From Octopus vulgaris (Eukaryota): DNA of 64,000 bases. The stretch covers positions 58,094,001 through 58,158,000 of the forward strand of contig OX597830.1 of the NCBI GenBank assembly GCA_951406725.2, given 5' to 3'. Numbering within the stretch: position 1 is the stretch's first letter; each line of letters starts with the position of its first letter. Below the pieces are notes generated by a model. The model was not told the DNA's origin, made no database searches, and worked only from the letters and a program-made list of their open reading frames with translations. Position numbers and translations under genes: made by a program. Of the stretch, positions 1 to 64,000 are shown one piece after another.

Positions 1-340
1 AAGAAGCTCGCCCTGCAACCATGTGGTTTCGAGTTCAGACTCATTGCGCGGCATCTTAGGTATAGCCCTAGATCGACCAATGCTTTGCGAGTAAATTTAG
101 TAGCTGGAAACTGTGAGGAAGCCCCTCGTATATGTGTACTTGTATTCATTCCACCACAACTTCGCAAGCAATGTTGGTTTGTTTACGTCCTGGAAGCTTA
201 ATGGTTAAGGAAAAAATACCAACAGAATAAGTACCAGGCTTGAAAAAGTAAGTACTAGGGGCGATTTGTTCGACTAAACCCTTCAAGACGGTGCCGCCCC
301 AGCATGGCCGCAGTCCAATGTCTGAAACAAGTAAAAGAAA
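1..340 (+). mobile_element. tRNA-derived CORE-type SINE (family A), 5' end outside the window
   Basis: B-box-like GAGTTCAGACTC, diverged core, and the same 3' body as copies at 19608 and 34432. Confidence 0.75.
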
Positions 341-473
341 ACAAGTCGCAACAGTTCGAAGTGGTATGATGTTTATTATGGTGGGCGAATATGCGATGGA
401 TCGAATCACAGCACCAGTGCTACAGTTCTACTGACAGAAATCTAGTCCATATATATATATATATATATATATA

Positions 474-2522
474 TTAGAGTTGTTAGATCAGGTAATGAAG
501 GTTACGGAGAGGGTCATAGCCCAACTAATTAGGGAGAGAGTCAGTTTAGATGAGATGCAGTTTGGGTTCGTGCCAGGGAAAAGCACCACTGATGCTATAT
601 TTCTGGGAAGACAGCTGCAGGAGAAATACCTAGCCAAAGATAAGCCCCTGTACCTGGCTTTTGTTGACATGGAGAAAGCCTTCGACAGGGTCCCCCGATC
701 CCTTATCTGGTGGTCAATGAGGAAACTAGAGATAGATGAATGGTTAGCGAGAGCTGTGCAAGCCATGTACAGGGACGCTGTCAGTAAGGTAAGGGTTGGC
801 AACAAGTACAGTGAAGAATTCCAGGTGGAGGTAGGGGTCCACCAAGGTTCAGTCTTTAGCCCCCTCCTATTTATCATAGTCCTCCAGGCAATAACAGAAG
901 AATTCAAGACAGGATGCCCCTAGGAGCTCCTCTATGCTGGTGACCTTGCTCTAATTGCTGTGTCACTATCAGAACTCGAGGTGAAGTTTCAGGTGTGGAA
1001 ACAATGATTAGAATCAAAGGGCATTAGAGTCAACCTAACTAAAATCAAAGTCCTAATATGTAGGAAGGCAGGCAAACCACAAATCCCTTCAGGTCGATGG
1101 CCCTGCTCGATCTGTAGTAGAGGCGTAGGTAGAAACTCCATAAGATGTATCCAGTGTAAGCTATGGACACATAAGAGGTGCAGTAATATCAAAGGAAGGC
1201 TAACTGGGAAGATAGTTTTTGTATGTGGCAGATGCTCAGGAGCAATAAGCACTGAAAATATGCAGAGAACACCTTCCGCCACATTCCAGGGAGAAAAACT
1301 AGAAGTAGTTGATAGCTTCTGTTACCTAGGTGACCAAGTCAGTTGCGGGGGTGGGTGCACTGAAGTGTAGCTGCTAGAAAAAGAATAGCTTGGGCAAAGT
1401 TCAGAGAGCTCTTACCTCTGCTGGTGACAAAGGGCCTCTCTCTCAGAGTAAAAGATAGACTGTATGACGCATGTGTATGAATAGCCATGCTACATGGCTG
1501 CTGAGGACATGCGTAAGCTCGCAAGGAATGAAGCTAGGATGTGTAATGTCAGTGTGCATACTTGACAGAGTGTAAGTGCCTTGAGAGAAAAGTTGGACCT
1601 AAGAAGCATTAGATGTGGTGTGCAAGAGAGACGACTGCGCTGGTATGGTCATGTGGCGTGCAAGAGAGACGACTGCACTGGTATGGTCATGTGGCGAGAA
1701 TGGATGAGGATAGCTGTGTGAAAAAGTACCACACCCTAGTGGTTGAGGGAACCTGTAGAAGAGGTAGACCCAGGAAGACCTGGGATGAAGTGGTGAAGCA
1801 CGACCTTCGAACTTTAGGCCTCACCGAGGTAATGACTAGTGACTGAGACTTTTGGAAATATGCTGTGCTCGAGAAGATCCGGCAAGCCAAATGAGACCAT
1901 AATCTCGTGGCCTATGCCAGGGGCGTAACCAGCCCACTTATGCGTACCTTTTCTTCTTTGGACACTAAACTCTGCTTGCGAAGACCTGTTGAGGCAAGTG
2001 AAATCGAAATCAAATTCGATGACTGGCATCGTGCTAGTGGGGCACTAAGAGCACCATCCAAGCTTGATCGTTGACAGAGCAGCTAACTGGCTTCATTGTT
2101 GGTGGCACGTAAAAGCCACCATTTGAGCGTGATCATTACCAGCATCGCCTTACTGGCACTTATGCCCCATGCTAGTGGGGCGCAAAGAGCACCATCTGAG
2201 CATGATCGTTGCCAGAGCAGCTAACTTGGCTTCCGTGCCGGTGGCACGTAAAAGTCGAGCGTGATTATTACCAAAGTCGCCTTACTGGCACTTGTGCCAG
2301 TGACACATGAAAAAACATTCGAGTGAGGTCGTTGCCAGTACCACCTGACTGGCCCCTGTGCCGGTGGCGCGTAGAAGCACCCACTATGCTCTCGGAGTGG
2401 TTGGCATTAGGAAGGGCATCAAGCTGTAGAAACTCTGACAGATCAAGATTGGACCCTGATGCCGCCAATCCCCAGTCAAATCGTCCAACCCATGCTAACA
2501 TCATTAAACGATGATGATGATA
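474..2522 (+). mobile_element. 5'-truncated, decayed RTE-clade LINE (RT, PHD-like insert, C-terminus, 3' UTR, (GAT)n tail)
   Basis: QFGFVPGKSTTDAIF, FVDMEKAFDRV, GVHQGSVFSPLLF, LYAGD (from YADD), YLG, RLHWYGHVARM, RGRPRKTW; in-frame stops at 921 and 1006; 38-bp internal duplication 1621-1696; tail ends GATGATGATGAT. Confidence 0.92.
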
Positions 2523-2525
2523 TTA

Positions 2526-3802
2526 CAGAGTTTGGACAAAAAAATGGAAACACCTAGCATTATAATTTTGAAATATCTATAAAACCATCAAAAGCTTGTT
2601 TCTTTTTATGCTTTTTTATTTATTATTAGAGTTGCTTAATATGTTTTTCTAAAATTGCTGTTTCTTTTCAGATATCACCAGAAAAAGGTAATTAAAATTC
2701 ATTAAAATGACAGATCTATCAAACTTTCAAAGAAGTCAAATTGTTGGTGCTTGTATGGCAGGCACTAGCGCAATGAAAACAGCCGAAATGTTTTGTGTAT
2801 CAAGAAGTAATGACAGCCTTTGCGAAAGAGGGAAAAACCTCCTCATCAAAACAAACCTCTGGAAGAAAACCAAAACTTTCAGATAGGGACCTTTGGACTC
2901 TTAGGCGAATTGTTGGAAACGATCACAAAAGTACAGCTCCCAAAATTACTGCAGAGCTTAATGACCACCTCGAGAACCCAGTTTCCGCAAAAATTGTTCG
3001 CCGGGAGTTGCACAGAGCTGGATTTTACAGGAGGGATGCAATCACAAAAACCCACTACTTTGAAAAACAAATGTTTCAAAGCATGTAGAGTGGTGTAAAA
3101 ACCTACAGAATTGGTCCCTAAATCAGTGGAAGAATGTTATTTTCTCGGATGAGTCATCCTTTACCTTATTTCCAACCACCGACCAAATATACATGTGGAG
3201 ACAGCCAAAAGAAGCATTTGACCTAAACTGCCTTCTTCCAACTGTTAAACGTGGAAGAGGATCGGTGATGATCTGGGGGTGGGGTGGGGGCTATATCACA
3301 AAAGGGGTTGTAGAGAAATCTGCCGGCCCAATGGCTTCCCTTCGTGGTAGAATTAATAGTCAAGACTATTTAAGCATTTTATCTGATCAAATTCATCCTA
3401 TGGTTGCGGAACTGCTTCCGGGGGGAAACGCATTCTTTCAGGATGATAATGCACCAATTGACACAACTAAAGTTGTTACTGAATGGCACGAAGAACATTC
3501 TATTAAAGTTGAACTTCTTATCTGCCTACCACAGTCCCCGGGTCTCAATATCATTGAACATTTATGGAGCATTTTAGAAAAACAAGTAAGGAGTCGATAT
3601 CCTCCACCATCATCACTACAAGAACTGGAGACTGTTTTAGCTGAAGAATGGTCAAAAATTCCTTTGGAAACAATTCAAACTTTGTACGAGTTCATATCTC
3701 GTAGAGTTCAAGCTGTAATTACTGCCAAAGGCGGTCCTACCCCCTATTAAAATAAATTTGTTTGAAATTTTAAGTTGTTTCCATTATTTTGTCCAACCCC
3801 TG
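2526..3802 (+). mobile_element. Tc1/mariner transposon with DD36E spacing (Incomer-like), frameshifted
   Basis: TA flanks; ~30-bp TIRs CAG(A/G)G(T/G)TTGGACAAAA(A/T)AATGGAAACA; transposase from ATG 2707 to stop 3750 with IFSDES, FQDDNAP and SPGLNIIEHLW motifs. Confidence 0.93.
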
Positions 3803-4924
3803 TATATACACATATACAGAGGCTGACTGTAACTTTAAACACTTGAACTGCCAAATAATTAACTTCTATTCTGAGAACAAATCTCATTTATGAAAAATAC
3901 TTTCGCGAAGCCAGCATGTGTTTGACTAGGCTATGCAACAAGTTATTTCTCTCAGCTTATATTTGTTTAAATTATGCACGTTACTTGGGCAATGAGTTTT
4001 TTTCCCTGTATATATTCTGTCCCTTGGTTACTGGAGATAAAGTCGAACAATTGCGCTCATGACAACAATTGAACCAGAAAACGTATCAATGTCTGTCCTT
4101 TCATCTCTAGACAAGCATTTTTATTTAATGGAATGTGAACTTTGGCGATTTCTTGATTGAGGTTATCTCCCCTCCTTATAAATAGCTGTTCTTCATTGTC
4201 CTTTGGTAATTATGAGACATCATTTCGAGCAGAGATAATTCTAATAAGTCAAGAATTTATGTTGTATTTATCTGTGCCTAAATATATCTCAAGTGACACA
4301 TCAAATTCGTTAACTGGTTTTCTTCTTGTTATTTCTAAATATAATTTTGTATATCTACATGCAAGTGAATGACATATTGCTTTCACAAAAGGGGTTGTAG
4401 AGAAATCCACTGCACCATTAAACTCAATAGCAACGAATATGTAAAAGTAATTATGTTTATAGAGAATATAAGTGTTTAGAAAAATATGCTGCATGAGAAG
4501 TTACAAAGGAATGAGTTACTAGCTTTTATCTTTGTACTGTCGTTAGACCAAAATATTGTAGTTAGTAATTATTGTAGATATGCACTATTTTCTTTGACCA
4601 TACGAACTTTTCTTTGGCTTAATTTTATTTATTTATTGCTGAGAATATTTAGCATTTCATTAAATAATGAAATAAGCTCTAAATATTCCAAGCACTAGAA
4701 AAAAAAACTTGCATCTGGTAGCGGGACCCTAGTTCAGAAGTTCCAGGATTTTGAAGAGTGTGGGACCATCTCTTAGCTACTATTGTTCTCATGTCTACTC
4801 TGATCCAGAAGAGTAGCACTGTCAGGGTTCCAGCTCTTGGGTGAAATAATATGCAATCATCCAAACTACAGTATATTGAAAGCATGGTGGATGCGAGTTA
4901 TTCCGGCAAATGAATTTATTAAAT

Positions 4925-5010
4925 CTTTTCTACTCTAGGCACAAGGCCCGAAATTTTGGGGGAGGGGGGCCAGTCGATTACATTGACCCCAGTTAGCAAC
5001 TGGTACTTAT
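4925..5010 (-). mobile_element. tRNA-SINE family B, 3' fragment
   Basis: Reverse complement of the 3' half of the 5240-5455 copy. Confidence 0.75.
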
Positions 5011-5239
5011 TCTTTTTTTACAAGAAAATCTACGGTGAAGTCTTATATTTGTATAAAAAATATATTTATGTGGAGAAGTATTTAATCAGCCTGAACACAT
5101 GACTGATGGTTGCAAATTTTAGAAACCACGGAAGGATATGAAAAGCAAGTGGAACTGCCGGCAGAATGGAACCAAAGCAGTTTGCCATCCGCACTCTCTC
5201 GAATCTGCAAGACCATTGCATTAATTGTATTATCAAGAA

Positions 5240-5455
5240 GGCTGCGAGCTGGCAGAAACGTTAGCACGCCGAGCGAAATGCTTAACAGTATTTTGTCTGA
5301 CTTTACATTCTGAGTTCAAATTCCGAAGTCGACTTTGCCTTTCATCCTTTCGGGGTTGATAAATTAAGTACCAGTTACACACTGGAGTCGATCTAATCGA
5401 CTGGCCCCCCACCCCAAAAATTTCAGGCCTTGTGCCTAGAGTAGAAAAGAATATT
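5240..5455 (+). mobile_element. tRNA-SINE family B, near full length
   Basis: GAGCTGGCAGAA..TTAGC head, GAGTTCAAATTCC B box, GTCGACTTTGCCTTTCATCCTTTCGGGG..AAGTACCAG central domain; at least 10 more copies in the window. Confidence 0.85.
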
Positions 5456-7741
5456 ATCATGAGGCCCAGAATTAGTGGGATGGGTATAGTCGACTCAGCA
5501 CTAAAACTGGTACATCCTACTTTTGACGGCTTATACGACACCACCCGATCTCCCACCTAAAAGAGGATCCCAGAAAGTCAACCAGCGCCTTATAAACTCA
5601 ACGTTAGGCTTTGGATTCGTTATAAATGAGGCTCAAGTACCGCAATGCCAGGAAAAAGGAACTGCAAACACCTTTCTTACAAAATTTCCAGCATAAGTAT
5701 TTTTTAAAGTAGCATATCAATATCACGTATATAACCACTCAGGTGGAAGTTTAAACGACGACTTCACTTGTGAAACAACCAAGTGGTCGGTTCAGTAAGC
5801 AAGGGGAGCGACCGTTAACCCCGAGCAATTTGGCGCTTTTCAACATTAAAAATTCTTTAGTTACCTATGTCAGTAGTTGAAAGTTTTATACATAAAGACA
5901 TCGTTTCGGAAACATAAATGCAAGATTATAAATACAAGAAATGTTAATTCACTGTTTTTAAAATTTCGGGAAATTTATATTGCGAAGGGAGAAAACTCCT
6001 TAGACATTATTTCGTTTTCTGAACTTAACCACTTCAACTTTATAATTAACTTCGTTCCAAATATTCAGTCATTAAATTAATTAAATTATGAATTCACATA
6101 GAAATAATATTATAAACGGCTTTTACATACTTGCTGTTGAGAACTGACAGACGAATTTTTGAAATGTTTAACAATTTAGGTGTAACCGGTAATTTAACAT
6201 GTCATTCTGAATAAATCATTTACGAAAAAAAAAAACCCAAATGGCCTTAGTTTTGATTTTATTATTATTTTTTATTCGCCACAATGTTACTTTACCTCGG
6301 TAGTTTTGAGTTCGATACTAGATGTGTTCTGCTACTTGTATTTGGTTCGCTTGAAATAGTTTTTGTTTCTTCTTTTTGGTTTTACCTAATGTAGGGTTAG
6401 AATTCTTTGCTTCTATGGTAGTCTTTTCTTTCTTCTTTAATTCTACGATCTTTAGCAACTTTTCTACTTTGCTCAAAATTTGAAACTCGAAATTACAAAT
6501 CGCTATTCGAATGTATTAACCTCTTCATTGCGCGCTTTAGAACTGGAGGAGTAAACACGACTTCACACTGTTAGATAAACTAACTTTTTCATAATGTTCT
6601 TGCATATCATGAGGATTATGGAAACTTTGTTGTTATAGAAACAGATTATTTATGTTAGTGGTAGTAACATTACGGCACAATTCTGTTTCATTTCTACAAA
6701 TTGGGTCTTCAAATACCCAAAAGATAGTCAATTACTAGAGGACTTTTTTTATTACCCCCAGGGGGCCAACGACGACAGGACATAAAAAAACAAGGAAAAA
6801 TTCAATAAAAATGAGAAAATAGAAATTAAACGTCTGATAACATGAATGATACAATGAAAATGAAAATGTGCCATTTGTCCCACCTCAAGCAGCATCACTT
6901 GCTTCCTTTTATCTTTTGAATTCCGTTTCCTTCAAAATGTCTATACCATATTTCTTTGTTAGCTCCTCATTTCCCACAATGTCCGGAATCGTCTTTAAAA
7001 CCCAATCACCCTCCAACACTTATAACCTTTCTTGAATTTCAACATTTCTTCCTTTTGGTTTTCCGACACCAAAACACACGAGTGCCATCCAACTATATTA
7101 TTCCATCCTTCAACATTAACGAATCTTGCAGTCTTCCATTTTGTAGTCTTGTTAAGCAGTTCCTTGTCAACACCTTCCGCCATCATACAGACGTATCAGT
7201 TTTCAAAGGGGAATTTCGTATATTCTGGTGAGTTTATCTTTCTTTTTTCTTTTGCTTTGTGTAGGAGGGGAATGGGTGAGTTTGGTGTCTGTGCGGGGAG
7301 GGGAGGTCAGAGAGGGTATGGGTGAGGTGGGCATGGTTTGGGGTTCGCCAAAGGAGATCGATAAAAATCACTTAGCGATTCTCTCGGACTCTCTCTCGCT
7401 TTCTCTTACTCTCTATCTTTCTCTATCTATCTCTCTCCCATTTATATAAAATTAGATTTCCGCGCTTAAATTATAAATCCGCTTCCACTTTACCATGTTG
7501 AAAATTAGATTGAAATCGGGCAAAAGGTGTCCAACCTAGACCCCCAACTGTCCCCAAAAATCAATAAAATCCCCGTTTTCACACCAAAGCAGCCACTGTA
7601 GCGCCCCAAAACGTCTCTCAATCAATTTATCACCTCAAGTTACCCCCTCCTGTAAATTTTAATCTCCTTCCAGCCCCATTTAGACCCCTTTTTACATAAA
7701 AATCCAATTTGTATCAACGTTCGCCTTCTTCATTTTATAGA

Positions 7742-7978
7742 TTAGACATATACACCCGGCCTTGCTCGAGATTAAAATAGTTTATTATTGTTTTACTTGT
7801 TCCGGTATTATAACCCGATTTCATTCTGGTCTACGCGGGCCACATTTTAAAAGATGAGGAATTTTACCCGAGTGGCAATGCATTTCAATTGAGCAAAATT
7901 AAAGTTGCCATACAAACTCGCTAACACTTTTAACATAGGTGTGCATATTTTCAGCTCAATCCGACCACATATGCACAC

Positions 7979-8023
<45 letters not shown>

Positions 8024-8638
8024 GCATTAAATATGTACATATATACGCATTATATATACATGTCTACACACACACATATATATATACACACATATATATA
8101 TATAAATATATACACTTTATACACACACACACAATATATAAATTAACACAATATATCTGATTAATAATATCTTTTATGATTGTGCGGTGGTGGTGGGCAA
8201 TAATAATTCACCGTCCTAAAAGACTTGTGGCGGGAATATTTAAACTTTTGCGGCTGTCAACGCTTTCTCTCTATAGATATAGACAGAGGTACAGTGAGAG
8301 AGATGGTGGAAGAAAGAGTGACAGAGAGACGGCGAAGCTGTCAAACGTCGTTATAGAGAAAAAGTGAAGGGAAGGGTGGAAAGAGAGAGATCGAGGAAGA
8401 GAGGGTGATATCCAAAAGAGAGAAACGACAAACACTTGTCAAAGTGTGGATTTTGTTGCCCTAGTAATCACAGCTTTTGAGATAGGGTTTTCTAACCTAG
8501 TCCACTCACTTCCTCGCCTCTTTTTACATGCCCCTGTAAATTTTGGAGCCAGTCCGACGCCATCTAGTGCCCCTTAATCCATTCCAATCGCAAAATGAGA
8601 CAAACAAACTTTTCGCATTTCAGCTTTATAGATATTGA
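7742..8638 (-). mobile_element. Non-autonomous Helitron-like element containing (TA)n/(CA)n
   Basis: One end TTAG..CCCGGCCTTGCTCGAG (degenerate CTAG plus hairpin); other end ACAAACAAAC..CAGCTTTATAGATATTGA (5' TC on minus strand); Lep1-like architecture. Confidence 0.5.
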
Positions 8639-8738
8639 TCAAATTCGCGTTAATAGTAATAATATGTAAGTGTAGAAGGCGCTCATGACGAAATGTGTTC
8701 ATTCATTAATTTTTCCTTGATTGTTTGTTTGCTTGCCT

Positions 8739-8853
8739 GTATGTATGTATGTATGTATGTATGTATGTATGTATGTATGTATGTATGTATGTATGTATGT
8801 ATGTATGTATGTATGTATATGTGTGTGTATGTATGTATGTATGTATGTATGTA

Positions 8854-8888
<35 letters not shown>

Positions 8889-8938
8889 ATGTATGTATGT
8901 GTGTGTGTGTGTATGTATGTATGCATGCATGCATGCAT
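8739..8938. repeat. (TATG)n/(TG)n compound microsatellite
   Basis: Direct reading; source of the spurious MYVC/HTYI ORFs. Confidence 0.95.
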
Positions 8939-9149
8939 ATATTTCTTCTATTTCAAGGAGATGGTTTCTAACAATGATACAAAGCTCCATCTTTTGCAAC
9001 ATGGATAACAAAGACAGGGTCACGTTTGGAACTTGGGAAAAAGCCTTGCATATTTTTCGTGTTCCGCGAAGAGATTGTATTTGTAACGTGCTTGTTGGCA
9101 GATTGATTTCTTTTCTTATCTACCCCCCCACCCCGGTTTTCCAGATTGT

Positions 9150-9790
9150 TACGAAGGAATTTACAAGAAAAAAAACAAAAACGAAAAATTCCAAGGGTGC
9201 CACTTATTATTGGTATACTTGTGAATTTCTAATCTGAAGATAGAAGCTGGAAGTTTCAAAGCAGTTAGCCGTAGTCATCCTTTTTTCTTTGATTTTCGCG
9301 GAGATATTCATCAGACGGTTGCTGACTTCTATGACGGTACTATTTTCTTTTCTGTTCCAAACGATATTCAGCCTCTGATGTTTGTACTTGGTAGAAGTTT
9401 TGGTGGCAGTGTTCCGTCAATATTCTTTGTATTGATGTTTATGTATGTATTCAACAGCAGGAAGATTCTCTGTATTTATTCCAGGACATTTTTTTTGTTT
9501 TGTTTTTTCAGATGGCTTTGTATATTGTTTTAGCAACAATGTAGTGTCACATTGGAGGTTGTACCTTGATGGCGTTTTTAGGCAGCTGCATATCACATGT
9601 GTGATGTCTTTCACAGAAATGTGACAGAATCGACATTTTCGGTTGCATCTTAGGACTCCAGGGGCTTCTTTGGGCCTTTCGTCAATTAGGAATTTGTAAC
9701 AATCTCTTTTGTTATTAAGTGACATCGGGGATTCAAAAAGCTCGTAGAGTTATTTTTCATTGCAGGCAAATAATAGGTTCCCAGAAAGAG
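9150..9790 (-). mobile_element. Decayed C-terminus of an RLE-type non-LTR retrotransposon (R4/Dong/NeSL-like)
   Basis: CRFC-x7-HVICSC CCHC knuckle, followed across frameshifts by sequence resembling the RHD and endonuclease region. Confidence 0.65.
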
Positions 9791-9806
9791 GCAAATTGTT
9801 AACACT

Positions 9807-9941
9807 CAGGGGCGGACCCACGAAGGGGGTGCTGAGGGGCACGTGCTCCCAGGAAAAGAAGTGCACCCTTCTAAATAATGCTATTACGCCATTTTCTCCT
9901 GGAATTGTATTCCCTTCGAAAAATTCCTGGGACCGGCCCTG
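9807..9941. mobile_element. Short MITE with GC-rich TIRs (Harbinger- or hAT-like)
   Basis: CAGGGGCGGACCCA ... TGGGACCGGCCCTG imperfect inverted ends. Confidence 0.55.
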
Positions 9942-10828
9942 ATACTGAGATCTTGACGAAGGTGGGATGCAGGTTGGCGGTGACACCATTGACGAGCAAT
10001 GAATGCTGATATATGAAGTTTAAAGAAGAGGAAATCAGCACGGAAGACGAATCACACAGTGAAAGACTATCAACTACGACCACTGATATGTATTGCTTGT
10101 GAGCGGACGAATTGATCCGCGTAGGCAGATGGATGATAATCCGTAAGCTTACTGCAAACTGGACAATGGCCACAATGCATTACAGAAGATATGAAAGACT
10201 TCAAGTATCGGAAAGTGTGTGACATTCAGTTTGAAAGCGAGAAAGTTAGAAGTCTGCTTTGACCAGCTTGAAACATTTGAAGCCAATAGAAATAGGTTTT
10301 TTTCTCCCGATTGGGTGACAGGGAATGAAGCAGGCGCTTAGTCCATGGAATGGAATCAAAATGGTTCATTGACTGCTCCTCAGAGAATATATAACTGTGA
10401 AAGAAACATAAAAGCGTAGATATGTTCCTTCTATTGTTTTGATGTGCGTAAAAGAAAGATAAAGTATCCCGATGGACCATTTTATGTTTGTTGACCGCGT
10501 TTCGGAGAAGACACGTCTGGTTTTATTCTCCAAACACTAGTACTTAATATTCAGCTGAATTATATAAAGTAGTCGTAAATTGGTTTATCACTGAAGTGAA
10601 CAGCTTAATTTGACGACTCGTCATTAATAAAACAATATATATTTTATGAACAATAGAGAATCAGGAAACTGCTGTTCTTTTATTCATCCTTGAAAATCAT
10701 ACAAGGAATGTGTTTACATTTTCATATTTCTTTTTTAACACACACACACACACACACACGTATGTATATAGTCTTTTATTTGTTTCAGCCATGCAGCTGC
10801 GGTCATGCTGGCGCACCACAGTGTGAGA

Positions 10829-10943
10829 TGCTTACAACACCTAAGTTTTCAGTGGTCTCACCCGTCTAAGTACCAACTCGGTACGACGTTGCTTAACTCC
10901 GGTCATCAGATAGAACCGGTGCATTCAACGTGATATGGCCATA
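10829..10943 (-). pseudogene. 5S rRNA pseudogene
   Basis: Minus strand reads TATGGCCATATCACGTTGAATGCACCGGTTCT..GAGTTAAGCAACGTCG..GTACTTAGACGGGTGAGACC..GGTGTTGTAAGCA, collinear with metazoan 5S; solitary, mutated, 5' end abuts (TA)n. Confidence 0.85.
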
Positions 10944-11424
10944 TATATATATATATATGGAAAGCGGATAAAAAAAAGAAATATTTTTTATCGACTTTCC
11001 ATGCTGGGTTCAACGGATCGACAGAGTCTGAATCAGTACTTATTAGGAGGCACTGCTCTCCCAGTCGAAGCAGACGACTATATTTTGTACGAATCATTTA
11101 TGGCCTGGGGTTTACCGCTGGATGGCCTTCCAAACACCAACAAATTTACAGAGTATACTCAATGCATTTTTTTTCTGGGTGTGAGCACTGGAAAAGTAGC
11201 CATGTTCTCGACGAGACGAAAAGAATCCCCTTGATACCATGTCTCTGCTTGTTCATTAATCCCTTTAGAGAATATTCTGGATGGATTTATAGAGGCATAT
11301 AGTGCCCTGTACCACAAATATCTGGGAGTCCTTACCATTCTGCAACATGTTTGTTCTCTTAGGGTGACGTGACTGATGGGGGAGCAAGAAATTAGTGGTA
11401 GACAAGGAATGAAAGAGGTGTGTG

Positions 11425-11479
<55 letters not shown>

Positions 11480-11707
11480 AATTTCTAGAAGGCGTGAGAT
11501 TAATGTGTGGTAATAGAAGTTGATAGTAGGAGCGGCTGATGGCTGTCAGTACGTGGTGGCCTGCGATATGGAAGACGAAAAGGGTAATTGTGGATCAAGC
11601 TCGGAATGGGCGAAAGAGGAATGGTGAAGGTGAAATGTACGAAGCGTCATAAATCCAATGTAGCCCTTGATGGGTATGAGATGTCAAGTGATGAATGGGT
11701 ATGTATG

Positions 11708-11747
<40 letters not shown>

Positions 11748-11919
11748 GAGAGAGAGAGAGAGAGAGAGAAAGAGAGGGCCAGCCCTAAGGTTGCTGGCGC
11801 CCCGGGCAAGCTGATGATCGTGGAAATCTCCTTGTCTTTGTCACGCCCCCTAGGACATAGCACCCCGGGCGACTGCCCGAGTTACCTTGAGCCAGCTCTG
11901 TACACACACACACACACAT

Positions 11920-12170
11920 ATTGGGCATGCTGGAGCACCCAGCTTCAAGTGTTTGGTCAGACAAATCCAGTCCACTACTTATCTTTTAAGTCTGGTCCTT
12001 ATCTTATCGGTCTCTTTTGCCGAACCACTAGGTTACGGGTGACGTAAACAAACCAATATTAGCCGAGAAGTAGTGTGTGGTCAAAAACAAACTCACACAA
12101 AAAGTGCTTCCTAACGGGATTGAACCCGAGACCATGTGGTTGAGAAGCAAACTTCATACCATACAACTAC
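11920..12170 (-). mobile_element. SINE family A, internally deleted
   Basis: Reverse-complement tRNA head (GGGATTGAACCCGAGACCATGTGGTTG) plus 3' body. Confidence 0.65.
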
Positions 12171-12586
12171 ATGTGTGTGTGTGTGTGTGTGCGTGCGCGT
12201 GTGTGAATCCAAAGCTTGAAAGAGACGGGTTTCCGTTAGAGGTCTGCGGAATTTTAAGTCGCATGGAACTGGATCAAACTGTTTCAAATAATACATATAC
12301 TCAATTTTGTATATGCGTAGGTAATTAAATACCTTACAACAGCACAAGTGATGTGGGTGTGCATATCGGTTGAAACATTTGTAGAATTGTAAGATATCTA
12401 GTTACCTAAACCTATATATGGTGTGTTGATTTTATTTTTTAATTGTAGTCTCAAATGTTTTCTTTGATAACTGTAAGTATTAGGGTTGGTTTGTTCCTAA
12501 ACTCTTAAAGGTGGTGCCCCAGCATTGCCGTAGTCCAAAGCCTTGTGAATGGATTTGGTAGTCGGAAACGGAACCCCATCCCGTCG

Positions 12587-12591
12587 TATAT

Positions 12592-12624
<33 letters not shown>

Positions 12625-12719
12625 TACATACATACATACATATATACATACATACATACATATATACATACATACATATATACATACATACATACATATA
12701 TACATACATACATATATAC

Positions 12720-12754
<35 letters not shown>
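12587..12754. repeat. (TACA)n/(TA)n microsatellite
   Basis: Direct reading. Confidence 0.95.
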
Positions 12755-13480
12755 CAGGTATACATCGCCTTAAGTTGTTCTCGATCATATGTCGGTTTTC
12801 AAAAATAATATATGAAAGATAAAAATCAAGTTAAGTTATTTTACTCGACTTTATCTATTGTTAGGCGCCATTGTCATTCGTGATTCCCGCGATTGTTTTG
12901 AATTCAGATTTGTTTACGCCTCTTTATCGTCTGCTTTCTCATTCTCATTCATTTGCGACTTTATTTTTCGCCCCCATGGCTCTTAAGAAAATTCAATGTG
13001 AAAGTGCTAAGCGTCATGCTATAACGCTGGAAGATAAACTGGCTGTGATAAAACGCCATGTAAAAGGTGATAAAGTGGTAGCAATTGCACGATCCTTTGG
13101 GATGAGTCGGGCAACTGTATCGACGATTGTACATAAGAAGGACAAGATTTTAGCCCCTATCAAATCTAAAGCCCCGGGGATGAAGAGCACTGTCATCAAT
13201 AAGAAAAGAGGCAAAAATCTTCGAAGAAATGGAAAGTCTTCTTTCTCTTTGGATTGTTAGGTTGAATCGTCAGCGTGCTACTATTAGTCAAGAAATCATT
13301 CAAGAGAAAGCGTTGTCTTTGTTGAGGACCTGAAGAAAAAAATATTCAGATGAAAAGGATGTAGAGTTCAAGGCAAGTCAAGGATGGTTCATGAGATTTA
13401 AGTACAGAACTGGGAATGGTTATTATTGGATAAGCTAGAGACAACTTAATTCGACTTAACGTAGGGTAAAAGTATACCTA
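12755..13480 (+). mobile_element. Internally deleted pogo/Tigger (CENP-B-like) transposon
   Basis: Ends CAGGTATAC../..GTATACCTA within TA runs; from ATG 12976 RHAITLEDKLAVIK..IARSFGMSRATVSTI (psq HTH), then after a frameshift EMESLLSLWI..IQEKA..FKASQGWFMRFK (CENP-B HTH); no DDE domain. Confidence 0.85.
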
Positions 13481-13568
13481 TATATATATATATGTATATA
13501 ATATTAATTAGAGACAAAACCACTATTTTGCAAATCAAATATAATTTGCAAATCAAAATATAATTTTG

Positions 13569-13776
<208 letters not shown>

Positions 13777-14039
13777 TCTGTCTTTACATTGAGTTCAAAT
13801 TCCATGGAGGTCGATTTTGTCTCTCATCCTTTCTGTGATCGATAAAATAAGTAACGGTTGCGTACTAGGATCATCGATGTAATCGACTAGCGCACCTCCC
13901 AATTGTGCGTATTGCAGCAGGGGATGTGTGTATACATGTATGTATAATATATATGTGTGTGTGTGCATATATAATACTGTACACTTCGGATAATACACAG
14001 ATGTGCGTGCGTGTGTGTATATATATATATACATATATA

Positions 14040-14253
14040 CACCGGGTGGCCCAAAAATAGGTTTACAGTTATTCAACCATCTCCTTCGCATTCATATATT
14101 GACAGTTTAGATCTTAATTATAAAAAAAAATCTGAAACCATTATTCCATGTTTAGTTAATATTGTAAGATAGAAATTTAAATGTAATAAAATGTTTTAAA
14201 AGAAAATTAAAGTGCCAACGTGATAACTGTTAACCTACTTTTGGGCCACCCTG
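14040..14253. mobile_element. Tc1/mariner-type MITE
   Basis: TA flanks; TIRs GGGTGGCCCAAAA(A/G)TAGGTT(T/A)ACAGTTAT at both ends. Confidence 0.85.
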
Positions 14254-14299
14254 TATACATAAACACATACATCAAGCAAATTCTACATTTCTTCTGGTT

Positions 14300-14588
14300 T
14301 GGTAAATAAGGAGGTCCCCGTTTAAATAGATGAATTAACAGAATTTTTAGAAGGGTGAACTAAGATGCCTTGGAGTATCTGTACCCGTACTTTGGGTTTC
14401 GCGTTCAAATTCTGCCCGTCATCTTCAATTCCTCGTCGTTGCGGTAAACTGGTGCATCGAGATTCAGCTAACATCAATAGGCCTCCATTGCGAGAGAGAA
14501 GAGAAAACGTCGATTGCTGCAACATGTCGTTAGCACTACTAAGGACACGATGACCCTGCACACAGAGCGAGATAGACGATAGGACAGT

Positions 14589-14629
<41 letters not shown>

Positions 14630-15078
14630 TATGTACACTTACATTATATTTATATATGTATATCTGGATAGGAGATTGCTCTGAAATTAGATGCTTGACT
14701 GTACTACACACCCAGGCAGACTACACAGTCAAGCAAAGAGAAGGCTGACTATGAGTGTGGAAGGTGGTGCAGGGGGAACACCGAAGACTTCCTTAAAAGG
14801 AGACGTTAGTTGGCATGTGTATTAGGAAAGGCAATTTTATTTTGATCAAATTACCGTACTTCTAAATATTATAGCAATAGAAAATGGGGAAATGCTAATG
14901 AAATTAAATTGAAGATTGTTCAATAAATGTGCAGCTAAAAATAGATTTGTGGCAATTAAGATCTCGTCATCGTTTGAGTGATCTCCCTTGTTTGGCCGAT
15001 CCGTTTCGGTGAACGAAGAAGCTTTCAGAGTTGGAAGCCGCCGCCGCGAGTGGAAGAAGAAGAAGAAGCCAGATCGAA
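14300..15078 (+). promoter_or_regulatory. Probable promoter / 5' UTR region of E-Syt
   Basis: CpG-retaining sequence immediately upstream of exon 1, in contrast to the CpG-depleted gene body; no TSS can be placed. Confidence 0.4.
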
Positions 15079-15435
15079 ATGCCGAAGGAAAATCCTGCGA
15101 GTAAGCCAGCGGCATCTCAGCCACCAGCTTCTCCTTCTCGTTCTGCATCTCAAAACGAAAATGAAACACCAAAAGAACAACCGAAGAGTGCTTTCGAAGA
15201 TACGATGGTATTGTCGTTGGTCCAACGATTCTTCAAGTCGGCCGTCGTTACCTTCGGAGTGTGGCTGGTCGGATATTTCAACTTCAGTTTCAGCTGGTTA
15301 TTACTGGGACTTGTTGTGTACGGTTGGAGAGAAAGATTCACCCAGGTCCGAGATATGCAAATAGAAATTTCGCAGACTGCGGCCCGTGACGAGAAGAAAT
15401 CTATCCTGGCCCGTGTGGAAGATCTACCATCCTGG
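15079..15435 (+). CDS. ESYT2: E-Syt exon 1: N-terminus and ER membrane hairpin (MPKENPASK...FGVWLVGYFNFSFSWLLLGLVVYGW...ARVEDLPSW)
   Basis: First ATG of ORF 15031-15558 is at 15079; CpG-rich context; donor TGG|GTGTGT at 15436, phase 0. Confidence 0.9.
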
Positions 15436-17354
15436 GTGTGTATGATTTATGTTTATAATCCATTTTATTTATTGATTATCTTTAGGTTTTATTTGGACCT
15501 TCAATTTTTTCATTGCGTTATCGCATCCTCCCCTCAGAGGTCCCATCCTCCCCAATAAAAGGTCCAAAGTTTATATCACGAACCTCGAAATCTGTTCATG
15601 ATTGGTTCAAGAGAACTTTCAACACAGTTGAACACGTTTCTCTTTTAATGCAACTCTCAAGTTTTATTTTTCTGCCAATGTCAGCGAAACTCTTGATGCA
15701 ACTGGAATATTTATAAGAGAAGCTGCTCTTAACTTTGCTCAATGTCTTCTAGTTTGATTATATCGATTACCTGACATCTGTTTGCACAACTTTCTACGAG
15801 TTCTCAACTTTAACAACAATCATTAATTAATCATCTTTCCAGTTTTATTTTGCATTATCTTTTAATTTGTTTATATTTTCTAACCCTAACCCATCCGACG
15901 CATCCCTTTCATCTCTTTCGACTTTGATGCAATAAAGATTCGTCGACAGAACTTTTTGTTAATAAATAATTATCACTTGCAACTCGCATTCCCTAATGTT
16001 GAAGGAAAGAGTCCTTTTATTAGATGTGAAAACTCCTTTTAGGAACTTCCCGAGCTGCTCGATCAGCCTCACGTTTCTTTTCTGTCAAGATTACAAATAT
16101 TTATGAATGTTTACTGCTTCACTTTCAAATCTGTATTTGGCCAAAATAGGTTTTGTCGTTTTTGTTATTGCACCTGCCAACTAACCGTTTAGGTGCCTTA
16201 CTTTAGGAAAGATATTAGTGCCACAAATCCACGTAAATCTGAGAGAAATTTCAAGTTTTGTTTTCATGTCAGAAATAATCATTCTGTTTATTATAGAAAT
16301 AGAATCGCAGAAAACTGATAATTTTAAAATCAGAAGCCTCCAGTGAATTTGTCGTTAATGTCCTTGGGAATAGATAAATGGTAGGAATCTTAAACCCCAT
16401 TTCCTTGAAGATCTCAGATTACACACCTATAGAAAAAAGAAATAATTAGTTGTGCTTGTTGATATCAATATCATAAGCAGTTGTTGCTGTTGTTAAGCAG
16501 TTTGCCTTCAGCGATTCGCAACAAACCGTCCATCTTAAACCCCGGGTGGAAACCGTGTCTCAACTAAATTCTCCTCTGTAAATTTTCTTGTTTCTTTTGA
16601 TGAATTCCTTGAATATCCATTATTTATTTTAAAAGATTCTTTCCGCTTAAAAGAGTAATTGTTTTGGTATCTAACTAAAATGCCGCAGATTTAAAGTTTG
16701 GGGGTTGAAGTTGCGAACGGAAATATTGAAAGTTTGTAACATGACGTCAGCCAGCAAGGTGATAGTAATTTCATTTATTCACCATTAATAAATACTGATG
16801 AATAAATTGTGAGTTGAAGCTCGAGTTTCGATGAAACACTTGGCATTTTTCGTCATACATCTTCCTTAAAAGAGAATCGCTTCAGGTCATCTAAAAGTAA
16901 CATCTCACTGGCAGGGCGTGGTTGTTTAAAATGCAAATTTACAGACAACCTATTCATTTCTGCGTTAACCCTAATAGAGTATTTCTATTTTGTCTGTATA
17001 GAATTTATTGTATTCAGTCTGTTGTACTTTACCAGGGAATAATAGAAATATAATCACCAAGAGGTGAACGACAGATAATGTTTCTATTCCCTGTCTCTCT
17101 CTCTCTTTCGCCTACTTTGCAATCATTACCTGAATATCACTCACTACCTGCTCCTCATTCTATTATTATTATTATATATTAGATGCAAAACAAGAAAATA
17201 AAACAACGAAAAAACACAACGAGAAGAAAAAAAACTTACTTTCTAGAGACTGCTGAACATTTTTACAATGACTGAAATATTTATAAATAAGAATGTTTCT
17301 TTGATGCGATGTTTTAGTGTTTTTTCTCTTCTTTTGTCACATTTAAATGGTGGT

Positions 17355-17545
17355 TTTAGTTGTTTAGCTCCAGGTTAGTTCTGATTGAGCAAACCGATGA
17401 TTAAAGAGGTTCTGACCTTAATAACTAAGATTACATTTGGTAATATGCCCTCTTACATTTTATTTCATTCAATTTAGACGGTAGGGTGGAATTCGAGGGA
17501 GTTTGGCTATTTCTAGCAGTTTGAGCGACCGCATAGGCGTTTCCT
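17355..17545 (+). repeat. Unclassified old ~200-bp dispersed repeat (family U)
   Basis: GTTGTTTAGCyCCAGG...GGTAGGGTG..GAGGGAGATTTGGCTGCTATTTCTAGCAG recurs near 21560, 25175, 27715, 29100/29800, 51070, 60285 (-) and 62755. Confidence 0.65.
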
Positions 17546-18232
17546 CGTGTCCTCAGCGCGCGAGTGCGCGTTTTGGGAAAGAAATGCGAAACTTAAAAAC
17601 ATTTCATTCCACTTTCTTACATTTGCAGGTTTGTTGTTATTTATAGAAAGGCAAAGGACTTTTAGCTTTGACAAAGAAAAAGGATATCATTTAAATATTT
17701 CCATACAACATTTTATGAATTACTCATAAATAGATTATTTTGACCTAATGACAAATAGAAAGTTTTCATGGGTTTCCTGTATAAAAATGTTAAACTTTTC
17801 GCTATGTTTCGATATAACCCGAAAGATTGCCTAACTTCTAATAATTTCTTACTAATACATAATCAACAGTTATGAGAACTCGAATATAGATAGGAAATTG
17901 AATTGAATTTAAAATTCATTACATCCAGAGCAGCATCTTAAACGTATATTTTGTGATGATTATCTTCATTTTGACCGACTCACAAACACTGTACAAACCC
18001 TGGTTCACAGACTTCATGTCTCTCCTTCACACTGTTGATATTTTTACTATTGCAATGGCTTCTGCTTTCCTCAGTTAACTCATTGCAAACCACCATGTCC
18101 ACCCGAAATACTCTTCTCTTCGTGTTACCCATTCCCTCTCACTATTCAGGCGCCCTTCCTGCTAACCCCTGCACTCGATCTTTCCACCGTAGAATTCCAG
18201 CAGACTACAATTCTCTTACCGCGATATATATA

Positions 18233-18279
<47 letters not shown>

Positions 18280-18807
18280 TCCGTAGACATCAGCTAACAA
18301 ACGTTCGAGCTGAATGCCAATGATATCGATCTTAGAAAACCTGCAGTGTGTACGGGTACAGTTCCATTCTCGTGATTTGAGGCAGAAAAACAGTTTCTTT
18401 GTCCTGAAAATAAAAAAAGAAATTCTACATTGTTCGGCTCCCCCCCCCTACTATTTCTCTATCTCCTCGACTGACATCAAAATAATGACATTAATATGGA
18501 CGAAGCCAACTCAGAATTCCTTGCTTAAAATACTTATCGTCGTCTCCGAGCTGCTGCTTTTCCTACCACAATAATATTGATTGATTCTGTTGAAGCTCAT
18601 AGACAACTTTTGCTATGTCAAGACTATCGTTGGTCCAGGAGGTCTGGTAACAATCTGTAGAATCAGAAGTACCAAGATCTAGGTAGGAGCCAGAAAAAAA
18701 AAAGGGGTGGGGGTTCCAGTTATTCGGTTAACATTTAAAATTGATTACCTTGCATATAAACTTAAAATTTAATCAATAGACACTATCAGGAGAGTAGTCT
18801 TAAAATC

Positions 18808-19230
18808 AGGCGTGGCTATGTGGTAAGATGTTCGTTTCTCAATCATATGATTTGGGGTTCAGTCCCACTGCATGGTACCTTGGGCAAGTGTCTTCTTATT
18901 AAAGCCCTGTGGTGATCAAAGTTTTGTGAGAAGCGTTAGTTGATGGAAACTGAAAGAAGCCTGTCTGTGTGTGTGTGTGTGCATATATATATGTAAATAA
19001 GTATATATATTCGTATGTGTGTGCATGACACTGTCTCCTTGCTTTGACCATCATGTGATAGTTGTGAGTGTCACTGCCATGCAAGTGACACTCTTCAATT
19101 CCAGTCATCTTTGAGAACATGTCTGGCCCTTGGGGAAATATTACCCTACTTGGAAACAAGTGAAGTTTGGCGACAGGAAGGGCATCCCTCTATAGAAAAT
19201 CTGCCTCAACTAAATTACCTCCAACGCATG
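18808..19230 (+). mobile_element. SINE family A variant (same head and core, different 3' body)
   Basis: GTGGCTATGTGGTAAG A box, GGTTCAGTCCC B box, ACCTTGGGCAAGTGTCTT core. Confidence 0.75.
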
Positions 19231-19279
19231 TGTGCAGGGAAGTTTCTTTATATGTCATGTAGATAATAATAATAATAAT

Positions 19280-19480
19280 GGTTTCAAATTTTGCCACAAG
19301 GGCAGCAAGGAGGAGGGGGATGACTTGATTACATCGACCCCAGTACACAACTGGTACTTAATTTATTGACCCCTCAAAAGGATGAAAGGCAAAGTTGACC
19401 TCAGCAAAATTTGAACTCAGACTGTAAGAACAGACAAAATACTGATAAGCATTTCGTCCAGTGCACTAACGATTCTGCCA

Positions 19481-19482
<2 letters not shown>
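19280..19482 (-). mobile_element. tRNA-SINE family B
   Basis: Reverse complement of family B, flanked by (AAT)n. Confidence 0.8.
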
Positions 19483-19513
<31 letters not shown>

Positions 19514-19607
19514 ACTTATTGGCTACAGTGTTCATGTGAACAGCAATTCATCAAAAAGATTAGCCAAAATTGCATGGAAAGTACATAGGAAGTGAACAGT
19601 GAACAGG

Positions 19608-19980
19608 TCTGTGTGGTAAGTAGCTTGCTTACCAACCACATGGTTCCGGGTTCAGTCCCACTGCGTGGCACCTTGGGCAAGTGTCTTCTACTATAGCCTC
19701 GGGCTGACCAAAGCCTTGTGAATGGATTTGGTAGACGGAAACTGAAAGAAGCCCGTCATATGTATGTGTGTGTCTGTGTTTGCCCCCCCCCCCCCTCCCC
19801 ACATCGCTTGACAACTGATGCTGGTGTGTTTACGTCCCTGTACCTTAGCAGTTCGGCTTAAGAGACCGATAGAATACATACTAGGCTTACAGAGAATAAG
19901 TCCCAGGGTCGATTTGCTCGACTAAAGGCGGTGCTCCAGCATGGCTGCAGTCAAATGACTGAAACGAGTAAAAGAGTGAA
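19608..19980 (+). mobile_element. tRNA-derived CORE-type SINE (family A)
   Basis: TGTGGTAAG A box, GGTTCAGTCCC B box, GCACCTTGGGCAAGTGTCTT resembling the MIR/CORE domain, internal (TG)n, AAAAGAGT tail. Confidence 0.88.
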
Positions 19981-20029
19981 AGTGAATGAATTGGTTTTTT
20001 TTTCTTTTAAATAAAAAAAAAAAAAAACC

Positions 20030-20225
20030 TGGATTGGGATGGTTTCACCAGGTGTACTGTTGGCAAATTTTGGAAAGCATGAAAGTTTTGAAAGATGTAG
20101 TGTCCCAACAGTTAGCAACTGATGCGAACAGTTTATTCCATGCCTCAACAATTCTGAGCATGAAAAAATGTTTCTGTAAGTCGTGAGTGGCGTGTTGCTT
20201 TTTGGTTTTGTAAGCATATGGTATT
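20030..20225 (-). mobile_element. CR1/L2-type LINE 3' fragment
   Basis: KHFFMLRIVEAWNKL..SFK C-terminal motif; the same end recurs at ~43100-43345 (-). Confidence 0.7.
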
Positions 20226-21104
20226 CTCAATTGAAATCTACTCTACATGATATTGAATGTGTTGATATGAGGAGGAAAAGGAGTGGTGCTGAAAGAATTA
20301 CCAGGTTCTTCTAGTCTGGAGAATAGTGTAGTTTAATGTTCAGTTAAACATTTTTGCAGGTGGTAAGCAGGTGCACTGTGACTTCAGAAAGATATGATAT
20401 ACCATGAAGGGAGGATTGGATTGGCATTATGGAGCTCTGGGAGTCTTCTTTAAATGAATTCGGGTAAACGGTACTTGTAAAGATAGAAGTATTTTGATTT
20501 CATAGCAGTGGATTTCAGTTTCACATTTTATCTCATTTGAACTATAAATAATTAACTTTTTTTTTAACTCTGCTGGGAACGATACACCTGAAACAACAGC
20601 TCCAACGACAAAATTAATCTTTTGAAAAATGATATAAACATACAACTAACAACAAGATGACCCTTTATTGCATAACTTGACCTGCTGGAAATATTAAGTT
20701 CTCTCAATGGACATATTAGTGAGTGTAGTCCCTGTTAACACATACACAGGATGGTCATGGCTGGAAAGCATGTTTGATCAAGATCGATCTGAGGCAAATC
20801 AACAACGATGATTATTAATTTTGTTGAAAGCATATTTGTTATTCACATGCCTTTTGAACAGAGATAATTCAAAAGGATCAAAACCATAATGAAATGGAGC
20901 CAATTAGAAAATATCACCAACTGTGTCAATAATATTAACAACATCTGTTGTGCTTAGTTTTCTATGGGACACACATGGTTTCAGCTGTGAGCTTTCTCAC
21001 ACAAACATCATCAGATTAAGCTTGCAAGCATCATCAGTGATAAGGATTTCGTTTACTTCAGAAGCATTAAGTTAATGGCAGATCAGGGAGAATAGTAGAA
21101 ATAT

Positions 21105-21315
21105 GGATTTCAGATTGTGACACAAGGCCAGCAATTCCAGGGGAGGAGGGTAATGAATTACATCAACCCCCAGCGCTCAACTGGTACCTACTTTATTGAC
21201 CCTGAAAGGATGAAAGGCAAAGTCGACCTTGACAGAATCTGAACTCAGAACATAAAGATGGATGAAATGTCACCAAGCACTTTGCCTGGCGTGCTAAGGA
21301 TTCTGCCAGTTCGGT
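21105..21315 (-). mobile_element. tRNA-SINE family B
   Basis: CTGGTAC..GACCCTGAAAGGATGAAAGGCAAAGTCGACC..TGAACTCAG. Confidence 0.8.
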
Positions 21316-22314
21316 GTTTTAAGAAAACAAAACTCCAAAGAGAGAGAGAGAGAGACTGAAAACACTGGAGTTCTGAGCACCTGAGCTGTGCAGCCATGCA
21401 AACTGTAGAAATATTACGAGCATATAATTTGAAATGTGTTTTATGAAGAAAGCAAGGTTGAAAGCTGCATTTGTCTGTTCATTTCTAAGGGAGCCACAAT
21501 GGAGATACAACAGAAAGAATTGAAGATCACAGATCTCTCAGATGGATGGAATAGAACTGCTGTTGTTGTTGTTCAGACCATACCAGCCCTAACCAAACAG
21601 ACATGGACAAAGGCTTTCCAGTTGTGACCTTCTTGTCTTTTTTTTTGTCTTTCCTTTTTTGACAATGTTATATATATCGGATACATTATTCAATGTGATT
21701 CTTTTGGAGGGAGGCTTGGCTGCTATTTCTTAGTTAAGATACCATGTAGAAGCCTCTCTCGAGTTAAATGGATCATGAAATTGTGAAAGAATGCAAGAGG
21801 TTCTGAGACTAGGCTTTGTTAGAAGATTTAAATTATATGAAATATGTAATTCTGTTGTAATGAATGCCAAGGATCGACACTTAAGAGGCATAATCCACAT
21901 ACATTCTATATTGATTCCAGTTTAAATATCTTACTTAAAGCATCTGCCAGTGACTTCATTTTCCAGCTGTTTTTGCAACTTGCATTTAACTTTTCCTACA
22001 TTTTTATCACATGTCCAGCAGATCATTAAATTATCAATATGCAGAAAAAAAATATTGTCAAGTCTTAAACTGTAAAAGTTGCTGCAACAGCAATTATTGT
22101 AATACTTGCATGTATTGTGACAAAAATAATTACTTAGAATCTGATTGGTTTTATTTCACTAAAACAATTAAACTTCAGTTTTCAAAGCACGAGTGTGACT
22201 ATGTCTATTTTTGATTACAGTTGATTAGCTGACAGCTTTCAACTTAATTACAATAATTCATCTGGACTGCTAATAATGACAATGCTTTCATAACAACATA
22301 CAGTAAAGTTATTC

Positions 22315-22788
22315 AAACATGACGTGGCCAATGACAGTGCCGCCTGATTGGCACTCGTGCCAGTGGAACGTTAAAAGCACACGAGAGCGTGATCGTTGCC
22401 AGGGCCATGGATTGGCTCCCATGCCGGTGACATGTAAAAAACACCATTTGAGTGTGATCGTTGCCAGCATCGCCTTACCGGCACGTGAAAAACAACATTT
22501 GAGCGTGGTCATCGCCAGTGCCGCCGGACTGGCTCCTGTGCAGGTAGCACGTAAAAAACACCTTTTGAGCATGGTTGTTGCCAGAACTGCCTGATGCCTT
22601 CGTGCCGGTGGCACATAAAAGCATCCACTATACTCTCAGAGTGGTTGGCATTAGGAAGGACATCCAGCTCTAGAAACTCCTGCCAGATCAGATTGCGCTT
22701 GGTGCATCTTTCTGGCTCACCAATCCTCAGTCAAACCGTCCAACCCATGCCAGCATGGAAAGCAGACGTTAAATGATGATGAAGATGA
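22315..22788 (+). mobile_element. RTE 3'-UTR-only copy with internal GGCACGTAAAAA tandem units and (GAT)n tail
   Basis: Matches 2020-2522; other copies at ~27215-27612, 31915-32221, 33230-33615, 35625-35805, 38640-38825, 52470-52891, 50200-50320 (-), 61075-61325 (-). Confidence 0.85.
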
Positions 22789-23817
22789 AAGAAGGCTCAG
22801 TGTTCATCTAAACTTTCAATTTTGTTGCCTTAAAATTTGTATTATTTGAATTGTTAAGCATTATTTAGAGTAGACACTTTCATGGACTTCCTTGATCCTC
22901 TTCTTCTATTTCCCTCACTTGGTACTCTGTTCCCATCCATCTCCATCATTCACCCTCTCTTACCTTGAGGATATGTCCACACACCTATTCCAGTCCCTCG
23001 ATCATAGTCTTGTCTCTCAACTCTTAGTACCTGTCACCTCCCTCGATACTTCACAGCCTCAATCAAGGTGTTTTCCTTTGCAAGCTACTTGGTAACTCTA
23101 CTAGTGTCGATGACATGAAAAATAAAGCACCCACTACACTTTGTGAAGTCTCAGAACCATCAGGAAGGGCATCCAGCTGTAGAACCCATGCCAAAGCCGA
23201 CACTGGAGCTGGACACAGTCCTCTGACCTGTTGGATCCTGTTAAACTATCCAAGCCATGACAACATGATTATTTTCCTAAATTTTTCATTATTTTCAAAA
23301 TTAATTGAAACAAAGACAGAAATTTGGGACCAAAAGGGTTAATAGGATGGTTAGCTTTTGGTTGAACCTGAAGAGAACTGAATTTACTGGAGACTTTTAC
23401 TAAAAAAGAACAGGCAAGAATAGAAGTGAACATTTGAGCTGATCGTATGATGCATTCCTCTTTTATCTTTGTTTATATTTTTTGTCGCTTTTAAATGTAA
23501 GTCGAACAATTTAGATATTTCATTTGAAATGTTATCTGTGCCCTGAGTTGACATTTTGTAAGAAATGGTAGCAGCTGCTGGATAATGGAATAACATTTTG
23601 TTCCAGCTAGCCTACTCATGTTTTAACTGTAGTCTTGCAGTCTTTTATTGACATGCTCTCAAAATTTCATTACAGTGTGTTACACAATTCCCATGTTTAA
23701 ATGACTATGAAAAGATTGCATGGGTTTTCTAAAATTTAGTCTAGAAGCAGTAATCTGCTTCATCTTCAAAGGTTAAAGAGTATTTTAAGATATATATTAA
23801 CAGGAATTATTTGTGCT

Positions 23818-24176
23818 GTGGCTATGTGGTAAGATGTTTGCTTCCCAACCACATGGTTCCAGGTTCAGTCCCACTGTGTGGCACCTTGGACAAGTGTCTT
23901 CCACTATAGCCTCGGGCTGACCTAGGCCTTGTGTGTGGATTTGGTAGACAGAAACTGAAAGAAGCCTGTCATAATGTGTGTCTGGGTTTGTCCCCCACCA
24001 CCACTTGACAACCAATGTCAGTGTGTTTACATCCCTGTAACTTAGCATTTCAGCAAAAGAGAGTGATGGAATAAATACTAGGCTTCAAAAATTAAGTACT
24101 GGAGTCAATTTGTTCAACTAAAATTCTTCAAGGGGTTGTTCCAGCATGGCTGTAATGACTAAAACGAGTAAAAGAG
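23818..24176 (+). mobile_element. SINE family A
   Basis: Head, core and 3' body as at 19608. Confidence 0.85.
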
Positions 24177-24500
24177 AAATGATATTTAAATGACTTCTTA
24201 TCATCATCATCATTTGTAAATGGTTCACGAATTAGATAAACCCTCCTACTTACAATTAACATGGTTAACTTGGCAAAACATATCAGTGGAACCGAAAACG
24301 ATGCTAAAACATGTTATTTAGAATAAACAGTTTTCTAGCTGGATTCTTTTTCGGACTTTTCTCACGTATTTTCCACCATTAAAACATGCTCTGGTGATTT
24401 TAGTTTTGAAGAATTTTTATGAGAAAATTTTTACATAACTGATGGAAACAGCCATAGCAGTTAATTACTTTATTTTCCTGTTTTATAATTTGTGTATTAA

Positions 24501-25167
24501 CCCTTTTGATACCAACTCAGCTGAGACCACCTCTAGCTCTGTAGTACAAATGTCTTGTTTTCATAAGTTTTGAATTAAAATCTTCCACCAAACCTTAGTC
24601 ACAATTTATATTCCTAACACCAGCTGAATGATAACTGAGTTATTTTGACTAAATTCTTTGTTATATTTAAAATTAATTGAAAGAAACAAAGAGCATCTCA
24701 ACAGAAATATGATAACAAAAGGTTTAAAATATATAATAGAGACACAATTTTTAATCCTTTTGATACCAACCTGGCTGAAACTGCCTCTGGCTCTGTAGTA
24801 CAAATGTGTTGTTTCCATAAGTTTTGAATTAAAACCTTCCAGTAAACCATAGTCACAAGGATAAAAGGTAAAGATGACCAAAGCAGTATTGGAACTCAGA
24901 ACATAAAGAGCTGGAAGAAGTGCTGCTGAGCATTTTGTTTGATGTCTTTAACTGTTTTGTTACCAACCCAGCTGAAACCACTTCTGGCTCTGTAGTACAA
25001 ATGTGTTGTTTCCATAAGTTTTGAATTAAAATCTTCCGCCAAACCTTAGTCACAATTTATGTTCCTAACACTAGCTTAATGATAATTAAGTTATTTTACT
25101 AAATTCTTTGTTATATTTAAAATTAATTGAAAGAAACAGAGAGCATCTCAACATGGTAACAAAAGGG
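24501..25167 (+). mobile_element. Cluster of three ~220-bp TTAA-flanked piggyBac-type MITEs (24501-24723, 24755-~24858 partial, 24952-25167)
   Basis: TTAA|CCCTTTTG(A/T)TACCA ... GGTAACAAAAGGG|TTAA. Confidence 0.8.
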
Positions 25168-25776
25168 TTAAACTGTTGTTTAGTACCATGTCATCTCTGA
25201 GGAGTCTTGTTGTCAAACATGTTCCATTCATGGCCATCCTGTCTGTTTTGGCAGTGTATAAATCCTACCTAATGTCATCCGGTGTGTTTTTCCTATTTGG
25301 GCATTGAGGGAGATTTGGCTGCTCTTTCTCAAGTGCTGAGTGATTATTTAGCAGCTTGCTTGTTTGACTCAAGTGGTCTGATTAAGTTGAATGAAATGCT
25401 TTATTTTCAGTTTGCTTATAGATACACTACTGTTTGCATTACATACCCCGTTCCTTCAAATAAATCTCTTTTATCTATTAACTAGATCTTTTTCAAAGCT
25501 ATATAGTTTATTTTGGACTTTATAAGCTCTCTTTCTCCCTCTTCTTTCCCACCTTTCTTTCACTCTCTCTCTCTATGCCTGACTTTCTACATCTTTCTCT
25601 CTATACTTTTTCATCTTTTTTCCTACACTCTTACATATCTGTCTTCAACTCTCTGTATCGCTTTCTTCTCCCACTTTCTTTGTATTCGCCTCCCATCCTT
25701 TCTGTATATCCATGTGTATACGTTTCTGTTACCATTAGAATTATTGTTCTTATCTGTTTTCATTTTCTTTTCCTAG

Positions 25777-25818
25777 GTATACTTCCCCGATGTTGAGAGA
25801 GCTGAGTGGATTAACCAT
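25777..25818 (+). CDS. ESYT2: E-Syt exon 2 (VYFPDVERAEWINH)
   Basis: Polypyrimidine tract plus CCTAG acceptor, GTAAGT donor, 42 nt; conserved start of SMP domain. Confidence 0.95.
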
Positions 25819-26581
25819 GTAAGTATTTAATTGTTTTTTAAACCAGCCTTGTAACCATTGTAAATCTTTTTCTTAAGCTCTGTGCTCTGGGGCATTCAAC
25901 TCCTTAACAAACCAATTGAGATAAATTACAAAACTGGAGAAAACTGGTGAGGGTCTGCATCAGTCACAAATAATCCAAAAGGAAGTGTGGTAGTTAAAAT
26001 AGATGTAATTACCATGAGGGTAGGGAGAGGTCTGTTAGTTTAGGCTCAGATTCTTCATTGAGGAAAAGCAGAACGTGTTGTGTGCTTCAGGTGTAAATTA
26101 CCTGAGTTTGGGTGGCTTTCAGTCCTCAGTTGAAATGTTTCTGTTTACTTTATTAATCCTGTGCGAGGAAAGATCACAGTTTCCAATATTCTAAATGTGT
26201 TGTTTTCTAAGGAAAACATTTCTTGTATCAGAGAATAAAAGGTGATTCCTCAGCAAGTTGGTTTTGATTCTCAGGCAAAACTCTTCCTTTTGTTTCTCTT
26301 CTTTAAATTTGCAGCTTTATGTTTAGGTAAATTGTAATTGATCTTTACATTCTGAATTTGAAAAGGAAATTCTATCTCAATTGTTTATTCTGTGATGCTT
26401 GTCTAAATGTTTTAATTTTGTCTAAACTGTTTATTATTTGAGTAAAGACTGCAATAAGGGGACCGCACCTCAGTGGCTGTGTGGCATTTAAATCGTTAAG
26501 CTTTAATTTTCACAAGTTCTGTGTTATTACATCTCTGAGAATTGTACACCATATCAGCTAAATCATCCCAACTGAAGAACA

Positions 26582-27076
26582 TTATTTACATTTGACAGAT
26601 ATTTGTCCTCATTTTGTTTGTTGTTAACACATTTCGGCTGATATATCCTCCAGCCTTCATCGGGTGTCTTGGGGAAATTTTGAACCTGGGTTCTCATTAC
26701 TAAGGTTTTTTTGATGTTGTTGTTATTATTATTATTATTCAGGTCACTGCCTGGAATTGAATTCGGAATCTTGAGGTTAGTAGCCTGCTCTCTTAACCAC
26801 TACGCCATATGCCTGTGGCATAGTGGTTAAGAGAACAGGCGACTAACCCCAAGATTCTGAGTTCAAATCCAAGCAGTGACCTGAATAATAATAATAACAA
26901 CATCAAAAAATACCTTAGGAATGAGAAGCCAGGTTCAAAATTTCCCCAAGACACCCGATGAAGACTGGAGGATATATCAGCCGAAATGTTGTGTTAACAA
27001 CAAACAAGATGAGGACAAATATCCATCAAATGTAAATAATGTACATAATTTCTCATGTCTTAAATATAGAACTGTA
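26582..27076. mobile_element. Palindromic tRNA-head/hammerhead element, copy A (longest)
   Basis: ~230-bp inverted arms meeting at ~26807-26816; A box TGGCATAGTGG 26816, B box GAGTTCAAATCC 26859; mutated hammerhead core CCGATGA..GAAA at 26955-26986; TSD TGAAGAACA at 26573-26581 and 27077-27085. Confidence 0.85.
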
Positions 27077-28029
27077 TGAAGAACACTTCTTAGAATGTAT
27101 GAAATGTCTCTATTTTCAGCTCTGTTTACTTCAAGCAAAAAAAAAAACACAAAAAACATGGGAAAGCGGATGTGAAAATAGGAAGAATATATTTGATAGT
27201 AAAATTGTTTTATATTGGTGGCACATAAAAAGAATCTTTTGAGTGTTGGGCCTCATGGAGGCAATGTCGCCGATGTTGGTGTCGTGTAACTGGCACCTGT
27301 GGCAGTGGTGTGTAAAAAGCACCTTTTGATAGTGTGGGCCTCACAAAAGCAATGACAAATGACCGAGACCTTTGTCAGTGTGCTGTGAAATTGTAATTGT
27401 GGCAGGTACTGGTGTCTCACAACTGGCACTTGTACCGGTGGCATGTAAAAGCACCCATTACACTCTTGGAGTGGTTGGCATTAGGAAGGGCATCCATCTG
27501 TAGAAACCCTGCCAAATCAGTCAGGAGTCTGGTGCAGCCCCTTCACTTACCAGCCCTGTCAAACTGTCCAAACCATGGACAATGGACATTAAATGATGAT
27601 GGTGATGATGATTGAGAAAAGAAACTACACAATTGAATCTTTAAATGTAACACAGTGGGGAGTTGAGTGATTATTGTTTGGCTATCGGTAAAGCATTTTA
27701 ATCAGCCAAAGGTTCTGTTGTTGTTTGAACCCAGATCAACAAGTTGTGACTGTTCCCTTTTTTTTAGAGTATCTAGGACTACACTATCTAATGTGTCTGT
27801 TTTTAAAAACTCTTTAGTGTCTGAATTGAAAGGCATTTGGTTGCAGTTTCTAGCAGATCAAGTGACCACAGCATTTCCCTTGTTGGTTCAAGCTTCCATT
27901 GTGATGATAGTAACAGGGCTTTCATTACAGGGTTTTGGTACTTTACATTAGAACAATAGACACAATTCACTTGGGAATGTATTCATCATTAATAACTGAC
28001 CTTTTCCTCCTCCTTTTTCTTTTCTGTAG

Positions 28030-28167
28030 ATACTCAGTCAAGTTTGGCCGTATGTTGGTATATATGTCCAGAACTTACTCACCAAAACTGTTGAACCAAA
28101 GATCAAGGAGAATTTACCTGCAGCTTTACAGTCATTTAAATTTGAGAAGATTGATTTGGGTGATATT
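28030..28167 (+). CDS. ESYT2: E-Syt exon 3 (ILSQVWPYVG...FKFEKIDLGDI), SMP domain
   Basis: TGTAG acceptor, GTAAGT donor, 138 nt, phase 0/0. Confidence 0.95.
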
Positions 28168-28630
28168 GTAAGTATCTTATTGATTTTTAACGATATTTTT
28201 TCATTGATCTATTTAAAGAGTGCACAAACACACACACACGCAAAACTACATAGAAATTACATTAAGAATACAGTTTTTGAGTGTGTTATACTTCAAGTTG
28301 TTAGTGTTCTACAACTTTTTCCTTGTTCCTCTCTCCTTTTACTAGTTATCAGTCAGTGATTTGCGACCATGCTGGAGCTCTTTTAGTAAAGATTTTAATT
28401 GACCTCATACTATTTCACTCTGGTACTTACTTTATGAAATGGTTCAGTTTTACTCCATTTACGTAGACAGAGATTTACACTGATTTATACACATGTGTAA
28501 CCATATGAGAATGCTCCGCTTGGTCTGAGGAAGACTATCACTGACTCTTAAAAGACCATGAGATGCCTACATGATGTCTTTTGGTAAATATTGCAAACAA
28601 GCCTTGTATGTGTGCATCAGTATTCTTTAA

Positions 28631-28852
28631 CCATTTTGTTACCATATTTGTGTTGAGATGCTCTGTGTCTCTTTCAATTAATTTTAAATATAACAAAGAA
28701 TTTAGTAAAATAACTTAGTTATCATTTAGCTCTGTGTCAGGAACATAAATTGTGACTAAGGTTTGGTGGAAGATTTTAATTCAAAACTAATGAAAACAAG
28801 ACATTTGTTTACAGAGCCAGAGGTGGACTCAGCTGGGTTGGTAACAAAAGGG
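28631..28852 (-). mobile_element. piggyBac-type MITE (same family as 24501)
   Basis: TTAA flanks and TIRs; further copies or relatives at ~30870-31088, 56402-56630, 60708-60935. Confidence 0.8.
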
Positions 28853-29188
28853 TTAAACAACCAGTTTGGTTTCTGCTGAGAGTACCTGGTGCATATCAGC
28901 TTACCCTACACTTAGCAATACCTGAGTAAGATTTTAGGCTATGAGGTTTGCATCACACCTCATGGACCCTTTCCATTCTATTGACAAGATATCCAACCTC
29001 AATAAAGGTTGCAGACTTGGGATTATGGGAGAATCATGATCTTCAGCTAGCACTGGAATCCTCCAAAATGGCAAAGACTATCCCTTTAGAAACTATATGA
29101 GTAGGTTTGTGATCAAGGACATTCCATCTTCCTTTCTTGGACTACATTTTCTAATGTGTCTTTCCTGCTTTCTTTTTAAAGATAGTTA

Positions 29189-29790
29189 TTGGGTTGGTGC
29201 ATAATTATTGTGGCTTTTTTCAACAAATTTTATTCAACAAAAGCAATAACATGTAACAAAAACATCTTTAAATGATTATTCTGGAGCATAATCACCATCT
29301 ACTTCAATTACTGCTTCCCATTTGCTTGGAAGACAGTCAGACTGTCATTTAAAGATGTTTTTGTTAAATATTATTATTGTTTTTGTTGAATAATTGTTGA
29401 ATTTGTTGAATTTTAGAAAATTACTATTTATAAATCTCACAACTAGAGATAATCAACATCAGTACTTTGGAGTAAAGATTGTTTGCCAATTGTTGTCCTG
29501 GTTTAGGATAAATGTTGCTGTAATTTAGCCCCAGGAGACATCGTCTCCAGCTGGCTATATGACATGATCTGTGTCCTTATATTTTCGAACAAGGGAATCT
29601 AGCACCCCCCACTAGGCTCAAAACATAAGGACCCAGATCGTGTTGTATAGCCAGCTGGAGACGATGTCTCCTGGGGCTAAATTACAGCAACATTCATCCT
29701 AAACCAGGACTGCCATGTTATGTTGGCAAATAATCTTTACTGAATAAAATTTGTTGAAAAAAAAGCCGCAATAATTATGCACCAACCCAA
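29189..29790. mobile_element. Mariner-type MITE carrying a nested fold-back element
   Basis: TA flanks; ~50-bp TIRs TTGGGTTGGTGCATAATTATTG(T/C)GGCTTTTTT..CAACAAATTTTATTCA. Confidence 0.88.
29471..29741. mobile_element. Fold-back element with ~115-bp inverted arms
   Basis: AGTAAAGATT..GTCCTGGTTTAGGAT..CCAGGAGACATCGTCTCCAGCTGGCTATA.. mirrored by ..TATAGCCAGCTGGAGACGATGTCTCCTGG..ATCCTAAACCAGGAC..AATCTTTACT. Confidence 0.85.
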
Positions 29791-30179
29791 TACTAAGTTT
29801 GACTGGTATTTCTAGCAGGTTGAGTCACTGTATAGAGGCTTCTTCTTGGCTCATTTAGAAGTTTGTAAATATTAGAGATATTATTCTAAAACCAGATTTT
29901 ATGCTTCAAGAAAGTTAGCTTTAATAAAATGTTTGATTTCATTAAAAAAGATTAAATTTAATCAGTTCTGTGATTCCAGCATGGAAACCTTTAAATGCTA
30001 AACTGTGATAATGATTAATCAGCGTGTTTGATTAAATATTTGAGTGCTGTCATGACTGCATGATTAAGACATTTGAATTGCACATGTGTGGCTCGGAGTT
30101 TAATCTCATAGTGTGGCACCTTCAGCAAGTGTTGCTTGTCATGGTCTTGTGAGTGGAATTTACTAGATAAAAAGTTCAT

Positions 30180-30222
<43 letters not shown>

Positions 30223-30399
30223 CTTTCAAGTTATGGACTCTTGAATATACTTCAAAAATTTTCAAAGCTAAAATCATGAGATTTTTTCAGGCCTCTTTTG
30301 CACCTGTGCACTCTCTCTTCTATCTGCCACCTTGTCTGTGCATGCACCACTTAAAACTGCCCTTCTGTTGTCATGGATCTCATTTGCCAGTATCTCATT

Positions 30400-30609
30400 C
30401 AGCAGTTGTCAACCATTCTAATATTCAGGCCAGATCCAAAACCTGAACTCTTTTTTTTAGGGGGCTCTGCGCCAAAAAATAAAAACCCAAAGGACACAAG
30501 TCAATTAACGAAAAATTGATTATATTTATAGTGGGGAGACCATCAAGGGCCACCAGAAGGATGCTTGGGAGCAGCATGTGGCCTTGGGAGCCACAGTTGA
30601 GAATCACTG
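30400..30609. mobile_element. hAT (Charlie-like) MITE
   Basis: CAGCAGTTGTCAAC ... GTTGAGAATCACTG imperfect TIRs. Confidence 0.6.
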
Positions 30610-31744
30610 ATCTAGCGGCTCCTTCCTTTTGACCCCTCATCTTGTTTCTGCATGCACTAATTCATCTGACTATGCTCTTGTTACTAACTTTAAACAAACA
30701 CTTTTTTCTCTCCTTAAACTTCTCCATTCCTTTCATTTCTCATTTCACAATAATAAGACAACTTCTTTTTGCTGATGCAGAACACCATTGTTTTTCTTGC
30801 ATTCTGCTGTTTTTTTCTATTTGCTGGGGATTTCAATTATTGCTAGATTTAACTACTAACACTTCAGGCATAATACCAACCTGGCTGTAACTGCCTCTGG
30901 CTCTGTAGTACAAAGGTCTTGTCTTCAAAAGTTCTGAATTGAAATCCTCCACCAAATCTTAGTCACAATTTATGTTGCTAACACTAGCTGAATGATAACT
31001 AAGTTATTTTACTAAATTCTTTGTTATATTTAAAATTAACTGAAAGAAACACAGAGTACCTCAACAGAAATATGGTAACAAGAGTTAATCTTAGTCAAGA
31101 TGACTGCAAAGAGGCAGTCAGTAAATGGAAGTAAATGCAGTAGTGTGTAAAGGAGTTACATTGTACATTAGACCTCTAATGTTTTAAAAGAGGTTTGATG
31201 TAGGAGAAAAGCTCAACCATATTGTAAAACTTAAAAGCTTGTAATGTCTACAGTGGGAGCAGCATGTGACAAAGAAGATAAAATCAGGTCAAGTAGCTAC
31301 TCTGTTAAATGCACAGGCATTGTTCTTTTAATAGATCTGAAGTGATGCTTTAAGATGAAACGGCTGTTGTGTTTGTGGACTGGCAATGAGGTAGATCTCT
31401 GGGGTGCTTCAATTTTAGGATTCTTTGTTTCATGTATGTAGACCACAGCAGAAAACAGTATTCAAAGTGAGGATGGGTGAAGGTAGAAAAGAGAAGGACA
31501 ATTGTAGGAACATCTCTAGACCAGAAAGCCCTGAGAATCCCGGAGCATGCCCTGCAGGCCATGTCAACTTTACTGCACAAGTGAGCACTCTAGCTTAAGT
31601 TGTTGTTGACAGTTTTTCCAAGGTCCCCCCTCTGGTGTTTCATACTACAAGGTTTTCACATGAGGGAGTAACGTAGGATGGCTTAAGTGCAGCCTCTTTA
31701 CTGAAGTGGATTAATTCAAATTTATCCTCGTTTAGCTGCATATA

Positions 31745-32450
31745 GGCATTGGCATGGCTGTGTGGTAAGGAGCTTGCTTCCCAACTACATGGTTCTGGGT
31801 TCAGTCCTGCATGCCACCTTGAGTGAGTGTCTCCTACTGTAGCCTCAGGCTGACCAAAGCCTTGTGAGTGGATTTCGTAGATGGAAACTGAAAGAAGCCT
31901 CTGTGTGTACTTCAGTCAAATGAAATCATTGTTGTGGCCAATGCCAGTACCACCTGACTGGCACTTGTGCCTGTGGCATGTAAAAGTCACCATTTGAGTA
32001 TGGTTGATGCCAGTGCCACCTGACTGGTCCTGTGCCTGTGGCACATAAAAAGCACCCACTATACTCTCAGAGTGGTTGGCATTAGGAAGGGCATTCAGAT
32101 GTAGAAACCTTGCTAGATCAGATTGGAGTCTGGTGCAGCCTTCTGGCCTTGCCAGTCCCCAGTCAAACCGTCCAACCCATGCCAGCATGGAAAGTGGACG
32201 TTAAACGACGATGATGATGATGTGTTTCTTTGTGTCTGTTTGTCCTCCCCACCACCACTTGACAACCGGTGCTGATGTGTTTAGATCCCTATAACTTAGC
32301 GATTCAGCAAAAGAGACCGATAGGATATGTACTCGGCTCTTACAAAAAAAAAAAAAGAAAATAAGATCTGTAGTTAATTCCTTTGACTAAAAATTCTTCA
32401 CTGTGGTGCCCCAGCATGACCACAGTCTAATGACTGAAACAAGTAAAAGA
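31745..32450 (+). mobile_element. SINE family A split by an RTE 3'-UTR copy (31915-32221)
   Basis: SINE head and core to ~31905, RTE tail ending (GAT)n, SINE 3' body resumes ~32222. Confidence 0.8.
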
Positions 32451-32603
32451 ATATTGTTTTTTTTTTTTCTTTCTGCCCATTGGATAACAGCGAGGAGATC
32501 CGATTGGGGATTAGTCCAGTTTCCTACCCTGATGACAACCTTCAGAAGCTTTGTCATCTGTGAAAGTTCTAATGTTGCTGTGTTTGATGACATCAATGAT
32601 ATT

Positions 32604-32771
32604 CCATTTCTATATTTAAGAAATGTGGAATTATGTACATTATTTTCATTTGACGGATATTTGTCCTCATCTTGTTTGTTGTTAATGTTTCGGCTGATAT
32701 ACCCTCCAGCCGAAATGTTGTGTTAACAACAAACAAGATGAGGACAAATATCTGTCCATTCTAAATAATGT
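32604..32771. mobile_element. Palindromic tRNA-head/hammerhead element, copy B (centre deleted)
   Basis: Inverted arms joined at CAGCC; 12-bp TSD ATCAATGATATT at 32592-32603 and 32772-32783. Confidence 0.85.
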
Positions 32772-34431
32772 ATCAATGATATTAATGTAAATAATGAAGA
32801 GGAGTGGGCCCACTGCAGTGCCTTGTAGGACTCCACTGATGACTCTTACCGAGCTTGATCAAAGACCATCGCACATTCAAGGTTCTGTGCATCAGAAAAC
32901 ATTCAACCCACTTTCCTAGTTTCTTTCAGACTCCAATGTTGGATGGTCTCTTTTGTAGTATGCTGTGGTCAGCTATGTTGAAGGTCTTGTTGAAGTCAAG
33001 ATATGTGACATCTGCATTGGAGCCCTCTCTCAGGTCCTTCAGGATGTCATCAAAATAATGCAGGATTTGTGTTGGGGTATCTCTGCCATTGCAGAAACCA
33101 TACAGGTTGGGAATAAGCAGGCTGTTATTTCCCGAAAAGTTGCTCGAGACCTCATCACACTCTCAAATAATTTGTTGTTGTTGTTGATGTTGATGTTGAT
33201 GATGATGATGATGATGATTGTGTGTGTATGAGAAAACATGTGGAAGGAGTAGTAGACCCAGGAAGATGTGGGACAAAGTGGTGAGAAAGGATCTTCAGGT
33301 GTTGGGCTTCACAGAGGGGACAACAGGGGGCCAAGACTCCTGGCAGTTTGCTGTGCTTTAGAAGACATGTCAAACTAAATAAAATCATGGTTGCCTTTGC
33401 TTCCAGGCATGACCCCTTGCATCCTTCTTCAGCTGAGCGTTCCTAGTCTTGTGGGCTTGAGGGTGCCACATAAACACACCCACGTTGGTGCTGCATAAAA
33501 GCACCCAGTAGACTCTGTAAAGTGGTCGGTGTTAGGAAGGGCTTCCAGCTGTAGAAACCAAGCCAAATTTGACCTGGCTGCATGGAAAATGGATGTTAAA
33601 GGATGATGATGATGAGGAGGAGGAGGAGAAGGATAAAATGTAGTGTGTGTTGAAAAATGTCAATAATTCAAATATGCTTATTAAAATTTGAGTCTGGGGT
33701 TTGGACAAAGAATTTTATCTGTTCTGGAGTGGTCATCAAGATGGTTCACCACCTGCTGTTTTGAATCTGTGTGTGAATGTTTAAACAATGGATAAATGAG
33801 TTTTGGGAAGGTTCAATAAACAGCTGACGTTCCTCTCTCTCTCTCTCTCACGTGCACACACAAAGCAATTTACACAATAAACTGACTATTTTCGAGAAAT
33901 TCCAGCTGAAGGTACTAAAAGAGTGTTATCATCATCTTCATCATCACCATTTAATGTTTTTCATGCTGGCCTGTGTTGGATGGTTTGATAGGGATGGGTG
34001 AGCCAGAGGACTGTGCCTGGCTCTTCTGCTTTGGTTCTGTAGTCTTGTGGTTTGTATGAAAAATCCACGTTATTGTCAGCTCTCTTTTTATTCATCAATC
34101 AATTAATCAATCATGGAGCTTTAAGAAAAAAAATGTTACCATACAAACTAATAATTATCCTTAAAAAAAAACATATATTGAATTAAACTCAGTCTTCCTC
34201 AAGTAAACTGTCTTTCTAGCAGTTACTACTACCTGAATTGGCATTAATTCATTAAGACTATTTTATCAGTTTGTCTTATCACCGACCTGGCCAATTTCTC
34301 TGAAAAGTTTCCTGTGAGATTTTAGGGAGATTTACTAAGTGATATCTTGACTGATATTATTGCCATCTGTTAAGTAATAAAATTAGATGTCATATCACTG
34401 CATTTAATCATCTCATATATATATATATATA

Positions 34432-34831
34432 GGCACAGGAGTGGCTGTGTGGTAAGTAGCTTGTTTACCAACCACATGGTGCCGGGTTCAGTCCGTGGCA
34501 CCTTGGGCAAGTGTTTTCTGCTATAGCCTTAGGCCGACCAAACCCTTGTGAGTGGATTTGGTAGACGGAAACTGAAAGAAGCCCATCGTATATATATGTA
34601 TATATATGTATATATGTGTGTGCGTGTATGTTTGTGTTTGTCCCCTTAGCATTGCTTGACAACCGATGCTGGTGTGTTTATGTCCCCGTCACTTAGCAGT
34701 TCGGCAAAAGAGACCGATAGAATAAGTACTGGGCTTACAAAGAATAAGTCCTGGGGTCGAGTTGCTCGATTAAAGGTGGTGCTCCAGCATGGCTGCAGTC
34801 AAATGACTGAAACATGTAAAAGAGTAAAGAG
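34432..34831 (+). mobile_element. SINE family A, full length
   Basis: GGCACAGGAGTGGCTGTGTGGTAAG head through AAAAGAGTAAAGAG tail, inserted in (TA)n. Confidence 0.9.
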
Positions 34832-35483
34832 ATATATATATACATATACACCATAGTTATTTAAATGAGAGCCGATCTTTAGAAATGTTTGTAGTATTTA
34901 AACGTCAGACAATTCTCAATGAGTTGAAAGATGTCAACTTGAGTTGATGTTAATGTGAATGTGTGTCCCCGCAGATTGTATACTAATTACCATGACAACA
35001 CAGTCAACGTCAATGAAGAAAGGAAAAACACTTAACAAACTTTTGAAATGAATTTCATCAAGAAACAGAATCATTGTTCTCAGAATTTAACAATGGCAAT
35101 AATTACCGTTTTAGATGCTGTGGCAGTACATATACACAATAAAATAATTATAGATGCATCCAAAACAAAAAAAAAAATAGAATGCTTGACCTACCTGGCA
35201 ACAAAAACTATAAATCCAGTTACACAATGGAAATAGCTCTCTTAGGTCATAAATACTAGAGACAGCCTCAAACACAAAACATGGAAACCACCCACAACTG
35301 AAATAAACTCAGCATCATACACCAAAACAAGAAAATAACAAAAATAGATAAACACTAGAAAAACAAAAGTGGTTAACATTTTTACTCTGCATAAGCCACA
35401 CATAATTATCAATATATAAAAAGTAATTTGCAGCATCGTCAATAACAAGCACAACAATGGATACTGCATAGCCAAGTGATAAT

Positions 35484-36140
35484 AGCTCTTTCTATTATAG
35501 GCATAAGACCTGATATTTGGTGGGGAAGGAGGGGAAAATCAATCCCATCAACCCCTAGTGCTTTACTGGTACTTAATTTATTCCATCCTGAAAGGATGAA
35601 AGGCAAAGTTGACCTCGGAATAGAAACCCCTGTGCCAGTGGCACATAAAAAGCATCCACTACACTCTTAGAGTGGCAGGGAATCCAACTGTAGAAACATT
35701 GCCAGATCAGATTGGAGCCTGGTGTGGCTACTGGCTCTCCAGACCTCAGTCAAACTGTGCAACCCATGCCAGCATGGAAAAACGGACATTAAATGATGAT
35801 GATGAACATGAAGAAGACTGGGTGAAATGCCACTGAGCATTTTGTCCAATGTGCCACTGATTCTGCCAGCTTCACTGCCTTTCAACTAAGTGATAATAAC
35901 CTCAGCTAATATATCCACACTGCAGGGTGGTGAGCTGGCAAGATCATTAGCATGCCAGGCAAAATGCTTAGTGGTATTTCGTCTGCCGTTATGTTTTGAG
36001 TTCAAATTCCTCCGAGGTCACCTTTGCCTTTCATCCTTTCGGGGCCAATAAATTAAGTACCAGTTGCATACTGGGGATGATCTAATCGACTGGCCCACTC
36101 CCCAAAAATTTCGGGCCTTGTGCCTAGAGGAGAAAAGAAT
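35484..36140. mobile_element. Head-to-head pair of family B SINEs: 35484-35885 (-, split by an RTE tail) and 35926-36140 (+)
   Basis: Both copies are readable against 5240-5455. Confidence 0.8.
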
Positions 36141-37057
36141 ATATCCATACTGCAAAACTAAACCCTCATCAGACATTTCCTGAAAATCCACCACCAAAAT
36201 CACTTGCAGAAGACAAGAACACGAAAGAGGGTTTCTTTTTTCTTATTAACCTTTTGAAGGGTTTCAATATTCCTAAGTCCATATGTGGCAAGTTTGCAGA
36301 AGTTTTAGCTTGCCAGGCAATTTCAAATTAACTGCAACTGATGTCGTATGAATTCCTATTATGAAGTTCTTTGAAATGCTTGACACTTTGAATGCTTGCA
36401 TAAAAAACGGCAAATGGTGCTGGTTGAAGTTCTAATTTTGATATTTTGCTGCTGGAGAAAGAACTGCTTTGCTAGCCTTTTCTGAAATTGAGTTTATTGC
36501 AGCACTATTTTACTATGTTTAGCTGAAGAAGCAGGATCTGAGAAGTTAGTCTTGTGTGCTCATATTTCAATATCATGGCTTAGTTGATCAAGAGATTTTA
36601 AACTTTTTATTTTACTTAATTAACCGTTTGATCATTGTTTAAATGGATGCAGTTTTGGAATATATCCATTGTTAGAAAATACTTAGCTTGTTCAAACTTC
36701 AGTGATTCTCAGGTACAAGTTGCAACTTTCATGTTGACAATGTGAAGGTGGCACCCTGTACTCAAAGCTCACCCAGATTTCCACCTCATTGCTGCTGATG
36801 TGTTTCACTTTATTGTACCAGCGTTTTCTGTATGATTGTATAACATGCTAGAAATAGTACCCACATATCACTCTCAATTCATACCCTATTGTCATAATTT
36901 GTTTATAAGCTACACTGCTTGTCAAAAAATGCCATTAATATAAATTTTTAAATAAAACAGAAAAGTAGCAGATTGCAGCCCCACTAAATTTTTTAATAAC
37001 ACAAAACTTAGGAAGCAATATCAACAACAGCAACAATAATAATAATAATAATAATAA

Positions 37058-38046
37058 TGTTGGAATACGACCGTACGTAAGGAGTTTGGTGACAAATTTC
37101 TCCTCTTGTATGTCGCACGGCCGCATCCTAACATAACATAATGATATAAGCCATAATACATGTTTATATTATACAGTGCCAAAAGAAATGAATAAAGGAT
37201 GCCCAAACCGTTCTACTTTTATAAAGAGAAGATAGATTTTATTCACAGTGTACAAAGTGAGTTGTGATTACTAGCGTAGTGTTGTGTTATGAATGCCTGC
37301 GTATAATATTTGTGTCTGTGTGTTCTTGTGTGCGACAGGAGGTACAGATAAAGGTGCATGCGAATACAAGAGAATTACAGAGCATAAGAGAAGTCTCAAC
37401 ATATTGAGTTAAGATAGAGTTATTTTACCAGTTCATGTAGTACACGATAATAAGTTCTATAACAAGATTTGGGTCTCGAAGCAGAGACTAGTTGAGTCAC
37501 TTGTTGTGCATATTTCTCTTGATATAGATGGTCTTTCAGATATATACTGCAGCTGTTTTTCCGTGGTGATAGTTTCACACAAACAGCGTGAGTTGAATCT
37601 GTATTTATCTTATTGTGTACAAGTTGAATCTTCGGAGATGGAGATGATGCTGGTGATGACGTTCTATCTGCCGCTGGTATACAATAGTGTCTTCATAGTA
37701 TGGTTGGCTTGGCTGTCGTCTGTAATTTGAACTGGAACATGGTTGAGTAAGCTCTGTGTGGTCTCCGACCAGACCTTAGAAGGTCTTGAGTCGAAAGACG
37801 GTGAATCATGAAATAATCAGCCTATTTATGGACTGAAGATGGCTCAATTGAAAGATCCTATCCGAAAGCCATGATTGGTCAGTTTACACACTGGCATGAA
37901 ATAAGTAGAGAGACAGACTGCGCTTAGATGCTAACCAATCAGATCAGTGGACACAACAGGGTTAAACTAGCCAAAGATGTTTGTAATCTCAAACGAGATC
38001 ATTCCTAATGTTTTTCTCAAACAGTGAAGATAGCAATATTGCTACA
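37058..38046 (-). mobile_element. Probable solo LTR (~990 bp)
   Basis: TGT...ACA termini inside an (AAT)n tract; CpG-rich relative to the intron; on the minus strand CCAAT (37874), ATAAATA (37823) and AATAAA (37238) occur in LTR order; no ORF. Confidence 0.55.
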
Positions 38047-40663
38047 ATAATAATAATAATAATGATATAAAGGGTGTGCACTACTGAAAATCAGGTAAAC
38101 AATGCATCACCATATTAAGAGCAGTGACATTTGGCCTGTATGCATCATAACAGGATGTACACAGACAATACCTACAGAACACTCAAACAAAATGCTATAA
38201 ATGAAAACCACTTGGGCATGGGAAGGGCTCAGTTTGTTTCTGCAGTAAGCTTAAACACCTGCAGTTTTGTCATTGCATGAAAAGTCACCACCAAAAGCCG
38301 CAGACACAAATACAACACCCCAGAGCATTTCTACAGTAATATTTTACTAACCCCTTCTTTCCCGTTCAGGATCCCTTATAGAAATATTTGCAGCATAACT
38401 GGTATCACTGGGGTGTCAATATGTGAATATTTAGATATCTCTTCTAATTGTCATTTCTCTTTTACCCCTTCTCCTACGAAATGTGTAGCTTGCAGACCCT
38501 CTTCAAGAACCGGTTCTGAAACCCTCTCTTCTCTCATAGTTTAACCCCTTGTCCTCTAGCATGGAGCTGACTCCCCCCCCCTCCACTTTCCCTGGGGTTT
38601 GTAGTCTTGTGAGCCATCTGGCAACCTCAGTGGTGTAGGTGATATGAAAAGAAGCACCCAGTACTCTCTGTGATGTGATTGGCATTAGGAAGAGCACCCA
38701 GCTGCAGAAACCATTCCAAAGGAGACATTGGAGCACAATGCAGTCCCTGGGCCCAACGGATCCTGTCACACCATCCAACCCATGCCAGCGTGGAATGTAG
38801 ACGTCAAATGATTATGATGATGATCACATGCTATGTTGGGATGGTTTCATTAATAACAGCAAGAAGAAAGGAGCGCCATCAGTCACACTCTCACTGACTC
38901 CAACTTGCCTGCTCCAGATGTGGCTACCACCTCTGTCTGCAGATATGTAGAAACAGTGGTGATAGTGCAGCATGTTCATACGGTTACACTGTATCCTATG
39001 CAATGCATCCTTGAAGTGCACAGGTCAATCTTCAGGTGTGGAGATGGATCTGTGGGTTACATTTCCTTGTTTAGCACCAACTGCGTGCATGCCATGCGTT
39101 TCACCTAACACTGCACAACAATAACCAATGCAGTTGATTTTACTCCTTTCATTTTGATGACTTATTTGTGCAGTCATGTTGACACGTTAAAATTACCATT
39201 GTATGTTAACCTTTTCAAATCAGTTCAGTGGTATTTTCTTTTGTAAATACATTTGAAAAAAAGAGTACATGAAGTTATTCTTTAGTTATAAACAAAAGTG
39301 TATTGTAATAAAAAGTACTAATTATTGTTTGTCACATGCTCACAGAGTTGCATTGTTTAAGTACCAGACAGTTTTTTTTAATTAGTGGAAAGTATTTCTT
39401 TTATATAATTATGAATATGGCCGTCTATAGCATATACGTTTTTTTGACTGGAAATTTAAACCTATAATAAAGACAGAGCTGAGAGAAGCAGACATGAAGA
39501 CTTCTAAGTAGGTTTCCTGTTGGGTCAGTTTACAAACATTTCTTAACACACTCGCTTGTGCATGCACACACACACACACACATGCATTCACACACACAAG
39601 TTTCTCTTGAAAACTAGATTATTAATTATAGAAGTGATATTAATAGCCACAACACTCTACGGATTCCAACACTAATAAAAATGATTAAGCTGTATTATGT
39701 TCATATTTAAAAGAAAAACTGTACCCTACATATATACATATGAACTATTTATTTTCCACTTCAATAACTGAACAACTTTAACAGTGAAATCACTAATAAA
39801 TGATTTACTGAGAGGTATCAAGGCTTTAAAGAGCAGTGAAGTAGAAAGGGGAAAAAGGAAAACAAAGGCTTAGTTGTGAAAGGGTAATTAATCTTAGCTG
39901 AAGTGCATTGTGTTCACTTATTCTAACACAGCATTCACATTTGGTTTTGGCAGTAATTAAAAGGGGAAAATCTCTCACTGCGTTTCCCTATTAACATAAA
40001 ATATGATGTTATCCTGTATCAAATCTATAAAATATGTTTAAAACTGTTGGTTTATTGAAAGTTCAAATATTTTAATATGGTTGAATTCTGGAAGTTTGGC
40101 TCCTATGGAAGTAAGCATGAAACATTATAAAAATTATATATGGCTCTATATAACAGGGTGGGATTAATGGGATCGAGCATGACTGTATGGGGAAGAATTA
40201 AGAAAGAGAAATCAGTGAGATGTCTTTTTATTAATAAACAGATATTATAGGAGAGATATGATGAGAAAATCTCACAGGAAGCTTTCAAGAGATGGGATTA
40301 TTTAAAAATATTTGCAAGCTGTGTCTGTCCCTATGCAGAAGTGATAATGATGGCAGCTATAATAGTGCAACAAAATTCATTATGATGCTTGAAATAACGA
40401 GTTGGTATGCTTGGCTTGTACTATGCCAGTTTCATTTTAATTAAACGCAATTTGTGTCCAGTGTGACTTAACTAACCCACATTAAAACAAGACAGAAATT
40501 AAATTTGCCACTACCATCATTATTGTTACTGCTAATGTTTTGCTGCCTGTGATTATTGCAACAACAACAACACCCATCTTGTGTTAATTATAAATTAGCA
40601 TAGAGAAATAATGAGGAAATATTAATTGATTGACACAGTTTTTAATTTTGGACTACTTTTTTC

Positions 40664-42230
40664 AAAGCATTGGTGCTGGTGTCACATAAAAAGTACTGGT
40701 GCTGGTGCCACGTGGAAAGCACTGGTGTTTGTGCCATGTGGAAAGCACTGGTGCCGGTGCCACGTGGAAAGCACTGGTGTTTGTGCCACGTGGAAAGCAC
40801 TGGTGTTTGTGCCATGTGGAAAGCACTGGTGTTTGTGCCACGTGGAAAGCACTGGTGTTTGTGCCATGTGGAAAGCACTGGTGTTTGTGCCACGTGGAAA
40901 GCACTGGTGTTTGTGCCATGTGGAAAGCACTGGTGCCGGTGCCACGTGGAAAGCACTGGTGTTTGTGCCACGTGGAAAGCACTGGTGTTTGTGCCACGTG
41001 GAAAGCACTGGTGTTTGTGCCATGTGGAAAGCACTGGTGCCGGTGCCACGTGGAAAGCACTGGTGTTTGTGCCACGTGGAAAGCACTGGTGTTTGTGCCA
41101 CGTGGAAAGCACTGGTGTTTGTGCCATGTGGAAAGCACTGGTGCCGGTGCCACGTGGAAAGCACTGGTGTTTGTGCCACGTGGAAAGCACTGGTGTTTGT
41201 GCCATGTGGAAAGCACTGGTGCCGGTGCCACATGGAAAGCACTGGTGTTTGTGCCACGTGGAAAGCACTGGTGTTTGTGCCACGTGGAAAGCACTGGTGT
41301 TTGTGCCATGTGGAAAGCACTGGTGCCGGTGCCACGTGGAAAGCACTGGTGTTTGTGCCACGTGGAAAGCACTGGTGTTTGTGCCATGTGGAAAGCACTG
41401 GTGCCGGTGCCACGTGGAAAGCACTGGTGTTTGTGCCACGTGGAAAGCACTGGTGTTTGTGCCATGTGGAAAGCACTGGTGCCGGTGCCACGTGGAAAGC
41501 ACTGGTGTTTGTGCCACGTGGAAAGCACTGGTGTTTGTGCCACGTGGAAAGCACTGGTGTTTGTGCCATGTGGAAAGCACTGGTGCCGGTGCCACGTGGA
41601 AAGCACTGGTGTTTGTGCCATGTGGAAAGCACTGGTGCCGGTGCCACGTGGAAAGCACTGGTGTTTGTGCCATGTGGAAAGCACTGGTGCCGGTGCCACG
41701 TGGAAAGCACTGGTGTTTGTGCCATGTGGAAAGCACTGGTGCCGGTGCCACGTGGAAAGCACTGGTGTTTGTGCCATGTGGAAAGCACTGGTGTTTGTGC
41801 CACATGGAAAGCACTGGTGTTTGTGCCACGTGGAAAGCACTGGTGTTTGTGCCACGTGGAAAGCACTGGTGTTTGTGCCACGTGGAAAGCACTGGTGTTT
41901 GTGCCATGTGGAAAGCACTGGTGCCGGTGCCACGTGGAAAGCACTGGTGTTTGTGCCATGTGGAAAGCACTGGTGCCGGTGCCACGTGGAAAGCACTGGT
42001 GTTTGTGCCACGTGGAAAGCACTGGTGTTTGTGCCATGTGGAAAGCACTGGTGCCGGTGCCACGTGGAAAGCACTGGTGTTTGTGCCACGTGGAAAGCAC
42101 TGGTGTTTGTGCCATGTGGAAAGCACTGGTGCCGGTGCCACGTGGAAAGCACTGGTGTTTGTGCCACGTGGAAAGCACTGGTGTTTGTGCCATGTGGAAA
42201 GCACTGGTGCCGGTGCCACGTGGAAAGCAC
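40664..42230 (+). repeat. 26-bp minisatellite, ~60 units: GCACTGGTG(TTT/CCG)GTGCCA(C/T)GTGGAAA
   Basis: Direct reading; the 26-aa periodicity of the ORFs equals three 26-bp units; runs directly into an RTE tail. Confidence 0.97.
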
Positions 42231-42388
42231 CTAGTACACTCTGTAAAATGGTTGGCGTTAGGAAGGGCATCCAGCCATAGAAACCAAAATGGTCAACGGA
42301 ACCTTGTGTGGATCCCTACCATGCCAGCTCCTGTCAAACTGTCCAACTTGTGTTAGCATGGAAAGTGGACATTAAATGATGATGATGC
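42231..42388 (+). mobile_element. RTE 3' tail terminating the minisatellite
   Basis: AGTACACTCTGTAAAATGGTTGGCGTTAGGAAGGGCATCCAGC..AGCATGGAAAGTGGACATTAAATGATGATGATG. Confidence 0.88.
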
Positions 42389-42725
42389 AAATGTAATATT
42401 TCCTCTTGCAGCTTCAATTTCAGTTTCTGGTAGAATTTTTTTCACTTTAACCTTTAAAAGAGAAATATATCTAAATAAAAACCGTATCAGAAAATCAGTC
42501 ATTCAAGATAATTTTCTTGCTAAACCAAACTTTTTCAGTTTTGTTTGGAGATAGAAGTAGAATTTTAAGAAATATAAACTCTGTGAATTTGAATGCAGTT
42601 CATAAATTCTTTGTCTTCATAAAAATAAAATAATTGAATTCAAGGGTAATCAATAGTTCAAGGTGGTGAACTGGTGGAATTGTTAGCATGCTGGGCAAAA
42701 TGTTTAGTGCCATTTTAATAATAAT

Positions 42726-43100
42726 AACAAGAGCACTCAGAGAGTGCAAACCTCCACTAAGGCAACACCGATGTCCTCCCTAACAATTAGCCAGAGATGA
42801 TTTTTAAAATGAGAAAATCTGAAATAAACTCTACTGCTCTCACAAACAAGAATACTAAAAACGAACCTACCACTCTCAAGATGAAGTAAAAAAAGAAAAA
42901 CGGAAATATAATCCAGAATCCTTGTCCAGTATCAGATTGATCCCAAAATCTAATCAGTTTGTGCCAGTGACAAGGCCAAACATCTCTGAAAGTTACATCC
43001 GAATCCATCCAGTGGTTCTTGAGATATCTTGTCCACAAACAAACAAACAAACAAACACAACTGAAAACAATCCCTTGGCCTTTGCTAAGGCGGAGGTAAA
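42726..43100 (-). mobile_element. Helentron-associated / DINE-1-like non-autonomous element
   Basis: Terminal AACAAG, hairpin GCACTC-AGA-GAGTGC, subterminal inverted repeat ACCTCC../..GGAGGT, internal (AAAC)n, A-rich flanks. Confidence 0.7.
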
Positions 43101-43454
43101 AATAATGAAATGATTGTGTAAAGTGCTCAGGTGCACTACAGCTTATCAAAGGTGCATGTATAGTACATAGAATTATGCAGAAAAGTCAGGAAAGTGAACA
43201 GTGTATGATTCATGATATACAGGTGTATGGAGTGGGGTAGATATCAGGTGTAGTGTTGGCGAATTTCGGGAAGCACAGAGGTTTTAAAGGATGCAGTGTC
43301 TTGACAACTAACAAATGATACAGGTAGTTTGTTCCATGCTTCGGCCACATTGTATAGTCGATACTACATAATTGTCCTTCTTATGAACCACACATCCCTG
43401 AAAGATAAGATTAGAAGGAGAAAAACATGAAACTCTGCCAAGGTCGACTATTTT

Positions 43455-43645
43455 TAGGGCAACGAGCTGGCAGAATTCTAAGCATACTGGACAAAATGCT
43501 TTGTGGCATTTTGTCTGTCTTTACGTCTTGTGTTCAAATTCTGCTGAGGTTGACTTTGCTTTTCATTCTTTCAGAGTCGATAAACTAAATACCAGTAGAG
43601 CCCCCTCCCTTGAAATTGCTGGCCTTGTGCCAAAATTTGAAACTA
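43455..43645 (+). mobile_element. tRNA-SINE family B
   Basis: GAGCTGGCAGAA head, central domain, GGCCTTGTGCCAAAATTTGAAAC tail. Confidence 0.75.
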
Positions 43646-43761
43646 ATTTATTCCAGATTTTTTTCAATGAGTCTAATTTTCATTGATGAGCTGGTATATA
43701 GAAATGGCTATTAAGGAAGGATAGGAAAATATTAGATTTATAAGCCCTAAAATTCACTCCA

Positions 43762-44022
43762 TAATTGCCCACAGGCATATGGCATAGTGGTTAAAAGCAT
43801 GGGCTACTAACCCCAAGATAATAATAATAATAATAATAATAATATCGAAAAATACCTTAGGAATGAGAACCCAGGTTTTGAAATTTCCCCAAGACACCTG
43901 ATGAAGGCTGGAGGGTATATCAGCCGAAACGTTGTGTTAACAACAAACAAGATGAGGACAAATATCCGTCAAATGTAAATAATGTACATAATTCCTCATC
44001 TCTCAAATATATATACAACTGT
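43762..44022 (+). mobile_element. tRNA-head/hammerhead element, copy C (single arm, B box deleted, ribozyme core intact)
   Basis: CACAGGCATATGGCATAGTGGTTAA head, (AAT)n, then the same tail as the right arm of copy A. Confidence 0.85.
43893..43938 (+). ncRNA. Minimal type I hammerhead ribozyme (Penelope-like-element type)
   Basis: Stem I GACAC/GTGTT; core CTGATGA; extra A; stem II GGCTG-10 nt loop-CAGCC; GAAA; palindromic stem III AACGTT; NUH triplet GTT with predicted cleavage after 43933. Confidence 0.75.
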
Positions 44023-44500
44023 ATCGTTTTTTGTTTTGTAGTAACATTTCTACATACATTATATAGTCGATACTACATAGTTGTCTTTCTTATGAACCAC
44101 ATCCTTGAAAGATAAGATGGAGGAAAACAATGAGAGATATTTCCAAGTGCTTTTGGCAGCTCTGATTTTTTTTTTTTTTAACGCAGACAATATTTGGAAT
44201 ATTCCCAACTGCTTTAAATTTCGAAGGCCAGTATACGCAGGTGAGAAGAGAGTAATTTATGAACAGGAAGTAATGATTGAACATTTTGCTGCAACTAAAC
44301 AAAATGTTTGAACCCCTGCCTTCAACTCGTTTTCATTTTTTTTTTTTCAAGTTAAAATTCTCTTTGTTTAGTGTATGTAATATCTAATATATACCTAGCA
44401 CATTGCATTAATCTCCATAATGTTTTGACCTCACTAGTTTTCAGTTATTAGTCAATAAACAGCTGCTGCAAACTGTTAAATTTCATTTTACCCATCCACC

Positions 44501-44537
<37 letters not shown>

Positions 44538-45282
44538 GTGTGTGTGTGTGTGTAATGTATCATCATACATTATGTATGTATGTATAAAATCTATATTGTA
44601 TACAGAGTAGTAACAAATAATTCTCTTCCAATATGGCTTTCTTTCTTTGCTTGAAATGAGTTAGGGGAGTAATTAACACATTTTTAATAATAAAATAAAA
44701 TTATTGTTCCAAATTACTGTTGCAGTCTTTTACAAATTCAACTGATATCAGTCAGCTAACTTTGGAAGATATGAATAATTCTACTTAATTTATTTTCTGG
44801 GACAACACATAGCTGAATACACAAAGAATAGAAATCCGACTTTGCTTTAATTCAGTAAACTGATCCATACATTGCTATATTTGGTTAAAAATAAGCATTT
44901 ACAAATCATGTAATCACATACTGATTATAGGAAACCTATAAAGTCTTTTGATAAATGCTGTTTTTTCCCCATATTTAGAACACCTTTTGCTAAACACTTG
45001 GCTCACAGTTATTAAATTGGAACCAATGACTGTGTAGCGAGTACATCGTCATTGTTTTTATATCCACTTTTTCATACTTGCATGGGTTAGATGGAGTTTA
45101 TTGAGGCAGATTTTCTGCAACTGGATGCCTTTCCTGTTGCTAACCTTCACCTGTTTCAAGCAAGGTAATATCATCCCATGGCTGGACAGGCTTTCATGGA
45201 AGACTGGAACCAAACAGCACTGCTTGTATAACAATGGTGCTCATTTACAACTATTGTACCAAGACAAGGAGGCACAAACCTA

Positions 45283-46172
45283 CGAGGTGGTATGAAAAAG
45301 TTCTCGGAACAGTTCTGTAGCAAGCCAACAAATGGCAGCACACACTTGCGTGCGCAGTGAGGGCTGGTAGTGACCTTTATGAGACTGTGTCCCTAGTGAC
45401 GTTGCTGTGTTTGCTTTGTAAGTTGTGAAATTTGTGATTTTTGTGATCACATGTATGCTGTAGTTGATTTTCATCATGGACATGAAGTTGGAACAAAGAG
45501 CCAACATGGAATTTTGCGTTAAACTTGAGAAGTCTGCTATGGAGACATTGAGCATGCTTTGGTAAGCTTATGACGATGAAGCAGCGGATCGTATACAATG
45601 TTTCAAGTGGCACGGGTGCTTCAGAAGCAGAACATCCCTGGAAGATGATGAGCGATCTGGAAGATCTATCATAAGTGTCACCTCTGGAAATGTGGAGAAA
45701 ATCCATCAGTTTGTGCATGAGGGCCATTGGAGGACAATCAATAATATTTTGAAGCATTTGAGGGAAGACATTGAATGAAAGCAACTGGATGTGTGGAGTG
45801 CAAAGAATAGGGTTCTTCATGATGACAAAGCACCCTGTCATTGCTCTCTTCACTTACGAAAAAATATGGTATCACTTCCACACCTGCTGTTTTTGCCAGA
45901 TTTAGCACCTGCAGACTTCCATATCTTCCCCAAGAGGAAAATGCATCTCAAAGGTCGCTGTTTTAACTCTGTTGTTGAGAGCGAATCACAGAAGGTCCTT
46001 GACTCATGGAAAATGATTTCCTGGCTGGATACCAAAAGTGGCAGGAACACTGGGACCTGTATATTGCTGTGCAAGGTGACTGTTTCGAAGGAGACCCATG
46101 TTAAAACTTAAGGAAATAAGTTATTTTTTTTTATTAAATATAACTAGTCTGGGAACTTTTTGATATCACATA
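45283..46172 (+). mobile_element. Decayed, internally deleted mariner transposon
   Basis: TA|CGAGGTGGTATGAAAAAGTTC left TIR and GAACTTTTTGATATCAC right; remnants EQRANMEFCVKL..SLEDDERSGR (Mos1-type HTH) and LHDDKAPCH..PDLAPADFHIFPK. Confidence 0.85.
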
Positions 46173-46908
46173 TATACATACATGATAGGCTTCTTTCAGT
46201 TTCCATTTACCAAATCCACTTACATGTCTTTGGGGATATAGTAGGAGACTTACCCAAGGTGATACACAGTGGGACTGGTCCCATGACCGTGTTGTTGAGA
46301 AGCAAACTTAACCCCAAAGCCACATCTGTGTGTGTATACACACACATACACATACTCTCTTATAAAAGTGTATTTATAATTTAAAGGTGTGTATGTGTGC
46401 GTGTATGTGAGTACATTTATAAATGTATGTGTGTCGGTGAATAATGTAGACAACAAAGAATTCTAAAAGAATTGAAATTCCAATTCATTTCGAACCTTTC
46501 ACACACGTTGTCGTTTGTTATATCATCTGCCTGGATTGTCTAAATCCAGCTTTGGCCCACTTGAGTTATTTCCCTTATCTTTCCTTTCCTTTTTCTACTT
46601 ATTCCTCTCCACTTCCATCCAGTGCACATGTCTCACTACCATGTATATTCATGCTTCCCCCACAAGTCCTAATCTATTATATTTCCACAGACTGATATCT
46701 TTTATTGATTTATAGTCTGCTTTTGTGCACAGAAGTATTTTTTGTTGTCAAGTCAGGTAACGGTTCCTTGAACTTTTACTCTATACTATTATGAAGCTCT
46801 CACTGTAATCTCGATGCTAGGTCACCCACATAGAAGCTATCAAGTAAATGTAACAAACTGTCTGAGTTACTCCTGAATTTTACTTGGTTGGCGCTCTTGC
46901 TCGTCACG

Positions 46909-47008
46909 CCCCAAATCCCGCTCCTCTCTCACTCCTCAAATCCCGCTCCTCTCTCACTCCCCAAATCCCGCTCCTCTCTCACTCCCCAAATCCCGCTCCT
47001 CTCTCACT
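46909..47008. repeat. 25-bp tandem repeat x4 (CCCCAAATCCCGCTCCTCTCTCACT)
   Basis: AAATCCCG at 46913, 46938, 46963 and 46988. Confidence 0.92.
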
Positions 47009-47120
47009 CACAGATCATACGATTTCAACATGACTTTTTCTATATTTATACAAACACAACACTTTGACTGCTTGATCGTTATTTTGTTTGTGTATCTGTG
47101 ATCCTGGAAATGGTTCCCAG

Positions 47121-47392
47121 CAGCGGTTCCCAAAGTGGGCAGTATTGCCCTCCTGGCGGGAGGGGGCAGTGGATAGTTCCAAGGAGGCATTGAAGAAAAG
47201 TGGGGTGATAATGGGGTGGCAGTTCATGTAAAAACAATAAAATAAGGGGTTGATTAGGTTAAGTTTTATTTGTGAAATACAGTTTGCTTCAGAAAGCGGT
47301 TTATGCTTGTGAGGGTTGGTTGGGGTGGGGGCGCTAGGAGTGTGTCCTGGGTGTCAAGGGGGTGGCCGCCCGAAGATGTTTGGGAACCACTG
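47121..47392. mobile_element. hAT (Charlie-like) MITE
   Basis: TIRs CAGCGGTTCCCAAA / TTTGGGAACCACTG. Confidence 0.8.
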
Positions 47393-49974
47393 GTTTAGAG
47401 GAACAGATATATTCATATATTGTCTACATCAGGCAGGAACAACTTTTTGAGAAGCAGGTTGCATGAGACATTGCTCATCAACAGGTGGGCGAGTAGAAAA
47501 AAATCCAATTTTGTGTGTCAGGTGTGCTATTCAGTTTGCCTCTGATTAGTCTAAGTGTTCCGTTAAGGAAATATCAACATCAACCTCAAATGTCTTGTGT
47601 TCTTTCTACATTTCAAACGATGAGACAGTATTCATTTGTCACAGATTATCGTTAACATAATTATGGCTAAAACAAACTTCAACAAAGACAAAAACTGTCA
47701 CTTAACAGGTTTCAGAAGTGACCCTGTTTATAGTCTACATCAGTTGCTAATGTTTCATGCTCTAATTCTTTATAGCAACAGCTTGCAACTATGACAGTGG
47801 TTGTATAACAGGTTCTATGATACTTTGTGAGGGGAGACAAAAAAAAAAAAGGAAAAATAAAAAAACTGGGAAAATTATATTAGTTACTTTGGTTGTTAAC
47901 TATTTTTCCTGTTAATAAAATGTCTGATGGGAAAATACCTAAAGAGAATGAATATTTTACGTAATAAACAGAAATATGATAGTCCTTATGTATGTAATAA
48001 GTTGAGTGAAATTGTTCAACTGAGATTTTTAGAAGGGTTTTTATTTTATCTACCAGTTGCTTGGCAATTGGTAGATAACCTCCCCCCTCTAAACACAACA
48101 AACCTGCAAGACAACTCTAGTAAGACCAGTTGATCAAAAGTTGTGGACCAAAAAGAGATTAAGCAGATTGGAGTGGATCTGGTGCTTAAAGCCAACCAGT
48201 AAACACTATTATTGGATTTAATCTGATGAGGAGATTTTTACTGATGTGTGTGTGTTTTCTTTTCTCTTTTTAATTTAGAGTTTATTGTGACCACCACACC
48301 TGCTTTGTATCAGGATTGTGAAAGAAAGCAGCTTGTTTTATTCATCATTTTTTGACCTGAAGAATGTCTTGCAGACTTTTATTGTCCCAGATATTGTGGA
48401 TTCTGGTCATTTATAGCATATGAATTAAGGAGTTGCATTCTCTCCCCAAGACCCCAAGTTTAGCCGTACCTTGCTCAACATGGGTTCACATGTGTCCTGT
48501 TGCTCCAATAATAATAGATATGAAACTGAAAGTGTCTCTTGGGCACTGGACTTGCAAACACTTTATCCACGGTCCATAAATGTTTTCTTCCCCTTTTTTT
48601 TTTGTTGCTGACCCCATTGGCACCCAGAGGAAAGCTGATTTCCACAACAGAGCATAGTTTTATCTTGTGGTCCACTCACAACAATATCTGGTTGATTGTG
48701 TTTTAATTCATAAGTTCTACCAATATTTCCCTAACCCATCCGTCTCAGTATTTCTCAATATGTATGTAGTGACATGGATTACATTTGAGAAGACTAACAC
48801 TTAAAAAGGGAAAAACAAAGTCCACAGATTCATTGTCCCTGATATAGCCTTCCTTTATTTGGGGACCACATTGTGTACTCCAACACATGGTGCTTTATCA
48901 TATGGAAAGCCTTGTTATTATTGTTGTGCAAAAGTCAGGTCAGCTCTGCTTCATGCAGACCTACCTTGGCTCACACACCTACACCTCACATGTGGGCAGC
49001 CAACTGACCCACCAACCTCTTCTTAAGAGTGGTAACTTGCTGATAACCCCGTTTCTATCAGTCAGTTGATTATGCAATGTTTAGGTTGTTATATTATGTT
49101 TCATAGTTGTCTATTTTAATATTTTAATTAAACTGTTTATTATGCAATGGCTGGGTTATTTTACTGGTTATAAGAGGGTTATTTGTTCTATATATAACGC
49201 ATTGGTTCTTCAGTTCTACTCACTGGTACAGTTATTTCCTTGTACTCTTCTGCTTTTGACTAACTGCTGTGTTTAATATCTTTATTATACAGTTCTGTTA
49301 GTAATTAGTATTGTTAGAGCCGTGCCCTGCTAACATTCCACACACATTCCATATGCTGTGTGCAACTAGTACAGACTTGTGCTGTTTTTAGTTTCTTGGC
49401 CGTGTCTTTTTATAAAGAGATTTTATATAGCTAAAAACATTCTGTGCTTTTTTTTTATATTAAACACATGCTGTTAATAAACCGCTTTAAATATGAAAAC
49501 TATTTGTGGGATAATCTTAGTTAGCATTTAGTTTTATTCACAAAGCTTTTTCTCAAGACTTCAGAGACGTTATTGAATTAAATTTCCTCCTCAAATATAT
49601 TCACAAATTAACCCAGTTATGAATTTCAGCAGACAAATGGCTTATCTAAACCATTTCTGCTTCATCTTTGTTTCTAAATTCTTTTTCTCATTCAGTATTA
49701 GACATGCATAGGAACTGGTTTTTCTTTGTAGGGTCAATTTAAAGGAGCAAGTAAAAATTTGAAATTTGGAAAAGAAGTGGTACATGTTAAAGCATGTCTG
49801 TTGTGTTGATTTGCAGAAAGCACCACATGTTAAACAATTAACGATAGGGGTGGAAATGCAAAATTAGGAAATGAAAAATGTAGAACTGTAGCTTGATGAC
49901 GATGATGATGATAAAATAATTTTTTAAAAAACCCCAAAAATAGGGAGACTGTTTTGATACACCATTGAAAATAT

Positions 49975-50145
49975 TGGTTTCAAATTTTGCCACAAGGGCA
50001 GAAATTTTGGAAGTGGGACTAAGTTGATTACATCAACCCCAATGCTCATCAACCCTGAAACAATGAAGGGCAAAGTCAACCTTGGCAGAATTTGAACTCA
50101 GAACATGGAGACAGACGAAATGCTGCTGAACATTTTGTCTGGCAT
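49975..50145 (-). mobile_element. tRNA-SINE family B, decayed
   Basis: Reverse complement of family B. Confidence 0.7.
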
Positions 50146-50514
50146 GACTCCATTGAAAGTATTTAATTGCATTTTATGTTATGTGAAGACTTACATACAA
50201 TCATCATCATCATCGTCTTTTAACGTCTGCTTTCCATGTTGGCATAGGTTGGACAGTTTGACTGAGGGCTGGCAAGCCAGCAGGGGCTGCACCCAGTCAA
50301 ACTGTCCAACCCATGTCAGCATTAAGTTTTTTTATATTGCTGTATGCTTATTTTACTTTTGGCAAGAAAATCAAAATTCATTAAAAGAAATTTTTCAATG
50401 GAGACAAAGTTTCAGGCATTTAATTTGGAAATGATTCATCAATTTCTTTTTTCTTCCAGCTTAATTACATGTGTGAAGGTCATTCTCTAACCCCAGTAAT
50501 ATCTGGTACTAGGT

Positions 50515-50825
50515 CGGATACAACGAAGGGGGTTCCAGTTGATCTGATTGAGGGAGCAGCTGCTCGTGAAATTCACATGCAAGTGGCTGAGTACTCCACA
50601 GACACATGCATCCTTAATGTAGTTCCCAGGGAGATTCCAGTGTGACACAGAATGGGACAAGGCTGGCCCCCTTTGTATTACAGGTACAGCTCATTTTTAC
50701 CAGCTGAGTGGACTGAAGCAACGTGAAATAAAGTGTCTTGCTCAAGGACACAACATGCTGCCAGGAATTGAACTCGTGACCTTATGATCATGAGCAGAAT
50801 ACCCTAACCACTAAGCCATGTGCCT
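50515..50825 (-). mobile_element. tRNA-SINE family C
   Basis: Minus strand TGGCTTAGTGGTTAG A box, GAGTTCAATTCC B box, GTGTCCTTGAGCAAGACACTT core-like motif, CAGTCCACTCAGCTGG..AAATGAG central motif. Confidence 0.8.
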
Positions 50826-50912
50826 GCACCCCATTAATGTTGGCCTCCGATCGCTCTGAAGGAAGCCTAGAGTTTCTGTTATTGCTTAAGCTTTCTGTGT
50901 TTCTCTTTGCAG

Positions 50913-50989
50913 CCTCCTAGAGTCGGTGGAGTGAAAGTCTATTCTGAAAGAGTCAAGCGAGACGAGATCTACATGGATATTGAGATTCT
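50913..50989 (+). CDS. ESYT2: E-Syt exon 4 (PPRVGGVKVYSERVKRDEIYMDIEI), SMP domain
   Basis: TTGCAG acceptor, GTAAGT donor, 77 nt, phase 0/2; follows a 22.7-kb intron. Confidence 0.95.
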
Positions 50990-51454
50990 GTAAGTATTTT
51001 GCCTGTTCAGTTTGAAAACTTAAATCGTAAAGTTACATGTCTACAATAAGGTCTTCTGGAGTACAAGTGTTGTTTTTATTTAGCCCCAGGCTAAGTAAAG
51101 TAGATGTATGATCAAAGGTATTCCATATGTGACCATCCAGTCTTTTTAGGTCTTATGTAGGACTACATTATCTAATGTAGTCTATGTCAATATAGGATGT
51201 GATTTGAGTGAAATTTGGTTGCTGTTTCTAGCAAGTTGAGTGGCCATATTTAGACTGGCCATATATAGAGACTTCCTTCATTGAGTTGTCGAGTGTGGTG
51301 GGTGGTGTTTGGGATGAAGGCCTGCTGCAAACCCCAGTTCCTATTTTTCAGTAACTATGACGAGAAACACTGAATGAACAAACTTTACTCATTCAGGAAA
51401 AAAGGTTTCACCCTAATCGACAACTGTTGCAGCTCTTGGACCATATCAAGCAGC

Positions 51455-51626
51455 TTGATTCAGTCATTAGACTGTGGCCGTGCTGGGGCACCACCTTGAA
51501 GGGTTTTAGTCAAATGAATTACCTTTCACTGCCTGGTACTTATTCTATCGGTCCCTTATATAGAACTGTTAATTTATGCATATGTAAACAAACCAACACT
51601 GGTTGTCCAGTGGTAGTGGGGGAATA

Positions 51627-51662
<36 letters not shown>

Positions 51663-51822
51663 CACGTGCACACATATGATGAGCTTCTTACAGTTTCTAT
51701 CTATCAGATTCAATCATGTGGGTTTGGATGGCCTGAGGTTATATTAGAGGTGCCATGCCGTGGCACTGAACCTAGAACCATGTGGTTGGGAAGCAAACTT
51801 CTTACCACACAGCCACACCTGC
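51455..51822 (-). mobile_element. SINE family A
   Basis: Reverse-complement head CTTACCACACAGCCACACCTG, internal (CA)n and 3' body. Confidence 0.8.
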
Positions 51823-52377
51823 ATGTTCTTAGAAGACAAGATATTTCTTTCTTTAGGTGATCTTCTATTTTTATTGTTCTTTGTGATTTCCATTGATTCC
51901 AATAATTTAAAGACATTCTTATCCGAACTTTTGCAGTAACGGAATATTCTACATGACTGTTCTGCCTGCTTAATATTGGAGCTAAACATCCTTAAGCAAA
52001 TCCCATCAATGTCTTTAAATGTAATATTGTACATTTGAAGACCTAAATATTAATGCAAATTGTCTACAGTAAGGTGGGGTGGGCGTGGAAAGAAACGCTC
52101 CCTTTTTATTTGGCTATCTCTTTCATATGTTTCTTCAAGCAGAATTGATTGACTCTACATGTCACTCAACTGGCTACCATTAAATGATTTAACCCAGTTT
52201 TATGTCCTATGTCCCTTGTGTAATGGTAGTTAGAATATCAAATGAACGAATAGGGTTAACATTGCTTTATACCAAGTAACCCAGCACCAAATTCCCCCTT
52301 TTTTCTCTTCTTTTTTTAATGGAAATTTTCAAATCTGTTCAGATAAAACTTTTTGCACAGCAGTCATCTGTGTGTGT

Positions 52378-52414
<37 letters not shown>

Positions 52415-53249
52415 GTTAAAAGGTGATATACCAAATGCGAAATAAATTCTTAATTTATTGGAGCCCATTTAAGAGTACCCTTCAATCATTGGGCAATAAA
52501 CTGTGCTTGCAAAGACCTGTTGAGGCAAGTGAAGTCGTTGTCTTGGCTGATGACAGTATCACCTGATTGACACCTGTGCTGGTAGCGTGTAAAAAGCACT
52601 ATTCAAGCGTGGTCAATGCCAGTGCCACCTCACTGGTCCTGTGCTGGTGGCACGTAAAAAGCACCATTTGAACGTAGTCGATACCAGTATCATCTGACTG
52701 GCCCTCATGTTGGTGGTACGTAAAAAGCACCCACTACACTCTTGGAGAGTGGTTGGTGTTGGGAAGGGCATCCAGCTGTAGAAACTTTGCCAGATCGAAT
52801 TAGAGCCTGGTGCAGCCTTCTGGCTTGCCAGCCCTCAGTCAAACTGTCCAACCCATGCCAGCATGGAAAGTGGACGTTAAACGACGATGATCCCTCTAAA
52901 AAAAAAAAAAAGTGAAAGAAAACCTAGTGGCAATTGTTTGTGACTTTCAGTGCGAAGGGGAGGTAATTCCAAGCAAAAGATTTCTCAAGTTAATTAACAG
53001 ACTGAGAGAAAGAGCAGTCTGGTCTTTGCAGGTTGATAATAATTAATTGCCAAAGTACAGTGAAATTGAATTCGGAGCCATGGGATTGCAAAGCAAACTG
53101 CTTAACTACACATTCAGGCTTGTGCATGTCTTATTGAAATAATAGTTTTTGTGATATTAATTAGGGTTATCGTCCATCTTCACAATTCAACAAACTTTCC
53201 AGCATCAACATCTTTGTGACTTTTGTTTTTCATTCTTTTTTTCTTCCAG

Positions 53250-53316
53250 ATATAGCAGTGATGCAGATGTTGCTGTCAGTATCAAAGGTATCACTGCTGG
53301 AATCAAAGACCTCCAG
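53250..53316 (+). CDS. ESYT2: E-Syt exon 5 (YSSDADVAVSIKGITAGIKDLQ)
   Basis: TTCCAG acceptor, GTATTA donor, 67 nt, phase 2/0. Confidence 0.93.
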
Positions 53317-53386
53317 GTATTAAAATTTTCACAAATTCTCTCTCATTCTCTTTATCTTTCATACACACTCACACACATGCATTCAC

Positions 53387-53431
<45 letters not shown>

Positions 53432-53772
53432 TTTGTATGTACATATACATGTAATGTGTATGTGCATTTGCAAATGAAAATGAAATGGTTGTTTCCAGAT
53501 GTTGGAGTGTGTTGGTGAGTGATTTGATGCCAGTCAGTCAAGAGGCCTTTCTTTGGGTCATTTAACTCATTAAGATGATGATGCTCCTACACACACCGAT
53601 GTAGAATGTTTGTCTGTATAGTAAGCAGCACCATCCCACATCATGTTATGTTTCCGATGCTAGCCTTGTCAAATACTTAATTTTAAGCAAGATCTCATTA
53701 CTATTCATTGTATGTTTTCATTGAGTTACATTTATTGTATTACATTAAATGCTGCTTTCTTCTTTTAACTAG

Positions 53773-53862
53773 ATTCGAGGGACATTACGAGTTGTCTTCA
53801 AGCCCCTCATGAATGTCATGCCTCTGTTTGGTGGATTAAATGTTTACTTTTTGAACAACCCG
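53773..53862 (+). CDS. ESYT2: E-Syt exon 6 (IRGTLRVVFKPLMNVMPLFGGLNVYFLNNP)
   Basis: CTAG acceptor, GTAAGC donor, 90 nt, phase 0/0. Confidence 0.95.
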
Positions 53863-55706
53863 GTAAGCTGAGATTTAAAACTTTGTGTACCATATGCTCA
53901 TATGTAACTAATTAGCTAATTTTATTCAAGAACATGTCTGTGATATATATTGGTGCTTTAGTAAAAAATATTCACCTGTTCAGTTGTCAGGAGTCCAGTA
54001 ATTTCAAATTTATTGTTGTTATATTTAAATTTCTTGTCATGCACATATATTTTGTCTGATTTGAGATAATGAATTATTATTCCACACTGACATATTTAGA
54101 CTAGTGTCCTCGTTATGGCTGTGGTATTCAGTGTTTTGGCTCTTGTACCCTCCAGCCTTCTTCTGGTGCATGCCATAATAGGTGACATTCTTAGAATTCC
54201 AAATTAAACAATGTGAAGAAAGGAATTGTCTACAGTCTACAACCATGGCTCCCAGACTTTGTTGCACCATGGACCAGCTTTGTGTACAACAATTTTCCAG
54301 TGGACTTGGGGAATCATGCACATAACAAACCACAAAGTGCATGATATTTACTTATTATATATATAATTCATGTGTAATGCCAAAAGAAAAAAAACCCCAC
54401 AGACTGTGATAGTTAATAAAATAGAAATAAAATGTAAAAGTTTCTTCTTTCTGTGAAGTCCAGTGCCAAATGACCCATGGCCTGGTGGCTGGGGACTCAG
54501 ATACAAACCAACATTCTGTAAACCTTATCAAATACAACAGGCACTTGAAGAAGCTGGAGAACACATCAGCCAAAATATTGCAATTATAACAACTAGAATG
54601 ACAACAGCTGACTGAATGCATCAGAGCATAATGTATTAGGTTCCACTCTTGTAATTAATTCTGAATATAATTTTCCCATTATTTTCATGAGATTTTTTTT
54701 TATTCTGGGTTTCTTTCATTCCTCAATATAAAACTGAGAAACCTCTTTCAGTTCATGTTTGTCAATGGTAAATGGATTAAACTTCCATTCATCTGCGTAG
54801 TATTGATAATTCTTACATAAAGCGGTAGTTCTTACCTTCTTAAATACATTTGTAATATAGATTTCCAATCTGTGAAATGGCTTGAAGAAGCTATGATGCT
54901 TATAAAATAATCATGGTTCAGAAATTCCCACCCTAAATCTATTTGTCCTTTATTTTTTCTTTGTACTGTATTTCATGAAATATGACTTGTTGATTTCTAT
55001 AATTATTTCTTATTGAACCAAATAAAATACTTTAAAATTGACTAGGGTCACTAATATGGCTGCAGGTACCTTAAAATGCCAGATATTTGTTTTCTCACAC
55101 TCAACATTCTTAATGATGTTGTTCTTGGAATGGCAAAGGGTGAAATTAAATATTGTTCAAGAATCAGGGTCAGTTCTTCTCTTATAATCCAAGATCAAAT
55201 CTAATTCTAGCTCAAGAAAATAAGGATCTCTTCAAATTTAGGTCTTAGTTTACAGAGAAGAATAACTTTAGTTTAATTGTTAATAAGCAATTATTATTTG
55301 CATTGTTAAGTGAGATCTAGAATGATGATTTATGTGTTCATCGTTATTATATTCTGGTAGATTAGAATACAAATCTGTTAGTTGTTGTTGTGTACGTCAC
55401 AGGAGAGCAACTTCTCCTTTTTACAGCAACAGTGCATTTATAACACAGTCACCTTATTGGCACAAGGGATTCTGAGCCATTGGAGTCTTGTCATATTGTG
55501 TCTTGTCAGCCAGAAGCACCTCTGAGCCTAAACAAGCCACTGGCTTTGTTTATAATTTCAGCAAACAAAGCTGTTTGCTGATCAGTGCTGGCATCTGCCA
55601 ACTGATAAAAAATTGTTATATGCACTGTGTACAGCAAGATCTAAAATGGTGATTTGCATATTTATTCTGTATTAATAAACAATTTATTTTCGAATTCTAT
55701 TTTCAG

Positions 55707-55762
55707 TCTATTGACTTCAACCTGACAAGTTTGGCCAATGCTTTCGATGTCCCTGGTTTCAG
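55707..55762 (+). CDS. ESYT2: E-Syt exon 7 (SIDFNLTSLANAFDVPGF)
   Basis: TTTCAG acceptor, GTAATA donor, 56 nt, phase 0/2. Confidence 0.93.
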
Positions 55763-56203
55763 GTAATATAGAAAAGCTCATTATAGAAATAATATTTAAT
55801 ATCCATTTTAAAATAGTCCTTAAAAGGTTTTTGTTAAATTCTTTTACACTGAAATAGTTCTGAGTTTGTTTTTTTTTTTTTCATTATTTTTTATTTAGCA
55901 AAATCTACTGAAATATTACCAAATATTTTTAACAGATTCATTAGTTCTGCATAAAATAGGTAGTTATAAAAAAAATAATTGAAGCTAACTTCTTTTATAC
56001 TGGTAAACTTTGTAATATTTATAAGTTCTTGAAGAAAAAATATGTAATCACTGGGAAATAATTAAATGATAATTAGTATTTTTTCTTGTGTAAGAAGTGA
56101 GATATTATAAGGTACCAAGACATGGGCACTGAATGTGAAGAATGTGTGAAAGCTTGAAAGCATTTTGGTAGACTTTAACTTGTTTGATATATTGTCTTTT
56201 CAG

Positions 56204-56324
56204 TGAAATGTTGCGTAGTATCGTACAAGACCAAATATTTTCAATAATGGTACTTCCCAACCGTATTTCTGTGCCTCTTGCAGAAAATGTTGATGCCAAC
56301 AGGTTGAGATATCCATTACCAAAG
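56204..56324 (+). CDS. ESYT2: E-Syt exon 8 (EMLRSIVQDQIFSIMVLPNRISVPL...RYPLPK), end of SMP domain
   Basis: TTTCAG acceptor, GTTATT donor, 121 nt, phase 2/0; MVLPNR motif. Confidence 0.95.
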
Positions 56325-57614
56325 GTTATTATTCTTTTATTTTTTCATATAGTTTTTTAGTTATTTAAATAATTATTCCAGTATTTACATTTTCTGCCTA
56401 TCCAACCCTTTTGTTACGAACCCACCAGAAACGACCAGAAACCTGGTTCTATGATACAAACTTCCTGTTTAAAGTGGTCTGAAAATTTCTCATTAAAATT
56501 TTGTGCTGATTTATGTCCTAAAAATCAGCTTGGTAATGATTAAAACTTCATTATATTCTTCATTATTTTTGAGATTAATTGAAATAAGGAGGCAGATATT
56601 TCAGCAAAAATGCAGTAACAAAAGGGTTGATAATAGTTTGCTGTTTAAAATGTAGTCTAGCTGTAAGAAGACTGTTGTTGGTTGCTTTATAGCAACATAC
56701 CAACTCTTGATTAAAAGGTTCAGTCAGATCCTTTCAGTTATGCTCTATTCCAGACAAAGTTCTTTAATTTCTCTGCCCTATTCCACCTAACCATCATCAG
56801 TCACTGTGTAATTTACATGTTTTGTTTGTTTAATGTTGAGTTGAAATCCTCTCGTAAGAAGGATGCTAAAAATATAACGGATTCAGAAAATGGTGCTCCA
56901 ATGATACTTTTGGAAAATTTTAGGGACAAAAATAAAGAACTCAGCATTTTTTTTTTGTTTTTGTTGGAGAGTTATAAAATTACAAAATTTGTGATTGAAA
57001 TGTCTTCTCCATTTTTATGTTTTTTAAAAAGCTTTTAATTTCTTGAAACTTTCTTGAACTTGGGTTTCTCGAAGCCTTTTTGTGATTTTGTTACAAGTAA
57101 AGTATTTAGAGGGAAAGAAAAGTGAACATACAGACTTTTATCAAATGGAGTGAGGAAAACCCTTTAAAACTGTTTCATCTGTTGTAGACTTCTCTAAAAT
57201 TTAAGTCTTGGGTTGGGGGAGGGAGTGGGTACAGCATTGTTAAATGTAGAATTTGATTTAGTCTGACTCTTAATTTAGAAAATTGCTGTTTTAAAGCAGG
57301 GATTTGAAATACTTGATTACAGAAATGTAGCAACCATTAAAATGTTAAATAAAAAATCAAAATCTCTCATTTATATCTGAAGTAAATCTTGTTGAATTAG
57401 AAAACATTAACGCTTCATTATTTTTCTAATTACAGTCTAAACTGACTGAAAGTGAAGTAATATTTATTGGACCTATCTATGTTGTCCACCTGATATGTTA
57501 TAAATGACAATGGCTATTTTCTTGAAATAGAATATTTTTATTCAGCTAATGCTGTTATTATTATTGGTCTGGCTTTGTACCAAAATTTGAAACTGTTGTT
57601 ATTATTATTATTGG

Positions 57615-58240
<626 letters not shown>

Positions 58241-58761
58241 ATATATACGATTGTATTTTAGATTTCATAGTTATGACAATTAGGATAGAAGTGCTATTAA
58301 CAATTTATTTGATGGTAACAGTAGTTGTATTAATGTTCTCTGTAAACTGTTGCAAGGCAACACTTGTAGGAAAGACATGAACATGGAGGAGATTCCAAGG
58401 GGATGATGTGCTGGGGAGAAAGGAGTAGGTGTTGTGGTTAGTGCAGGACCTGGAGAGAGGGGTTGGGTAGACATCCTGTGGGTAATGAAAAAAGGAGAAA
58501 CTAGTGGAGTGGAAGAAATTTGGAACTGATCAAAAGTAAATTCCATTTTAGTATTAAGCTAAGAATTTGTTTAACCATTTTATTGAACAAATATATTGTA
58601 GCAACGGAGATCTTTTAAGTATTCATGGTTTTTTTTTTTAAGTTATTGTTAATATTTGTTGTTTAGGAAATGCGTGAAAGAAATTTCAAAGATTCTCTTT
58701 AATCAATGTGAATGCATTTTAAATTTTTATTTTATAAGTTATTAATAATTTTACTCAATAG

Positions 58762-58861
58762 GGTGTTTTGAGAATCCATATGCTTGGAGCTGCAGATCTG
58801 AAGAGAGCTGACTTTGGTGTGTTGAAGAAAGGGTCTTCAGATCCTTACTCTGTTCTAAGGA
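58762..58861 (+). CDS. ESYT2: E-Syt exon 9 (GVLRIHMLGAADLKRADFGVLKKGSSDPYSVLR), C2A
   Basis: AATAG acceptor, GTAAGT donor, 100 nt, phase 0/1; SDPY C2 motif. Confidence 0.95.
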
Positions 58862-58988
58862 GTAAGTACATCTACATCTAATGTTTACTTGAAAGTCTCT
58901 CTGATTAAGGATGCTATTTCAATTTGATTTTAGAATTTTAAGATGTCAAACTCTTGGTACATGTTTTTCTTTCTTATTTTGCTTTGAG

Positions 58989-59925
58989 TAGTTAGTTAGT
59001 TAGTTAATTTGGCTCAAAAGCAAATAGCAAGGCCATGTAGGGGGACATGGAGTTAAGTACAGGGTGGTGTTCATGTAAAGAGTTCAGGCCACTTGAGGTC
59101 AAGGGAGGCTTTGAACAAAGCGGTCGTCGGCATCTTCACCATCTTGTCTGGCAGCTTGTTCCACGGATCCACAACCCGGACGGAGAAAGCTCCTCTCCTT
59201 CGATTGAGATGAAATCGTCGCAGGTAGAGCTTTTCGGAATGACCCTGCAGCCGACGTTCTGGAGCAGGAGTGAAGAACATCTCTTTCGAGAGGTTACACT
59301 TTCCGCTTATGATGTTGTGGGCGAGAATGAGATCACCACGGCGGCGGCGTTTTTCAAGAGAATAAAGGTCGAGCGTCCTCAGCCTTTCTTCGTAGGACAA
59401 ATTTTTGAGACCATGAACCATGCGGGTAGCCAGCTTCTGGACTCTTTCGAGATGCTGTATGTCTTTGAGGAGATAAGGAGAAGAGGCTTGAATCCCGTAC
59501 TCCAATATGGGTCTCACCAGCGTGACATAGAGTGGTAGGAATATGGCTGCTGTGAGCATTCCGAATGACCGTCGAATCAAGAACAGAATTCCGCGTGCTT
59601 TGTTGGCAGCATGGACGCACTGGGCCGAAGGCGAAAAGGAGGAATCCACCAAGATACCCAGGTCCTTTACCTGATCGGTCCTCTCCAGCAGCAGACGACC
59701 CGGCTCGAAATCAAGTTGAGTTGCAGGAGGAGAGCCAACAGGCAGATGACAGCACTTTGACACGTTCAGACACAGGTCCCATTCGTTAGACCACTTCCAA
59801 ATTTGGTGGAGGCATCGACGAAGATCCTCTATATCACCGCGAGGAGCGACCAGTTTGATATCGTCGGCAAATAGAAGGGTGTGTTGCGTGAGGTCGTCGG
59901 GCAAGTCATTTATGAAGACTAGAAT
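58989..59925 (-). mobile_element. Young 5'-truncated CR1/L2-type LINE with an uninterrupted RT C-terminal ORF and (TAAC)n tail
   Basis: ORF 59071-59904: FINDLP..LLFADDIKL..KDLGILVD..LYVTLVRPILEYG..LERVQKLATR..YEERL..RRRRGDLI..FSVRVVDPWNKLP; CpG-rich; tail AGTTAGTTAGTTAGTTA on + strand. Confidence 0.93.
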
Positions 59926-61359
59926 CCTGGATCTTTTGACACTTGAGCTTGGCTTGCTCTACAGTGGAACCATTATTCTAGCTTGTATGTAGCATTCCAT
60001 AAAATTATTTAGTCAGGAGGATAATCCTTCAGCATCTCATTGCTTCTTCAAAATGTATGTTTTTGTTTTCATTATTTTTTTGCAAGAATAAGTCATAATT
60101 TGCTATCTTAATAGCCAAACATCTTAATCAAATCAACTGACATTTACCGTTCCTGACTTTTGAAGCGTGAAAGACAATTTCAAAAGTTAGAAAGTTAAAC
60201 AGCATTGATTGATGTGAAGTTGTTTACCATTTTTGTAAGCATCTTCTGAGATTTTACCATATTGTTATCCAAAATGAGCCAAACAAGGGAGGCCTCTAGA
60301 GGTGGCCATTCAACCTGTTATAAACAGCAATCACATTTCCTTCAAATCATTTAAAAAACAAAAAAGAACATTCTTATATACACACTGCTTGAATAAAGGG
60401 GGACATAGTTCTGCTCATTCGAAGCCGGCTGGGGACTTCACCACAACAACATTTTGACAAGGGAGCTTCTGTGATTGCTTGACTTACTAGAAATAGCAAT
60501 CAAGTTTCCTTTAAATCACACTTTGATGTCTTAATGAAAATATCCGGGTGGTCAAGAGTGGTCTGCTTGACCAGTGTTGATCTAGACCAAAACAGCAAAG
60601 AAAATTGTTTGCCAACAAAAGGACTTCTATTCATTGTTCATCATGTTTAGTGGAGCAACCAAATCTTTTTAATGGTTCAATGTCTTTGAAATGAGAAGAA
60701 TATGTGTTTAACACTTTTGTTACCATATTTTGGATGGAATATTCTGCTTTTATTGTTTTCAATTATTAAAATAATGAGAAATTTAGTGAAATAACTTTGT
60801 CATTATCAGGCCATTGTTTGGAACTAAATTAATACAAAAGTTTTATGGAAGGTTTTAATTTTGATCACTTTGACACAAAGAATTTCTATCATAGAACCAA
60901 GAGCAGTGTTGGGCAGGTCAATATCGAAAAGGTTAATTCTCAAATTTTTGGATGTTTTAACCTATAATAAAATTTCTCTTCAATTTCATGACTAGTTATC
61001 ATAATAATGTCTCTTAGCAATATCTGTGGCTTGTTGGAGAAAAGAATTCCTTGACATATTCTCCTTTTAGTTTCCTTTTTCTTCTTTGGATTTCCTCCTC
61101 ATCCTCTTCATTTAACATCCGTTTTCCATGCTGGCATGGGTTGGACAGTTTGACAGGAGCTGGCAGACCACAGGGCTGCACCAGACTCCAGTCATCTGTT
61201 TCAGCATGGTTTCTATGGCTGGATGCCCTTCCTAGCTTCAACCACTTTCATGTTTACTGGGTGCTTTCCATGTGGCACCAGCTTTTAACATGGCACTGGC
61301 ATGGGTGCTTTTTACGTGGTGCCACATTTAAATCTTTATACAAAATACTTTATTTATAT

Positions 61360-61568
61360 TATTTACATTATTTACATTTGACGGATATTTGTCCTCTTCT
61401 CATTTGTTGTTAACACAACGTTTCAGCTGATGAACCTTCCAGCCATCATCATGATGAAGGCTGGAAGGTATACCAGCTGAAACATTGTGGTAGCAACAAA
61501 CGAGATGAGGACAAATATCTGTCAAATGGAAATAATGTACATAATTCCTCATCTCTTAAATATAGAAC
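61360..61568. mobile_element. Palindromic tRNA-head/hammerhead element, copy D (centre deleted)
   Basis: Inverted arms joined at TCATCA-TGATGA; 14-bp TSD TACTTTATTTATAT at 61346-61359 and 61569-61582. Confidence 0.85.
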
Positions 61569-61596
61569 TACTTTATTTATATATTTTTTTTTCCAG

Positions 61597-61667
61597 TTGG
61601 ATCTCAGAAATTCAAAACCAAGACCAAGAACAACACTCTTACTCCAGTTTGGGACGAATCATTTGAG
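61597..61667 (+). CDS. ESYT2: E-Syt exon 10 (GSQKFKTKTKNNTLTPVWDESFE), C2A
   Basis: TTCCAG acceptor, GTAATT donor, 71 nt, phase 1/0; TLxPVWxExF C2 motif. Confidence 0.95.
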
Positions 61668-61690
61668 GTAATTTTTCTTTGTCTGTTTGC

Positions 61691-61721
<31 letters not shown>

Positions 61722-63136
61722 ATATAAGAAAGCAAGAAGGTCTTAGTTTCTTTCTTTTATGGGCAAGCCTGTTGCCTTCTGTTTGATCACAGATCTTGCA
61801 TTTATCTGATCTCAGAATAAGAACCATTGATCTCTTCTTTGATTAACAGTCTGATATTCTTTGAGTGTTGGTTATTAATTTGCAGATCTAAACATCCAGA
61901 GTTCAAATTCTTTCATCAGAGAAATGCAGAATCCATGAATCCATGACTCAAGATAAATCTACCTTCTTATAAAATGGCATTATTTGTACACAATACCCTT
62001 GTAAGCAGTGGTGGTGAGTGAGTTAACAGGTTCAAATCAGCCTATGATTGATTCCTTTGACAGTTTTCAGTTCGGCCAGTCTTAAATACATTTTGCACAG
62101 AGATCAAATTTCCAAGTATTTCCCTCATAATCTGTTGCATTGTATCTTGTACAAACTGCCGTTTATATATAACTTATGTTTTACAAGCCAACAAGCCAGT
62201 TGCTTAACCTGATAGAAATACCAGCTAAATCATGCTCAAGCTTCACCTCTCACCCTTTTATTTTTTATTTTTCATTTTGTCTGGAGGGAGAGGATGGAAC
62301 TAATCCCATAACTTTTGCTGACCCTCCAAGACCAGTGAGGTTGGGTGCCACTAGCATTCACCTTAATAGTTTGCAAGTTGATGGCTACAGACAAATCATG
62401 TGCAGAAAAGGAATTCTGAAGGCTTACTTTCTGGGAAGGGAGGACCAGAAATGATTAGTGCAACGAGAGGACACACATATGCATGCACACACACACACAC
62501 ATGTGCATGCGCACGTGCACACACACACACACACACTATGAGTGGCAAGAGAAGGGAATATAGAGTGAGTTGGGTATGTCTTAGTAGAGGAGACACGTGA
62601 CCAACCAGCTCTGAGGAGCAGAGGCCACTGAAGGACTCATTGGATGATGTGGTTTTAGATCTGAGGAAATGATGGGTTATCATTGTAATTCCTTTTGATT
62701 ATAAAGCTTACTCAATTAGGGTTGACTTGGGGTTAAATCATGACAAGCTTCAGTTCTTGCTGTTTAGTCCAAAGTGAGTCTTAGCTGAGTGTACGTGTGA
62801 TAAAACATGCTCCAGCTTAGGCTGCGCTACTCAATGCTTTCTTTCAATGCAGTTTTAAGATGGTAGGGCATGATTGAAGGGAGATTTAGCTAATGTTTCT
62901 GGCAGGCTGAGTGCCTATATAGGAGGTCTCTTGTTGGTTCATTGAATTGCCAATAGCTTGGATTGGCTGGAATAGCAGAACAACTGTCAAAATGCTTTTT
63001 ACTTTTATCTTGCTGTAATCATGTGAGGAATCATTTCAATAAAATATGCTCAACTCTCCCCTTATAAAGTGGAAACCTTGTGCCAAGGTGAGAAACCCTG
63101 ATTCTTTTGACTGAAAAATAAATTTCATGTTTTTAG

Positions 63137-63222
63137 GCTGTCATTGACGAAAAAAGTGGGCAATACATGGACATTAATGTATTTGATGAAGATCCCGGTA
63201 ACAAAGATGATGAACTTGGGAA
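63137..63222 (+). CDS. ESYT2: E-Syt exon 11 (AVIDEKSGQYMDINVFDEDPGNKDDELG), C2A Ca2+ loop
   Basis: TTTTAG acceptor, GTAAGT donor, 86 nt, phase 0/2; FDEDP..DD.LG motif. Confidence 0.95.
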
Positions 63223-64000
63223 GTAAGTCTGTCTGTTTGTCTTTAAACATTTGAAGCTGTCAGCTGTTGCATATTTTACATCTCTACATGAGATACTTTC
63301 TTTAATTTGTGTTTCCATTAATTAGTTAAGATATTAAAATTTGACATTTAATTATCATTTCTAATATCCAGAACTAGAAATAATTTGCCTGGTTTTTCCA
63401 TTGTTGCTGCTTTGCCCCAAATTAGCTCTGATGAAGTCAAACTAATGGCATGCAAGTAATTGGCTGAATGAGTCAGAGCAATCCATCGATCCATTGTTCC
63501 AGAAATACTATTCCTCAACCTAATTGAGGATTCCACTGTCCACTCCACTACAGAGGCATTCATTGAATGCAGAACGGTCTGGAATTCTGGGCATGCTGCT
63601 AATTATTTTCTTCTTTTTGCTTATGTAATCTGATTCTCCTGCAGGTTCTGATGGTAGCCACAGGTGAAGGGAGCAGGCTCAATCAGAATGATGCAGCTAT
63701 TGTTTGTGTCTTCTGCTTCACAACACAGTATTGGAGGAAGGAGCTGATGAAGTTATTGATGTTGCTGCTGTTGTGATTGTGTGTGTGTGTGTGTGTGTGT
63801 TTAGGGTAAGAGAGAAGAGTGGAGAGGAGACTGAATAGAGAAAAGGAGAGAGAGAGAGAGAGTGAGGAGATCAAAAGACAGTGGTAAAACAGCAAAAGAG
63901 GGAGGGAAAGAAGAGAAAGACAGAAGAGGGAATGAGAGCTAGAGATGGGGGAGGGGGAGACTTGAAGAAATGATACAGGAGGAAGGAGAGAAAGAACAAG

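Follow-up and report, generated by a model that had tools for sequence, protein, structure and literature searches.

The palindrome at positions 26582–27076 of the window (the whole 64-kb stretch of DNA that was analysed) raises the question of whether its arms form a repeat family of their own or belong to a larger element. The original prediction had taken them for a separate, non-coding and non-autonomous family, with a tRNA-like head carrying A and B boxes and a hammerhead ribozyme in each arm, mobilised in trans by a Penelope-like element (PLE). The head-to-head arrangement of this copy 1 was borne out, with an arm identity of 89.7% over 233 columns, and so was the head, but the arms themselves are almost certainly, judging from what flanks them genome-wide, the pseudo-LTRs of a PLE that encodes a reverse transcriptase (RT) and a GIY-YIG endonuclease. 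Counting the first T of the A box as +1, they map to −10..+227 and +1..+261 of this element.

The left arm, which has no tail (26582–26818, minus strand), has its A box at 26797–26807 and its B box, with one mismatch, at 26753–26762. In the right arm, on the plus strand, the A box (26816–26826) opens a head that aligns to host tRNA-Arg, the B box (26861–26870) lies 45 nt past the A-box start, and an (AAT)n/(AAC)n tract (26883–26904), highly variable in length among copies, leads from the head to the start codon. The arm is not non-coding, since the ATG at 26921 opens the first 52 codons of the PLE open reading frame (ORF; 26921–27076), which overlap both a minimal type I hammerhead (26950–26995; core mutated in copy 1, predicted cut after 26990) and the PLE “tail” of about 33 bp (27044–27076). 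This tail, where RNA reads end at two equivalent positions, is the one-arm extension of about 30 bp that had been predicted, and it is found on the right arm only. The whole is bounded by a 9-bp target-site duplication (TSD; 26573–26581 and 27077–27085). Both arms show CCGATGA (U4 changed to C) and GAAATG, the left-arm hammerhead having in addition lost its cleavage triplet, and two uncommon variants are common to both arms, which fits copying from a single template, or gene conversion later.

Four copies of one structure had been expected in the window, and pieces of the repeat do lie at four sites, but two full arms are seen in copy 1 alone. Copy 2 (32605–32772; 12-bp TSD at 32592–32603 and 32772–32783) and copy 4 (61358–61569; 14-bp TSD at 61346–61359 and 61569–61582) are short palindromes that start within the hammerhead and have no head, centred at stem II and in the hammerhead core, respectively. 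The direct repeats of 9, 12 and 14 bp were thus as described. Copy 3 (43686–44011, plus strand) is a single 5′-truncated PLE copy, consisting of the ORF end (stop codon 43741–43743), a short spacer, a head remnant (A box 43780–43790, B box deleted), an intact hammerhead (43893–43938) and the tail; a TSD was looked for at this copy and none was found. As a separate observation, position +141 in the hammerhead core (window 61451) is a repeated truncation or junction point that was also met in loci L024, L042, L047 and L053, and in L053 a short microhomology to the 5′ end of the element explains the junction.

The assignment of the arm to an ORF-bearing PLE is based on its two neighbours, as it is joined to the 3′ end of the ORF upstream and to the ORF N-terminus downstream, in the order head, (AAT)n, start codon, hammerhead, tail, rest of the ORF, stop, a spacer of about 24 nt and the next head. 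The upstream reach of copy 3, to 43686, holds the last codons of the ORF. With the ORF protein as the sole query, the genome gave 150 scored matches, and 29 of the 30 loci fetched ran into the head or arm (one of the 30 being the query's own locus and five lying on one contig with common flanks), as did all 12 longer stretches, one of which repeats an earlier locus. RT-thumb and GIY-YIG coding sequence was found upstream of several arms, the tail–ORF junction was matched across in 40 of 40 scored places, and in locus L166 the head, hammerhead, tail and ORF were read as one frame. The ORF N-terminus was 39% identical to an 847-aa relative over 194 aa (E 3e-34), in a match that covers the peptide encoded by the hammerhead. 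The search for a PLE ORF that the original prediction had proposed gave an RT and GIY-YIG ORF contiguous with the arm; the PLE relation held, while the separate family gave way to the PLE's own pseudo-LTR.

The RT is of the PLE type, with DKG and YVDD motifs and an RVT_1 match (E 2.4e-10), telomerase RT also appearing weakly among the profile matches (E 0.015). At the C-terminus, GIY-YIG endonuclease motifs with CCHH were recognised and Atlas gave 0.96 to GIY-YIG clusters; a Pfam scan of the ORF did not detect the GIY-YIG domain, and no Zn-finger linker between RT and endonuclease, a Penelope/Poseidon trait, was visible in the ORF inspected. The closest relatives of the protein are 53–68% identical, and viral contigs contained no relative. 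Two further observations were made at these loci: the same insertion with common flanks occurs several times on contig C31 of G000 (L062, L063, L067, L068 and L081), which places it in a large block that is duplicated or arranged in tandem, and L074:2628–3362 is a fragment of a second, distinct PLE family adjoining a copy of the present one.

Much of this architecture has been published. An inverted 5′-truncated copy and a one-sided tail of 30–40 bp are general PLE features (Craig 2021, PMC8557442), and Arkhipova (2013, PMC3846280) described inverted pseudo-LTRs of about 200 bp, TSDs of 8–10 bp, a 31-bp tail encoding the first ORF residues, and palindromic junctions that were read as self-priming. 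The present element resembles the EN+ PLEs of the Penelope/Poseidon type in its single ORF of RT with C-terminal GIY-YIG (PMC3846280, PMC8557442), in a pseudo-LTR of about 200–270 bp that holds the ORF start, with the 30–40 bp tail on one side, and in its inverted 5′-truncated copies, partial tandems, two internal RT start sites and TSDs, given as 8–10 bp for PLEs. Truncation at the 5′ end, inverted arms, partial tandems and variable TSDs were all met in the loci examined. The palindrome, the one-sided extension, the minimal hammerhead and the TSDs are therefore already known PLE features; the unusual part is that the PLE begins with a tRNA-derived sequence, likely its promoter, whereas the promoters described for EN+ PLEs in the text available to us are Inr/DPE or TATA/Inr-like (PMC2377424, PMC3846280).

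The hammerhead predicted in each arm was present as a minimal type I core with stems I and II and an NUH site, but it was intact in only one of seven window arms, that of copy 3. Stems I and II were paired in 97% of 169 cells versus 16–57% in slid controls, and no compensatory base changes were seen in the hammerhead; such an absence of covariation is what copies decaying neutrally would show. Folding gave the hammerhead as expected for copy 3 (z −1.7) and did not for copy 1 (z 0.06). The anticipated Rfam hammerhead match did not materialise: Rfam searches of the window (E≤1) and of a single good copy (E≤10) reported neither hammerhead nor tRNA. Cervera and de la Peña (2014, PMC4209133) defined the minimal hammerhead and noted opposite-strand pairs 100–700 bp apart; their PLE hammerheads share with ours the extra nucleotide after A9, the G10.1–C11.1 pair, the palindromic 15.2–16.2 positions and a 5-bp stem I, and in what the source describes nothing substantial differs, stem II being 5 bp here. 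The ribozyme would be active only in dimeric form and may not be needed; cleavage was not needed in vitro for the element studied by Frangieh (2024, PMC11167929). Beside this, a 3-nt in-frame deletion of the cleavage triplet recurs, at window 26635–26640 in the left arm of copy 1 and in eight loci (L004, L010, L019, L022, L038, L114, L151 and L159). In several palindromes it affects one arm only, mostly the tail-less one, in a sampling biased to intact tail arms, and it could represent slippage or the footprint of cleavage and rejoining.

Pieces of the element were found in 8 of 60 ten-kb stretches taken at arbitrary round-number coordinates, or about 13 per Mb, which over a genome of 2.8 Gb would amount to roughly 37,000 insertions (Poisson range 16,000–74,000); the density in the window, with four copies in 64 kb, is above average. 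One of the eight random-stretch matches reached the ORF. The family looks old and decayed, because the short copies are mostly 80–98% identical to the majority sequence and none of the loci read had an intact ORF. At their 3′ side, copies end at two positions, +223–235 (+228) or +253–261 (about +259), and the same two positions are where RNA reads and contigs depart from the element. Among 30 loci selected by the tail, 16 had a second, inverted arm, in keeping with the predicted retrotransposition and integration with an inverted arm. TSDs of 10–15 bp lay at the copy ends in 6 of the 14 distinct loci examined and about 20 bp away in another, so that TSD length, as in the window, varies and is not fixed.

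The 5′ ends converge on the head. In the tail-selected set, 14 of the 30 ended at −13..+11, 13 earlier and three past the head, the true ends being uncertain for four of the 13 because these fall in expanded AAT. Nineteen of 20 head-selected loci (out of 40 scored, with a query beginning at −5) began at −6..−14 and one ran upstream; in the 300 nt fetched, 16 of the 20 went on into the PLE body. Nine head-to-ORF copies, picked because the match reached the head, comprised six beginning at −14..+1, two tandem copies and one cut inside the head. Copies most often stop at the head, which thus marks the 5′ end of the whole PLE unit. At this boundary the depth of RNA reads dropped by about 2-fold and that of contigs by more, mismatches to the reference copy contributing to the drop. 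Directly before the head is a GC hairpin, whose loop was flipped in 2 of the 20 head-selected copies, and one junction showed a CAT microhomology.

A mechanism can be proposed from these ends. The RNA would start around G(−12), which lies 13 nt upstream of the A box, and the RT would start inside it at two tail positions, as it does in vitro for the anole PLE, where initiation takes place at two internal sites that flank the tail and requires RNA beyond them (PMC11167929). Copying back to the RNA 5′ end would yield one arm of about 270 nt that lacks the ORF, and the small GC hairpin at the RNA end, or short microhomologies, might prime a second, inverted arm. Nicks by the GIY-YIG endonuclease would then give TSDs of 9–15 bp, and ORF-length copies would require a tandem or circular template. 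Internal RT start and fold-back priming would in this way produce short arms with no separate SINE lineage.

The tRNA origin of the head was supported by global alignment to host tRNA-Arg, which scored 16 and 15 where none of 300 shuffles exceeded 11; the alignment has no offset and matches 48 of 76 columns, and the Arg isotype is tentative because the comparison comprised only 33 host tRNA genes of seven amino-acid types. The A and B boxes match the type 2 promoter consensus and stand 45 nt apart, as in a tRNA gene, while the cloverleaf stems are eroded, with only 2 of 7 pairs left in the acceptor stem and 3 of 5 in the T stem. ARAGORN reported no tRNA in the window at default settings and called the head only at 70% of threshold. 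On the evidence of these motifs and of the 5′ ends, the balance tips slightly towards the head being an internal RNA polymerase III (Pol III) promoter that sets the RNA start. The majority sense strand (2,898 nt, with a depth of only 1–5 in parts) has no T4 run and 30 A4 runs. In its 2,220-nt coding part 2.8 T4 runs are expected by synonymous shuffles (P 0.036) and 2.1 by dinucleotide shuffles (P 0.11). G4 runs are absent as well, and a 735-nt piece of another PLE is likewise without T4. The absence of T4 would permit Pol III read-through and is hardly an argument for Pol III.

RNA data, i.e., three raw runs and one contig set, were aligned to one copy of 91% identity; the libraries are fragmented and 150-nt, and their host species may differ from that of the window. 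The family accounted for 10,920 of 12.9 M, 8,493 of 12.0 M and 7,716 of 11.5 M records, with equal strands and with 75–77% of reads running into unlike sequence in the three runs. These reads are host read-through. No pile-up of RNA starts or ends was seen in the three runs, including at the NUH site, where the original prediction had suggested looking for RNA ends; a short Pol III RNA would be lost in such libraries. Distant PLE relatives in metagenomes (80 loci, 28–46% identity) showed a loose A/B-box pattern in 8 of 80, and ARAGORN found no tRNA in the 60 of them scanned, but it also misses the present head. One of these relatives, checked singly, has T4 runs in the matched ORF stretch. L239 (with an identical match in L240) was considered as a headed relative and rejected, its A/B-box pattern lying outside any pseudo-LTR.

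Several readings can be weighed against these observations. That an autonomous PLE captured a tRNA gene as its promoter, is transcribed by Pol III end to end and sheds SINE-like palindromes is rather doubtful as a complete account; in its favour, short and ORF-bearing copies alike begin with the head, and Pol III terminators are absent from the full 2.9-kb sense strand. Pol III RNA is uncapped and poorly translated, which counts against a Pol III promoter role of the head. The main rival, a serious possibility though short of an even chance, is an ordinary PLE whose tRNA-like segment rides along as a passenger, derived from an old SINE insertion that became fixed within the pseudo-LTR. The PLE's RNA would then be made by Pol II or read-through and its ends at −12 by fold-back of the GC hairpin. 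It is the main rival because rotifer PLEs have palindromic ends and Drosophila Penelope an Inr/DPE promoter, which is internal and LINE-like (PMC2377424). The hairpin right before the head, with its loop flipped in 2 of 20 copies, fits such fold-back, and the 5′ pile-up may be hairpin-set, since rotifer PLEs show defined palindromic pseudo-LTR 5′ ends and self-priming in a source whose available text mentions no tRNA (PMC3846280). The read-through origin of the RNA reads and the likeness of head plus (AAT)n to a simple SINE favour a passenger too. Yet a start at −7..−13 is likewise seen in copies whose neighbour is a host microsatellite or an arm with a break at another point, 16 of 20 head-selected copies enter the PLE body, so that an abundant free SINE bearing this head was not seen, and the boxes fit the promoter consensus while the stems are eroded, a pattern that was argued to indicate promoter function in Helenus (PMC10886601).

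It is improbable that the short copies are an independent non-autonomous SINE-like family in which Pol III transcribes the solo arms and the PLE mobilises them in trans. Short copies do outnumber ORF copies, as the one in eight random-stretch matches reaching the ORF attests, and a solo arm with tail contains the boxes and both RT start sites. However, the arm is colinear with, and about equally diverged as, the ORF-linked pseudo-LTRs, an informal look noticed no variants specific to short copies, and the anole PLE needs RNA about 55 nt past the distal RT start (PMC11167929), which solo arms would lack. A SINE is also expected to be non-autonomous, to end in a simple-repeat tail at its 3′ side and to have a LINE as partner, whereas this arm lies within an ORF-bearing unit and its (AAT)n is internal. 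A MITE, a fold-back DNA transposon or an assembly artefact, which the long inverted arms could suggest, is extremely improbable given the variable TSDs, the 5′ truncation, the RT ORF linkage, the 14 of 30 tail-selected loci with no second arm by BLAST and the presence of opposite-strand joints in raw RNA reads; a MITE or DNA transposon is refuted by the ORF linkage (29 of 30 loci), the variable TSDs and the continuity of the N-terminus.

The reading of the head as a Pol III promoter has its nearest precedent in the TRIMp3 elements Cassandra, Helenus and Ajax, where a small-RNA-derived Pol III promoter likewise sits in a terminal repeat, with boxes kept and RNA structure lost, an origin by SINE insertion into the repeat being proposed there (PMC10886601). 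Unlike the present element, these are non-autonomous LTR elements with PBS/PPT and 4–5 bp TSDs; here the head is on the ORF-bearing PLE itself, and Kojima (2024) argued that the autonomous partners of TRIMp3 need Pol II (PMC10886601). With tRNA SINEs (definition in PMC3531059) the family shares the tRNA-derived 5′ head and short high-copy insertions, but in place of their 3′ simple-repeat tail, which is absent here, it has a PLE ORF body and is often palindromic. Non-LTR retrozymes are also type I hammerhead units from PLE pseudo-LTRs; they form head-to-tail arrays and are said in the available text to be promoterless, in contrast to the single or inverted units with A/B boxes seen here (bioRxiv 10.64898/2026.07.22.740005; PMC7761336). 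Arrays of short hammerhead monomers were absent from 60 arm-selected loci (some fetched twice) and from 60 random stretches. Octopus OK, OR1 and OR2 (a 1994 paper) and schistosome SM-alpha (a 1989 paper) are reportedly comparable tRNA-SINEs, the comparison being by description and not by sequence.

No PLE with a tRNA-derived head was found in the literature searched. A 2026 octopus repeat annotation listed 30 recently active Penelope families without giving their structure in the text available (PMC13282606); its repeat library, Repbase or Dfam may already include the present family. The PLE cycle is poorly understood, and a family at roughly tens of thousands of copies, with its 3′ ends sharply defined at two positions and its 5′ end at one, makes the model of internal initiation and self-priming readable from a single genome. 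Should the head work as a Pol III promoter, the trick of Cassandra and Helenus would extend to an autonomous element, contrary to the Pol II expectation, and one way in which SINE-like progeny arise from a PLE would be shown. Repeat-annotation pipelines are likely to divide such an element among “SINE/tRNA”, “MITE” and “Penelope” entries.

Other repeats were observed in the window. A different tRNA-headed repeat (50700–50826, minus strand) has A- and B-box-like motifs and a body unrelated to the PLE. A 5S rRNA-like sequence at 10829–10946 (minus strand; Rfam 53.9 bits, above cut-off), followed by a tail that resembles the repeat end at 32400–32450, is probably a 5S-headed SINE and not a 5S gene. 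Further abundant dispersed repeats lie at 2104–2361, 22429–22607, 31975–32036 and 52584–52710, and also at 61100–61270, among them one with internal units of about 62 bp and one family of about 200 bp with about ten window matches. Finally, a 26-bp minisatellite extends for about 1.8 kb from 40534, in about 59 registers of ~90% identity.
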